From NCBI GenBank assembly GCA_004431415.1, contig QPMI01000453.1:310001-374000 (forward strand): DNA of 64,000 nucleotides. Direction: 5' to 3'. This stretch comes from Cyanophora paradoxa CCMP329 (taxonomy: Eukaryota; Plantae; Glaucophyta). A program made the position numbers and the translations under genes. Positions 1 through 64,000 of this stretch are shown here, in pieces. The notes below the pieces were generated by a model, which did no database searches, was not told where the DNA came from, and saw only the letters and a program-made list of their open reading frames with translations. Every line of letters begins with the position of its first letter. Positions within the stretch are counted from its first letter, which is position 1.

Positions 1-3000
1 CAGGGGACCGCCGCCGCCTCCGCCGCCGCCGCCGCCGCCGGCCCGCCCCGACGTGCTCGCCCGCAGCTGCGCCGCCGCGATCTCGCGTGTCGACGCCGCG
101 CCCCGCGCTGGGGGTACAGTCCGTCAGCGGGGGGGGGGGTAGGACGAGCAGGGGGCGGAGGGGGGTACCTATGGAATCGGCCTCGGAGGGGGTACAGGGG
201 AAGAGACCGCGGAAGCGGTACCGCTGCACGAGGACAGAGAGCCCCGAGAGATCTGCATTGAAAAACGGCTCAGGAAAAAAGGACACTGAAAAAAAGAAGC
301 GGGGGTAGGCGCACCCTGGTCGGGGTACGCCTGCTGGCGCTTGTGCTCCGTGGCGATGACCGTGGCGAGGTCGCTCCCGACCGCGACCTGGGGGGGTAGG
401 GGGGGTGGGGTGGGGGGGGGTAATGCGACGTCAAGACAAGAAGTCGGAGTCTATCCACCGCGGGCGCGCCCTGGCGCCTCGAAACGAAACCAAATCTCAA
501 TCTTGAATCTAATCTCTCGACTCCTTGCCCCCCCCTTTGCCTGAACCCTTGACCCCCTTTGCCGACTCGTTGCCCCTTGCTTGCTTGACCTAATCTCGAC
601 TCCTTGCCCCCCCTCTGCCTGACCCGCGCACCTCGAACTCTGCGTAGCGGCGCCAGAGGTCGGCGGCGCGCTCCCGGTCCTCCGGGCCCTCCAGCGCCTT
701 CAGCACCCGCTGGAAGAGCACCCGCGCGTCTGCGGCGGGGCGGCGCGCGGATGAGACGCGAGCGGAGCCAGGAAAGGAAGAGAGGGGTAAGGTAGGGGAG
801 TAATAGGTAATCGAGGTAATGGACTGCAAGCCGACGTAAGCCGAGCAGGGCCCCCGGCGCACTCTGCTCGTCGTTGAGCTTCTCGAGGAAGTCGACGTAC
901 TCGCATATGAACGCCGGCTCGCGGATGAAGCGCTTGAGGCCCAGCTCGAAGATGTTGCGCGCGACCTGCGCGAAGGGAGGTGCGCAGTAAGAACGCTGGC
1001 GGATGTGGACAGTAAGAACGGGACTTGACTCTCTCTCTCTCTCACCTTTGGGTCCTTGTTCGTGGCGTACTCTTGGAGCGCTGTGGAGGAGGAGGAAGAG
1101 GAGGGGTTAGAGGAAAGAAGGAGGAGAAGAAGGGGCGAGGGTGCGAGGGGGGGCGGGGCGCGCCGGCGGCGGTGAAGACGTGGTGCGTGCAGGCGGTGGA
1201 CTTGCGTGCGCGGAGGAAGACGCGCCGCGCCGCCTCAACGCCCTCGGAGCGCCGTGCGAAGCGCATGTACTGCACGAAGACCAGCGGGCCGGCGCTCGTC
1301 TCCATAAGCTCCTCGTACACTTTGCGCGCCTCCTGCTCGTAGTAACCTTAATAGAAAGAAAGAAAGAAATCGAGGCAATGCTTAAGAAGAACGCACGTCA
1401 ATGTTCTTTCGGGACTCCTCGAAGTCGGCGTGGGCGAAGTGGAGGACGAGGCACTTGGGGAGGGCCTTGCGCGCCCGCACGTAGAAGTCGTGAGCGCGGT
1501 CCGGCAGGCCCTGCTCGGCGAAGTACGAGGCGGCCTCGTGCCAGACGTCGGGGTAGTGCCGGAGGAAGTTGAGGGCCTGGTTGTACGTCGCAAGCAGGCG
1601 CCGCGCGAGGCCGGCCGCGTCCAGCCGCTGCCAGTTGAGGCGCTCCCACGAGAGCAGCTTGCGCCACCTCTCGACCTGCGCGACCGCTGCTCAGGGACGG
1701 CCGCGGGGCGAGTGCGCGCGCGCGAGCGAGCCGACCTGCTGGAGGTCCCGAGGGGCGTCGCAGGGCGGGCGTGCGAGGAAGTCGAAGCGGATGCCCTCGC
1801 GCTGCGCCTTGCGGTCGCGCAGCACGAGCCGCGAGTGCGCGTACTTCTCGCGGTACTGGTCAAGCAGCGACTTGGCCAGCTGCTTGTTGGGCAGCGAGAG
1901 CTCGAACGCCTCGTAGTCGCGCCAGACCGTGTCCATGTTCACCATCGGCGAGACGAGGGCGCGCTGGTAGGCCCGCCGCACGGCCAGGACCTTCGCGGGC
2001 TCCTCCTGCGCGCTCGCCCGCTGCTCCCGCAGGAACCGGATGTAGTCGAGCCTGCAGGTGGGTCAACGGCGTGAGTCTCACAGAAACCACAACGTCGTCG
2101 GAATCGATCGGAACGAACCAGATGGGCGTCGAGGACATGTCGAAACCGATATGGTTTAGGCTGAACTCGAACGCCTCCTGCACCGCCTCGCGCTCCCCGG
2201 GCCGGCCCCGCTTCACCACCTGCCCGCGCAACGCCGAGTCAAATCGCAGAAAGAACGCGAGCTCAGCGCGCGCCGCGCCGCGCTCGCACCGAGATGTACT
2301 TGATGTAGAAGCGCCAGAGGTCGACGTGGAGCACGTTGAGGAGGCACCGGTGGAAGAGCTTCTCGACCCGCGCGTTCTCCTTCGCCTCAAACTCGTGCTC
2401 GCAGTACTGCCGCCAGTACTTGCCCTGCGAGCCGAGGCGCCCGTGTCGGCCCGCGGAAAGGAATGGAAAGGACGCGCGGGGCGCACGGAGGTCGGGAAGA
2501 GCGTCACGAAGACCTCGTAGAGGTCTCGTGCGTCCCGAATGGGCATGCGCGCGGCTTCCTCCATGATCGTCATCCACGCAGCCGTGTCCCACTCATCCTC
2601 CCGCACTCGCGCCAGGGCCCGCGTGAGCTTGTCCCCGCGCGTAAGCTTCTTCGCCTGCGGACCGGCGACGCTCAGCGCCACGGGACGGGGGCGGCAGCTT
2701 GGGAGGCGAAGCACGGACCAGCTCCTCCAGGCGCTCCTTGACCGAGGGCTCCGGCGGCTTCTCCGCCGCAGGCGCGGGCGGAGGCGACTGCGCTCCAGCG
2801 ACTTCTTGTGCCGCAGGGGCCCCAGGTGCCGGCGCAGGCGAGCTGCCAATCGGCGATGGCGCGGACGGGGCTGCGGGCGGCGGTGCGGCAGCGCTCGGCT
2901 CGGTCTTCACGCTAACCTCCGGCGCTGCAGGTGCGTCTGTCGGGGCGGCGCCTGCAGGCGCTTGCGCGTCTGCTGGCGGTGGCGCGTCGCGGTCGACGCC

Positions 3001-3324
3001 AGGAATGCCCTTCCCCTCGGAGCTGGCGTCGAACGAGCCGGCTGCGGATTCGTCCGCTTCATCGGCTGGCTCCGTCTTCACGTCCGCTGGCTCGGCTTCC
3101 GCCGCGTGGCCGTCTCCCGCCTCCGGTGCATCGTCGATCGGGTCCGAGAGCCGCGGGTCGTCGTTGTCGTACGATGACTCGCCAGCGGCGAACTGAGGCA
3201 CATCGGACGGATCGTCCGCGCGCGCCGCATCGCCTCCCGCCGCGTCGTCTCCCGCCGACTGCGCGACATCCATGGGAGCTTCATCGCCCACGCCGGGAGG
3301 GGGTGAATCCCCCTCCGCCGCCAT
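1..3324 (-). CDS. CSTF3: Cleavage stimulation factor 77 kDa subunit (CstF-77/Suf/Rna14), HAT-repeat protein; multi-exon, 3' end runs off the window
   Basis: Exon peptides match the Suf family: 'DARDLYEVFVTLFPTS-GKYWRQYCEHE..VEKLFHRCLLNVLHVDLWRFYIKYI', 'EAFEFSLNHIGFDMSSTPIW', 'VRRAYQRALVSPMVNMDTVWRDYEAFE', 'LVFVQYMRFARRSEGVEAARRVFLRARK'. ATG at 3324; first intron 2718-2655 is GT-AG. Confidence 0.92.
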
Positions 3325-3443
3325 CGCGCGTCGCGCGGCGATGCGGCGATGCTGCTCTCTGCGCTGCAGGCGCTTAGAGAGGCCTGCGTTCGGGGGATAC
3401 ACGCTCAAATCCGCGGAGCCCAGACCAGCGCCTAAGAGAGTCT

Positions 3444-6064
3444 ATGATCCACCAGTTCTTTGTGCTGAACAAAGAAGGACAGCTCATCCATGTCCGAACA
3501 TGTGCGCGGCTCGCTGGGCGTTGCGCGCCAAGGAACGCCTAGATCCGCGAAGCGCGTAGCTGCGGCCACGAGACCGTTAGCTATGCACGCCCGTGGCTCT
3601 GATCCATCGTTCGGCTGGCCTGGCGCCTCGCCCCCACCCGCGCGTGTCTCGCCTAGGCTTAGCGAGCGCTGACGCCCCTCCCGCGTCCAGACTCCGGGTT
3701 GGAGCTCGACAGGTCGCTGCTCACGGGCTTCTTCTCGAGCATTGGCAGCTTCACGGCGTCGCTCGCGGACCAGACGCTGCGGACGCTGGTGCTGGACAGG
3801 AGCAAGTTCACGTACATCGAGGCCGGCGACTACGTGCTCGTCGCGCACGGGGCGGCGGACGACGCGGACGCCATCGTCCGGCTGCAGCTCTCCTCCATCC
3901 TTCAAATGCTCACGTTCCTCGTCGGCGACCCGCAGCAGTGGTCCCCCGACACGCTCACCCTCGACGGCCTCGACGCGCGCCCGCCCCGCCCCGCCCGCCG
4001 CTCGGACAGGCCGCTGATCCGCCCGCTCGCGCGCGCACGCAGGACGTGATCGATCAGATCGTGGAGCGGTTCAACCACGACATCGCCGCCGTCGCGCAGG
4101 GCTTCCCGAAGGCGCGCGAGCGAGCGCGCGCGGGGCGATCGAATTCGTCCCTTCGGCGCCTGAGCGAGCGAGGCCCGAGCAGGTGGCGCTGGACAAGGGC
4201 GCGAGCGACCAGCTGGAGCGGCTGCTGGCGTCGCTCGAGGCGCACGGGGACGTCCAGGGCGCCGCGCTCCTCCTGGGGCGCTCCGTCCTCCACTCCCGCC
4301 TCACCGTCCCCGACACCCGCGCGGTGAGCGAGCTCGAGCTCGAGCTCGAGGCTCGAGGCTCGAGCTCGAGCCGGGGGGGGGGTACAGGTGCTTGCCTACG
4401 CGACGGCGCGGCCGCTGGGGGTGGCGGCGGCGCGGACGACGCCCGTCTTCAGCGAGGGCCGCTGGCGCCACCTCATCCTCTACCGCCTCCGCACCGCCTC
4501 CATCGCCCTCATCACCGGCGTCCAGGCCCGCCCCGCCCGCCCGCCCGCCCGTCCCCTAGGGAGGTCCCTGTATCTTGGCTTGGGCTTCCAGGCCCTTAGA
4601 GAGATCTTTGTGTCCTGGCCGCCCGCCCGCCCGCCCGCCCGCCCGCCCCGATCTCCTTAGCCACCGCGACCCACCGGAGCCCTCTATCTTCTTAGATAGA
4701 TCTTCAGAGGATGAGGGCGGCCCGCCCCGATCTCCTTAGCCACCGCGGCGCATAGCCCTCGTCACCGGCGTCCAGGCCCGCCCTCCCCGCCCGCCCTACG
4801 CGCCCGCCCGCCCGCCCGCCCCGGTCTCCTGCTCCGCCCTCCTCGGGCCCGGCCCGCCCGGGGCGACGTGGAGCCCTCTGTCTTCTTAGATAGATCTTGG
4901 CGGCCAGGCTCGCCCGCCCTCCCGCCCGCCCGACCGCCCGCCCGCCCGCCCCGCTCCCTGCGCCAGTCTCCCTATCCCAGGCTAAAAATAGAGCTTAGCT
5001 TCGCGGCGCCCCCCGCCTCCCTCCCTCCCCCGCCCTTCTCTGCCCTGAGCGGACGGCCCCTGCTCGGCGGCCTGACGTAACGCAGGTGCTGTACGACGCG
5101 CTGGCGCCGCACCTCGCCGCCTTCGAGCGGCACGTCGCCGACGCCGGCCTCTCCCTCCCCATCGAGGTCCGCCCTGCCCCGCCCCCGCCCCTCGCGTTCC
5201 GCCCATTGAGGCTTTGGCCGGCGCAGGAGCCGCCGGTGCAGCTGCGGCAGTTCGCCAGCCGCGAGGTCGTCGCCTTCGTCTACGGCAACGCCCGCTCCGG
5301 TCAGGTGAGCCAGCGCGCCGTACCCCTCAGACACGGCTCTCTCTAGACACGGCTTCTCTCTAGACGCCCGCTCCGGCCAGGTGAGCCAGCGACCGAGCGA
5401 GCGAGCGCGGCGCCGTACCCCTCAGCGGGCCGGGCCTTACCCCTCAGCGGGCCGTACCCCTCAGCGGGCCTTAATCCTCAGCGGGCCGTACCCCACAGCG
5501 CGCCGTATCCCTAAGCGGGCCGTACCCGTAAGCGGGCCGTACCCCTAAGCGGGCCGTACCCCACAGCGGGCCGTACCCCTCAGCGGGCCGTGACCCTAAG
5601 CGGGCCGTTCCCCTCAGCGGGCCGTGACCCTTAGGCTGAGCCGCCCGTCCGCGTGCGCAGTTGGTAGTGCCGCAGATGCGACCGGCGCCGCCCGTGGAGC
5701 AGCAGCGGACCGCCGACGCCTTCCGCTGGTTCACCAACCGCGCCCTGTACCCCCCTCCCCTCCCTCCCGCCCTCACGCCTCGAACCTCATCTCATTCTCG
5801 TACCCTCGCAGGATGCTCCTGCAGGACGACGTGCGTGACGTCTTCCTGTACCGGGAGGGGTACCGCTTCCACGCCCACCGGGAGGGGCCCCACCTCCTCT
5901 ACGTCCTCTGCACCGACCAGGTGGGGCCTTGGCCTTGGCCTGGCCATATGGCCTCCCCCCCCCCCCCCCCTTCGCTCCCCCTCAGGCGAGCTCAGGTGAG
6001 GGCGGGGGACCTGGAGGGAATGACGTCGGAGATCCAAAGGACCTGCGCCCTCCGCTCTTCCTGA
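3444..6064 (+). CDS. Tri-longin-domain protein (Fuzzy/Mon1/HPS1-type Rab GEF subunit), multi-exon
   Basis: Longin-like start MIHQFFVLNKEGQLIH; then 'LLTGFFSSIGSF..LRTLVLDRSKFTYIEAGDYVLVAH'; second unit 'GDVQGAALLLGRSVLHSRL'; third unit 'VVAFVY..DVFLYREGYRFHAHREGPHLLYVL'. Consistent introns, e.g. 3975-4042 and 4112-4182. Subfamily not resolved. Confidence 0.7.
5413..5635. repeat. Intronic minisatellite, ~17-bp unit gcgggccgtacccctca, about a dozen degenerate copies
   Basis: Directly visible tandem repeat. Confidence 0.85.
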
Positions 6065-6229
6065 GCCAGGCCACGTACCCCCCTTCCCCCCTTCCCCCCC
6101 CCCCATCCCCCACCCCCCACCCAACCTCTCTGCGCACCCGGGCCCGCATGCACTCACATGAAATTAATATGAAATTAAAAAAGAAATACGTTTACAAATG
6201 GGAGCGCCCAATGATCTCGGCGTCTGCGC

Positions 6230-9200
6230 TCATCGCCTCGCCTTGGTCGGCGGTGCTGACGGCCGTGGGGGCCCCATCGCCCCAACCGGCTCCGGCAGCG
6301 GGGCAGCCCCGGCCTCAAGTTGCCTCTTGCGCCGGTTAACGTTGCGGCCCGGCCCCGGAGCCGCCGAGGCGGCACCGGTACTGGCGCTGGCCAAGGAATC
6401 CCGGTCCTCGTCCTCCTCTCCGGCCCGGCTGGCCATGGCCACCGGCTGCAGCTGCTGCATCCCCTGCCGGCGCCCCGCGATCGACGACGATGCCACGGAC
6501 GACATGTCGTCCTCGACGACCGGTTGCAGCCGTACGCGTGAGGACGTCGATGCCGGCGCTGCGGCTGCGCTGCGGCTGGGGCGCCCCGGACCAGCACCGC
6601 GGGGGCCGGGGCCGGAGCCGGATCCGATGTCGATCTCTCTGGCGGCACCCGAGGAGGAGGAGCTCGAGAGCACCGAGGGGGGTGCATGCGCCCTCGGACG
6701 GCTCGGGCCTGCGGATGGTCCAGCCGCCGCCTCGGGCTCGTCGGGCTCCTCGTGGCCGGCAATCGCAGCCTCCGGAGCCTGTGACAGGGAATCTTCCGGC
6801 GACACGTCCTCTTGATGTTGTTGAAAATCGAGTGCCATCAGCGCCTGGCCAGAATCAAGCGCAGGTCAGCTGCAGGATCGGGGAATACCGCTAGCTTGAG
6901 TTGCTCCAAGTTGGCCAAACGCACCGAATGCGTGGGTGGTGCGGTAATAAAAGTCCGCCTCTGTGTGTAGCACGTTTCCGCGATCGGATTCTTTTCCTTT
7001 CCACGATTGGCAGGATGGTTGCGATCGAGATCGTACAGCTTAAAGCCTTGCCAATCCCAGAACTTGTAGACGCTCAACGAGAACTTTAGTTCCTTCAATT
7101 CGCTCGCCATCATGGTGAGCATGGTGTCGCCTTTGATGACGTACTGGAAAATCAGCCTCGTGTCCCTGGAAATAAATAATACACGTCAAGATCTCGTCAT
7201 CGGGGACTAAGAAAAAGGAGGCCGCACGTGAGGCTCTGAAATGGATTCACGCTGAAGCCTTCACCTTCTGATTCGCACAGCCAGCTCCAGAATTCGTATT
7301 CGTTCCACGCTCGCGGTGCCTTCCATTCATTCAGCGAATGCGCTCATTCAAACAAATTACGATGAGCACCTTTTCACTTCTCAGCGACTTCAGCAGATTC
7401 TCATTCTCTTTCAAGAGCGCTTGCAGTCTGCGCTTGATATCGGGGAGCTCCTTGAACTCGTGGAGTGGCAATTCGCTCGACATATCCATTTTCGTTTTGA
7501 TTTCGTCCCACGACTGGAGGAAAGATTCAAGAGCAGCACTGCGATTGAACTGTCAATGAACGATAATAGCACGGACGAAACAAAAACGCGGACGGGTCAA
7601 CCGCGCTTGCAGCTGGTGCGCCGGCTTGCGATTGCAATTGGCGCTCGGAAGCTGGAGCGTACGATTGCAGCTGCGGAATCGGACAATTAGACGATCGGCA
7701 AAGAAGCCACTGCATTAATATTAAGACAGCAAAGCAGAATCTTGAACCTGCGCCCCGCCCTCTTGCTGCTTCTGCTGCTGCTGCTGCTGTACATGTTCTT
7801 GTGCGATTCGCGGTTGAGCCCTGCATGCCATAAAGAGAATCAGATGGACATCCAGAAATTAAATATCGATTCTGTGAACGCGTACGGCTCCGCATCGTGG
7901 TACTGCTGATCCTCCGACTCCTTCGCATGCTGACGAGTCTGTTAGAATTCGAATAGAGTTCCTCTCGCGAAACCAGTGCACGTGGCCCCTCACGAACCTC
8001 CTCTTCTTGCTGAGCGCTCGACGCCGCAGGGAGCAGAAGGAGCGGGCTTTCTCCCCTGTCGACGTCGGGCACTGGAGAGGCGCCGTCCTGCTGCGCTAGC
8101 GCTCCAGGCGACCGTGGGCGATCGCGAGCGCTCGACGCTGCAGCTGCAGCTGCGGGGGGCGGAAGGAGCGGGCCTTCGCCCCTGTACATGTTGTCGGGCA
8201 CTGGAGAGGCGCCGGCGCCGTGGGCGGGGAGTTCCCGGTCGAAGGCCTGAGCGGCGGATCCGGAGGGCGCATGCGCACGCAGGGCGTCCGGAGACCTGGA
8301 ATCGACAAGTCCCCGTGGGAGGTACCGCTGCCAGCCGAGATCGATGAGCGAAGTTCGGGAAGGCGGGTGCATGCGCATGCAAATGCCGACCTGCATCGCG
8401 CGAAGGACATCTTCGGCGCTGCAGCTGCTGCCAGTTGCTACGTAGAGGCACTCAAAGTTCACGCCGACTAGATGGAAGTAGTCCTCGAGCTCGGGCTCTG
8501 CCACGCCAGCGTTCTTCTTAGTCGCCATGAACGCCTCGTAGTCCTGCCGGGAGATTAGGAAACGGAATTCTTGAGAGCCGAACGGGAGATATTTAGCACG
8601 GACCTTTGTCGCACTGATCGTTGCGTAAGCCTGCCGGGAGAAACGTAAAACCTTATGATCAAGAAGCAAATATATTTGTGGACGATGGGAATGTATAGTG
8701 CACCTCGAAGGCCGAGTCTACGGTCTTCCATGGCCACTTGCCAGGGAGTGACACAAGAGGGAGAGCCCATTTCCGTGGCAGCGTCTGCACCGAACCGGGG
8801 GATCATGATTAGGGACGAAGGGAGGGTGGAGGAGGATAGGATCATGACTAGGGATCCAAAAGGGAGGAGAGGGGCGTGGGCGGCACGCCTCCAAGGAAGC
8901 TTGCACGTAATCGCCAGTCTTTTCGCGGTAGGTGAAGTACAAATCGAAAGGCACGTGGTATTTTGGCTTAAAAGCTCGGGAGCGCTGCTACAAAATCGTA
9001 TCAAGTTATGATCAGCGGACAGTACTTGATAAATAAAGCATCTGCAATATTAATCTCACCATGTTGATGTCTTGCGACAAGCCGACTCGCGCCTTCCCAA
9101 TGGCAAGGATGCTCGGGGCATTTGCCCACACGAGGACGGCGCCCTGCCCGCGCGATGCATATAAGTCACGAAGGCATATATAACACTAAATTTTAACCGC

Positions 9201-11533
9201 GAAACAAACACGAACGTCTTCACAATCCAGCGGGCCGCCAAGGGGGCGGAAGGAGACGCCTCCAAGCAGCTTTTCCATCTTTTCCAGCTCCTCGCGATCG
9301 TCGCTCAAGTCCGAGTCCCCAGCAGGCGCTGAACAGCCCGTGATCATGAGCGCGAGGGGGAGATCGTATATAAGAGAGCATGAAATTATTCACTTTGCTT
9401 TTCGATTTTCAAAAACACTCTGTGCGGAGGTGCCGTGTGGGGGCAAATTAAAGTTCAGAGTCACAAAACCACGGGCGTTTAATTGCAAGCTTAAGGAGAT
9501 TTGCGCATGCGCGCACCCGCAGGCATTTCCGCGGGCGCGAACCCCATTCATGGCGCTCGAGCTCGAGCTGGAGCTCGACGAGGGGGCGTCGGCATCGGAC
9601 GGAGACGGGTGCGGATGCGGATGCGGATGCGGGCTCGAGTCGGGTTCGGGATCGATCGCGGGCTCGTCCTGAGCCCCGGCGGATTCGCGATCGTCGGATC
9701 CGTCGCGATCGTCGGATCCGTCGCGATCGAACGACTCCGACGTCGCCGGCGACGGGCCCAGGGGCTGCTGCTGGGGGGGAGGTGGCGGGGGGGCGGAGGG
9801 GGAGGACGAGCTCGAGGTGGGGGCAGAAGCGGGGGAGGGGGAGGGGGAGGAGGGGGCGGAGCTCGAGGACGAATTCGAAGGGGCAGCAGCGGAGGAAGAG
9901 GACGAGGACGAGGACGAGGAGGCAGCTGCGGCAGAAGATCTAGATGAGGGGGCGGATCCTGAGGATGGGGGCGACGAGCTCGAGGCGGCGGTGCAATCGA
10001 CCTGCGGTGAAGAAGAAAGGGGCCAGTTAAGATATCGATGGATGCAGCCTTTGAATTCAAATTCGAATAGCAGGGGTACGGCACCCGCGACTTTCTTCCT
10101 CTATTATTCTCTGCCCGCGGCCTCCTGCTCTCGTCCTCGGGCTCGCGAGTCGTCGTCGCCACCTTGGCCTGCCATTAAACCTTCAGGGCCGCATACGAAA
10201 ATTGATTCTAGATCTGGGCGGATTCGAACCAGGAACTTGATGAGCGCACCGGTCCCCTCCAGGACCTCGCGGGGTTCCTGCCGAGGGGGGGAGGGGGGGG
10301 GGGATACTCACGGTTTGCGTGGGGGAAAGATGGGAGGGGGGCACCCAGGTGTTGAACGCGGGGTCCCACAGGCACCATTTGACCAAGAACTCCTCCACGG
10401 TCTTTCCGCCCTCGATCTGCGCGCGGCCCGGTCGACCAAAGCTCAAATCCGGGAGGCGAGTTTAATTTTCGCGGCAGGACTCCGGGACTGGCACGGACCC
10501 TCTCGCGCCTCTGTTTGATCGATTCGACGAAGTACTCAGCCTCCTCAGCCGCTTTCTGAAGGGCAGTTGCAATCGGTGGGGGGCGGGGACGGGAGGGGGG
10601 TGGGCGGGGACGGGAGGGGGGGACGGGAGGGGGGGGGGGGGGGGGGGGCAAGAGGGGAAAGCTGGGAGTACCGGGTTTCCATCGAAGGCGCCCTTGTCCT
10701 TCAGGAACTGTTTGAGCGCCTTGGCGACCTGTGGGGGTACGCTTATTATAAGCAAGGATAGTCACGCAGCCAATAGCTGCAGCTGCAGCTCGCCTCGGGC
10801 GCGTCTTTCCTCTTGTCGAAGCACCCGACCTGTACGGGAGTGTAAGACGCGAAAGTGACGGAAACAGTGCAAGGAGCGGCCGCGGACCGCGCTCTGTGGA
10901 GAGCGACCCTCTCTTGAGAGCGACGCCCTCTCTCCAAACATGGCGCGAAACCATGGCTCGCCGGCGTATTCCCACAGCTTATTGTTGAGTCGGGCATCCA
11001 TCATGTCGTGCTTGCCGTTCGCCAGGAGCTCGAAGAGCTCCGGGCCGCGCAGCGCGATCTTCATGCGGTCGTGGAAGCGGCCCGCCGCATCCTCATCTGC
11101 GGTCCAGTGCCTGACCTGCAGCGCGTGATCATGAGCTCCAGGGACGACATGTACAGCTAGCTATAACGTGAGATCGGCGCCGCGGCCGGCCGCGGCGCCG
11201 GCGCCCCGCGCGCGCGCACCCGCACAGACTTGTGGCTGACCTCAGCGTACCACCTGCGGCGCAAATCAGCGCGCGAAGCTGTGCAGGACAGCGAAGTTAC
11301 TTGCATTGAGCTACCGGCTTTCTTTAGGTGAACGCCGAAGAAACGGGACGGCTGCAGCTGAGCGACGGAGTTGTCCGCGACGGGTCCCTCCGTCTCGCCC
11401 TCGCTCTCCTTCGACTCGTCCTCGCTCTCGGGACGACGCCTCTACGCACGCGGGGCGGTTGATAAGCGCGCGGTTCGAGCTCGCGGGCGGTCGACTCGGG
11501 CACCTTGCGTCTGGCTCCCCGCGAGGCCGCCAT
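6230..11533 (-). CDS. Multi-exon nuclear protein with NLS, AP2-like DNA-binding domain, chromodomain and SAM-like domain
   Basis: ATG 11533 MAASRGARRK|RRRPE. AP2-like 'SRFFGVHLKK..WYAEVSHKS(VR)VRHWTADEDAAGRFHDRMKIALRGPE' (~11350-11040). Chromodomain 'EYFVESIKQR..IEGGKTVEEFLVKWCLWDPAFNTW|EPREVL' (~10540-10255). SAM-like 'PRAWNEYEFWSWL..IFQYVIKGDTMLTMMASELKELKFSL' (~7320-7070). Stop at 6230. That all exons belong to one gene is inferred from strand and the splice phases checked. Confidence 0.65.
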
Positions 11534-11673
11534 CAATTTGCTGGGGCTGGTGCAAGTCACCTCGAGCTCGCCAAACGCTGCTCGTCGCTGAGGGAGAACG
11601 TTACCGCTGTACCCCCAAACACTGCTCTTCAAGCAGCTCTTGCAGCTCTTCAAGCAGCTCTTGAAGCGCACAT

Positions 11674-11941
11674 CAAAGCCGCCGCACGGTCTTGTATCGA
11701 TAGGCGCACACGCAGATCAGCGGCTAGCTTCCTGGCAGCGTTGACCAGTTGCACTGCCAAGGCAGGGGCCTCCAGCGCAGATCGAAGACGTCGTGCAATC
11801 GATCCAAGCGGGCACGCCGAACCCGAGCGCATGCACGCCGAGTCCGAACGAGCTCCGGCGTTGCGCATGCCCGCAGCCGGGGTCGCGGCGAGAGCAGGAG
11901 GCTCAGGCGCGAGGACTGCAGACGCGGAGCGCCAGTCCACG
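11674..11941 (+). repeat. Diverged duplicate of 15301-15578 (upstream region and first exon of the + strand F-box gene); this copy lacks the ATG
   Basis: Shared blocks 'tgtatcgataggcgcac', 'cctccagcgcagatcgaagacgtcgtgcaatcgatc' and 'gcgcatgcccgcagccggggtcgcggcgagagcaggag..tcaggcgcgaggactgcagacgcggagcgccagtcca'. Confidence 0.9.
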
Positions 11942-13399
11942 GCCTTGCAAGTTTCCGCTGACAGTCCGCATCCTCGACGGGCACGCCCCGTACAGCGAGG
12001 TGCACGTGGGCGCACCTGCAGCTGGGCGCGACGCGCCCGCGCGCGCTCCGCTCATGGACCGCTTCCGAAGTTCCGCAGATGGGCGCCGGGCAGGGAGTCT
12101 TCGATCCTCTCCTACTCGCTTGTTCTCGAACGTGACTACGATTCTTTTGGGCCACGGTGCGGTGCCGCCCTTCCGCCGAGCCGCTGCTCCGGCGCAGCCG
12201 ACCCGCCGCGGCTCCGCCCGCAGAGGTGGCAGAGGCGCCTTCCGTCGAGTTGCATGCAGGCGGACCATTTTCGGATGGACGCATCGGCTGCGGTGGTCAT
12301 CGCGTTCAATAGCGAGGCGCGGGACGTCGGACCTTCGTGCACGGTCCGGGCGGACCGTGCGCGCGTCCGGCAGCCCCGGCGGCGCCGAGCCGAACTTGCT
12401 GGACAAGGCCGCCAGCGCGGGGGTGCCTCGCGTTCCTATGGGCGTCGCAGGGGCCAACCGAAGCGCGCGCGGACGGCCTCGGCCGAAGTGCGCTGGACAC
12501 GCGCCTCAGGTCCAGCGGGACGGCCCCGGCCCACGGCACGACCGACGCAGCCGCACGGCCAGCCGGAACACAGCGAGCGCAAGAGCAGCGCCGGCCCCAA
12601 CGCGTCGTTCCCTTCTTCCGGCGCCGAGGCTCCAGCAAGCACACGGCCCCTGGCAGCAAACAACGGTTCAGCAAGGCTCCAGCAAGCTCTGTCCCTCATT
12701 TCGAGGCTGCAGCAAGCGCATGGCTTCAGCGCGCACGATCATACCCGCGCCCAGAAGAAGGCACCCGTCCCCTCGTCCCCCCCCCCCCCCCGCCCCGCCT
12801 CGCCCCCCCGCCTCGCTCCTTCCGGGACGTGGGGGTTGGGGGGTACACAGGCCCAGGAGGCTGTGCTGACTTCCCTGCACTCGACATCCTGGCGGGCCCC
12901 TCTTCCGCCTCTTTAACTACCTCGTTCGTCTCTTTCCTCGCCGCCGTGCGCGCTGTACCCCTCTCATAGAGTCCCGAGTACCCCTGAAGTTCCCCTTGAC
13001 CGTTTCGCACGCGTCTCGAGCTCTAGATCTGTACATATGCATGTGGGTCGGAAGACGCAGGAGATCTAGGGTACCCCCTAAGCAGAAAGCAGGGTATCCC
13101 CTTCCCTAGGTATCCCCTTCGCTACTTACCTCGCCCCCCCCCCCCCCCCCCCCTCTTAAAGCTTGCCTCTCCCCCTTGCCTCTCCGCTTCCGGATCCACC
13201 CCTCCCGCCCCCCGGGCCCCGGGCTCTCCCCAGGACCTTCCTGCACTCCCGATCGCGAGCTGCTCTCACGCCAGAAATGTGCACACCGTCTCACTCAGAA
13301 AATCAAATTAAAATTGATAAATACTCCGGGGAACAGTAAGCGGGAAGAGCGAAAGCCGGAGAAGACAAAGCAGAGAAGCACTGATGAAGCTAAGCATTG

Positions 13400-15159
13400 A
13401 ATGTTGGGGACAACAGCGCGAGAGGAAGGGGCGAGCTGGTCGTGATACCTAGGAGTTGCGGGGGCGACCGCTACTAAACCAAGGACTCACATCAGGAAAA
13501 GCCCGCTTCCCGTGGGAGGGAAAGAGCGGGGCCGACTGTGAGGGAGCCGGCGGGGCGGGCGCCGGCGGAACCGTCGAAGCCTGCGGCTTGGTCTGGAGCT
13601 CGAAGCCGGACGGGAGCGACGCGCGGAACTGGTCGCGCCAGCAGCGCAGCCGCGCGACGGCGCCGGCGGCCGACGCGTATGGATCGATGCGGAGCTCGAG
13701 GGAGAGCTCGGCGGCAATCCGGAGCGCCGGCGCGCCGCGGCCGCGGGCGGCGTCGGCCAGCTCCTCCAGGGCCCGGAGCTGAGTCTCCGCGTCGCACTCT
13801 GGCGCGCGCGCGCGCGCGGCCCGCGGTCAGCGTTGCTCTGAAGAGGGACTTAAGCTTCAAGCTCACTGAGGAGGAGGCGCAGAGAGCGGAGGGAGGGCGC
13901 GGAGCGGACGAGGGCGGCGAGGCCGAGGAGCTGCTCGGCCCCGGCGGCGCCCAAGGAGGCGACGCGGAAGGCCAGTTCCGCGTGCTCGACGGAGGGCGCC
14001 GCCGCCAGGGCTGCGATCGCGTCGCGGGGTGCGGTGCGCCTGCGTTCGCTCGCTCAGCGGGAGGGAAGCAAGGGGTGGGAGGGATGGGGGAGGAAGGTGA
14101 GGGAAGGGCGATGGCGCGCGCACCCGATCTCCAGGGGTCCGCTTAGGCGCTGGAGCTTCGGGAAGAGCGGGAGAGCCCGCACCGCTTCCGCCGCCAGGCG
14201 AACCGGCTGGTAGGTCCTGTCTCCAGGCCTGCCGAGAAAGGGCAGGCGGCGCCCACGTGTCAAGAGGGCCCACGCGCGTGGCATGGGATCGAAAGGACAC
14301 GCGAAGCGCACAGCTGCATGTTTCGGAGGCGGAGGGAGAGGAGGCTGGAGGCTGCGGGTCCGGCGGCGAGGCGCCTGAGGCCGTAGCCGCCGACGGGGTG
14401 GTCGCGCGCCGGGTGATCATCGGACTCCCAGAGAGTGAGATCCTCGATAGCGGCGCATGCCGCGAAAGCGCCGAGAGCTTCGTCGATGCTGCGGAAGTTC
14501 ACCGCCAGCTCGACCCGGCGCAGCCCGGGGAACGTCGCTGCAACAGAGCCCGGAGAAAAGATTCCGGAGCGGCTGCAGAAGGACTGCAGGCGCGGGAAAC
14601 GCAGGGCTGCCGCTACCGCCTTGCGGGCGGTGGCATCGTAGACCGATTTGTAGCCGGCCGCGGCGCCCATGGCCAGCGCTCGCTCCGAGAACGCGCTCAG
14701 GCCGAGAGCTCGAGCTTCGAGACGGTCGGATGCCGGCTGCAGGGCTTCCAGGACTGAGGCGATGCGGCGATCCGCCCACAGCTCGCCTACGCGCACGTCC
14801 ACAAGGCCGGGCGCCCGCTCCGCCACGCCGCGGACGAACGCTGCCACGTACGCCGCCGCCACGTCGTACATAGATATCGTTTGCTGGGGCCAAAAGCTGT
14901 CGTCGATATGCAGATCAAACTCCCGCACGCGATCAACGACCAGCACGCGGGTTTCGAGCAGAGATTGCAGCCGCTTGAGCTGCTCTACCCGCGCCACCGA
15001 CAGGGTCAGCTGAGTCCACTCGATTCTTTCCACCACAGCTTTCAGGCGTTTCGAGCACAGACGCAGTGAGCGCCACGCTGTCTCGGAGCCTGCAAGCTCG
15101 AAGATGATGCGCAGGATGTCGTCGCTCAGATCGCCGAGCTCGGGCGAGATCGCAGACAT
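13400..15159 (-). CDS. F-box protein with LRR-like C-terminal region (3' end approximate)
   Basis: N-terminus MSAISPELGDLSDDILRIIFELAGSETAWRSLRLCSKRLKAVV fits the F-box consensus; LRR-like FPRLQSF, FPGLRRVEL, IEDLTL, LLSLRLRNMQL. Confidence 0.8.
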
Positions 15160-15393
15160 TTCAACCTGGTCCGCGCGCTTCTACTGGTTTCTACGGCGGT
15201 CAGGCAGCGGTCGAGGGAGCGGTCAAGTCAGTTGGCTTGAGCTGTCTACCCCTCCCCCTCCCCCCCCCCCTCGCCAGGGTCGCGCTCCCCCCTCCGATTG
15301 CAAAGCCGTCGCACTGCCGACGTCCTGTATCGATAGGCGCACGCGGAGATCAGCGGGTTAGCGTCCTGGCGGAGTAGAGCAGCTGCAGCGCCA

Positions 15394-18300
15394 ATGGAGG
15401 CGCCTCCAGCGCAGATCGAAGACGTCGTGCAATCGATCGGATCAAGCGGGCACGCCGAATTCGAACCCCAACGCAGGCACGCCGAACCCGAGCCGGCGCT
15501 GCGCATGCCCGCAGCCGGGGTCGCGGCGAGAGCAGGAGGTTCAGGCGCGAGGACTGCAGACGCGGAGCGCCAGTCCATCGGCTCGCTCGGGGCCGCCCGT
15601 CCAACGCCGCCGCGACCGCCGGCAGCTGCAGCCGCAGCAGGTCCGCCTCCGGTCCTCGTCTGTCCACGCTATCCACGCTAGAGCTGAAGTCGCATACGTA
15701 CGCAGGATCGCTCTCCCGACCTGCGACCGCGGCCGCGGCCGGCCGCGGCCGGGGGAGCTCGACGCCAGCCCCGGCCAGGGCGCCCCGGCCAGCGGCGCTG
15801 GTGCGAGGGCGAGCGACAGGTTCCGCTTCAGACTCGGCTCAGAAGAGCTCTGGCTCACGAGCGCCGCCGGCACCGGCGCCAACGGCCCTGACCGACTCTG
15901 CCCGCGTCGGCTACGATCGGCCCGTTCGGCCCGCGTCGGCTGCGAGCTCTGCGCCGGCGCCGCGCCCGTCCGTTCCTTCCCGCCCGGCGACGGCAAGCGC
16001 CGCAGCCGTCTCTTCAGCGGCCGGCCGGGGGCGAGGGTCCGCGCCGGTGCGGCCTGCTTCGGCGCGGGCTGCGGCGCCGGCGCCGGCGCCAGCTCCAGCC
16101 CGGCGGCCCGCCGCCCGCGGCCGCCCGCGCGCCCCGCAACCGCGCCGACGACGCGCGCGGGCGCCCCCAAGCCGAAGACCGGATCCTTAGGGCGCTCCCC
16201 CCAATCCAAGGGCGCCCCCACGGCCGCCGCCCGCCGCGCCCCGCCGCCCGCCGGCCCCCCCTCCGAGGGGCCGCCCCCTTCGCCCCTGGAGCGCCTGCCG
16301 GACGAGCTCGTCGCCCGAATCGTGATCGCCCTCGGTCCCCGCGACGCCTGGTGCCGGTACGCACCAGAGCTTGAACCTTAAGCTTGTATTCTCTGACGCC
16401 CGCGCAGCGCGCGCCTCTGGGCCGTCAGCCGCCGCCTCAGCGCCCTCCTCTCGCGGGTACACTTGAACTCCAATCTTCAAAAGCGCCTCCAATGGGGCTC
16501 GAACCCGCCCGCCCGCCCGCAGGTGGTCTGGCCGGCGCTGGACGCGGGGGTACAGTTTCCGCAGGCCTTCGGCTCGTCGGCTCGCGCAGCGGCACTGCTC
16601 CGCGCCCTCCGCACCGGCCGCCTCAAATGTGCGTCGAAGTGGGGAGATCTAAATCCTCGGTCTATCTAACGCGTACCCGCGGTCTATGCCCAGGCTCGCG
16701 TCTTCTGCTGGACACTACCCCCTTCGACGAGGTTCCCCCCCCCCCCTCCTCCCCCGCCTTCCCTGCGCCGCTCACATGAGCCGACCCCAGCGGCGCATCG
16801 ATCGCGACAGCGCCCGCGAGCGCCGGAAGCTCGACAAGGCGAGTAGCCATCTACTCAAATCGCGTGACTCATCTGAGCTTCAAATTCGTTGCTGTCTCGC
16901 AGGTCGGGTGCCTTCCCGCGGAGTTCTGGATGGCACTGCAGGTAGCTAAATATAGCACTTTCGCTCGAGAGCCGCCCTCCACTGATACGTAACCCCGTTC
17001 CCCCCCCCCTTTAGGACGGCCCCCGCCTCGCGGCGCTGGCGGGAATCAGCGGCCTCGAATCCCTCGAGGTTCTTATACCCCCCATCTAAACTCGCCCCCG
17101 TCCGCCTTTCTGATGGTGTACCCCCCAGGTCCGCCACGGGCCCATCCGCTTCCACTGGTCCCGCGTGTGCGCTCGAGCCACCGGTACCCCGATCCTGCCC
17201 ACCTCGAGCCTGACTGTACCCCCCTTCCCCCTTCCCCCCCCACAGGCTCGCCTGGATCACGCCCGGGGGCCCCCTGAACGCGTACCCCCGCGCCGTCCTG
17301 GCCGGGCTCGTACCCCTGGCCGCCACCCTCCAAGACCTGACCCTCGACTGCCTGACCGGTGCGCACGCGCATTCAAAGTCGAAGCCGAGCTTCGAATTGA
17401 TTATTATTATTTTTCGGGGGGGAGACCCCTCCGGGCCCCTGCGGCCCTGCGAGGACAGGTGGGACCTCTTCGTCGACGCCCTCCGACCCTTCCACGCCCT
17501 CCGCCGGTCCCTCTCTCTTTCCTTCTGCCTTACTTAGAGCTTCACTCTCTCTTTCTCTTATGGTTAGCTTCTCCCAGGGTTCGGCTGGGCCCCCTCTCCT
17601 TCGCAGAGGCGGGCCAGGGATCCCCCGACATCGTACCCCTCCCCAACATCAAGGCGAGTAGCTATATATAGCGGCCGGCCGGCGGGTACTCTTGTTTCAG
17701 AGCTCTTGAACTGATTCGCTGCCCGCAGGCGCTGCGCTTGACGACGGGCGAGATCGACGGCCCAACCATCGCGCGGACCTTCCCCAACCTCGAGGCAACC
17801 GTACCCGTCCCCCGCGCCGCGTACCCCCCCTTCTCATTTTTTCGGGCCGCAGGAGCTCGGGCTCGTTTGCTACTCGCGGCTGAACAAGCTCTGCGACGTA
17901 CCCCCCTCCCCTCCCCTCTCTGCCTGCACCCCTTGCGTGTACCCCCCTCACGTTTCCCTAACCCCACTCAGCTCCACCCGTCCTTTTTCGAGGCGCTCGC
18001 CCCCCTCCGGCTCCGCCGCTTCGGTCTGCCCATTAATCTTCTGCTGTACCCCTCCCCTGTAACGTGTACCCCCGCAGAGCTGGAGAGCGCTGTCTGGGGA
18101 TGGGTCAGGGTCGGCCTCATGAGCGGCTGCTGTGCGGCCCTCGTGAAGGTGAGTGTACCCCTGAGCTGCCGCAATCGATATCTCTCCTCCGAGCAGAGCG
18201 TACCCCCCTCCCAGGCCGTCCCCGGGCTCCAGGAAATTCTCATCGGGTGTGTACCCCCCTCCCCCTCCACACCTCCTTTCCTGAGTCTTATTCGCTGTTC

Positions 18301-20611
18301 TAAATCTAATAATAGAGACTGGGCCCTGGGAAGAGACCGGACCCACGAGGAGCTGTCGGAGCTCCGCCACCTCGTGCGCGTACCCCCCTCCACTCTCCGG
18401 CACCCTCCTGCGCCCCCGTACCCCCCTTACACTGTACCCCAGAAGCACCTGACGGAGCTTGACTTGAGGGACCCGCTGCGGCCACACCGCCTCGAGACCC
18501 AGGCATGCAGGTCCCTGGGATCCCTCTAAATTAAAACTGTTTCTTTGTTCCTTCATTCCTTTCTTATATTAATCGCACCTTTGTAGATGGCCGCCGTGTG
18601 CGCCCTGCGGTCCCTTCGGACGCTCCGCCTGCGGATCATGCCGCCCGGCCGCCGGCGCGAGAATTCGAAGTGCGTACGATCGTTTCCCGGGCTTTGGCCA
18701 TCCCCCAACTTCAACGCGTCCTGACCCAACGCCGAATCGCATCGCAGCGCTTCTCCCGTCGTGCTGCGCCCCGCCGCGCTGCCTCACCTCACGGAGCTCG
18801 ACGTGTCCGTCATCCGCTACAGGTTCTCAGCGCAGCTTCGAATTCGCATTAAAATTTCGCCTTCGATCAGCTCAGAAAATTCATTCTCCTGCAGGCCGCC
18901 CCTGGACCGCCAGAGAGACATACTCGAGCCCGATTCGACCGCCGCCCCCATCATCAGGCGCGCTGCGCTGCGTTTCGCTTTAATTATATAAATTCTAGCG
19001 ATTGCGGCTTCGCTATGGGATGACTGGGATCGATCGGGCCGCAGCCAGCTGGGCCCCTTCGTCCTGGCGCAGCCGTCCCTCGCGGCCCTCTCCCTCCTCC
19101 TCGAGTCCCCGGGCCGCGGATCCACTTCCTCGGCCGAGGCCTCCGAGTCCGAGTGCCAGGTGCGGGCCGGGCGGGCGCCTTAAGCTTAAAGCTTCCCGCC
19201 TTGCTCGGAATGCGAGGCACCTCTTATCTTATGATTTTCTGTACTTCCAGGCCGCGGAGGCGCTCGTTCGGGCGGTGGGGCCCCTGCTCCGCAGCTACCG
19301 CCGCACGGGCCTGCCCCTCGCCGGCTCCCTGCAGCCGGTGCGCGCAGCCGCTGAGCCCGCGGCCCGCCATTGAGCTCAACTTCAGCTTCTTTTAGGCCTA
19401 GGCCTAGGCCTTTGAGTCATATATAAGTTTAAGCCTTTAAGCCAGTGCCTTCGGCGGTGAGTCGCTGCAAGGGCGACCATTACGCCTCATGAGACGCTTC
19501 AAGCTAAGGCCTTTCTAACTAAGGCCTTTTTAATTTGCTTCAACGCCTTCGGCGGTGCGCCGCTTTCTTTCTCAGCGGCACTTAATATGAGACGCGCAGG
19601 AGGGAAGGGCGACCGTCGCGCCGGCCGCAGCGGCCGCGGCGGCGGCCGCGGCGTCGGCGGCGGCGCGCGCGGAGCTCGCGGCGGTCGCCGAGTGCGGCCC
19701 CGCCCTCCGCGCGGTGAGTCTCGGTCGATGCCCCTTCAAGCCTTGAAGAAGCTTAATTCGAAGCTTAAAGCGTCTAGCCCATTCTTTGTAGCTAAGCTGA
19801 ACTTCAAAATAGAATGCTCAAACTCGAGAGCTTAAAATTCAAGGCTTACGAGCTGAAGAGCCTAAGAGCTGCTGCTCTCAAGCTCCGAGGCTCAAGATAG
19901 AAGACGCCTCTCGGAAGCGTAGGCCCGGCTTGAGAGCTCGAGCTTGAAAAGCTTTTGGAAGCTCAAGCGGCTTCTCAGTCGAGTCTCATCTCAAGCCCGG
20001 GGCGCAGGTGTCGCTGGCAGTGGACGCAGAGGGCGCCCTCTCCGGCGAGGACCTCGCGCCGCTCGCCGCCCTCCGCGCCCCCGACCGCGAGCTCGTGCGC
20101 CGGCCCGGGCATGGCTTATAACTACTTCGCGATCAGCCCAGGGGCCAAAGCTTGAAATCTTAGAAGGAGGCTTTGGGCTTTTCAACTTTTAAGCCTTCAA
20201 GGACCCGGGAGGACTAGCTGATCATGAGAAGCTTAAGCTTCGAAGGCTTCACATGGGCTAATGTTCATCAAAAGCTCTAGGTCTGAAGCCGCTGATCATG
20301 AGCCCTAGGCCTCCCTCCGGAAGGCTAGCGCTAGGGCTTTTCATTTCAAGCCCAACCTGCTTAGAAGCCGCTGAAGCCCTCCGGAGGGCCCTGAGGGCTG
20401 ACGAGCGGCCCGGCGCTCTCCCTCCGCTGAGGGCTGAGGGCTCGACCTCCCTCCGGAGGGCTAGCGCTAGGGCTAGCGCTGATCAATGACGAGCGGGGCC
20501 TGCGCGCAGGTGGTGGAGGAGGGGCATGCGCAGGCGGGCCTCGCGGCGGCGCGGCGGGCCCTCCCGGCCGCCGGCTGGCGCCTCCGCACCGTGCCCCGTC
20601 GCGGATACTGA
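15394..20611 (+). CDS. F-box/LRR-like protein with many small exons
   Basis: F-box 'LERLPDELVARIVIALGPRDA..RLWAVSRRLSALL' at ~16285-16457; LRR-like exons 'TFPNLE', 'VPGLQEILIG', 'KHLTELDL', 'ALPHLTELDVS'; last exon VVEEGH...PRRGY* ends 20611. Start and internal exons are approximate. Confidence 0.7.
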
Positions 20612-21346
20612 TCATGATCATGAGCGGCGGGCCCCGCCGCGCCGCCCGGCCGCCCCCGCGGCTGGCTCCAGGGCCGGGGCAATCATTGATTGGCTAGAGT
20701 CATTGCTCTGGCTAGAACAAGGATTATTAAACGATCTTGGTCCGGATCCGGGCTCCTTTAAGCCTCCTATTAGGGCTCCTAACTCGAGTCCTAAGGCCCT
20801 CGTTGGAGGCTTAACTTAGAGCGCATTGTTCCATGATGGTCCCATCATCTACTCCCATGAACCAGAGAAAATTCGAATTCCCGAAGCCAACTGGGCCATG
20901 GGGGTACACTCTGACAGACGAGCCGCTAGCCTAGGCCTATAGCTAGCTATATAGGCCTGCGCAAGCTTAAGTGCAGCGGCGAGAGCAGCATCGACGGTGC
21001 GCGCTTGCGGGAGTTAATTTCGTACCTCGGTAATTAAGTGGGCGCGGTATTTCTGTGTTGTACGGTACTGTCTAGTACACAGTACACTGTCTACTACTAG
21101 TACAGTAGTAGTACTGTAAACCCTCCAGACCCTCACCGCGCCGGCCGCCGCAGCCGAGACGGCGCCGCCGGAGCCCGGTGCCCCAATTGCAAGCGCTAAT
21201 TATAATAAGGAGAAGGTCCTGCGGGGCCTCGCCGCCCTCCTCGGCCTCGGAATGTAGACCTTTGCCCCTCTTGGCCCACCTCTCTTCCCCCACCCCCCTT
21301 CTCTCTACTCGCGCGCCATACTGAGCCAGCATTTCCCGTACCGGTG

Positions 21347-22022
21347 GGAAAAGTGCCGGTGTATCGACCGCGCGCCAGCGCTCGGCTCGCGATCGGCGAG
21401 GGGACGACCTGCCGCCTGCCGCAGTGCTGGCCATGGACCGGTCAAGGTCTCCCCCTAGGCCTCCACTCCATGGCCGCCTCCTCTAGGCGCCAGCTGCAGG
21501 TCACGGCGGGCACGGCATCATGATCACTCGAGAAACGCCGAGGCCGAGACGCACCTTCCGGCCCCTTGAGGCTGTATGTCTAGAAGAAGCGTTATCGCCC
21601 GGCACGAAAGAGAGAGCAGAAGGGGGGGGAAAGCTGAGCAGGCGGACCGAATCAAGTCTCGCTCGAGGCCATGGCCAGGCGAGTTCGGCCACTGGCGAGT
21701 TGGAGGCGTCCGGCGGCGATTGAGCGGAGGGCAACTCGACAGGCCTGCAGAGAACAATCGGTCAGAGGCTGCGCAAGCGGCGGCGCCGCGCGGCGAGGCG
21801 CGAGCGAGCGCGTTCTCGCTACACCGAAATCGGTGATTTCGGTGCTTGGCGGAAAAGTGCCGGTGAATCGACCACGCGCCAGCGCTCGGCTCGTCGGCTC
21901 GCGATCGGCGAGGGGAGGGGACGACCTGCCGCCTGCCGCAGTGCCACGGTGCTGGCCATGGACCGGTGCGCGTAAAACTCGTCGAGGTCTCCCCCTCCAC
22001 TCCACGGCCGCCTCCCCTAGGC
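21347..22022. repeat. Diverged direct-repeat pair (21347-21460 and 21851-22022), non-coding
   Basis: Shared ggaaaagtgccggtg..atcgacc.cgcgccagcgctcggctcg..cgatcggcgagggga..cgacctgccgcctgccgcagtgc..tggccatggaccggt..aggtctccccct. Confidence 0.8.
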
Positions 22023-24211
22023 TCGCTCACCTGAGGTTCGGCGCCAAGCCAAGCACCGCCGCCGGCCCGCTAGCGCTGCTGCCGGCGCCGCCCACCGGAA
22101 CCAGGGCCGCTCGACCGCGGCACGCCTCGCCGGGGGCCGGGGGCCCTCCAGAAATATAAGGCGAGCGATTGAACCTCAGGGCCGGGCGTGCCGACGAGGG
22201 GCGCCGGCTCCCGGGCGCGCGACGAGGGGCGCAGAGGGGTCGGGCTGGGTGGGAAGGAGGGGGAAGGGGGGAGGGGGGGGGGGGAGGGGGGAGGCGCCCG
22301 ACGAGGGGCCGGGCCGCCGCGGCGCCTGGCCTTCCCCCCTCAAGCGCGGGCCCTCGCGATCGCTGCGAAGAAATCGCGGGAGATCCGTGAGCGACTGCCG
22401 CGTACGCGACCGGGGGGGGGGGGGGGGGGGGGGGGGGGCGGGGGGGGGGGGGCGAACCTGAGGGCCGAAGACATCGCGGGCGCTCCGTGAGCGTCGAGAA
22501 GTCGAGGGGAAGACAGCGGCGGCCGGGCCGACGGCCCGGGCCGCCCAGCCCCGGCCCCGGCCGCGAACCCGGGACAAAGCTCGATCGAGGTCGCCGCCCG
22601 GCCAAGCCCGTCGGCGATGGCCGAGCGCGGACCTGGCCGGGGAGGCCGCGAACCCGGCCGAGGGGGAGACGGCGGCGGCCGGGCCGAGACAGCCGCCCGC
22701 CGGGCCCCCTGCGCCATAGCTCGAGGAGGCGTCGCCGACGGACTCGCCCAGGGCGCCGATCGCCCGCCGCCTCCTCTTCCCGTCGCCCGCCCGCCCGCCC
22801 GGCGCCGGGGCGGAGCGTTGCAGCGGTTCCGGGGCGACTGTGGCGGCCGGCCCGCGGCGCCCGCCCGCCGCCCGCCCGCGCCCCTCGAGCGCCCGCCGCC
22901 CGCCCGCCCCCGTCCGCGCGGGCGCCCGCCCCCTCGAGCGGCGTCGCCTGATCCCCCGCCCCGGCCCCCCGCCGGCGTTCTTGGAGACCTTTGCGCAGGG
23001 AGTGCAGGGGAGGGTGACGCCGCGCGCCTGATCCACCGCCCCCCGCCCCCCGCCGGCGTTCTTGGAGACTTTCGGCGCAGGCGTACCCCCTCTCCCGCAC
23101 CGCCCGCGACCTGCGCTCTGTCGCTTTTCAGCCCTCCTCGCGGTCGGGGGGGGGGGGGGGTGGGGGCCCGACGGCCTCGAAGCAGGGGTACTGGCGCTTC
23201 AGGCGTGCGGACGTGGACGGAGCGGAGCGTACCGTCGGACTTGCCGTGCTGGAAAGGGGCGCGCAAAAGTTCAACGGGGTCCTGGGGCGAAGGCCGGGTC
23301 TGGATGGGGTAGGGGGGGTACGGGTATTTTGGACGGACCCCCACGGCGTGCCGCACACCGTTCGATCGGGAACGTCAAGGAGATTCCAGCGGTGCAGCCG
23401 CGGGGGCACGGCGGCGCCGTGACGGAGGGGTACATCGAAAAAACTGATTGGCCGGGGCGTGAGGGAGGGAGGCAGGCAGCGGCTCGAAGATAGCGGCCTG
23501 GGAGCGAAGCGCACCCGTACGCAGCGAGGGCGTGCGAAGTGAGAGCATGCTGGGTCGGGTTTGAGCCTCGCTCGCCCGAGCCGACGGGCCGTCCGCCCGC
23601 AAGCGCGCCCCAGCCCTTTCCGCGCGTCCTGCCGATGCCGGACCGTATCAGAAGCGCTCCAAGCGCGCTCTGTGGCGAATATGTGGCGCGTACCGGACAG
23701 ACGTGCGAAACGGAGACTTGGCGGCGGGCGAGCGCGGGGGCACTCCTCAAATCGCACGGGCGACAACGGGCGCATAGAGTGCTAAGCTTGCAATTGCAAT
23801 CGAGCATTTGGCGCCGCTGAGCTAAGAGCAGCATCTGGCATCTGCGGCGAGCCGCTCAGCTCGCTTTCTTCGAGGCGCATCTGGAGCCGGGGACGGGCGC
23901 GCACCTGCTCCAATCTAGCCCGTACGCGTGTCCGGGACTAACCGGCGAGGAGCCCGGGTGTTGCACCGGACGATGAATGTGGATCGATCGAATCGAACGC
24001 GGCGCGAGGGCTGCAGGGACCACGAGCGGACGCAGATTAGCTACAGCGATCAATCTCGTGCACTTAAGCTTGCAATTCATTGCATGGGGGACGTGCCGAT
24101 CGGGCAGAGCGCAGTCCACTTGCGTACCCCCCTCGTTGGTAAGGGCCTCTTGCGAACCTCCTGACGGGTGGCGCGGACGATCGAAAACTCTTCGCCGGCG
24201 GGAGGGGTGCG

Positions 24212-27200
24212 ATGGCGTCGGGGTCCGGCACCTCCCCGTCGGCCGAGAGCGCAGCAACAGACGTCAAGATCGAAGCAGCGTCTCCGGTCGGACCAGAGCA
24301 TCGGCATCATCAGCACATTTGCACATCGCGTACGCAGGCCGTCGCGGCGCGTGCCATGAAGGAGCACCTCAGCCCCGATTCCCAGCCATGCGAGTGCCCC
24401 GTGTCCGAGGATTGCATGCTGGACGACCTCTTCTCGTGCTGCGATGCCCTTGGGCCGGAATGCGATTGCGACTGTATCCCGCTCGCATTGCCCGGCGAGA
24501 TCGCCGCGCCGGGAGACGCGCTGGCCCCAAATGATGGGCTGCGCGTCGCGTCTTCCTCGGAGGGCGCTACGTGCATCAAGGCGCATGGATCGGAACTTCA
24601 CTGGCATTTTGAAGAGGTTCGCTGCTCTCGAGCGCGTTCAAACTTCGGTGATCCTCACCTCACTCTCCTTGGCAGAATCACGCCTTCTTCGCCGACAGCG
24701 GCTGCGTGCCAGCGCTGTGCCCCGGCGATGTTGCGAGGTTCGCGTCAGCGCCGTCGGCGGAGGATGCCCTCGCGTGCGAGCTGGAGGGCCACCACCACGC
24801 GCACCACCAGCACCAGCCGGATCAGCCGCAGCTTTTCGTTCCGACCGAGACCCTCGACAGCCTGAGCGGCGTCATATTTCCCGGCTGCTCGCTGGGGCCC
24901 GCGGTCCAGTGCTGGAGCAGCCACGCGGCGGCGCCCGGCTGCGATCGCGCCGACCCGTTCGCGCCAGCGGTAGTCGCGGAATCGGCGTCGCCGGCGCCCA
25001 TGGATCTCGTTCCTACCGGTGACGGGCAGGCGCCGACGCGCTCGACGACGCCGCCCGAGGCGAGCCCCGCGGTCCGACCGCACCACCACCACATCATCCA
25101 CCACCACCACCCGAACCCCTTCCGCACCCTTTCGATCTCGGACTCGGAGCACGCTCCGACCGAGTCTTCCCCGCCCGCTTCCCACAACCCCTCACCCTCC
25201 CCGGTCGCCTCCTGCAGCTCGCACCGCCTCTCCGCGAGCCCCACCTCCGCGCCGGCCCTCTGCTGGCAAGCGCACGTGACGCGCCCCGGCAAAAGGAAGA
25301 CGCCTTGCACCATCCACTCGGCTTCTGACTCCGGAGCCGGCTCACCATCCTGCTCGCCCTGCCCGCCCCCCCGCTGTCCCATCCACGGCTCCGCCGCCGC
25401 GCCCGCAAAGGCCGCGGTGCTCAGGCCATCGCCCTTCGCCTGCCCCGTGGTCAGTTCCTTTTCTTCCGTTTCCTCTCCTTTCCTCTGAGAACGAGGATGA
25501 CGGCAGGCACGAGCGGAGTCGCCTCGGATGCTTACAGTGCGCGCGGCGGCGAGACGCGAAAGCTTAGCTGCGGGCGGCGGAGGCTCCGCGGCCTCAACGG
25601 CCGCGATCGTCAGCAGCGCCTCGTCGATGATGGGGTCCACCCCCTCGTCCGGGGACGAGGCCACCGCGCCCGCGAGCCCCGCGGGGCGCCCGCCTCGCTC
25701 CCTGTCCTCACCGACGCCCTCGGACGCGACCGACGCGTCCTCGCTCGCCGCCTCCGCCGGCGGCGGCGGCGGCGAGCTGGGGCCGCGGCGGAGGGGCCGC
25801 CGCCCGCGGAGCATGATGCCGGATCCGGCGAGCATCGTGCCGCTCGCCCCCACCGGCCAGCTCTCCGTTGTCTTTGCACCCCTCGAGCCGGGACAGTCGG
25901 GCCCCGTGCGCCCCGCCCCGCCCCGCCCGGTTCGTCCATCTGACGGGCTGCGGCGTCGCCGCGCTGCGCTGCGCAGTCGGAGGGCAAGCGGCGGCTCGTG
26001 TGGACGACCGAGCTCCACGATCACTTCGTTCGCGCGGTCGAGCACCTCGGCATCGAGCGTGCGCTACCCCACCCCCTTTCCCCCCCCCTCTTATTTGATC
26101 TGATCTGATCTGATTCCGCGGCGCCAGGGGCCACTCCCAAGGCCGTTCTCAGCGTGATGGGCATCGAGGACCTGCGCCTAGAGCACATCAAGAGCCACCT
26201 GCAGGTATACTGTACCCCCGGTCTCTCGCCCCTTTCTTCTCTCTGAAAGCCGTACCCGGCAGAAATACCGTGTCTCGCTGCGCAAGGGCCTCGAGTACAT
26301 CGCCGACGAGAACGAGGAGGCGCGGAGCCCTCTGGGCGAGCCGGCGTCGGCGGCGGCGGCCCCGGCCCCGGCGCAGTCCCCGCGCGCCGCGCCCCCCGCG
26401 GCGTCGGGTTCCGGACCCTCGACTCCGTCCTCGACCATCGCTTCGCCCCGGGGCCTCGCCCCGCCGCCTCCGCCGCCTCAGCTTCCGCCGCCGCCGCCGC
26501 CGCCGCAACTGGCGCTTCTCCCGTCCGACCCCGTCTCGTCACGCCTTGCTGAGCTCGAGAGACAGGTGCGCTTGTTTCGCCGGCGTTGGGGCCGCGTTTC
26601 GGGAAGGGTTTGGGGGCGGCGGGGACATTTTCGGGTGGGTTTTGGGGGTTATTTCACTGCTTCTTTTTCATTGAAGGCCTCTTCGATATGATAGATACCA
26701 AACGTGTGGGATCGCGATGGGCTCCGGCCCGCGTGATTGAAAATACGTCTTTTTCAGGGCACTGATCGTTGGCCGCGCATTTCGTTTCATTTCCTAACTC
26801 TATTTCATTGAAGGCCGCTTCGATATGATAGATACCAAACGTGTGGGATCGCGATGGGCTCCGGCCCGCGTGATTGAAAATACGTCTTTTTCAGGGCACT
26901 GATCGTTGGCCGCGCATTTCGTTTCATTTCCTAACTCTATTTCATTGAAGGCCGCTTCGATATGATAGATACCAAACGTGTGGGATCGCGATGGGCTCCG
27001 GCCCGCGTGATTGAAAATACGTCTTTTTCAGGGCACTGATCGTTGGCCGCGCATTTCGTTTCATTTCCTAACTCTATTTCATTGAAGGCCGCTTCGATAT
27101 GATAGATACCAAACGTGTGGGATCGCGATGGGCTCCGGCCCGCGTGATTGAAAATACGTCTTTTTCAGGGCACTGATCGTTGGCCGCGCATTTCGTTTCA

Positions 27201-27704
27201 TTTCCTGACTCTATTTCATTGAAGGCCGCTTCGATATGATAGATACCAAACGTGTGGGATCGCGATGGGCTCCGGCCCGCGTGATTGAAAATACGTCTTT
27301 TTCAGGGCACTGATCGTTGGCCGCGCATTTCGTTTCATTTCCTAACTCTATTTCACTGAAGGCCGCTTCGATATGATAGATACCAAACGTGTGGGATCGC
27401 GATGGGCTCCGGCCCGCGTGATTGAAAATACGTCTTTTTCAGGGCACTGATCGTTAGCAGGCCTTAGAGCAGTTTCTTTCTCCCCTCGCCTCGTTTCCAC
27501 CACCCGAGTCAAAGCTGACTGACGTACCCCTTTCTTCTTCTTCGTTCGCAGCTCGAGGCGGAGCGGAGGGCCCGGACGGAGCTGCAGGCGGCGCTGGACG
27601 CCGAGCGGAAGGCGCGGGCGGCGGTGGAGGGCGAGCTCGCGCGCCACAGGCAGGCGGCCCTGGCCGCCGCGTCCCTGCTGGCGACCACGACCGCCCAGAA
27701 GTGA
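24212..27704 (+). CDS. GARP (G2-like/PHR-type) Myb-like transcription factor with His/Cys-rich N-terminus and C-terminal coiled coil
   Basis: Spliced domain KRRLVWTTELHDHFVRAVEHLGIE|ATPKAVLSVMGIEDLRLEHIKSHLQ|KYRVSLRK (~25986-26285) has the SHLQKY signature; last exon LEAERRARTELQAALDAERKARAAVEGELARHRQ...QK* at 27551-27704. Start codon tentative. Confidence 0.88.
26662..27456. repeat. 137-bp tandem array, ~5.8 near-identical copies, in the last intron of the GARP gene
   Basis: Unit starts (ca[tc]tgaagg) at 26669, 26806, 26943, 27080, 27217 and 27354. Confidence 0.97.
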
Positions 27705-28026
27705 TCGATCGTCCCGGCTTCTCCTCCTTCTTCTTTGATTCAGGGCATAGGCTTTCGCAATAGGCAGGCGGCCCTGGCCGCGGCGTCCCTGCTAGCGACC
27801 ACCGTCGCCCAGAAGTGATCGATCGTCCCGGCTTCTCCTCCTTCTTCTTTGATTCAGGGCATAGGCTTTCGCAGGAGGCAGGCGGCCCTGGCCGCGGCGT
27901 CCCTGCTAGCGACCACCGTCGCCCAGAAGTGATCTTCTTAGCGGCTTCTCGTACTCCTCCTCCTCCTTCGCCGAGTCGACTTCTTCAATTCAGGGCGTAG
28001 GCCTAGGCTTCTGCCGCCTTCTTCCG

Positions 28027-28057
<31 letters not shown>

Positions 28058-28150
28058 TCTGTTAGGCGGCCCTTGCCGCCGCGTCCCTGCTGCCGACCAC
28101 CGCCACCGCCCAGAAGTGACCGGCCCGGCCCGGCGGCTTCTCCTCCTTCT
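27648..28150 (+). repeat. Serial, decaying copies (~113-bp period) of the GARP gene's last coding bases, stop codon and 3' flank
   Basis: aggcggccct(gg/tg)ccgc.gcgtccctgct..cgaccac..cgcccagaagtga recurs at ~27652, 27766, 27880 and 28064. Confidence 0.88.
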
Positions 28151-29170
28151 CCTTCTCCTTTCTTCTTCTTCGATGCAGGGCGTTGGCTTCCGCCGCCCGG
28201 CCACGCCCTGTTGTAGACCTGTGCGTGTGTTGTTATGGTAACTATTCGTGTCTGAGTAGTTTCAAATAGGCCGTGTCGTTCTTTATTGTTGAACGAATGC
28301 GAGTTATTTCCGCGCGATGCTAATTATAACCGTCAACAGCACTGCAGCTGCAATCGTGCGCTGTAATTATATAACCACTTGGGACGCATGTATGCAGCAG
28401 TTCTAGATCTCTACTAGCTTTTGTTAATCATATAACGCGGATCGCGATCATCGAGCGGCGGGAATTACATACGAACTGTTCATGATAATTCAATTTGGTC
28501 CGATATCGATCGATATCCGGTCCCGTGGCCCTATATATCTAGATCTATATATATGGGGCGCCGGCGCAGTCCCGTGGCCCCCGAGCTCCCTAATTTTAAG
28601 TACTATATATTTAGTTAACGTGGACTGGCATCCCTTTCCGCGAGCTCGGCCCCGGCTGGGCCCGGCGGGGGCGCATAAACGGCATCCCCAATTTTAATTG
28701 CAACGTGGACTGACAAGCATAAGTACAGCCCTAGGCCTTTCCGCGGATTTCGAAGCTGGCTGAGCAATGAACTGGCTCAGGTCGCAGACGTCGACGCGGC
28801 CCGTTTGCGTCACGCGCCCAGCGTATGAATTGCTGTTGGTCGAGCGCTACCTATAGCTCGAGGTGTCGTAAGGCAGGATCTAGATCTAAATCAATATTGG
28901 AGGCCAGAGATTGTGCGTGGTTATCTATATAGCTAGATCTGGCCATGAACGTTAACAGATCTAGACTCTTGCTATTGAGACTAGATGCACATGTGCACAT
29001 GAATTCGAACTGCCACAGTGCAGCTCGGGATCGCAATAGTACTCATCAAATTAATTTTGAATGACTCATGATCACTGTACATGCATATGTGTAACAGTGT
29101 GATATCGATCATCGGATATATATCGATCATGATCATGATCATGAGTCAGTGAATTGAACTGCAGCTGCAA

Positions 29171-29850
29171 TTAGAAGGCGTCGACCTCGAGGCCGTCGTC
29201 GCCAGCGAGCATCTGCCCGAACCAAAGGCGATCAGTATTATAATTAATGCATATGCATATGGCCGTCTCGGGTCTAGATTTGCCCCATATGCGTGCGGCG
29301 AGTCGCCGGCGAGGCTTTCGATCGGGACTCCGGGAAGCTTTCAAGTTTTAAGCGCACCGCGGCCTCGGCCTCCATCTCGGCCTCCAGTTCGGCCATCGAG
29401 AGCTCCGCCTCGAACTCCAACTCCTCCGCGCTCACGACCTGCATGCCCCGGCCAGGCGTACGCGTTAACGTTGAGGGCAGATGTAGGTCTAGGCCTGATA
29501 TCGATCGCGATATCGATGCTGCATGCATATGCATATGCGCAGATCGTTAACGTTGAGTCTAGAGCGCACTGCGGCACGCACCAGCGACTCGTCGTCAAGC
29601 TGCGAAGTGGGGTAGCAGTACCCGTCATAAGCCACACGCTTAGTCGAAGTCGTAAGTGCGCCCTTGCAGTACGACTTCGCGTCCGTCAAGGTCGACTTGG
29701 TCGCGTAGATCGCAGTCGTGCCGGTGCAAGTGGAGTTGGAGAAGCAGTACGCAGCTGCAGGCACGAGGGCCGCGTTACTATTGCGACGCACTGCGCCGCG
29801 CCGCCCGGCGGCGGCGCGCAGGTTGAGAATTTCGCAAACATACTCGGCAT
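29171..29850 (-). CDS. 100-aa microprotein A: 60-aa 4-Cys Ser/Thr-rich core plus acidic tail (4 exons)
   Basis: Exons 29850-29844, 29754-29582, 29438-29358, 29212-29171; donors gtatgt/gtgcgt/gtgcgc, all acceptors cag. Protein MPTAYCFSNSTCTGTTAIYATKSTLTDAKSYCKGALTTSTKRVAYDGYCYPTSQLDDESL-VVSAEELEFEAELSMAELEAEMEAEAA-MLAGDDGLEVDAF*. A paralogue lies at 31636. Confidence 0.75.
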
Positions 29851-30212
29851 CTTGAGAGCGCGTGGCGGTGGAGGCGGGGCTGGCTAGCGCTTCTTTCTTT
29901 GACCGTCGGACTGGGAGTCTGCGCAGCTGCAGCTGGGATCTCGAGCTCAAGACAGCAAATTTTGCTAGGCCCGCGGCCCAAGCTTAAGCGGGCCACGCGG
30001 CCCACGCGTACTAGTAGCTACTAGCTACTAGTATAGCTTCGCTTCGGAGAAGTTCGGACCGAATCGGACTCCGGGACGCCTACAATAGCTAGTAGGCTAC
30101 TATTACAGTAGTGCTCGGTAGGCTATTGCAGTTACTTTAATACAGTATCGGAAGGCTACGGAAGCTCGCGAAAACTTGAAAACAATTGCAAGTGCGAAAA
30201 ACAATCGATATA

Positions 30213-30483
30213 CCGTGCAACACTAGCTTAGGTAATGCGCGCACTTAAGTAATGCGGTCCCAAATTAATGCATTTTTTGGTGACAAAACGCATTAATTTG
30301 GGACCGCATTAATATTGATACGTCACCGGTTTAATTTGTACACATACGTACACATACGTACACATACATACGTTATAACGCAGCCAAAAAGCTTCAAAAC
30401 GCATTAATTCGGTGCCAAAACGCATGAGGGGTCCGGGTCCAAAAGCGCATTGATTTCTGGCGCATTAATTAAGTGTTACACGG
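30213..30483. mobile_element. MITE with TA target-site duplication (Tc1/mariner-pogo type)
   Basis: TA|ccgtgcaacact ... agtgttacacgg|TA terminal inverted repeats (1 mismatch in 12), subterminal taatgcg repeats, and an internal perfect 22-bp inverted repeat taatgcggtcccaaattaatgc / gcattaatttgggaccgcatta. Confidence 0.75.
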
Positions 30484-31635
30484 TACATATATATCATGAT
30501 CATCATATGCATGACTCACAGTGATCTGCAGAACTTCGTTGTTTTCGGAAATTTGCAGCCTGCAAGCTTTATCCTAGTATCATAAGCGCTGCCGGCGCCT
30601 GCGCCGCTCAGCGGCTGCGCGCCAAGCGACATTTCCTTAAAAACATTTCCCCGTTGTTTTTCGGATCGGAGTACGGACTGTACGGCGGTACACTCGAACG
30701 GAAGGAGGATCGTCCTCGGAGGTCTTCCGAGCCCTTGGAGGCAAAAACAATCTACCGGGTATCCATCAGGGAGCCTCGGACTCTGCTCGGAGCCTCGGAC
30801 TCAGCCTCGGAGGCTCGATCCGCCGGGCCGGATTAAAAAATATTCCGGATCCGACGCGGCTCGCAACTTGATCATGAGTCGCGAGCTCGCGTCGACGTCG
30901 CCTCGCGACTCGAGTCGCGAGTCGCGATCGCCTTATCTACTAGCTACTAGTAGCTAGTACCAGTAGATCACAATTGCAAATTTCACAATTGCAAGGGGAG
31001 CCTGGCCATGGGGACCGGCCGCGGAGGGCCTGGGACTGGAAGGCTGCCAGGCTGGCCGCTGGCCCTGTCTGGGACGTCGACTCCGGATCCAGGAGTCCAG
31101 GGCCCAGGCCCCAGGCTCGAGCCTCCAGGCTCCCGGGAGGCCTCTAGATCTCCAGTCCTAAGACTCCTAACCGGGAGCCTGGAGGCTCGATCGCGAGCTT
31201 TCAAGTTTTCCAGGGCCACGGCGGGTTAGGACTCTAGCTCAGCGGCTATAGCTATAGCCTATAGGAGCTCGACTCGGCGAGCTCGAGGCCGGGCCGGCGC
31301 CTGGCCATGGGCGCCCGGGCCGCCGCCGCCGGCGCCGGGCCGGCCCCGGCCGGCCGCGGGCCGGCGCCGGATCTAGATCGATATCCGATGATCGCAGACT
31401 CGAACGACGCAGAGGCACAGATCTAGCCCTAGTAGCTAGATCTAGATCTAGACTCTAGAGCTAGAGCCGCTGAACTGTAGTCTCACGGTCTAGATCTGTA
31501 GCCTCGGCCCTCCGGAGCACACATCAGCCCCCGCCGGGAAAACGACCGCCCGCTCTCATCAGTGAGCCTCGAGCTCGGCCGAACGGATCCGGAGCAACCT
31601 TGGACGCGTAATTACTAAGTTAAGCCTACTCCGCC

Positions 31636-32297
31636 ATGCCGATCTACACGTGCTACTCAGATTCCACCTGCACGACCTCGCTCGGCACGGTCTCCGCCGG
31701 CGGCAGTCCGGGCCAGACGTGCGGCATTTGATTTGCGCCGGCCCGGGCCGTCGATCGGCGCTTGCAATTGCAATTGCATGGCATATGTATGCATTGCCGC
31801 GGCTGTTAATGCGTGACCGCTGCGCAGATGCAAGACCATGTACACGAGCACCGTCGCATACATGCAAACGCAGCCGCAATCGATGATCGGATGCACCGCC
31901 GCCCTCCTGGACGAGGAATCGCAGGTGCGCCTGCAGCTGGCCCGGCGCCGGCGCGGCCGCCAGCCGGGGACCTGATCAGATGATTATATTTTATTTAATT
32001 AAGACCCGAGCGCGGCCGCCCACGGCCATGTATATAATCTCTTATTCAACTCGTAATTAATATTCGCGTTCGCAGCTGGTGGATGAGGTCGAGGTCGACG
32101 TCGCGGAGGGGCTCGAGGCGGATCCGGAGGCGGAGGCGGAGGCGGCCCTGGACGCGGCCGAGCTGGAGGCCGCCTCCGGATCCGAGCTCGACCAGCTGGT
32201 GCGCAGCGCCCAGATGCAGCTTTACATAGTAAATTAAGGAAATAGAAGCTAAGGCTCGCGATCGGCCCTGGCGCCGAGCTGAAATGGCCAGGTCTAG
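31636..32297 (+). CDS. ~102-113-aa microprotein B, paralogue of A: 60-aa 4-Cys core plus acidic tail
   Basis: Exons 31636-31718, 31828-31924, 32076-32198, then either a tiny last exon 32292-32297 or read-through to TAA at 32237. Protein MPIYTCYSDSTCTTSLGTVSAGGSPGQTCKTMYTSTVAYMQTQPQSMIGCTAALLDEESQ-LVDEVEVDVAEGLEADPEAEAEAALDAAELEAASGSELDQL. Confidence 0.72.
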
Positions 32298-32684
32298 GCT
32301 CGAATTAAAGCTTGCGTTTGTGTCGACTTTCCTTTAATTGGCACCTTCCCCGCTCGCGATCGCGATCGGTAGGTCAACGTTGATTACGAGGCCGAGTTTC
32401 TCGCTGACGCGTGACGTGCTACGGTACGACTCGAATTCGAAGGCCCCAGCGGTAAACCTGCATGCAGCTGGCCGTTGTGATCGGCCACTCTGCATGATTT
32501 CCGCCCAACTAGTACTAGATCTGACCGTTGTGATCAAAACATCGATCGCGATCTCCACGGGGAAATTGAGCAAGGGCTCAAATTACGTTGTGATCGGCCA
32601 TTAGAAATTGAGCGTTAAATCTCGCCCGGCGGCCGTCAACGTTAACGTTGTGATCGGCCATTGCGATTTCCGCCCAGCTTCAGC

Positions 32685-32785
32685 TACCGTAGACGACTTA
32701 ATTACCGCGCTGACTTAAATACCGCGCTGCCAAATTACCGCGCTCAAAATTTTTATAACTCGGTAATTTGGTAGCGCGGTATTAC
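32685..32785. mobile_element. Solo end of a related TA-ccgt DNA transposon/MITE
   Basis: TA-ccgt start, three taccgcgct direct repeats, and a 21-bp inverted repeat (32720-32740 / 32761-32781, 1 mismatch). Same architecture as the left end of the 30213 element; no partner end found. Confidence 0.55.
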
Positions 32786-33229
32786 CCCCCGGTAACCCCT
32801 TGGTCGCGAGCGGGGGCGCCTCCGCTGCTCGAAGAAGTGGGACCGCGGCCCTAGGCCTCGCGCGCCCGTGCTGTAGACGCCTTGGACGTGCACCGCTGTA
32901 ATCCAAACATAGATCTACCGGTAGATCTCTCCGAGGCTCCACAGAAAAAATTACGCAAGGACTCGAAGAGAAAAACGGGGGGGGGGGGGGGGGGGGGTCA
33001 GGTCTAGTACAGGAGGAATCCACCCGAGGGCGGGGGGGACGATGTATCTTGATGTATCATGCGAACGAGACATTACACGTGCACGTGGCGAATCACTGGC
33101 TGTAGCCGCTTACTATAGCTAAGTGCGTCGCTCGGCGGCTGGTCATGACCTCGGCGGCTGGTCATGACCTCTGCCCCGCGCGCGCCCGCACCGACCTCCG
33201 CTTCGCATTTCCGCACGGCCGCGGCCCCC

Positions 33230-34857
33230 TCATATGCGGGCCTTGCCCCAGCCGTCGTCGCTCTCCATAACCGCGTCGTCGATCAGCTTGCAGCGCTGCG
33301 CGCGCGGGGTCCAGGCGTTATAGTTAGCGAGGGCGGGGTACGTGTACCCAGAGGAGGGCAAAATACGTGTACCCAGAGGAGGCTGAAGGCCTGGCTTAGG
33401 ATTCGCAGGCTTAACTCGGCGAGCTAAGCCTAGCAGACTTAGAGGAGGCTTCCTAGAATTCGGGGCTAGACGTTTAAGGCGCACGGCGTGCGTGAGGCTT
33501 AGATTCGCGCGATAACGAGACAAGGCCCTTCGCTTTTTTTAGCTTAGCGAGATCAGCGAGATTTAGCTTTACGCTTCTGCTTAGCATGGCAGGCTTAGAG
33601 GAGGCGCACGGCGTGCGTGACGGCGGCGATGCAGCCAGCGGCGAACGAGCCGAGCACGGCGGCGACGAGGGGGACGGGCCCGCCGGCCCCGCGCGCCACG
33701 GGCGCCGCGGGGTTCACGTCCCGCGTCAGCGCTGCGCGGGCAGATCAAATTCGAGAGAGGGCAGATCAAATTCGAGAGAGGGCAGATCAAATTCGAGAGA
33801 GCTAAGATAGAGAGATAGATAGCAGAGGGCGGACCGGAGGCGAGGCCGAGGCAGGCGGGGCCGCCGCGGACGGCGTGCACCACCATCGCCGCGGCGAAGC
33901 ACGCGGCCGCCCCGAAGTTCAGGAACGAGGCCTGCGAGCGAAGGCGGATCAAATCCGCCTTTTCGAAAAGATTTGATCCGCGCACCAGGACGGGGAAGGC
34001 GGCGCGTCGGACGGCGACGGTGCAGATGGTGAAGAAGAGCGCCGCGACGCTCGCCGCGCCGGCCGCCCAGCAGATCCCGACCACGTCCTTTGTGCGAACG
34101 AAGGATCAAATCTTCCGAAGTTCGGAATCAGGCGCAGAAGTTCGGACAGGGTACGCGTGCCTGTCCGACGGCGAAGAGGGCCGCGCGCTCCCGCTCCGTG
34201 AGCGCCAGGTCGCCCTCCTGTCAGCGTCAGACGTGTCTGTCAGCCGCCGAGCGGCGCGACGCTCGTTTCGGGATCGCGCACTGGGAGAACGTCCTCGGTC
34301 GAGGCGCCGCCGGTCACGCCGCGGTACTTGACGCAGCCCTCGTCGATGAAGCCGAAGACCGACTCTGCGGATTCGAAAGCGAAGGAGCGCGCGCGCGTCT
34401 CAGTTCCGCGGCGTTCTGACCGCACTGCGGCACGCGCGCGTGAAGATCGCGACGCACTCGGGCTGAAGACTTCCTCGGCGTCTACGCAGAAGAGCTCGAG
34501 TCCGCAGTGGAACGTGGGGCTCCTGAGCATGGGAAGGGCCGTGGATCAAATCACGTCAGTTGCACGCAAGCGCCCCGCCCGCGCCGGGAAAGCAGAAGCG
34601 CACCGGCTGCTGTCCCAGGTAATCAGCCGGACTATCGACCAGTGCTGGTGCCAGGAGTCAGACTGGCGGAGCGCGACAGGAGCGGGCGTGCACGAGGGGA
34701 GAAGGCGTACCTTGGCCGGAAGCGCCAGGAAGCCTACGACGCTGCTGTACATGCCGAGGAACACGGCCGCAGAGAGTGCAATTGCATAGCGGGTGTTTAT
34801 GAAGAGGCCCCGGCTCGCCACGCGAGACAGGGACGGGAACAAGGTGAAGCACCACAT
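33230..34857 (-). CDS. Four-TM membrane protein with claudin/PMP22-like topology, multi-exon
   Basis: Hydrophobic segments YAIALSAAVFLGMYSSVVGFLALP, VVGICWAAGAASVAALFFTICTVAV, SFLNFGAAACFAAAMVVHAV and VPLVAAVLGSFAAGCIAAVTHA; Cys-containing first loop 'CGLELFC..EGCVKY'; last exon RCKLIDD...ARI*. Start uncertain. Confidence 0.55.
33738..33800. repeat. 21-bp unit x3 (gggcagatcaaattcgagaga), intronic
   Basis: Directly visible. Confidence 0.9.
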
Positions 34858-35294
34858 CCGCACGCGGCCCGCGGCGGGATCTCGATGCGAAGACGACGAA
34901 TCTGGAAGCAAAAGAGCGCGTTAGATCCCATACACTTCGCCGCGAGGGCGAGGGCGAGCGCGTACGCTCGCTCGAGACGCGATGGTGGTGTGCGCCGTTC
35001 AGAACCACACACTGGCCGTTCGGCAGGGCAGCCGCACGAGCGCGGGACGAGGCGCAGAGAAGCGCAGGCACGACGTCGAGCGCGGAATGCGCGTTCTCAG
35101 CCGCGAAAGGCTAACTGCCGCGAGGCCTGCGCGACTCTTAGAATCAGCCGCGTCGGATCGTGTGGCTCTGCGAAATGAGAGCAGCGCACCGGTGGGCAGG
35201 CGCGAACTCTCCGAAGCCGGGCAACCGGAGTGCAGGTCGGGGAATTGCGTACCCTGTTCGCGGCGCTAAAGCCCTCCATCCAGCTTTCGCCACA

Positions 35295-37026
35295 ATGTAC
35301 AATGGACCTCCGCGCGGCGGCAATCGAGGAGGAGCGGATAGTGCGTGCCTGCACGGCGTGCACTCGCCCGCCGCGGTTCTGACGCACCGAGCGGCCTCCC
35401 TGCAGTGTTCAAGTGGGACGATGTGAAGCATGACAAGTGAGTGCCACTTCGCGCTGCCGTGCTCTCCCCCCGATGCCGAGCTCCGCTGACCTGCCATTCT
35501 TCGCCCCCGTCGCCGCCCGCAGGAACAAGGAGTGTTATCTGGGTGCGCCCTGCGGTTTTCTTGTCGCCGCACGCCGCGTAGCTGACGTTCCGGCGCCAGG
35601 CTACTCCGTGAAGCTCACGAACAACCCCACGTTCAACTGCAGACGGCCGAACTCGCTGTGGTACGCGAGCGGCGAGTCGACGCTGCCCACGCTGTCGAAG
35701 CAGCACACCGCGGCCGAGGAGATCGCCGCCATCAAGAAGGCGGAGCAGGACATGATCGACGAAGCGCTGTGCGCGGCCCGGCCCGCGCCCCGCGAGCGAG
35801 CGCGCGGCCGCCCTGAGATCGCGCGCCGCAGGGGCATCAAGAAGAAGAAGAACGTCGACGACGTCCCGAAGCTCGACGCGTCCGAGATCCGCGACCTGAC
35901 GCGCCGCCGCGACGACAAGGAGGAGGTTCCCGAGGGCGTACGCATCCAGGGCCTCGGATTCGCGCCGTGCGCACGAGGCGCACGCGCTCGCCCGCCGCTC
36001 GCTCCGTTCTTAGTAGCCGCGCAGGGCGCCGCACCACGAAGGCGTGGAGCGGGACCTGCTCCCGGGGGCTCAGATGGTGCGGAGGCAGCTCGAGGCCGGA
36101 GACGGTGCGCGGAAGCTTTCCGCACCATGAAACGCGCGCGGCTAACGCGCGGCGAGCGCAGAGGGGGTACAGTCGGCGGTGGAGGGTACCGTGAAGCCGG
36201 GGGAGGCCCCCGGGCAGGCGGGGCCGGGGCCGGGCGGGCCGGGCCCGGGCGGGCGGGCCCTCCCGAGCTACAAGCAGTTCAAGAAGCTTCCGAAGGAACA
36301 GCGGAAGAGCTTCCCGAAGGAGATCGTTAAGCAGATCAAGGCAAGTACCCCCCGCCCGCGCCCGCCCGCGCCCCGCCCCGCGGCTCACGCCCCGCCTCAG
36401 AAAGCGTACAAGGCGGAGAAGAAGGCTGCAAAGAAGGCGGCCAAGGAGGAGAAGAAGCGCAAGCGGGCGGAAAGCTCGGACTCGTCGTCCTCGGTCCGCG
36501 CGCCAAGCACGCCCCGCACCAGTTGTCAAGGCTGACTGACGCCGGCGACGATCCGCACGCAGTCGGAAGCGGAGAGCGCGGCGTCGGGACCGCGCAGGAG
36601 GGAGCAGGAGCCTTCGCCCCCGCGGCGCGCCCCGGCGGCGGCCGCCGCCGACTCGCCGCCGCGCCGGCGCCCCGCCCGCGGCTCGGCCTCCCCGCCCCGG
36701 CGCCGGCCCTCGGCATCGCCCCCCAGGCGCAAGCCCTCCCGCTCGCCCCCACGGCGGAAGCCGGCGGACGGCTCCCCGCCCCGGCGCCCGCGCTCCCGGT
36801 CCCCGCCGCCCGCCGGGCCCGCTCCCGCTCGGCCTCTCCCGCGCGGGTCGAGGCCCCGTCTCCGCCCCGCCGCCGCCCCGCCGACTCGCCGCCCCGGCGG
36901 CGCCCCGCAGCCGCCGACTCGCCGCCCCGCCGCGATCGGGACCGGCGGGACGGGCGGGACCGGGACGAGCGGCGCCGCTCGCGCTCGCGCTCCCGCTCCC
37001 GCTCGCCCCCGCGCCGCGGGCGCTAG
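35295..37026 (+). CDS. MMTAG2: Multiple myeloma tumour-associated protein 2 (MMTAG2/C1orf35) homologue with Lys- and RS-rich tail
   Basis: Spliced N-terminus [68 protein letters not shown] matches the family motif RGG.RGG.D.F.W.DVK.DK..E.YLG.S; ends RSRSRSRSPPRRGR*. Confidence 0.85.
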
Positions 37027-37456
37027 CTAGCCACATACAGCTAGGGCGAGCTGCAAACCAGAAGATAGGGGCAGCAGAGCTCGAGAGCGTGCTTGTTATC
37101 TTCGATGCGAGTCCTATGCGAACAATCAATTAGGTACACCAGCGCTAGCCGCTGAGCACAATTTCACGCGATCGCGGGCACTAGCTATAGCTTTACTTAC
37201 ACATGCAATGCAATGCAACGCAACGCTCCACTTAGGCTTAGCCCAGGCCCGCGAGCTGGCTAGCTGGCTAGCTCCCGCGAGCTACGAGCGAAGCTGGAGG
37301 CCCTAGCTAGGCTGAGCCAAGCCAACGGCCCAAGCTCAAGCGGCTCCAGGCTTCAAGCCGAAGGCCTTGCGAAACTCCCAGGCGTAGGCCTAGGCCCCTC
37401 AGGCCTAGCGAACGCACAGCGGCGCGGGCTGAGCCAAGGCCGAATCCTAGCCAGGC

Positions 37457-38096
37457 CTAGGCCTGGCGGGCGTAGAGGGGCGAGAGCTCGGCGAGGAAGG
37501 CGGCGAGGGCCTCCTTCGAGGCGAGGTGCAGGCCTGCGTAGTGCCGGATCGGGGCCAGCTCCTCCAGGCCCTCGGGCGCCTGCCGGGGCGGAGCGGAGCG
37601 GGCGAGATTAAGATTGAAGGTGAGAAAGAAGGCAGGGCGCTAGGAATGCTACCCAGTGGAGCGTAACCTAGCCTCTAGCCCGGAGAGCGAGATACTTCGC
37701 GCTAGACCTGCCTGCCCGCGGAGGCAGGCAGCGACCCCTCTAGCCCGGCCTCACAGTCCCGGAAAGCGCGCGGCGCGCCCCCGCTGGCATCCGCGGGCCT
37801 TGACCGGCTCTCTTAAGGCTTTCTAGGACCTTAAGGCTTTCTAGGTTTAAGGCTTTGAGCTTTGAGCTCTTTTAAGCTTTAAGCTCTTAAGCACCGGCGG
37901 GCGGACCTTGACCGGCTCTTCTTCCGCCTCCTCCTCCTTCTTCTCCTCCTTCTCCTCCTCCTTCTTCTCCGCCTTGTCTTCGGCCTTCTCGTCCTCCTCC
38001 TTCTCCTCCTCCTGCGGCAGAGGTCAGACGCGCCAGACTCGACAGGTGGAGAGATAAGATAGGTGGATGGGTAGGTGAATGGATGGATAGAAGGAT

Positions 38097-38149
<53 letters not shown>

Positions 38150-41100
38150 AATCGCTTGCCTTGCCATCCTCCTCCTCCTCCTCCTTCTCCTCCTCCCCGC
38201 CCTTTGCCTTCTTGCCGCCCTTCTTCGCGCCTCCCGAAGTGCGGGCCTTCTTGCTGCCCTTCTTCGACGAGGAAGGCCCCTTGGACTCCGCCTTGCGCTT
38301 GGGGGCCTTCGGGACGGGCGCGCCCTCGAATGCGATCGGCTGAGGCTGGTTCTGCTCCTCCGCCTCGGCCTCAGAGACGCGGCGCGATTCCTTCGCGGTG
38401 GGCGCCAGCGCCGGGGACTTCCCGGCCGCCTCCCGCGCGGCGCGGAGGATGACGGGTACGAGGGCGTCCCGCGTGGGCCCGTGGAGCCTCCGCCCGGCCG
38501 CCGCCACCATCTCCTCGGTCCAGACGGCCAGGTCCAACGGAACCTCCGCGCCGTCCGTCTCCAGGACGTGGAGCACGGCCGCCGAGTAGAGGCGGAGGCG
38601 CCAATCACCCGCGAAGAGCGCCTACAGCAGGATCAAGTTTCAGGCGCGGATCAAATCTGGATCAAATTCAAATTTGAAATTTCGAACCTGGAAGCAGAGC
38701 TGCTGGAGGGCGGCGCGCTGCGCCCGCGTCGCCTTCTCGAAGGGGAGCGCCTCGCCCTTCTCGTAGGGCCGCGCCAGCGCCTGGTGAGAAGAACGTTAGA
38801 TACAATATAAGGACGTGTGAGAAGTGCAGTAAGGATTCAAGGCACCTCGACGCCGGCGAGCTATAAGAGCTAGAAGCTATAAGAGCTAGAAGAGCTAGAA
38901 GCTTTAAGAGCTATAAGAACATAAGGCACCTCAAGACGCGTGCTTGAGCTATAATAGCTATCTATAAGAGCTATAAGAAACCTTAAGAGGATTCGAGGCA
39001 CCTCGACGCCGGCGAGCTTGAGGAGGGAGCGCGGGCCCGTCTGGGCCACGCTGACCGCCATCGGGGGCCCCCCCTTCAGCAGCGCGTACGCGATCCTGCC
39101 CGGATCAGATCAGATCGGATCAGATCAAATCGAACTCAGATCTGATCTGATCAGATCTGATCTGATCTGATCTGATCTGATCTGAGCCGAGCCGCGCGCA
39201 CAGGTGCATCTCGCGGGCCGGGGCGGACGGGTCCTCGTCGCGCTCGGAGACGAGCACGTCGACGTCGGCCTCCTTGTCGATGAGGGCCTGCGCGCGTAAA
39301 GTCGGAGCGTGAGAAAAGAAGAGAGCAGCGTGAGGCACGGCCTAAGAGATCCTTAGCCTAAGAGCGCGTGTATAGCTTTAAGAGATTCTTGGCTTAAGTG
39401 GTGCTCCACGAAATGCCATAGCTTTAAGAGGGAAACACGCCCCCACCAAGAGGGCTAGCTAGTACCCACCTCGAGCTTCTCAGCGGATGCGGCGCGGACG
39501 GCAGTCGCGGCGATGCCCGGCACCGACGCGATGCGCTTGTTGATGCGCAAGAGGTGCACCAGGATGTACCTGGATCGAATCCGTTAGTTCGAGGCGGAAG
39601 GGGGGGTACGTTTCGCATGCGGATTTCGCGTACCCCGCCACGGCGCCGTGCTTGGCGGCCAGGGCGGCCCGGATGCACTCCTCGGCGTGTCCGGCGAGGT
39701 GATCCCGCGCCCCCGCCGCCTCCACAAGGAACTGTACCCCTGCGCCCGCCCGCTATCAGCTCCAACCCGAAGAAGAAGCGGGGGTACGTCTGTCTTCAAA
39801 GCTTCAAAGAAGGAAGGCACCGTCCAGGCGGCCGCGGGCAGCGGTGTGGCGGAGCGCCTCCGCGACGATCTGCTCCCGGGTCGCGGGGGCGCGGGGGGCC
39901 AGGCCCCGCAGGATGCGCCTGGGCGGAACGTAAGCCAGTGGCCCAGCAGCAAATGGTTTAGCTCCAGCTTAGCTCTTCTTAGCTCTTGGGCTCTTTTATC
40001 TTTTAAGCTTCTTAAGTTTAGCTAAAAGCTTTAGCTAAAAGGAAGAAGCGGACCGGGATGGCGCTCTCTTCTTCTTCCCTTTAAGCTCTAGCTTAGCTCT
40101 TGGGCTCTTTTAGATCTTGAGCTTCCTAAGCTTCAGCTTGAGCTTTGGCGGACCGGGCGATGGGGAGGGCGGTGGGCCCCGGGATCTCGAGGGCGAGCCC
40201 GAGGGCGTTCTCGGCCACGGATCTTACTAGGATCTTACTAGGATCTTACTAGGATCCTATTAGGATCTTATTAGGATCCTATTAGGATATTATTATGATC
40301 CTATTAGGATCTTATTACGGACCGGGCGATGGGGAGGGCGGTGGGCCCCGGGATCTCGAGGGCGAGCCCAAGGGCGTTCTCGGCCACGTCGAACTCCCCG
40401 GCGCCGATCTCCCGCCCGCCGCTGAGAAAGACGGAGAGTTAGCTTGTATGTGGATTTGGCTTAGGGGGCGGGCGGGGCGGGGGTAGAAAGGCACCGGTCG
40501 AGGATGGCGGGGACGAGGCCGGCGTACTTGCGGGCGAGGGCGAGGCGGAGGACGTTGCACGCCTCCTCGGCCCGCGGCTGCGAACGGAGGCAACGGCTGA
40601 GGAGGGCGAAGCGCCGAGGGGCGCTGGGAGGGCGGGCCCGCTATCTGTGTCTGGGGAGAGAGAGGCGAGAGCAGCGCCCACTTCTAGCCATTTAGACGGG
40701 GAGGGGGGTGGGGTGGGGGGGGGGGGGTAGACGGACCAGGGCGCCGGCCTTGGCCGCCTCCTCGGCCTCCTCGGCCTCCCGCCGCGCCCGCTCCTCCGCC
40801 CGCTTCTTCTGCGAGAGGCGAAGACGTAGGCGTGAGAAGGTTGGATGGAAGGCTGGAAGGAAGGGCTCATCCATTAGTCCGCGGGCTCATCCATTAGCTC
40901 AAGCTAAGCTCAAGAGGCTTAAAAGATAATAGAGGCTTAAGCTAGAGAGCGGTGGGGCCGGCCGGCCGGCCGGCACACGCCTTGGCCTCGTCGTCCTTCC
41001 TTTAGCTCAAGCTAAAGCTTAAGAAGCTAGAAGAAAGGCCTTAAGAAGCTCAAGAAGCTAAAGCTAAACTAAAGCCTTTAGCTTTCGCGCATCCTCTTAG

Positions 41101-44100
41101 AAGAAAGGCGCGCGCCTTGGCCTCGTCGTCAAGGTCCGCAGGCTCATTCTTTAGTAAAGCTAAAGCTTAAGAAGAAAAGCTAAGCTAGAGCTAAAAGGGA
41201 AGGAGAGGGCTCGCCTTGGCCTCGTCGTCGAGGTCGGCCGGCTCGGGGGCCTCCTCGGGGGCCGCGTCCGGCGCACGCTCGCCGGCGCGCCAGCGCTGCA
41301 GCACCAGCTGCAAGCGCGAGCGGGTCAGAGACGGGCGCGGGGCCTAGCTATCTACCTATCTAGCTTAAGGTCTCTTGGATGCGAGTCTTCACATCTATCT
41401 ATCTTTCATCTAGTTTCATCTTTCATCTATATATCATGGGCGCGGGCCTATCTAGCTAGTTCTGGGAGCTTGCACGGACCGTGGCGATGCCGAGGTACCA
41501 GTTGCTGAGTGCGATCTCGAGCGGGGCGCGCCGCCGGCCGCCGGGCCACGTCGGGCGGTTGAGGGCGGGGGAGCCCTCGCCGGCTGCGGAGGGGGAGGGA
41601 GGGGGCGGCGGTCAGGCGGGGCTGAGCCGAGCGGAGCCGAGCCGAGCGCTGAGGGGCGGCGGGAGGAGCTAAAGCATAGAGAGAAGCATAAGGATAGGAG
41701 CTAGCTAGCCTAAGCATAGGAGGGAGGCGGCGGCGGTCGGGCGGGGCTGAGCTGAAGCTGAGCCGAGCGCTGAGGGGCGGCGGGCAAAGCTAGAGGGCAG
41801 AGAGCAGGGCCGCGGAGCCTAGGAAGCTCAAGGAAGCTTAGAAAAGCGGAGCGCAAGGCCGTGGAGCGGCAGACTCTCATCCTAATCTAAGAAGCTCTCT
41901 CATCTTAGGGGCGGCGGGCGGAGCTAGAGCACGGCATGCGGAGCCGGCGGGCGCCCGTTCGTCCATGAGGCCTATAGCTAGGAAGCTAGGAAGGCAGAGC
42001 GCGTGGCCTACGGAATCTCTCATCCTAATCTAAGAAGCCGAGCTTAGCCTACTTAGCTAAAGGGTAGGGAGCCAAAGCTAAGTTGAGGGGGCGGGCGGGC
42101 GGGGGCGGACCGAGGGCGAGGAGGACGGCGGCGAACTCCTGGGTCCCGTTCTCCGCCGCGAACGTGAGCGACGCGGAGAGGAGCCGGTCGTGGACCTGAG
42201 AAGAAGAATCCCGTCAGAGGGTTGTGGAGTTAAATAGGATCTTATAGCAAAAACGGATCTTATTAGAGCGACGGGACGCGGATCTTATCAGGATCTGATC
42301 AGATTTTAGAACGACGGGCGGCGGACCTCGCCGTCGAGCATGTGAACCAGCGACTTGACCGTGTCGAAGCCCTGCCGGGGGCGGGGCGTCAGGGCGGCGC
42401 GGGGGCGGGGCAGCACTGGAGGAGGCGGGGCGAGGACGGAAATCTAGCTAAATCTAGCTGAGTCCCTCGCCCTAGGCGTGCTATGCTTCGTTCCCGCGGA
42501 CCCTCCATCCATCTACCCATCCCGACGGGGCGGAGCGCGGGGCGCGGGGCGCGGGGCGCGGGCGCGCGGACCTGCTGGAGCTTGAGGGCGCGCATGAGGG
42601 CGGCGCCGGCGTCCTCGCCCGTAAAGTCCCGCGAGAGCAGCAGGATCTGGGGGCGAGGCGTGAGTGCCGCGGCGCTGGCTTTACATCCCCTTAGGATCTG
42701 GGGGCTTGGAGTGGACCGAGAGGGGGGGCAGGAAGGCGTGCGGGCGTGGGCGCGGCGAAGGCTAGAGGCCACCCCCTCCTCAGGACGGCTAGAGCGACGG
42801 CGCGGCTAGGACGGCTAAAGACGGCACCCTAGGACCTCCCTCTAGCCCTCCCCTCTACCCCTCCAGCATCTAGCTGAGGGGAGCGGGCTAGAGCGCGGCT
42901 AGAGACGGCACTGCGGCTGGGGCGGCTAGAGACGGCACCCTAGGACCTCCCTCTAGCCCTCCCCTCTACCCCTTCAGCATCTAGCTGGGGGGAGCAAGAC
43001 GGCTAGAGACGGCGCGGCGAGGACGGCTAGAGACGGAACTGCGGCTAGGACGGCTAAAGACGGCACTATAGGACCTTCCTCTGGCCCTCTAGCCACCCTA
43101 GGGGGGGGGGGGGGGGGGGCAAGCGGACCTTGACGGCCTCGCCCATCTTCTTCTGGAGGGCGCGCCGCAGAACGAGGGCGCGGTCCGCCCGCCGGACCAG
43201 CTCGGGCTCGGCCGGGGCCGCCGGACCCTTCCCGCGCTCCTCCTTGACGGCAGATGCGGCCGGCTGGGGCGACGACGTCGTCGTCGTCGTCGGCGCAGCG
43301 GCCACGTCCTTGGCGCCGCCGCTGCGGCGGAGGCGCTCGCGGCCGGGCGCAGGCGGCGCGGAGGCGAGCGCCGAGGCCGGCTCGGCGGGGGCCTTGGCGG
43401 CGGCGGCCGGCGCGTGCTTGGCGCGGGCCTGCTCGGCGCGCAGATGGAGGATCTTGGTCGCCGCTCCGAGGCAGCCGTGCTCCAGGGCGACAAGCAGCGG
43501 GTCCTGCGGCTCGAACTGGACGGCCGCCAGCGTCGGCGTCACGCCCAGCGCCACTGCGAACGGCGGGCGGCCGGGCGTCAGGCATGGAAGGGGCGGCGGA
43601 AGGGAGGGCGAGAGGAGCACACGGAGCTTCTCCGCCTTCTCGTTCTCTCCCTTGCGTAGGTACCGAACGAGGGCGCGTGTGCCGGGCTTCGAATCCGCGA
43701 AGTTGAAGTCGCGGCCCCAGGTCAGGAGGTACCTGCGGCGCGGGCGGATCGGGCGGGGCGGGCGGATCGGGCGGGGCGGGACGGATCGGGATCAAAAGTG
43801 GACGCTCAGCGCACTTGGCAAGGTCTTCGCGGCCCTTGTTGAGCGCGTGCTGGATCCAGTGGCCCGCGACGCGCACGTACTTGACGACATGCTCGCCATC
43901 TGCCGGACGGCGGCGTCAGCCCGAACGGCGGGCGGGCACCGAGACATTCCAGAGGCTCGCTCGGCCATCGAGTGCGCCCGATCGGCCACGAGGCGCATGT
44001 GGCTTACCTGAGCAGATCTCGGCCTGCGGGGGCCCGTCAGCGGCCGGCGCCCGGCACTTAAACGATAGCATCGGACCTGCTGGAAGAGAAGCTCGACGAT

Positions 44101-44489
44101 TTCAAGGTCTCCGCGCTCCACGGCGGCGCGGAAGGTCTGCCGCAAGGATTTGGCGAGGTCAGGGCTCGGGAGCCGGTGAGCAGAGGCGAGCTTGTACGCG
44201 AGCCTCCGCGCGTCATTCGGGGCATTTCGGAGCGATTGCACCACCGCTCGCCCCGCCGAGGCCCGGCAAGAGGCTCACCTCAAAGTCGATCCGGGCCTTG
44301 TGGTCAGAGTCCACGCACAGCAGCTGACGATCCGAAGATTTCAACGAGCGGGAGATGACCGGAGGGCACCGAGAAACGAACCTGGCAGTCGAGCTTGTCC
44401 CGAACCGTCTCGATAGGAGCGCCGCTCTCGATGGCCACCTGAAGAGCCGACTTCACGACCTGGATCCCTCCGGGAGCCGCCGACGCCAT
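37457..44489 (-). CDS. Large ankyrin-like alpha-helical repeat protein with many exons
   Basis: Ankyrin-like motifs SALQVAIESG, TFRAAVERGDLEIVELLF, HALNKGREDLAKYLL, DPLLVALEHGCLGAATKIL, SLTFAAENGTQEFAAVLL, APLEIALSNWYLGIA, ALRHTAARGRLD; ATG 44489, TAG 37459-37457. Confidence 0.7.
38097..38148. repeat. (GATA)n microsatellite, intronic
   Basis: About 13 atag units. Confidence 0.95.
40219..40317. repeat. Intronic minisatellite (ggatcttacta/ggatcctatta), 11-bp unit
   Basis: Directly visible. Confidence 0.85.
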
Positions 44490-44713
44490 TGCGCCCGAGC
44501 TCTCGACGTCGGGCTGTACCCGGGCTAGCGCTCTACCCCCCCCCCGGTCTTTACAAGTTCGCCTCAAGGACCTCGGCCCGCTGTATTCGAACACAGCCCG
44601 CTTGCTTCTCCGGCTCTTAGATCCGTTTGCTCCGCCTCTGTCCAGGCCTCGTCCAACTCCAGCCAACTCCGCCTCTGTCCAGGCCTCGTCCAGGCCTCGT
44701 CCATCCCAAACAC

Positions 44714-45901
44714 ATGGGACAGTCGATCAGCACATGCTTAGGCCTCAGAGGTCGACATCAGCGCGAGCCTGAAAACGCAGAGCTTCTGCAGCTGCTTGCC
44801 CGGTTGCGCGAAGCAAACCAGGCGCGCTCGTCCGAGCGAACACGGGGTGTTGCCGACCTTGATCTTGATGTTTGCAGGAACGCGAGGCGGCGGAGCGTGG
44901 GCGCGTGGAGGCGGAACGAGTGGCGCAGCGGGAGCGCGAGGTGCTCGATTGCGGGCTGATGCGCTTGCGGCGTGATGCCGATCTTGATCTTGATGTTTGC
45001 AGGAACGCGAGGCGGCGGAGCGTGGGCGCGTGGAGGCGGAACGAGTGGCGCAGCGGGAGCGAGAGGTGCGCGATTGCGGGCTGATGCGCTTGCGGCGTGA
45101 TGCCGATCTTGATCTTGATGTTTGCAGGAACGCGAGGCGGCGGAGCGTGGGCGCGTGGAGGCGGAACGAGTGGCGCAGCAGGAGCGAGAGGTGCGCGATT
45201 GCGGGCTGATGCGCTTGCGGCGTGATGCCGATCTTGATCTTGATGTTTGCAGGAACGCGAGGCGGCGGAGCGTGGGCGCGTGGAGGCGGAACGAGTGGCG
45301 CAGCGGGAGCGAGAGGCGCGCGATTGCGGGCTGATGCGCTTGCGGCGTGATGCCGATCTTGATCTTGATGTTTGCAGGAACGCGAGGCGGCGGAGCGTGG
45401 GCGCGTGGAGGCGGAACGAGTGGCGCAGCGGGAGCGAGAGGTGCGCGATTGCGGGCTGATGCGCTTGCGGCGTGATGCCGATCTTGATCTTGTTTGCAGG
45501 ACCGCGAGGCGGCGGAGCGACTGGCGCAGCAGGAGCGAGAGGTGCGCGATTGCGGGCTGATGCGCTTGCGGCGTGATGCCGATCTTGATCTTGTTTGCAG
45601 GAACGCGAGGTGGCGGAGCGGGGGCGCGAGGCAGTGGAGCGAGCAGCAGAGCACAGGATCGCACTTGACCGACAGATGATGGAGACTGCAGCCGCGGCAG
45701 AAGGTGGGGACACGTTTTTCGTGATTCAAAACCTTTGTTTAAGACAGGTCGCCAGGTCTTTCGCTTGAGGACTACATCCGGCAGGTGCTCTCAAAGCTTC
45801 AAAAAAGAAGTCAGCTCATGGGCACCAGTGGCAACATGGCGCGTCACACGTTAGCCAAGCTCCGCGGCCACACCGAAGCGGTGATCTCCTCCCAGAAGTG
45901 A
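44714..45901 (+). CDS. Putatively N-myristoylated protein with E/R-rich helical repeats, each encoded by its own exon (3' end uncertain)
   Basis: Start MGQSISTCLG; exons 44714-44821, 44878-44940, 45003-45065, 45128-45190, 45253-45315, 45378-45440, 45500-45541, 45601-45703, ~45756-45901; repeat peptide EREAAERGRVEAERVAQRERE. Confidence 0.7.
44850..45625. repeat. 125-bp tandem array (~6 copies), each unit a 63-nt exon plus a 62-nt intron
   Basis: Period 125 from tttgcag acceptors ending at 44877, 45002, 45127, 45252, 45377, then shorter units ending 45499 and 45600. Confidence 0.95.
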
Positions 45902-46667
45902 GTCGAGCTGCTGCATCGGAGGGTTCATCACAACCAGCCGTCACTCCCGTCTCAACTCCCTCGGACCTTTCACGAACGCTCTCATCATCAGAAGGTCAAT
46001 CTGGAGTCGACCAGAGCGACTCTTCCCGTCGCCCATCGACCGAGGGCGAGCAATAGTCGGGGATGCAGCTTTGGAGCAGGTTACCTGTACTTGAAACAAC
46101 AATTGCTAATTGCCTCACCGTCACGCAGAATCGTGTGAGAACAGGAAGCGCGGGGGAAGGGAGGGGAGAACTAGCGCTATAGCTAGCTATAGCCTAGTAG
46201 ATAGTAGATCCGAAAGGGAGGCGAGCTCGAGATCCTCAGAATTTCGGATCCCACCCCTCGGCCCTGCAGCTGCGCCGGCGCCCCGCCCCCCCCTTCCCCC
46301 CCCTCCCACACACGCGTGCACACACACACACACCACCATCACCACCTCCACGCATAGTTTGCAAGTTTGCATGGCATACACATAGAGGCTGAAGAGGCCA
46401 CTCCAGTCTGGTCCTGCGAGGCGGGTCGAGGTCGGCGGCGGACGCGCAGTTTGGGTGGTTCAGCAGATGTAGTGAATACTGTTCACAGAAACGAGAATAA
46501 TACACAATAAACGAAAGGTAGCCCCAGGGCACACCAAGACTGCATCTAAACGCGAATTCAAACCGCGCGGCGCTCGCCGAGTCGCTTTCCGAGGCCCACT
46601 ATTAGGCCATGATCTCGCCGCGGGCGAGGGCGCGGATCATCTCAACGATCATCTCAACGTGCCCGCG

Positions 46668-47972
46668 GGGCGATCTGCCAAAGGAGTGAATCGTTAGCAA
46701 AGGTTAGCGAGGGGACTGTTCGCGGGGGACTCGTTTGTCTCCACGTCTCCGGCCGGCCGGCCCCCATCGCCCCTCTACGTCTCCACGGGCCCGTCCGCCT
46801 CGCCGCCTCGCTCGGTCCCCGCCTCGCGATCGGTCTCCGCCTGGACGCCGAGCTCGCCTGCGACCGCCCACCCGCCCGCAGCCTACGGAAGCTCCGCCCC
46901 GCGATCCTAGCATCTTCTAGGTCTTTTAATCTCCGTGCCGTCCTTTCTTAGCCTGCCTGCTTGCCCATGCAGGGCCAGCCGCTCCTCTTTTTACCACGCT
47001 TTAATCCATGGCCGCGGGCATCCGGCCTCCCCCTCGCGCGCCTCAGGCGTACCCCCCCCCGACTCCCGCACCCTCCTCCGGATCCCCCTCCCCCCCCCCC
47101 CCCCCCCCCCCACACCCCACCCTCTCGGAGTGTTTGGAGATCGAGGCCTATATAGCTAGGATACCGAGGACGCCGCACGTACGGGGCGGTCCGAGGCCGA
47201 CGGCGGACCGAAATCGATATCCCCCTCCGGTCGCATGAGATTCTCCCATCCCTCCGCCCCCCCCTCCCCCCCCCCCGGCCCCCGGAGGAGGCCGCTCCTG
47301 CGGGGCAGGCCGAGGCCGGGGCGGCCGACGCATTATGCGCACCTTAGACCTTAGACCCCCCTCCCCCCTCCCTCCCTCCCCCCCCTCCCTTTCCGGCCGA
47401 TCCTCACCCCTCGCAGCTGCAGCCACCTGGCCGCCCGGGCCGCTGGCACCAGGCCCCGACTCGTCCCCACGCCCCTCCCCTCACACCCTCCGCCCTCCCC
47501 CCCCCCTCTCTCCCCCTCCTGCGCCCGGCCCGGAAGACTCCCGCCTATTCCATGGCCGCGGGCCCCCGCCTCACGCGCCTTAGGCGTGCCCCCCCCCCCC
47601 CCTTCCCCCCTCCCTTCCCCCCTGCCTCCAGTTCCCCTCCCGTTACCCTCGCCATTTCTCCCCCCTCCCCACCCGCTGGCGTCGCTGGCGTCCCTCGTCC
47701 CCCACGCCTTCCCCCCCTCCACCGCTGACGTCGGGTTGTACCCCGGCCAGCGCTCTACCCCCCTGGGTCTCCACAAGGCCTCATGATCAAGGACCTCAAC
47801 CGGCCACGGCCGCACAGGTCGCACAGGTAGACAAGCAGAGGTAGTGCTAACTTTTGCGCACGCCGCCTGTGACGCAGCGGACGCGCGTGCCGGGATGCGC
47901 GCGCGCTGGCAAGGTCACGCGGCCAGCGCTCGCTAACCTTCGCTAACAATTCACTCCTTTGGCAGATCGGCC
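46668..47972. mobile_element. Non-autonomous DNA transposon with ~40-bp terminal inverted repeats
   Basis: 46671 cgatctgccaaaggagtgaatcgttagcaaaggttagcga versus reverse complement of 47930-47969 cgatctgccaaaggagtgaattgttagcgaaggttagcga (38/40); GG..CC ends; no transposase ORF; no clear TSD. Confidence 0.8.
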
Positions 47973-50414
47973 AGCTGAAGAACATGCATACGATCATGAC
48001 AAACTAGTACTAGTACTAGGAGCACCTGGACGACGGAGGCCTAGGAAAGCCTCTCTCTAGATCTAGTGATCTTGATCGATATCGTGTACATGTTAACGTT
48101 CTGATTCGCTCGCCCGCTCCGGCGCAGCTCTTTAATTTCAGCTCAAGAACGTTAACCCGACGATTTTCAAACTCACGATCGGCCGCGGGGAGAACAAGCT
48201 GACGTACGCGTCGCTGCCATCAGAGGTGCACTTGATCATGAGCACCACCCGGGCCCGGGACGGCCGGACGGTCCCCTACGCGTAGATCTAGAGTAGAGTG
48301 CGTAGATCTAGATCTAGAGTAGAGTGCGTAGATCTAGCTATAGATCTAGAGTGGCCTCTAGATCTATAGATTCCTAGGCCTGGCCTCTAGATCTATATTT
48401 AACCTCCCCCCCCCCCCTCCCGCCCCCCGGGACGAGACTCGGTACCTCAGGGCCTCCTCGAGGACGTCGACGTCCCCTTATGCCCCTAGGCCTCCGAGGC
48501 ATCACATAACTAGGGGCCCGGCCGCGTTTGGCGCGCCGGGGGTGCAAGGGGGGAATCGGGATCTAATGAAAGAGTAGTAGTGGCACGAACATGCACGGGG
48601 CAGATGTAGATCGACCCCGGCCCAGCGCGCGCGGCAGGTTGAAGTAGTAAATTAATTATATAAAGATAGACACAGAGCGGCCTCTGGCCCGGCAAGGCTC
48701 GGAGCGACGATAGCTACCAGAAGCTGCATGGATCCGTAACGACCGGAAAGCGGCGTGCAGCGGCGCGTCCGGAGGCAGTGCCCAGGCCGGGTGGCAGGCG
48801 GCGGGGGCGCACGCACGTGCACGCGGCGCAACACAGGGCTGCACGCGGCGTGCACGCAGGACACGAACTATAGCTAGTCTGCTGTCCGGGTGCCGATCGC
48901 AACAAGAGCGCCGAGCGCCCGGCCCGGCCGGCGTGCTCGGCCGGCACACGCGGTTCTGCAATATAAGCTCGATATAATTTAATTTATAAGCTCGATATAA
49001 GCGCAGCAAGAGAGTACGGTCTAGATCTGGCCGGCCGGGCGTGCTCGGCTGCGATCAGCTGCAGCGGCGCAGGCAGCAACGCAAGCAGTTTCTAGGCGGA
49101 AATCTAGAGGAGACGTACGCGTTGACAGGTAGAGAGAAGTGGTTCCATGCAGAACCGCGCAACGAAGAGCAAGGCGTACGCGACGCACTGCGAGGAAGCC
49201 GAAATCTAGAGGAGACAGCTAGGGAGAACTGGTTCCATGCAGAACCGCGCAAGGAATTCGAAGACCGGAGTTAGAGAGAAGTTAGTTTTCCCCTCGAAAA
49301 CCACTTTTCCCCCTCTAATTCGACGCTCGAAAGTCGAGAGCTGACCGGTCCACCGAGCCAATCCGAACGCGAATAACCCGTCATTTTTTTCCGGTGTTGC
49401 AAACTGGACCTCGAAAACGGCCTCATAGAAAAGTTTTGGCTGAAGCGAGGGAACGGGAAGCAAGGGGGCCCCCTTCCCCCCTTGCAATTACTGCCCGCGC
49501 GCCCACGCCCGACTGCCCTCGAGCTCGCGCACCCGAAGTATACGTACCCCACAACAGTGCGCCCCCCCCTCGCCCCCCCCCCCTCCCCCCCCGCCCCTTC
49601 CCCGCCTCCGGTCCCCCCGCGCACGCTCCCTGCGGCAGGGTCCCCGCCTCGCATGATCATGACTCAATTAATATTGCAAGCCACCTGGCCCTGATCATGA
49701 CTCATGATCAGTTAAACGCGAATTCGGACTGGATCTAGATCTGAAGCGCAGGGCCGGGGCCGGCTCGCGATCGTGATCTCCGCGAGACCAGGCAGCCGTG
49801 GTGATGCCAGCGGGCCGGGGGACCTCAAAAGGAAGAAGAGCCTGCGCCCCGGCCCCGCCCCTCCGGACCCCGCCCCGGGGGACCGTCGGACCTCGAAGGA
49901 GGAACGAAGGTCTTCCCCCGGACCCCGACCCGTGTAGCGTCCACCGGGCGCCCGCGGCGCCCTGAGACGCGGCCGCTTTCTCTCCCAGAGAACTGGACTT
50001 TCGTGACGATCCCGGACGAGGGGATCCGGAAGGGCGAGCTCCGAACCCCCCCCCCCCCCCCCCCCACCCGGCCTCCACCGGTCCCCCCTCGCCCCTCGGG
50101 GAGGTTCTGTAACGTATCTGCGATCGCTGAGGCGGCCGCTGACGCCTGGCCCCGCCTCGTTTCCCACACCCAGCCCCCTCTTCCCCCCCCTCTCCCCCCC
50201 CCACCCCCACCCTCCCCCAGGCCTCGGGATATCTTTATCTGGTTTAATTTGATCATGCATATGAGCATGAGCCTCGCGAGTCTCTAGAGGGAACGGCTGC
50301 GCGCCAGAGCCCGCGGCCGGCACTGCTAGACTGAATCAGCGGCCGATCCGATGATCGCGAGGGCGAGTATCAGCAAGAAAATCAGGAATGTTGAGCACTA
50401 GTCATGATCACTGA

Positions 50415-50800
50415 GTGCTGATACTGTATACGGATAGATCAGGAAAATTAGGGGTGTTGGGCACTAGTAATGCTACTGTGTAGATTGGAAAGATCAAGAG
50501 AGAATCTAGCAAGAAACATGTACAAGCTTGCCATTTCATCCGATGATCAGATCTAGAGTTAAAGAACCATAACGAATTTAATTAGCGATTATATATAATT
50601 AGATTCAAATGATTTAGACGATTACAGAGAATTGAGCTCTAATCACACACTGAGGGCTGATACTGCATGTATCTGGAAAGATGAATAAGGGATGTTCAGC
50701 ACTAGAACTAATAATGTATAGATCTGGAAAGATTAAGAGAGAATCAGATAATCTACTAGTAAGAAAGAAGTCATTTCATCGGCAAAAGAACCAACGAATC
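50415..50800. repeat. Diverged AT-rich tandem duplication, ~240-bp period
   Basis: gctgatactg..gcactag..tggaaagat.aagagagaatc..catttcatc..aaagaacca at ~50417 and ~50656. Confidence 0.65.
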
Positions 50801-50969
50801 AATGAGATACGATATAGAATTAGATCTAGACGTCGACAGAGAATTTAATAAGCCTTGAAGAGTACTAGCTATAGTGAATCACACATTGAAAATCATGAAT
50901 AATGCACTTTTGCAGATCATGATCAGAATCGACCGCGAAGCTGGTATGGCATTGAAACGATGTGCGGAT

Positions 50970-53583
50970 TCACATGCTCTCGTCGAAGCACGGCGTCGAG
51001 CAGACGGAAACGCGGATGCCCTCGGGGCCCTGCGGCTCGTCGGCGTCGTCGCCAGCGGCGTCGACAGCCGTGACGAGCAGCGTCGGCGTCCGGCGGGTGA
51101 GCAGCGTCGGGTCGGCTGAGAGGAGTCCGCCGGGCTCCCGCGGGTCGCGAGGTGGCAGAGACGGCGTGCCCGCGCCATGCGACCGCGGCGCGCGCGCGCT
51201 GCGATGTCCCGCGTCCTGTCCGGATCCGACCGTCGGAACTTGGCCAGACGTCTCGTCCTCGACGACTGGGCTGCGTCGGACGGCCTGCACCGGAAGGCCC
51301 CCCGCTTGGTGGAGGCTCCAAGGAGTTGGCGTGGGGCGACCGGCCGTCTCGCGATCGACGTGGCTACCCTCGACTCGCCCGCGCCCCGCGGCGGGAGCCG
51401 TTGGCCCGATCTCGTCTTCCTCGCCGGGATTCGGAGGCAGAGACTTGATGTCTTTCCGATCAAATATATGAGTGCTGTTGCGTTCATGATTGGCCCGGCC
51501 GTGCATGCTTTGCGACCGCTGGCGAGAGCGCCGGTGCCGATAGACGAGCACCGCCGCGACGGCAGCGACGGCCGCGCCTCCGACAGCACTGCCGATGCCA
51601 GCATACATCGCGGCGTTCGACGACGAACCGCTCGCAGGAGCAGGCGCCTGAGGTGTCGAAGGCTGCTGCTCCGCTGCGCTCCCGCCGGCGTCTGGAGCAG
51701 CCGGCTTCGGCGTTGCCGGCGCCGGCGCATTGGACGACACGCTGTACCCTATGACGCCAACGCCAGCGGATTCGATTGCCTTGACGACCGCGTCGCGTCC
51801 CACCATCTGGACGATGCGCTCGACGCTAATGCTCTGCCCCACGCCGCCGCTGCCGCCGTTCTGCTCGGACGTCGACGTCGAAGAAACGATGACAAAGTCC
51901 GCGACGACGCTGCCGCCGGCTGGCGACGACGACGACGCTTGCAACAGGCGCCGCGACCGTGACGCTGACGTTGACGACCCGCTCGTGTTGCTGACGCAGC
52001 GAATGCTCGCAAGGCGGATCTGCACATTGGCCGCCCGGACCATCTGCGTATGTGCACCCTCAGCGCGAGTGCTTAACACGACGAAGTTTTAAACGCAGTC
52101 ACGCGCCTGAGCGAGACTCTCCATGACAGGCTTCATTCGCGATCCCGCAAGGTTTGCGCAGGAGAGATCGAGCGCGATGGTCATCGTGACAAGCGGCGTC
52201 GATGGCGACGTCGACGTTGAAGGAGACGAATTCGAAGGGGACGACGACGAGGTTGTAGGAGGGGGCGCGGTGAACTCCTTCAGCTCGTCCGCAGTAAAGA
52301 TGAACGCCAGAGGGAGATCCACCGTCGCGGCCCCTGCGCATCGAAACGGGGTTCACGAACATCGTGATCAGGCCAGGGGCGGAGATACAGGAGTCCAAGC
52401 GCCTGCAACGGCGCGCACCCGAATTCGAACTTGCGCTTGCGCTACTTGCGCTGTCGGCGGCGGCTTCCTGCGTCGACGTGCGCGTTCTTGCCACGATCAG
52501 GTCCAGAGGAAAAGACGCGGAGCCGCCCATCCCGATCCAGCTCTGCGACACGCTAACGCCGAGCAGGGCGCCCGAGGGAAGATCGGTGGCGTTCCAAGGC
52601 GATGCGGACGCCGCCCAGGACCACTGTTTCCCGTCCAGAGACCGAAGAGACACCGTGTACTGCGGGACCGCCCAACCGGTGCCGAAAACCAAAGACTCTG
52701 ATCCCTCCTCGCCCCGGGTCCCGCCGAATGCCTCCGGCGAGAACGAAAACGAGTCTGCGGCATAACATGGCTCAGGGGCGCGATCTCATTCAAGCCGAGA
52801 CTTTGCAGCAGCCTAATTGCAAACGAACCCCACTGCAGGAGAATCCAGCTGGTGCCCACTGAAGCTGCGCGCACGGTGTATGGTTTGTCTCCTGTGCCGT
52901 GCTCACGAGGGAACTGGAGCGGAGAAGTCGCTGAGCCGACTGCAGGGCCCTCGGTCCGAGCACAGGCGGACACTCGCAGGCCGTACACGACGCCTGGCAC
53001 CAGTGACGAGGCCGCCCGGTCCAGAGCGAGGGCGCCTTGGCTGGAGGCGAGCGGCGGAGACGTCCACAGGGCCGAGCTCGACGACGGTGCGGCCGCCGCC
53101 GCGGAGGCGTACGCCGCGATGCAGTACGCCGAGCAGTCGACGGGCGTTGGCGAGGCGGAGCTCCACGCAATAGCGACGCCAGAGAGGGACGCAAGCCTGG
53201 CGCTGAACGCAATGCTGGCGGCCGAACACTCTGCGGGTGCGCGACGCGACGCGGACCCGTCAAGAGTGAATAAATGTAAAATGGTATAGCCGTTCAATTG
53301 TTACTGTAATGGAAAGGTAGATAGAGTGCACCTTTGGGGGGAGCCGTCGAGAAGGAAGGACTTGGGGAGGAAGGACTTGGGGAGACCGAGTGCGTTGGAG
53401 CTGCGGGAGGCTGTTGTTGCAGAGCAGTGGGAGTAGGGGTCGATCGCGAGCTCGAGATCTGACTGGGAGGGCTTGGGGTGGGAGCGCTCGTCGGGGACGC
53501 GGTCACTGTTGGCGATGCGCTGGGCAATCGTGAATTCGAAGGGAGGGGACTCGGCGAGTGCGACGCGATTGGTGAGCCGCTGT

Positions 53584-53621
<38 letters not shown>

Positions 53622-56600
53622 GACGGCTTGGAGCTCGGTGACGGCTTGGGGCTTGGCGTCGCGCTGGACTGAGGAAACACGCTAGGGGATGTCGTCGGGC
53701 TAGACGGGGCGACAGACTGGCTCGGAGACGGCGAGGCGACCTCGCTAGGCGACGGCGAGGGGATCACGCTAGGCGACGGCGACGGGCTGGGGCTGGGCGT
53801 CGGGCTCGGGCTGGGTGATGGGCTGGGGCTGGGTGATGGGCTGGGGCTGGGCGTGGGTTGCGCATAGCGCACTGACAATGCAAAGTCGCCAGAGAAGAAA
53901 GAATAACCTTAATGGAACGCAAATCAGAAAGTGAACGAGCTGCTGCCGGAAAGTGCACGACCTGCTGCCGTACCTTCGATCGCTAGGTAGTAACGGGAGC
54001 CAGCCACAACCTGGACTTTGACCGTAGACGCGAGGAACCGCGCAGGAGGATCATTGCATCCCGAGTCATCATCTGCACAATAAAGCGAATTCAGATCAGT
54101 CGCGGATAATTATATAACGGCCTAGATCTACAAGAAGATAGACGTCGACTGGGAAGCGCACCATTCGATGCCGTCGCCATGGCCTCTGCACTGGTTCCTG
54201 AACTGCTGGCACAGACCGTGTCTGCGAAAAGCCAAAGTTGCGTGTCGACACGTGTCAGCGGAGAACACGTCGACACCACGAGCTCTCTGCGCCAAAAACG
54301 TACGCGTCCCAAAAGTAAGCTCATGGTGAAGTGCAGATCTCCATACTAAACACCAGCTGCACCCGCTTTTCGGAGGGACGATCGAATACCACGCCTCGCC
54401 GCTCGCGTGCGTGGGCAGGTATCTCGTGCGGTTGGCGCCGGCGGTCGAAGAGACCACAGAGACGGTCTCGGATGCGTTGACCTCCAGGTTTGTGATCGGC
54501 GCACAAGACCAGGGCGCCTCGGGACTTGGCGTTGGCGACGGCGCCACAGACGCGTACGGCGAGGCTGACGGCGCCGGCGTTGGGTTGGGCGAGCTGCGGA
54601 CCCTGTCGAGGAGGGCGGGTGGCACGGCCCACACGCGGACGTCGCTGCCGGAGCCGCCGGTGACCACAAAGGAGCCGTTCCTCGCGATGGCGAGCCCGCG
54701 CTTGACCGTGTCCCCCGGCGGGAGCACGATGGCGGCCGCCAGCTCGCGCCTGTCCACGTCCCAGAGGTAGACCTTCCCCATGCCGTTGGAGGTCGCCGCC
54801 AGGCGGCCGTCCTCTGTCACGGCGATGCTAAGAATCGGGGCGTCGTCGGGGTCCCGCATGGTCCCGAGCCGCGTGCCGGTGGCGGCGTCCCACACGCGGA
54901 GGGAGTTGTCTTCCCCGACAAAGGGACCCGGCGGGCCGCCTCCCGCAGAGAAAATGCGTTTCTTGTCCGCAGAGATCGCGATGGCACTCACGACGTCGGC
55001 GTGGGCGAAGAAAATGGCGTATGCGCCGAGAGAAGACTCAGAGAAGAGTAAGATGCGCCCATCCTGGAGCCCCACGGCAATTTTAAAGTTTGGATAGCTG
55101 GTCGTGGCGATGCATATGCAGCTTCCGAATAAATGGTGACTCGGTGTCCATGATTGATAGGGAGCATCCGTGAAGAACTGATAGGTATTCGTCTTGCTTG
55201 CCGTTGGCATCCATGCGTAGGGCGGTTTATAATTGGGATCGTACGTGAAGCTCATAACGATTTTCTCTGTGAACGCGAAGCTCAGAATTAATCGCGTGTC
55301 GATTTTTGATAATGGGAAACGAGTCGGGTCCGGGCCGACCGGCGGGGCTTGGAGTGAGAAGGTACGGGATACCCCCGGGAGAAATCAAGACGCTTCTGCG
55401 GAGACGGTTCAATTGCAAGCCCGGTCATGAAGCGCGTGCGCGTACAAAGGATAGATTCTCACCCGGCATCGGATGCATAAAAGTAGCGACTGCCGATATC
55501 ATTGCTAAAATAATGGCCAAGGTACATTTGGCTCGAAAAATTGAAAAATCTGAACGGGGTGCGAGCATTCATTATATTATGTGATGGCTTCAGTCGGAGC
55601 ATTCTTACGCGTACGCTTTAATGTCAAGTGACTTTGCAGCAGCGAATCCGTCATCTGTCATCGAAACATCCACAGACTCCTCGTATCCACCCGGGAGCCA
55701 CTCTCCCTGGAACGTTCCGTTGGCGGCTGACGCCAGATCCCACCAGCGAATCAGGCTCGCGAAGGAGCCTGAGCTAGCGCTCTCACGCGGTCCAGAGCCC
55801 CCGACGAGGACGGTGCGCGCGTCGGACGACAGAACCAGGTGGTTGACGGGCCATGGCAGACGGAGGGGTGGACGCTGTTGGTCGAGAGACGAGTTCCAGT
55901 ACGGCTTTGAAGCCAGCTGCCCAGAGTGGACGCATGCGGATGCGTTCCCGGCCCTGCCAATGCCAATCTTAGAGTCTCTGCTCATAAAGGTAAATACATA
56001 TGAAAAAGCGGCGAAATAACCAGCAGCTTGCGGAGGCGTTGATATTCCTGTTGGCGCGCATGCGTACATGTAGTATAAGAGACCCGAAACGCATTGAGAA
56101 TGCGCACATCGAAAAGGAACGCACCAAACCCGAATGTAGTTACTTCCAACGTAAACACGTGCCCCGTCACGCGAGATGGCAAGACCGAGATTCCTTCGAA
56201 TACCGATCTTTGACACGAACGACGCAACGTGCCGCCCGGTCGCAATTTCCCACAAGAGAACCTCGGGGCTGTTTCCACTCGTTACAGCAAATTTCCCATC
56301 GGGCGTCATGACGACTCGGTGAAGTGGTGCGCTGTTGAGCTCGGTCATAGTGCGGACAACGTCACCGGTGGCGAGATTCCAGACGCGGAGAGTAGCGTCG
56401 CTGCCTACGGAGAGCAGCACGGACGCGTCTGTAGACACGGCAATGCCGTTCACGGGACCGGCGTGGCAGCACAAAGTCCGAAGAGTTGAATAGTCGGATG
56501 CATTGTAAACGCTCACACTTCCGTCCACGAAGGCAGCAACGATGAGAGAGTCGGATCGACCACCGAACGCAACCGCGAGGGCTGGCGAGCTCGAGTTTCC

Positions 56601-59600
56601 GGACCCTGTCAATGTCGCTAACGGTGTCCTTTGTGCCTGGCTCCGTATATAAACCTCATACATATAGATGGATATTCTGTGCTTAGCAGGCCAAATCCTG
56701 ATGAACCCATCTTGACCTGCGCACGCTCTTTACCAGATTACTCGATGATGCTGTGCAAAGAAAGCTGCGGACCAGCGCTCGCCAACAGCCAGCCAGATTT
56801 TGAGAAAGCTAAAGCGTTGATTGATCCTGTGTGGCAGCACAAAGCATGTTTAACGTTGTAGATGGAAATCAGTTCCGGAAAACTAGTATCCCGGAATCTG
56901 GGATCATCACGCCGAATCAGGTCTCTGGGCCGTGCCGCGAGCAGTCTGTGATCAACAGGAAGAACACGGCGTGCGATCGCACAAAATAGGAATGGTAATG
57001 AGAAAAACGAAGCAGGGTGATAAATTGAAACTATGCGCACATGATGTAACCGTTGCGCGTTCCGCTTGCAATGTACTGGTCACTTGGATGCGTGGCGACA
57101 GCAGTTGCGAAAAAAAGCTCGTCGCCCAAGTCATAACCGAACTTTGGCAACCATCGATAAATGAACGATCTGACACCGTCGGGCCAGAGGGGTGCGTCGC
57201 CCGCGGGCCACAAATGGAGCCCGTACTGTAATGTGTCAAAGAAGTGCGCGGGCCACATTGTGTATGTGTCGTAGTCGCTGTAGTCGTAGGGAAAATAGGG
57301 TCTCCGCTTCGGGACCATAGTCTTGCCTGATTCGACCGACGCTGCGTAGATGAACTGCTCGTCTGACGAGAGAGCCAGGGACGCGATCTGTGCGAGAGTC
57401 CACTTCTCCTCGCCGATGACTCGGCTGGGCCTGTAGAAGGCGGGCGGGGTCGGCGTGGGGGTGGCGGAAGGGCTGGGGCTTGGAGAGGCGGTGGGGCTCG
57501 GCGAAGGGGTCGGACTCGGCGAGGGGGTTGCGGTGGGCGTGGGCGTGGCGGAGGGCGACGGGCTCGCGGATGGCGTCGGGGTCGGGTCGGGTGGCGCGTG
57601 CACTTCCGGCGGTGTGTTCCTGCGAGCGGTTGAAATTGAGGGACGGTTCTGCAAGGGGTGTGCACATTAGGGCGCTTTGCTGACCAGGTTCGGACGCTTG
57701 AACCAGCGGTCAGAACCATTGTGCCCCGGCGGTTGATCCAGACGCCGTAAACGTGGCCGACTCCGCAATCATACGACGTTACGCGCCGGCCTGTCGCCAG
57801 CTCCCACAGATGGGACTCCTTGCTCGCGCCGGCTGTGACGGCAAGGCGACCGTCGGGCGTCACGGCGACGCTGTAGATACGGGCACCGTTCGGGTCGGGG
57901 ATTGTGCGGTTGAGCTTGCCGGTCGTGAGATTCCACACCCGGAGGGAGTTCTCGGTGAGCCACGGCCAGTTGTAGCCCCCAGAGACGGAGACGAGGAGGT
58001 CGCCCGCCGCCGCAACAGCCGTGACCGAGTCGTTGTGGCAGCAAAGGGTGCGCAGAAGCGAATAGTTGGATGCGCCCCAGACATGAATCCTGCCGTCGCT
58101 GAAGCCAGCGACAAGGAAGCGATCCAGCTGCCCTGTTCCCGCAAACGTCACGGTTCGAGCCCTTGAGCTTGTAGACGCCGAAATTCTCGAAAAGTTGCGC
58201 ATCTCCCCGCTGCTTGTCATATTCCACAGTCTCACGATGCCCTCCTCATCTGATAACACCTTTGCACGTCAACAGCGCAATGCAACGTCAACGTACAAAG
58301 CGCTTTCACGAACCGATGGACGCAATTTTGCTGCTGTCCCTCGAGAAAGCGATGCTGCAGAGAGATTCATCGGCGGTCTTGTTTGAAGCATGCACAGGCT
58401 ACTGGAAAAGCGAGCGAGCGAGCGCACCTAGCTGTTCTCGCGGGGCACGTCGCAGCTGGAGATATAGTCTGAATAATATATTCATAATGAGGCACCTCCC
58501 CATAATACGACGGAAGTGGTTCAAGAGACGTGAGTCGCCGCACGCTGCACAATGATTAAGTCGCAGAAGACGGTTCGGTCCTTCCGGGATCAGGCACGCA
58601 CTTAATCCTTCCGTCCCAGTGGATGCTTGCGAATAGGGACCCTTCCAAGTTGATTGCCAGCCCTCCAAGGTAGTATGACCAAAAGTCGAAATTCTCATTC
58701 ACAAAATTAGTGTTTATCAGCGAACCGTGTTTGCTCGATCCAACTTCAGCAGACAACTTGTACCGGTAGATATTCTTAAGGTGGTTATGTCGCGGGCTTT
58801 GCTCTCCAGCGAGGATGGTGTTGTCGTCGGGGGCCATAACGACGCCGAATACCGAGCCAAGATAACCACTCGCCACCATAACAGTAGCGGGAACCCGCTC
58901 GATCGGGAATCCTGGCGTCGGGCTGGGCGACGGGCTCGGGCTGGGAGTCGGACTTTGACTGGGCGATGGGCTCGGGCTGGGCGATGGGCTCGGGCTGGGC
59001 GATGGGCTCGGGCTGGGCGATGAGCTCGAACTGGGCGATGGGCTTGGGCTCGGACTGGGCGTTTGTGACGGAGTTGAAGAAGGAGACGGCGCGGGGAGTG
59101 GCGCGGGAGCAAACGCTTCGGGCGGGACACGCCTGCAGCGCACGTAAGCGCGGGCTGTCGAATAACCGAGAATCCGCTCTCGCGCACCACTTTCGGATGC
59201 CAAGCTCGCCACCAGTAATCACGACGGAAGCATCGGAGGTCATCGCAAGCCCAAATACATTATTGATCCCGGTGTCGAAAGACATCAGAAGGCGCCCAGT
59301 CAACATCTCCCACAGATGCGCCTTGGATCCGTTCCCGCTCGCAGCGACGTATGTGCCGTCCCCACTCACGGCCACGCTATACAGCGGCAAGCTGTCCGGG
59401 TCGCTGATGATACGCACCACGGAGCCGTTTGAGCGGTCCCAGACTCTCAGCGTGGCGTCGGCGCCGGCGGACAAAAGCAGTGTGCTCCGCGGCACCAGCA
59501 GCAGACGGTTCGCTTGACCGGAGTGGCAGCAGAGGCTCGGCATCGGCGAGAAATCAGTGGCGTTCCAGGCGCGGATGAAGCCATCTGAAAAGCTGGCGTA

Positions 59601-62600
59601 GATGATTTCGTCGTCCTCACTGAACAGCGCGCCGATGGGATACGCTGAAGTCGGGTTTGCGGCACTCAGAGAGGCTTTCTTGCAAGAGCTTCGGGTGGTC
59701 GCGTTTGCACACGTAGGTGCATCCCATACGTAAAGGTATCCGTTCGCTCCTGAGCAAGGCACCATTCACACTTCAGCATCCTGGGCACGAATGCGATCGC
59801 GCGCGAGGGGCCGAAGTCGCAAATGTGCACCAGTGGAAAGGAACTTCGTTTCGTCATGCGAGAAGGCGACCCTGTTCAGGAATCAGAATTAGTGCATGAT
59901 CATGAGCCGCAGCTTCAGCTGCAAATCTCTCAATTACAAAATCAAAACGCTTACTCGTGCACAGATGGGTGGGGCAGAATGTAGTCGACGTACCACCCCA
60001 GTTCTGCGTTTATGAACCTGGAAAAGACGCTGCATGCACAAAGAAGATTCACATCAGGCGTGCAACAAGAGGGCAATTCAAATAAGCATGCAATCAGCTC
60101 ACCCGACGCCACCACTCCAATAATCCAACGCTCCGACAATTTTCATTTGCATGTCGTCACCGCTGGTGGCCGCGGGGCCGACAGCCACCGATGCCATCTT
60201 TCCGGAGGCGCTATTTGGGTCATGTCCTTTGAGCCGGAGGCCGAACGGCTGCAGTGTCCAGATACGAAGAATGTAAGGGTGGTTTATGAAGTCTTCATTG
60301 AGGCCGGAGACAAGCGTGTTTTGGTCGGGCAAAAGAACGAGAGAGCGGATGATGGCCCCTGGCTGGCAAATGAGCCCTTCTGAGGAGGTCGCGAACAGCT
60401 GCAGTGTTGATCGACGCTGCGCAATTCCGAACAAATGCAGGGCGGTCCTCGAGCTCGAAGCTCGGTGGTCAGGAGTCTCGGCCGGCGCGGCCATCAGCCG
60501 CCGTGAGGATGCAAATGCATAGCATGGCTGGGGCATGTCCCTTTCATACAAGATAAATCAGAGCGCAGAGAGCCAAGAACTGCACTCGTGTGCGCACCAT
60601 ACAAGAATCTCAGTGCTGGCGGTGAAGAGAAGAGAGCCGTCGTGAGACAAGGCAAGCCCGTAGTTAAAGCCCGACGGGCAGAGGTAAGATTGCAGCCGTG
60701 TGCCAGTCGCGACATCGTAGACGTGCACCAGGCGCCCGTCGCCGGACGTGGCTGCCAGTTTCCCGTCGGCGGTCACGGCGACCGCCCACAGACGTTCGTT
60801 CTCGGGGTCCGGAATGACGCGGACTAGGCTCCAGGTTGTCGTGTTCCAGATGCGCAAGCTCGTGTCGGTGCCGCGACCAAGGGTGCCTGAAACAGAGAAA
60901 AGGAGGTCGTTTGCTGAGGCAAAGTTGTTGATCCTGTCCTCATGAGCCTGAGTAATTTTCTTGAATGGCGTGATGCGATAATCGGTGATTGTGGAAGGGT
61001 TGAGGACGTAGATGTTGCCGGACATGGTTCCAACAACGATGAAGCCGTTATTTACGAACGTAACCGCGGTTAGCAAAAAATCCATGGTGGTCGCGCCAAA
61101 GTCAAAAAAGGCTTTATTGAGTAAACGGGCATATTGGGTGCCTGACATCTGCCATATTTGAATGTAGAGACTATAGGACCCTGCACGTGAGAGCATCGCG
61201 ATCGGGCTGATGCGCACATTGGGCAATTGCGGTATGCGCACCAGACGGTCTTCCAATCACGGCCACAAGGCTCTTGTCAGGAGATAGAGCAATCCTGAGT
61301 GTGCGTGCCCGGTGCGCTATTATTCGCGGATCCTGGTTGTCAAAAACAATTCGATGTAAATCGCGCACTTTGGTGGTGCAAATGGAAAGCTGGAATCGTA
61401 CGCAAGGACTCCGATGTCCTGGAAAAGAGATTGATTTCTTCCGTTCCATACGCTGTTGAAACTGACGGTCAGCGAAAAATAACACTGGCCATGGATCCGT
61501 ATATCGATAAAGCGGGCGTTAGAAATCGAGATTCGACAGCTGCGCACCTGATCACACCTCTTCTCTCGGATATCGTACCCAAGAGGGATCCGTCATGGGT
61601 CAAAGCGAAGTCGTGGACGCTGGATGAGCAGTTGGCGCAGGGAAGCGCCCACAGTTCCCCTCCCGTGTCCACGCTCCAGCCACGCATCTCGTAGGTTGGC
61701 TGCCTCGGCGGCGCGAAAGACATCGAGGACGAAAGGATGGCGGAGCCGTCCGGCGTGAGCGCGAGGCGCGTGGCGCCGAAGAGCTTGCCGAAGGATCGGC
61801 GGGGCGCCACCACGTAAGGGAGCGGGGTACCGGTCGCGATCGGGGTGCGGCAGGGCGTGGGCGACGGGCTTGCTGTGGGCGATGGCGTTGGACTCGGGGA
61901 GGGCGAGGCGCTCGGAGATGGCGTGGCGCTCGCCGAGGGCGTTGGGCTCGGGGTCGGGGAAGGAGGTGGCAGAGGTGTCGGCCGCCCCCGCACCGTCTCA
62001 GGGACAGTCCTGCGCAGCATTGCTCAATGTTGGCGGTGAGCAAGATCTCACACTTGCTCGCTCGCGTGCGTCTCTAGACTCGCACCACATCCGGACATCA
62101 GCGACCCCGGCAATGACGAAGGACCCGTTCCGCTCGATTGCGACGGAGACGACCGGCCCGCTATTCGCACGGCACGACAACACGGCGACGCGGTTGCCGT
62201 GGGCCAAATCGTACAGGTATGCCTCCTCGAACCCGCCGGCGAGAGCGAAGCGCCCATCCCCCGTGATTGCGACGCTGAAGAGCGTGCCCCGGAGCTCCGG
62301 CACTGTCCGAATGACGGCACCTGTCGAGACTTGCCAGATGCGGGCTGAGCTGGCACCGGTGGCGCCAGAGACAGAGACAAGGAGAAGCCCGTCTGCCGTC
62401 AGGGCGATGTCGTTGACAGGAGCTGCGTGCGTAAAGTTCCGCACAGCGACGGGCTTCTGTCTGGGCGTATACAGAGTGTTCTCGTGGCGCCACTGGACGA
62501 TGAAGCCGTCGACGTACGACACGAACAAGAACGAGTCATCGGGTGAGAAAGCGAGGCTTGTTGAAACGACGTATGGTTCACGATAGAACTCGTGATAACG

Positions 62601-64000
62601 GTAGTACATGGTGGCCGTCCAGTCTCCATGGCCAGTCGGAGTGATGTCCCACGTCCGCGCACGCCCATCACTGTACCTCTCAATCAACGCGATGCGAGTG
62701 CCTGCATTCGAGAATGCCATCCTTCGAGCGGCGTCATAAGCTTAAGATATGTAAGACCAAGAACAAGACGCACCTCGCATTGGTTTTCCATCCAGGGCCG
62801 GACATTTTTCCAATCATGTGCCCGTCAACAAGCGACCAAACCCTGCCGATATCCGTGGCTGAAGCTTAATCGCGGAAAAATGATCCCGAATGTGCTTCAT
62901 AACTCGTTCTGAGTTTGCAACCGGCGCACCTTAGTAGCGGAACGTCTGAGTAACCGGCAAGCGTAGCAAACTTGGTCCCGTCCTGGCTGGCGGCAACCTG
63001 GTACACGTAGTAGTCATCAACGCAGCTGTAGGGAGCATTTGGCATCGCCAATAAGCCAGAATCCACGTTCATGATCCTCAGTCCCCTGACGCCTGAGTTG
63101 TATCCTCCCGCAATGAGCTTGCGGCCGTCTGGGGACAGGGCGATCGATATCGGGTAGTCGCGATGTATTAACAGGCGCGTGGCCATGGGATCGGCCGGAT
63201 TGTTGAAAACACGGCGCGGAACCTGTAACCACGCATTGACAAACTCGAGCGAGAGGCTCGCCGGAACATACGTGACGTTCCCCCAAAGCGAGGCGACATC
63301 CGAAGCTCGCCCCACGGCGTAATCGGAGGCTGTCAGCAGAGAGGTGTCGTTGCTGCCGCCGTCGAGCGGCACTGCCGGGCAGATCGTCAGTGTCGAAAAG
63401 AATATCTTCCATGAAGAGCGCCCTAGCGTACGGTAGTGGACGAGACCCTCCTCCGATCCCGTGAGTCGGCGATCCATGAACTGGCGAATTAACTCGTCCG
63501 AGCGCGGGCGGTTCCAGACTCGGATCTGCGCGCGATCGAGTCGGCCAAAAACGTTGATCAACGATAATTAACAAGTCAAACAATAACGCTTATCAACGTT
63601 GATTAAAAAGGTCGCAGGGGAACTCACATCTGAGTACAGAGCCCACGAGCCGGTCGCACTAGAAGTGTCGTTCGAGTCGGATGCAAGCCAAAGCGACGAG
63701 CCCGGCTGCAGAATAGGATCGCCGTAAGCTACACTCGATTGAGCCGTCTGCAAGCGTGATTTTCGCAATTAGACAGTTACAAAACGCGATCGTGATCGTG
63801 GTGAGCAGTGGCCATTGCCCATGGCCAGCACGCACCAGAGTCCCGTTCAGGAAAAATGTCGTCCGCCACTGATTCGGGAGGCCCGGAGACGACGCACACT
63901 CCACGCGAAACGCGAGATGGACCCTGGCGGCGGGGGGCGGAAACGGAGATTAAGCGACCAGCAGTTGGCCAAGATGCACCGAGAACGGCGGGCGAACGGC
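50970..64000 (-). CDS. Giant type-I membrane protein: repeated WD40 modules with Ser-Pro linkers, PPC-like, FN3-like and SEA-like domains, one TM helix and a low-complexity cytoplasmic tail; 5' end probably beyond the window
   Basis: Many WD40 repeats ([80 protein letters not shown]); (SP/TP)n linkers; '[30 protein letters not shown]'; '[14 protein letters not shown]'; '[15 protein letters not shown]'; [28 protein letters not shown] (~51600-51530); stop at 50970. Confidence 0.82.

Follow-up and report, generated by a model that had tools for sequence, protein, structure and literature searches.

The window analysed here (the whole 64-kb stretch of Cyanophora paradoxa DNA) carries on its minus strand what we regard, with a probability of about 0.6, as a single 26-exon gene of 1163 codons, the product of which combines a nuclear-localisation-like basic cluster, a highly divergent AP2-fold domain and, some ten residues further on, a Polycomb/CBX-like chromodomain whose aromatic cage is complete. 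Outside these parts the protein has long disordered linkers, a probable coiled coil and two regions without matches to known domains, one globular and one at the C-terminus (Table 1). The gene is transcribed and spliced; its architecture is new, its component domains are known, and the most likely role of the protein is that of a chromatin-bound regulator joining DNA-sequence reading to methyl-lysine reading.

Table 1. Segments of the 26-exon gene with their positions in the window and the evidence for each
Segment	Positions	Strand	Evidence
Exon 1: 5′ UTR (to at least about 11605), start codon (11533-11531); 10 codons, basic	11504-11605	-	X2 rec.7, X5 rec.9
Exons 2-6: basic/acidic leader, then AP2-fold unit and helical extension	10672-11441 (exon 2, 11441-11305; exon 3, 11253-11220; exon 4, 11115-10888; exon 5, 10829-10794; exon 6, 10728-10672)	-	RNA coverage, family profile
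Exons 7-9: chromodomain, cage Y, W, W	10555-10499, 10416-10345, 10277-10230	-	Pfam, PDB chains, coverage
Exon 10: basic	10168-10085	-	Coverage bins 117/116 and 84/84 nt predicted/observed (exons 10-11 linker)
Exon 11: Ser/Pro/Asp-rich low-complexity linker, 485 nt	10001-9517	-	Both RNA contigs end here; frame open
Exons 12-18: globular region	8391-9419	-	Every joint present in RNA contigs
Exons 19-22: Pro/Ala-rich with internal duplication, then acidic and Gln-rich	7594-8327	-	RNA contigs
Exon 21: CAG repeat	7820-7748	-	Deduced from 67 surplus letters in the contig and from GT..AG sites
Exon 23: probable coiled coil	7370-7538	-	Heptad-like pattern read from sequence; weak sub-threshold Pfam rows
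Exons 24-25: "SAM-like" segment	6925-7319	-	Motif resemblance
Exon 26: acidic Ser/Ala-rich tail, second basic cluster, stop (6232-6230), at least 41 nt of 3′ UTR	6189-6844	-	

The AP2-like unit and its family

Re-reading of the sequence found all segments quoted in the original prediction on the minus strand and in place: SRFFGV in exon 2, WYAEV as the 34-nt exon 3, RHW...MKIALRG in exon 4 and, further downstream in exons 24 and 25, W..W.WL and IKGDTML...ELKEL. The nuclear-localisation-like cluster, RRKRRR, is formed across the junction of exons 1 and 2. Exons 2-6 encode a member of a unit of about 100 residues known only from seven Cyanophora paradoxa proteins, often in tandem arrays of 3-7, with a conserved 55-residue extension (signature EY.GE.FYRALF ... 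VGVHD ... RL.AFL); members found in Cyanophora are P0002, P0004, P0005, P0006/9, P0008 and P0010. A phmmer search with exon 4 against 1.84 billion representatives returned eight rows, five of which are Cyanophora proteins made of repeated units; the other three (P0001, P0003 and P0007) are spurious, being repeat or TPR proteins devoid of the unit. No homologue outside Cyanophora was found among these representatives. None of the protein searches brought up the gene model of the window itself, which must be either missing from the collection or annotated there without exon 4. A search with P0004 brought up one further paralogue, P0010, which is distinct from the window gene.

A profile built from 19 paralogous units, with the window row excluded, matched exon 4 at E 4.8e-13 and, weakly, the frame containing exon 5; the invariant columns of the family alignment A1 (D, G, L, Y, F) are all retained in exon 4. 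The AP2 motifs occur in order, FFGV in exon 2, WYAEV in exon 3 and EDAAGRFHD in exon 4, and FFGV and WYAEV are each found once in the six-frame translation of the window. By eye one can make out YRG-like, WxAE[IV] and EEAA..D motifs, this comparison with the plant consensus being a reading and not a computation. The Pfam AP2 profile (PF00847) gave no row for the window exons (E up to 1-10), for the full paralogues or for 20 single units (E 10); likewise, profile A1 matched nothing among PDB sequences, and thus no AP2 chain. Exon 4 itself hit only designed helical repeat proteins in the PDB, via its PELFELL string, and these were discarded.

The fold was modelled on a paralogous unit, the window's own AP2-like domain being split over five exons. 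The model of P0008:434-550 (pLDDT 93.1, pTM 0.88) is a three-stranded antiparallel sheet (strands 15-19, 22-29 and 32-38) on one helix (41-56). With Foldseek, its best eight rows were all AP2 domains, seven at probabilities of 0.80-0.99 and one at 0.66; with VIA-align, TEM1, WRI1 and AtERF1 ranked first (Z 8.7, 8.3, 8.1 and 6.0, against 4.4 for the next unrelated row), AtERF1 superposing over 59 of 63 residues at 1.9 Å, and an ESM Atlas shape search also returned AP2 clusters. The modelled structure of the paralogous unit and the profile membership of exon 4 together support the presence of an AP2-fold domain in the window protein; what had been proposed as an AP2 segment stands in terms of structure and family, not as a Pfam match. 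Plant AP2/ERF domains (AtERF1, 1GCC; RAV-type TEM1, 7ET4/7ET5; WRINKLED1, 7WQ5) share the three-stranded sheet on a helix with the P0008 unit model (Z 6.0-8.7, rmsd 1.9-2.7 Å), and for the TEM1 and WRI1 constructs the alignment extends over the additional C-terminal helices of the family unit (85-86 residues). Unlike them, the family unit is silent for PF00847, shows 16-29% identity over the structural alignment, carries the 55-residue extension, is frequently arrayed in tandem and is restricted to Cyanophora.

It is conceivable that the AP2-like domain does not bind DNA but serves protein interaction or a structural purpose in a component which the chromodomain recruits to chromatin. Pfam does not recognise so divergent a domain, P0005, P0004, P0006 and P0010 have a degenerate motif in the first strand, and there is a precedent in PfAP2-HC, an AP2 protein of Plasmodium falciparum heterochromatin whose AP2 domain is dispensable for targeting (PMC8105651). 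However, the window gene, unlike P0005, still has FFGV and WYAEV along with basic and aromatic residues in each of the three strands, and its distance from strand 1 to the helix motif is family-typical (38 residues, against 35-50 in paralogues), which makes this reading improbable, if the best placed of the alternatives.

The chromodomain and the C-terminal half

A Pfam scan of all exon-bearing stop-free stretches and of the exact exons gave Chromo (PF00385) as the sole match, at 26.4 bits (gathering cut-off 25.1, E 6.4e-6) for a stretch holding exon 8 only. The predicted cage consists of the Y of EYF (exon 7) and the W of VKW and of CLW (both exon 8); the W..W of exon 8 aligns with that of CBX4 and CBX7, and exon 8 alone, as a 24-residue query against the PDB, found its closest relatives of solved structure in CBX4, CBX7, Pc, CBX8 and CBX2 chains (E 0.004-0.9). 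Splicing after NTW at the end of exon 8 continues into EPREVL..., the canonical chromodomain C-terminus. The caged chromodomain originally proposed is thus borne out: these matches support an assignment to the Polycomb/CBX type, for which binding of methyl-lysine is predicted.

The module of AP2-like unit and chromodomain is conserved in a paralogue, P0005 (EukProt tig00021275_g19875.t1; 536 aa), whose unit spans 232-332 and whose Chromo match spans 366-398; apart from it and the window gene, no protein was found in which the two stand in this order. Exons 7-8 align with the chromodomain of P0005; exon 9, which the alignment program put in the wrong place, was paired by eye with the C-terminal helix. 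Identity amounts to 46% over the helix and extension and to 52% over exon 8, and no similarity was detected between the two proteins outside these domains: P0005 differs from the window gene in having Cys-rich N-terminal repeats, another C-terminal domain and a degenerate first-strand motif. A homologue search with its residues 205-410 returned P0005 only.

Exons 12-18, described at the outset as a globular region without assignment, indeed gave no Pfam, PDB-sequence or usable Atlas match. A homologue search with the 396-aa stretch 7530-8717 found nothing, low-complexity words having overrun the search and the length window having restricted it; Atlas feature matches of exon 18 (AFOR_C rows, low recognition, 120 shared features) were put down to chance. 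For exon 23, the coiled-coil rows in Pfam were weak and included CCDC-167 at E 0.0025; being sub-threshold, this row was discarded as noise together with VWA_N2, INO80E and others.

A SAM domain had been proposed for exons 24-25, and with it a protein in which AP2 nucleates on DNA, the chromodomain reads a repressive mark and SAM polymerises, so that silencing would spread by itself. The first two modules are supported, as AP2 fold and as caged Pc-type chromodomain, and by eye the W, WL, G, F, I-G and L..LKEL of the C-terminal segment are spaced roughly as in the SAM consensus. Against this, neither exon gave a row for SAM_1, SAM_2 or SAM_PNT (PF00536, PF07647, PF02198) at E values up to 10, and neither phmmer against the PDB nor the Atlas feature search found a SAM match (a chitinase hit of exon 25 at E 1.2 was discarded). 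About ten surplus residues need fitting, and exon 25 folded alone with AlphaFold gave an unusable model (pLDDT 46.3) with strands rather than helices; its sequence holds many aromatic and beta-branched residues in hairpin-like pairs. The likeness to the SAM domains of Polyhomeotic and Scm is loose and confined to motifs, and the partial, low-confidence model is non-helical. The segment has no profile match and its partial model lends no structural support, as opposed to the AP2-like domain, which matches a family profile and has a structural counterpart by way of the paralogous unit. With the SAM domain unsupported, the silencer idea loses its spreading module; we consider the full scheme unlikely, and self-targeting, silencing and spreading by the window protein remain speculation.

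Candidate role and relation to known systems

DNA binding, the mark that would be read and repression as opposed to activation are inferred. The AP2 sheet would read a DNA motif and the chromodomain would bind a methylated lysine of histone H3 on the adjacent nucleosome; the protein might in that case settle only where the motif and the mark are found together, or might tether the machinery of the mark to the motif, and the coiled coil may dimerise it. More daringly, AP2 and chromodomain could form a one-chain "motif AND mark" reader, with the globular and coiled-coil/C-terminal parts as effector and oligomeriser, a self-contained system able to establish a chromatin state at its own motifs and to maintain its propagation there, that is, the logic of a Polycomb response element without separate recruiter and reader and of independent glaucophyte origin; to this we attach little credence.

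With CBX4, CBX7, Drosophila Pc, CBX8 and CBX2, the window chromodomain shares the W..W cage pair and, after splicing, NTWEP. Unlike in Polycomb/CBX proteins, a domain of predicted DNA-binding type precedes it, no Pfam row follows it, and neither a Pc box nor another PRC1 part was found. HP1/LHP1 resemble the window protein in having an N-terminal caged chromodomain and, behind it, a long hinge; in the window protein, however, no Chromo_shadow row was obtained on any exon, and the third position of the cage is taken by W, like that of Pc/CBX, where HP1 has Y or F. PfAP2-HC and PfHP1 likewise physically couple an AP2-domain protein to a chromodomain reader (PMC8105651), but as separate proteins; in the window gene both domains lie in one chain, about ten residues apart.

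The original claim was that no family with the full combination is described; for AP2 with chromodomain, nothing relevant was met in the literature searched. The link of repressive or active histone marks to specific DNA sequences is as a rule attributed to recruiters and readers that are separate proteins; that an AP2 fold is naturally fused to a Polycomb-type chromodomain, and that two paralogues have kept this fusion despite their divergence, gives a "Rosetta-stone" hint of selected coupling, and the protein offers a compact system for testing how motif and mark are coupled. Profile-based surveys place AP2 in the green-plant ancestor and found none in red algae (PMC6872490, PMC12567131). 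At least seven genes of this glaucophyte have an AP2 fold missed by Pfam; therefore, AP2-type regulators of early-branching Archaeplastida may be undercounted or, alternatively, may have been acquired separately. How far this reaches is uncertain because no homologue turned up outside Cyanophora.

Transcription, splicing and probable unity of the gene

The reading frame runs from the ATG at 11533 through 26 exons (1163 aa), as deduced from spliced RNA contigs of two studies; the 25 introns are spliceosomal, the coding length is divisible by three and there is no internal stop codon. RNA contigs of runs X1, X2 and X5 contain 14 listed joints, bounded by GT/GC..AG when read on the minus strand; DNA run X8 is collinear with the window. 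At the 5′ end, X2 rec.7 and X5 rec.9 reach 102 and 96 nt past 11441 (the start is the first ATG, the exon 1 donor GTGCCC); at the 3′ end, X1 rec.1 covers 6189-6843. The exon model agrees with the aligned RNA nucleotides per 200-nt bin (77/77, 84/84, 73-74/74, 117/116 and 84/84); over exons 2-6 coverage equals prediction, and a 35-nt contig gap is consistent with a micro-exon. Models in which exon 8 reached 10312, or from which exons 5 and 10 were absent, missed the per-bin coverage and were ruled out. The splicing first proposed had the segments right; it read through from exon 8 to VPPSHL, where exon 8 ends after NTW and joins EPREVL, and it missed two exons, of 36 nt (10829-10794) and 84 nt (10168-10085). 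In addition, 7676-7884 contains an exon of 73 nt.

That all this is one nuclear gene of Cyanophora paradoxa, encoding a single polypeptide as first proposed, is very likely. Its 5′ and 3′ parts are represented by two RNA contigs which both break in low-complexity exon 11, and no listed contig spans 9754-9896, so one might suppose two neighbouring genes, AP2-chromo upstream and globular/coiled-coil downstream, whose contigs only abut. Yet both contigs end in the same 485-nt exon, within or just below a masked repeat (9761-9932), the upstream contig enters exon 11 via the acceptor at 10001, the frame runs unbroken from ATG to stop, and the gap contains no signal for splicing or for the start or end of translation, which renders two genes very improbable.

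Both types of domain are known from mobile elements, the chromodomain from chromovirus integrases and AP2 from homing endonucleases and integrases (Magnani et al. 2004, as cited in PMC12567131), but that a mobile element gave rise to the gene or carries it is the least credible reading, no exon having an integrase, reverse transcriptase, HNH or transposase match in Pfam, introns being numerous and DNA depth being even (about 35) apart from low-complexity peaks. Foreign origin, as low G+C might suggest, was ruled out because introns and amino-acid composition account for the dip; GC3 is at least 0.5 in 25 of the 26 exons, the one below being the 26-nt exon 12 (0.44).

A very likely single minus-strand gene

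The segments quoted in the original prediction, which had joined AP2-like, chromodomain and SAM-like parts in one protein, could all be located in the minus strand by three-frame reading; by composition the window is G+C-rich eukaryotic DNA. Part of the stretch is present in 11 of the 22 public sequencing runs listed, and three presumed RNA runs (two studies) and the best DNA run were compared on 5900-11890. The DNA-run contig is collinear with the window over 6107-9760; the presumed-RNA contigs skip 14 listed intervals whose plus-strand ends read CT..AC or CT..GC, that is, GT/GC..AG introns of a minus-strand gene. A spliced presumed-RNA contig of 2502 nt spans 6189 to 9753, and a 954-nt contig comprises 10885-11113 and 11304-11441 with a further 456 letters downstream and 96 upstream. 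The 35 contig letters between 11304 and 11113 are fitted by a micro-exon; exon 2 before it ends at a GC donor, and the micro-exon itself is followed by a GT donor. An apparent 209-nt joint at 7676-7884 conceals a 73-nt exon with a CAG repeat, which explains 67 extra contig letters.

The joints of exons 5-11 were deduced from the reading frame and the splice sites, and per-bin RNA coverage served as the check: over the five bins that descend from 10899 to 9900, the aligned letters expected under the model are 77, 84, 73-74, 117 and 84, and 77, 84, 74, 116 and 84 were observed (contig depth 4.9). Two alternative exon models were ruled out by their mismatch with this coverage. In the final model, 26 exons are separated by 25 introns, each 50-116 nt long, and the coding length is 3492 nt including the stop (1163 codons), with zero internal stops. 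GC replaces GT as the donor in three of the 25 introns (see table); coverage supports one of them, and the joints or lengths of RNA contigs support the other two.

Features of the window and their positions
Feature	Position	Strand	Remarks
Downstream neighbour ORF	1860-2849	minus	Suf (E 2.6e-10) and PRP39 HAT-repeat matches
Exon 19	7998-8327	minus	Pro/Ala-rich linker
GC donor	8888-8887	minus	GCGTGC
Masked repeat	9761-9932
GC donor	10793-10792	minus	GCGAGC
Micro-exon	11253-11220	minus	34 nt, WYAEV...
GC donor	11304-11303	minus	GCAAGT
Direct repeat	11625-11660		short, just upstream of the 5′ UTR
Helix-like stretch	54358-54426	minus	23 residues

The downstream contig ends at 9753 and the upstream one would be expected to end near 9897; both ends fall in exon 11 (485 nt, Ser/Pro/Asp-rich), within or just below the masked repeat, which makes one transcript very likely. 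The view that all parts belong to one transcript is thus carried by the spliced contigs on either side and by the open frame, and is inferred across the stretch of exon 11 (9754-9896) that the contigs leave unbridged. Upstream of the gene, the direct repeat draws an RNA contig that is unrelated and has, in each of the three runs, a loose end at 11642; the depth in bin 11500-11699 is inflated as a result. Protein searches returned no annotated protein of the gene itself, though paralogues from the same proteome were present; there may be no public model of it, or one without exon 4.

A divergent AP2-fold family in Cyanophora

Pfam AP2 is not matched by any exon of the gene. Exon 4 (76 aa), searched against 1.84 billion representatives, gave eight weak rows, five of them Cyanophora proteins with a unit of about 100 residues; all relatives of the gene are Cyanophora paradoxa proteins of EukProt set EP00741. 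The unit occurs in three to seven tandem copies in P0002, P0004, P0006/P0009 and P0008, and singly in P0005; P0010, a further member from an additional homologue search, is likewise multi-unit. Every tandem unit bears a conserved helical extension, and the arrangement is reminiscent of apicomplexan proteins with multiple AP2 domains. When the row of the gene is excluded, a profile built from 19 units matches exon 4 with an E of 4.8e-13 and, weakly, the exon 5 frame at the next profile positions (domain E 0.17), a match that pointed to exon 5. The paralogous units have no Pfam match, and their profile has none among PDB sequences. In the six-frame translation of the 64 kb window, FFGV and WYAEV, the strand motifs, are each unique; they precede the helix motif by 38 residues (35-50 in the paralogues).

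The fold was predicted for one paralogous unit, P0008:434-550, using alignment A2 (pLDDT 93.1, pTM 0.88); the model consists of three strands and four helices, one of them long. Its best eight Foldseek rows in the PDB are all AP2 domains (TEM1, WRINKLED1, AtERF1), seven at a probability of 0.80-0.99 and one at 0.66. With VIA-align, AP2 domains reach Z 8.7, 8.3, 8.1 and 6.0, the next row 4.4, and AtERF1 superposes over 59 of its 63 residues at 1.9 Å. Shape search of the ESM Atlas leads to two AP2 clusters, one AP2/B3 and one chlorophyte (TM 0.68 by query), and also to a bacterial HNH cluster automatically named ERF-like. Because AP2 domains head all three comparisons and the gene has the strand motifs, its AP2-like domain is accepted as belonging to a divergent family with a predicted AP2 fold; the AP2 assignment first made therefore holds through the folding of a paralogous unit and the place of exon 4 in the family profile, and fails as a Pfam AP2 match.

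Profile surveys trace AP2 back to the viridiplant ancestor and find no AP2 in red algae (PMC6872490, PMC12567131), which is why the Cyanophora family, seemingly undescribed and lineage-restricted, matters. Outside the unit, P0004 (~810-887) and P0010 (~1050-1125) share a C-terminal domain of ~75 residues that has no Pfam family; P0005 has two Cys-rich repeats at its N-terminus and a different C-terminal domain, to which no family was assigned. Elsewhere in the window, the helix-like stretch is similar, probably by chance, to the unit's C-terminal helix: it is 61% identical to residues 777-799 of P0006 and has a profile E of ~0.3-0.5.

The chromodomain and the remaining segments

The chromodomain stands as predicted: the stretch bearing exon 8 alone passes the Pfam Chromo cut-off, the exact 24 residues of exon 8 match CBX4, CBX7, Polycomb, CBX8 and CBX2 chains in the PDB, the first cage tyrosine is encoded in exon 7, and in the spliced reading NTW runs on into EPREVL..LIKFL, the canonical C-terminal helix. 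In P0005 a chromodomain follows the unit in the same order and after a similarly short linker, which indicates that the AP2-chromodomain module is conserved between the paralogues; their identity is ~40-50% within the module, and there is no similarity elsewhere.

The SAM domain found no such backing. Exons 24 and 25, searched singly, drew no Pfam match even with E allowed up to 10, and none among PDB sequences or Atlas features. Exon 25 folded alone yields an unusable model (pLDDT 46), in which strands are shown; its aromatic and beta-branched residues stand in hairpin-like pairs, which seems to speak against a SAM bundle of helices. For the globular region (exons 12-18), searched by exon, there was no match in Pfam or PDB sequences and no usable one in the Atlas. 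Weak rows suggest a coiled coil in exon 23, and exon 19 contains an internally duplicated motif of ~45 residues (GASPVPD ... RGE.PLL ... AA.SSA).

A possible dual reader of chromatin

A DNA-binding domain and a histone reader in a single chain are a known general design. The AP2 and chromodomain are known parts, and the novelty is in their combination, which was not found in the literature searched, nor in protein collections besides one Cyanophora paralogue; for these two parts, the original statement that no described family with the combination is known is supported. Most likely, the product is a nuclear chromatin protein reading a DNA motif and methyl-lysine: the AP2 sheet would read the motif and the adjacent chromodomain the modified lysine, with coincidence detection, or tethering of the mark to the motif, as the outcome. 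Here we infer that the protein binds DNA, which mark it reads and in which direction it regulates. The AP2 protein PfAP2-HC of Plasmodium falciparum resides in heterochromatin with its AP2 domain unused (PMC8105651); against such disuse, the gene retains the strand motifs, unlike P0005, which has lost them.

Around the gene nothing points to a mobile element, and the other long ORFs nearby have no family match; the downstream neighbour is probably an unrelated RNA-processing factor.

Follow-up and report, generated by a model that had tools for sequence, protein, structure and literature searches.

The precursors of thionins and class II defensins consist of an N-terminal signal peptide, a mature domain that is strongly cationic and has 6–8 Cys in defined frames (CxxxC and CxC in defensins), and an acidic part that neutralizes the toxin and directs vacuolar sorting. 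Cysteine-rich secreted peptide superfamilies of the conotoxin type combine an invariant Cys frame and hypervariable loops with a conserved non-mature region. Class II lanthipeptide precursors (LanA) are bacterial and intron-less, their acidic leader is N-terminal, and the LanM enzyme is encoded nearby. An earlier note on a divergent gene pair from Cyanophora paradoxa likened its products to thionin and class II defensin precursors and to lanthipeptide leaders, and proposed a family of processed peptides. The analysis of this pair is described below. The window, the whole stretch of DNA analyzed, is 64,000 nucleotides of C. paradoxa contig tig00020710. Genes A and B lie in it head to head with 1,785 bp between their start codons, in agreement with the ~1.8 kb of the note. 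The features of the locus are as follows.

Gene B (g13326), minus strand, 100 aa when spliced:
29844..29850 (29850-29844), minus strand: exon 1, ATG plus 4 nt followed by a GTATGT donor; the spliced translation is P0001
29582..29754 (29754-29582), minus strand: exon 2, residues 3-60 with the 4-Cys core; the last residues, LDDESL, precede a phase-0 GTGCGT donor
29358..29438 (29438-29358), minus strand: exon 3, acidic, 27 codons, phase 0-0
29171..29212 (29212-29171), minus strand: exon 4, the conserved C-terminal tip (MLAGDDGLEVDAF) and stop
Intergenic DNA, no strand:
29851..31635: upstream spacer common to the divergent pair, 1,785 bp, with many 6-bp palindromes
30250-30311: hairpin in the spacer
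Gene A (g13327), plus strand, 102 aa when spliced:
31636..31718 (31636-31718), plus strand: exon 1, residues 1-27 plus 2 nt, with Cys 6 and Cys 12, followed by a GTGCGG donor
31828..31924 (31828-31924), plus strand: exon 2, residues 28-60, with Cys 29 and Cys 50; the last residues, LDEESQ, precede a phase-0 GTGCGC donor
32076..32198 (32076-32198), plus strand: exon 3, acidic, 41 codons, phase 0-0
32292..32297 (32292-32297), plus strand: annotated exon 4, Val and stop according to the P0002 sequence

The genes had been described as hidden, but both sit in the published annotation as BRAKER1/Augustus models g13326 and g13327, and the BRAKER1 run behind them was RNA-seq-trained (PMC6704402). The translation of gene B is identical to EukProt record tig00020710_g13326.t1 (P0001, 100% identity), and that of gene A to tig00020710_g13327.t1 (P0002). 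No mention of the two genes or their paralogues was found in the literature, and exact-product look-ups on public contigs had none of the five family proteins on record. In a table of the genome paper, g9455 has no nr match. Neither ORF is disrupted, and the splice sites are canonical. There are three introns per gene; all six are GT-AG, and five have GTGCG-type donors, the donor type noted earlier. GC3 in frame is 0.78–0.93 in the coding exons versus 0.53–0.67 in the introns and spacer, and palindromic hexamers are rarer in the exons than in the surrounding DNA. The protein layout stood as first read: both proteins begin MPxxxC[FY]S[ND]STCT, both have a 4-Cys core of exactly 60 aa whose last residues, LD[DE]ESx, abut a phase-0 intron, and a Glu/Ala-rich exon follows the core in both genes. 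The claim that intron positions are conserved holds for the intron after residue 60 but not for the first introns, which interrupt gene B after 7 nt of CDS and gene A after codon 27 plus 2 nt. These first 7 nt of CDS are identical in the two genes. The 3' end of gene A is uncertain. Exon 4 as annotated is doubtful, and exon 3 could instead run on to a TAA stop at 32235-32237 (ORF 32079-32237). The family HMM found no homologue of the family C-terminal tip downstream of gene A. The spacer is presumably a bidirectional promoter region. It contains no ATG exon resembling a signal peptide on either strand. A tRNA scan of the locus found none, and an Rfam scan returned only hairpins far below gathering scores.

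The note had called the pair paralogous, a relationship that the pair alone is too weak to carry and that three further members establish. The core similarity of the pair gives a shuffle p of ~0.006, all of it from the first 13 residues; the other 47 core residues give z = -0.3, and a window-wide tblastn of the pair gives E ~0.9. Paralogy was rested on the three further members because pairwise similarity is weak beyond those first 13 residues. A search for more paralogues had been suggested, and a profile of the pair run against 1.84 billion representatives found P0003, P0004, and P0005 (E 4e-6 to 3e-5). All three are C. paradoxa proteins from contigs other than tig00020710. The only further match was one low-complexity insect protein, and no credible relative outside C. 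paradoxa was found among the 1.84 billion representatives. An HMM built from P0003–P0005 alone recovers P0001 with 70.5 bits (E 2.5e-19) and P0002 with 27.4 bits (E 6e-6), the E-values being calculated for a proteome-size Z of 25,831. When the window was scanned in six frames, the best five fragments retrieved by this three-member HMM are all exons of genes A and B. The best match is gene B exon 3 (E 3e-7). Gene B exon 2, 100% identical to P0001, is matched by the family HMM, which found no further copies in all six frames of the window. The five family loci are spread over at least four contigs. A MAFFT alignment of exon fragments misplaced gene A exon 2, and words from that alignment still retrieved P0002.

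Inverted duplication at the DNA level, or TE arms, was considered and rejected: a blastn comparison of the two halves at word size 7 yielded nothing beyond C30/G23 runs and short chance matches. The pair has protein-level likeness without any DNA-level similarity, which bears out the earlier reading of conserved protein and diverged DNA. External searches used single exons or the database records P0001 and P0002 as queries. No Pfam family matched, even with E allowed up to 10. NCBIfam, PHROGs, the PDB sequence profile, and ESM Atlas returned no usable match, and metagenome and viral contig scans gave no relatives. A match to a known family or a TE-derived fragment had been named as one refutation, and neither was found. 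The family is undescribed, as proposed, with five C. paradoxa members and no described relatives. Taken on their sequences, these data indicate that genes A and B are real, spliced, divergently transcribed paralogues in a five-member family restricted to C. paradoxa.

The five proteins are 100–121 aa with an N-terminal domain of 54–73 aa. All five share the Cys frame C-x5-C-x16-27-C-x14-20-C, the junction LDxE[SA]x, and a Glu/Ala/Leu-rich tail of ~40 aa with a charge of -11 to -15. In the five-member alignment the four Cys do not vary, nor do L55, D56, E58, and several tail residues. Gene B, P0003, and P0004 carry the hydrophobic tip MLAxDxGLxxDF (MLAGDDGLEVDAF in gene B, common to the other two); gene A and P0005 lack it. 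The junction is the best-conserved stretch. Mean pairwise identity is 25% in the core, 72% in the junction, and 55% in the tail, where the value is inflated by the ease with which Glu/Ala/Leu-rich low-complexity sequence arises in a GC-rich genome. Most of the HMM score comes from the tail and junction; a core-only profile gives 11 and 7 bits (shuffle p 0.01 and 0.003). The earlier finding of no signal peptide was confirmed by the absence of a hydrophobic N-terminus from both proteins. It extends to the family: over the first 38 residues, the maximum 9-residue Kyte–Doolittle mean lies between 0.68 and 0.96 in all five members, and none has a signal peptide or a transmembrane segment. Core net charge is 0 to -3, core pI is 4.1–6.7, and whole-protein pI is ~4.1. 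Three other assignments were tried and set aside. The tail as a coiled-coil or amphipathic helix was rejected, its amphipathicity not being above shuffled controls. A cyanelle transit peptide was rejected as well; an N-terminal aromatic residue is present, but the conserved Cys domain begins at residues 6–16. Zinc ribbons and knuckles have paired CxxC/Cx4C knuckles and CHCH proteins have two Cx9C helices (twin-Cx9C); the family spacing is C-x5-C, 16–27, and 14–20, and the family has no Pfam or PDB profile match.

The note had suggested structure prediction of the core, and the proteins were modeled with AlphaFold2. With two sequences the pLDDT was 47, and with five it was 62, with 63–76 in the core. 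The model, of middling confidence, predicts a strand–strand–helix–strand–strand domain followed by a long helix. Foldseek against the PDB gave E 1.5 or worse, with stalk proteins as the top, non-significant rows, and VIA-align wide gave Z 4.0 or less. No fold assignment is supported by Foldseek or VIA-align.

The likeness to thionin and class II defensin precursors consists of a small Cys-framed domain followed by an acidic C-terminal extension. Unlike these precursors, the C. paradoxa family has four Cys with a C-x5-C spacing, no signal peptide, and no Pfam match. The analogy fails for the pair because there is no signal peptide, none can be encoded in the 1.8 kb upstream, and the cores are not cationic. 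The conotoxin-type superfamilies resemble the family in pattern, through their invariant Cys frame and hypervariable loops, and not by a sequence match. What they conserve is the signal and pro-region at the N-terminus, whereas in the C. paradoxa proteins the conserved region is C-terminal and there is no export signal. LanA precursors share acidic EL-type motifs and a Ser/Thr/Cys-rich part with the family. The order of the parts is reversed in C. paradoxa, where the acidic part is C-terminal; the genes are eukaryotic and spliced, with three introns each; and no LanM-type enzyme is seen in the neighboring ORFs, so the lanthipeptide-leader analogy was dropped. Ribosomal stalk P1/P2 proteins and bacterial SSB C-terminal tails resemble the family in size (~100–120 aa) and pI (~4). 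They too have a small N-terminal domain, then an acidic stretch rich in Ala and Glu, and a short hydrophobic tip, conserved, at the C-terminus. They have no Cys frame and no sequence match to the family.

The best overall explanation, which we give an even chance of being right, is a paralogous pair from a C. paradoxa-only family in which a diversifying Cys-framed core is mounted on a conserved acidic tail for handling or docking. The four Cys would hold a small alpha/beta fold through two disulfides or a bound metal. The core would be the diversifying, working part, and the junction and tail, common to all members, may serve as a handle for docking, shielding, sorting, or cleavage. The proteins may be processed near LDxES. 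Gene A, which lacks the conserved tip, could be decaying.

There is a smaller but real chance that these are self-contained cytosolic or nuclear proteins that undergo no sorting or processing. Their Cys would form a metal (Zn/Fe) site or a redox switch, and the tail would bind basic partners, as a nucleic-acid mimic or a chaperone-like surface, or would solubilize the protein. The acidic pI and the lack of a signal peptide or transmembrane segment fit such proteins, and their size and layout recall acidic docking-tip proteins such as the ribosomal stalk P1/P2. Metal binding is the usual role of a leaderless protein's Cys in the reducing cytosol, and four Cys are invariant here. Their spacing, however, is unlike known zinc knuckles or ribbons, with no CxxC pairs, and searches of Pfam, PDB, and fold libraries gave no match. 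The core also evolves unusually fast for a metal site with a housekeeping partner, at 25% identity and with loops of varying length.

That the proteins are precursors of a toxin, a pheromone, or a RiPP-like peptide, with the core or tail freed near LDxES and exported or modified, is decidedly unlikely. The proteins pair a fixed Cys frame and hypervariable loops with a conserved flank, the way that secreted Cys-rich peptide superfamilies evolve, and the junction is conserved as a processing site might be, but none of the five members (0/5) has a signal peptide, the upstream DNA holds no candidate leader exon, and the cores are not cationic. The acidic part comes after, not before, the Ser/Thr/Cys part, and no eukaryotic RiPP class is known to have a core-then-acidic-tail layout. 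The note had seen no modifying enzyme, and none was recognized in the neighboring long ORFs (Pfam, no informative matches; a limited test). The family appears to be neither thionin- or defensin-like secreted toxins nor RiPP precursors of a known class.

It is very improbable that one or both models are non-functional, either as ab initio artifacts or with gene A as a decaying pseudogene in low-complexity, palindrome-rich DNA: gene A diverges most within the family (27 bits), lacks the tip, and has an implausible 6-nt last exon, and gene B requires a 7-nt first exon, but that exon reproduces the unspliced Met-Pro start of gene A, the ORFs and splice sites are sound, GC3 and palindrome depletion set the exons apart from the introns, and the same Cys frame, junction, and tail are kept at five loci on at least four contigs.

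The preferred reading, a diversifying core on a conserved acidic tail, has a bolder form that we hold to be unlikely. The LDxE junction and polyanionic tail would be one instance of a Cyanophora-wide portable C-terminal module that routes or assembles leaderless disulfide-type proteins without an N-terminal signal peptide, and the 4-Cys family would be one diversifying class of its cargo.

No relative, domain, or fold match of the family was detected, which makes it new in the same weak sense as many protist orphan families. The features that together recommend it for bench work in this key, early-branching alga are that the acidic C-terminal module is conserved, that the Cys-framed core in front of it evolves fast, and that no member carries an export signal. 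A tail that proved to be a signal for sorting or assembly would define an unrecognized trafficking or docking system in glaucophytes. Otherwise the family is a small orphan group of acidic proteins with no more than local interest.

The DNA between 28900 and 32600 was read for genes, and two divergent models were spliced in silico. Their ATGs are 1,785 bp apart, in agreement with the head-to-head arrangement at ~1.8 kb described in the earlier note.

Exons of the two gene models

29850-29844, 29754-29582, 29438-29358, 29212-29171; minus strand; gene B (g13326), 100 amino acids, spliced in silico
31636-31718, 31828-31924, 32076-32198, 32292-32297; plus strand; gene A (g13327), 102 amino acids, spliced in silico

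All six introns have GT-AG borders, and five of the six have GTGCG-type donors, a donor type that is abundant across the window. A word search with the long exon of gene B retrieved the 100-residue EukProt protein tig00020710_g13326.t1 (P0001), and an exon-seeded search with gene A retrieved tig00020710_g13327.t1 (P0002, 102 residues); each is identical to its spliced model. Cluster look-ups gave EP00741 Cyanophora paradoxa as the EukProt source of the matched records. The published C. paradoxa annotation was produced with BRAKER1/Augustus trained on RNA-seq (PMC6704402). Contrary to the earlier note, the pair is not hidden, because both genes are already among the published models. The coordinates first read from the sequence equal those models to the base, including the 6-nt last exon of gene A. 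This exon (Val plus stop) is doubtful; within 32199-32297 the g13327 coding sequence could end just as simply by exon 3 reading through to the TAA at 32235-32237. The original description of the proteins is accurate, because the spliced models reproduce it: both start MPxxxC[FY]S[ND]STCT, both have a four-Cys core of exactly 60 residues whose final residues, LD[DE]ESx, directly precede a phase-0 intron, and both have a Glu/Ala-rich exon after that intron.

In-frame GC3 of the exons is 0.78-0.93 compared to a G+C of 0.53-0.67 in the introns and spacer. Rfam and tRNA scans found no ncRNA family or tRNA that would explain the locus. The non-coding DNA around the gene pair is enriched 4-4.6-fold in 6-bp palindromes, and palindromic positions make up 3.4% of exons versus 2.4-15% of introns and spacer. 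Six-base palindromes (AGATCT, TCGCGA, TCTAGA, ATCGAT, CATATG and others) occur at 2.6-4.6 times the shuffled frequency in non-coding stretches of the window (8000-10000, 20000-22000, 28000-32000 and 48000-50000) and near expectation in coding-dense stretches. The enrichment appears to extend to non-coding DNA throughout the C. paradoxa genome.

Other features lie nearby. An upstream plus-strand gene with a GARP/MYB-like WTxELH...SHLQKYR motif in its exons near 26000-26290 carries 5.8 copies of a 137-bp unit (99% identity) in an apparent intron at 26662-27455. At 27648-28110, its last ~57 nt of coding sequence, TGA and 3' flank are in a tandem repeat (2.5 copies of 114 bp, 95%); a diverged further copy lies at about 28064-28110, with a 30-C run (28027-28056) in between. 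Inverted poly-C (28027-28058) and poly-G (32975-32997) runs, 4.9 kb apart, flank the gene pair; no other similarity was found between these arms, so the bracketing may be chance. Near-perfect hairpins at 30250-30311 and 32718-32783 (arms of 27 nt at 96% and 32 nt at 84%) match miRNA precursor models only far under the gathering scores.

BLASTP aligns proteins A and B over the first 13 residues only, and window-wide tblastn gives an E of about 0.9. Compared with shuffles that preserve composition, the cores reach p about 0.006, wholly from the first 13 residues (z = -0.3 for the other 47), and the tails p about 0.06. The sequence evidence for paralogy from the pair alone is thin. A profile of the pair was searched with HMMER against 1.84 billion representatives and matched four further proteins at E <= 0.001. 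One is a low-complexity insect protein. The other three, 103-121 residues long, come from C. paradoxa and are encoded on other contigs (g15415, g20169 and g9455; P0003-P0005); they are the further paralogues that the earlier note had proposed to look for. In a proteome-sized search, a profile built from these three proteins only recovered both genes, gene B with 70.5 bits and an E of 2.5e-19 and gene A with 27.4 bits and an E of 6e-6; when all six frames of the window were scanned with it, the top five fragments were all exons of A and B. The three further members are the decisive evidence for the proposed paralogy. No similarity between genes A and B, or between their flanks, was detected at the DNA level by blastn, as expected from the claim that the DNA diverged while kinship persisted in the proteins. 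A-B identity (35%) is no higher than identity to the dispersed members (35-46%), so the pair is old.

Alignment of the five members divides the protein into the four-Cys core, a six-residue junction (LDxE[SA]x) and an acidic Glu/Ala/Leu-rich tail, with mean pairwise identities of 25%, 72% and 55%, respectively. The four cysteines, the junction Leu-Asp-x-Glu, the Val that follows it and the AEL.A...E...L pattern of the tail are invariant. The cysteines are spaced C-x5-C-x16-27-C-x14-20-C, with an aromatic residue or Thr before Cys1, Lys/Arg after Cys3 and Gly 1-3 residues before Cys4. The family profile score comes mostly from the junction and tail, and the core by itself makes a weak profile (11 and 7 bits; shuffle p 0.01 and 0.003). 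The C-terminal tip MLAxDxGLxxDF is conserved in gene B, P0003 and P0004 and absent from gene A and P0005; a six-frame scan of the window with the family HMM found no tip-like exon 3' of gene A. Tail amphipathicity is not above that of shuffled tails. The proposed conservation of intron positions holds for the phase-0 intron after the junction, the only one that A and B share, and not for the core-internal introns, which are placed differently.

Pfam, NCBIfam and PHROGs contain no matching family, and the family profile had no match among PDB sequences at E up to 10. Nothing useful came from the ESM Atlas, and metagenome and viral contig scans gave no relatives. A full-text literature search found no paper on these genes, and a table in the genome paper lists g9455 without an nr hit. 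AlphaFold2 with the five sequences (mean pLDDT 62) predicts a strand-strand-helix-strand-strand domain followed by a disordered junction and then a long helix. Structure prediction, suggested as a check, gave a core model (pLDDT 63-76) but no fold match: the best Foldseek E against the PDB is 1.5, and VIA-align over 48,161 representatives gave Z <= 4.0. These searches bear out the claim of an undescribed family.

The junction and tail are conserved, and the core diversifies rapidly yet is held by four fixed cysteines. This pattern suggests a variable core on a conserved handle, a two-module reading to which we give an even chance. The junction and tail would be the common handle for docking, shielding, sorting or cleavage, and the core would be the variable working part.

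Net charge is 0 to -3 in the cores and -11 to -15 in the tails, and whole-protein pI is about 4.1. None of the five members has a hydrophobic N-terminus, and neither strand of the shared upstream spacer encodes an ATG-started hydrophobic exon, so the earlier statement that a signal peptide is absent stands. A plain intracellular acidic protein that binds metal or has a redox role is a less probable explanation, at roughly one chance in four. The processed peptide proposed originally is improbable. A signal peptide and a cationic mature domain define the thionin/defensin layout, and the analogy to thionins and class II defensins fails on both. The likeness to lanthipeptide leaders also fails, since the parts are in the reverse order and the C. 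paradoxa genes are spliced and eukaryotic. An artefact or pseudogene is the least probable of these readings; gene A is the weaker of the two genes. The family and both genes are very probably real. There is a small chance that the junction and tail are a genome-wide portable module in C. paradoxa.
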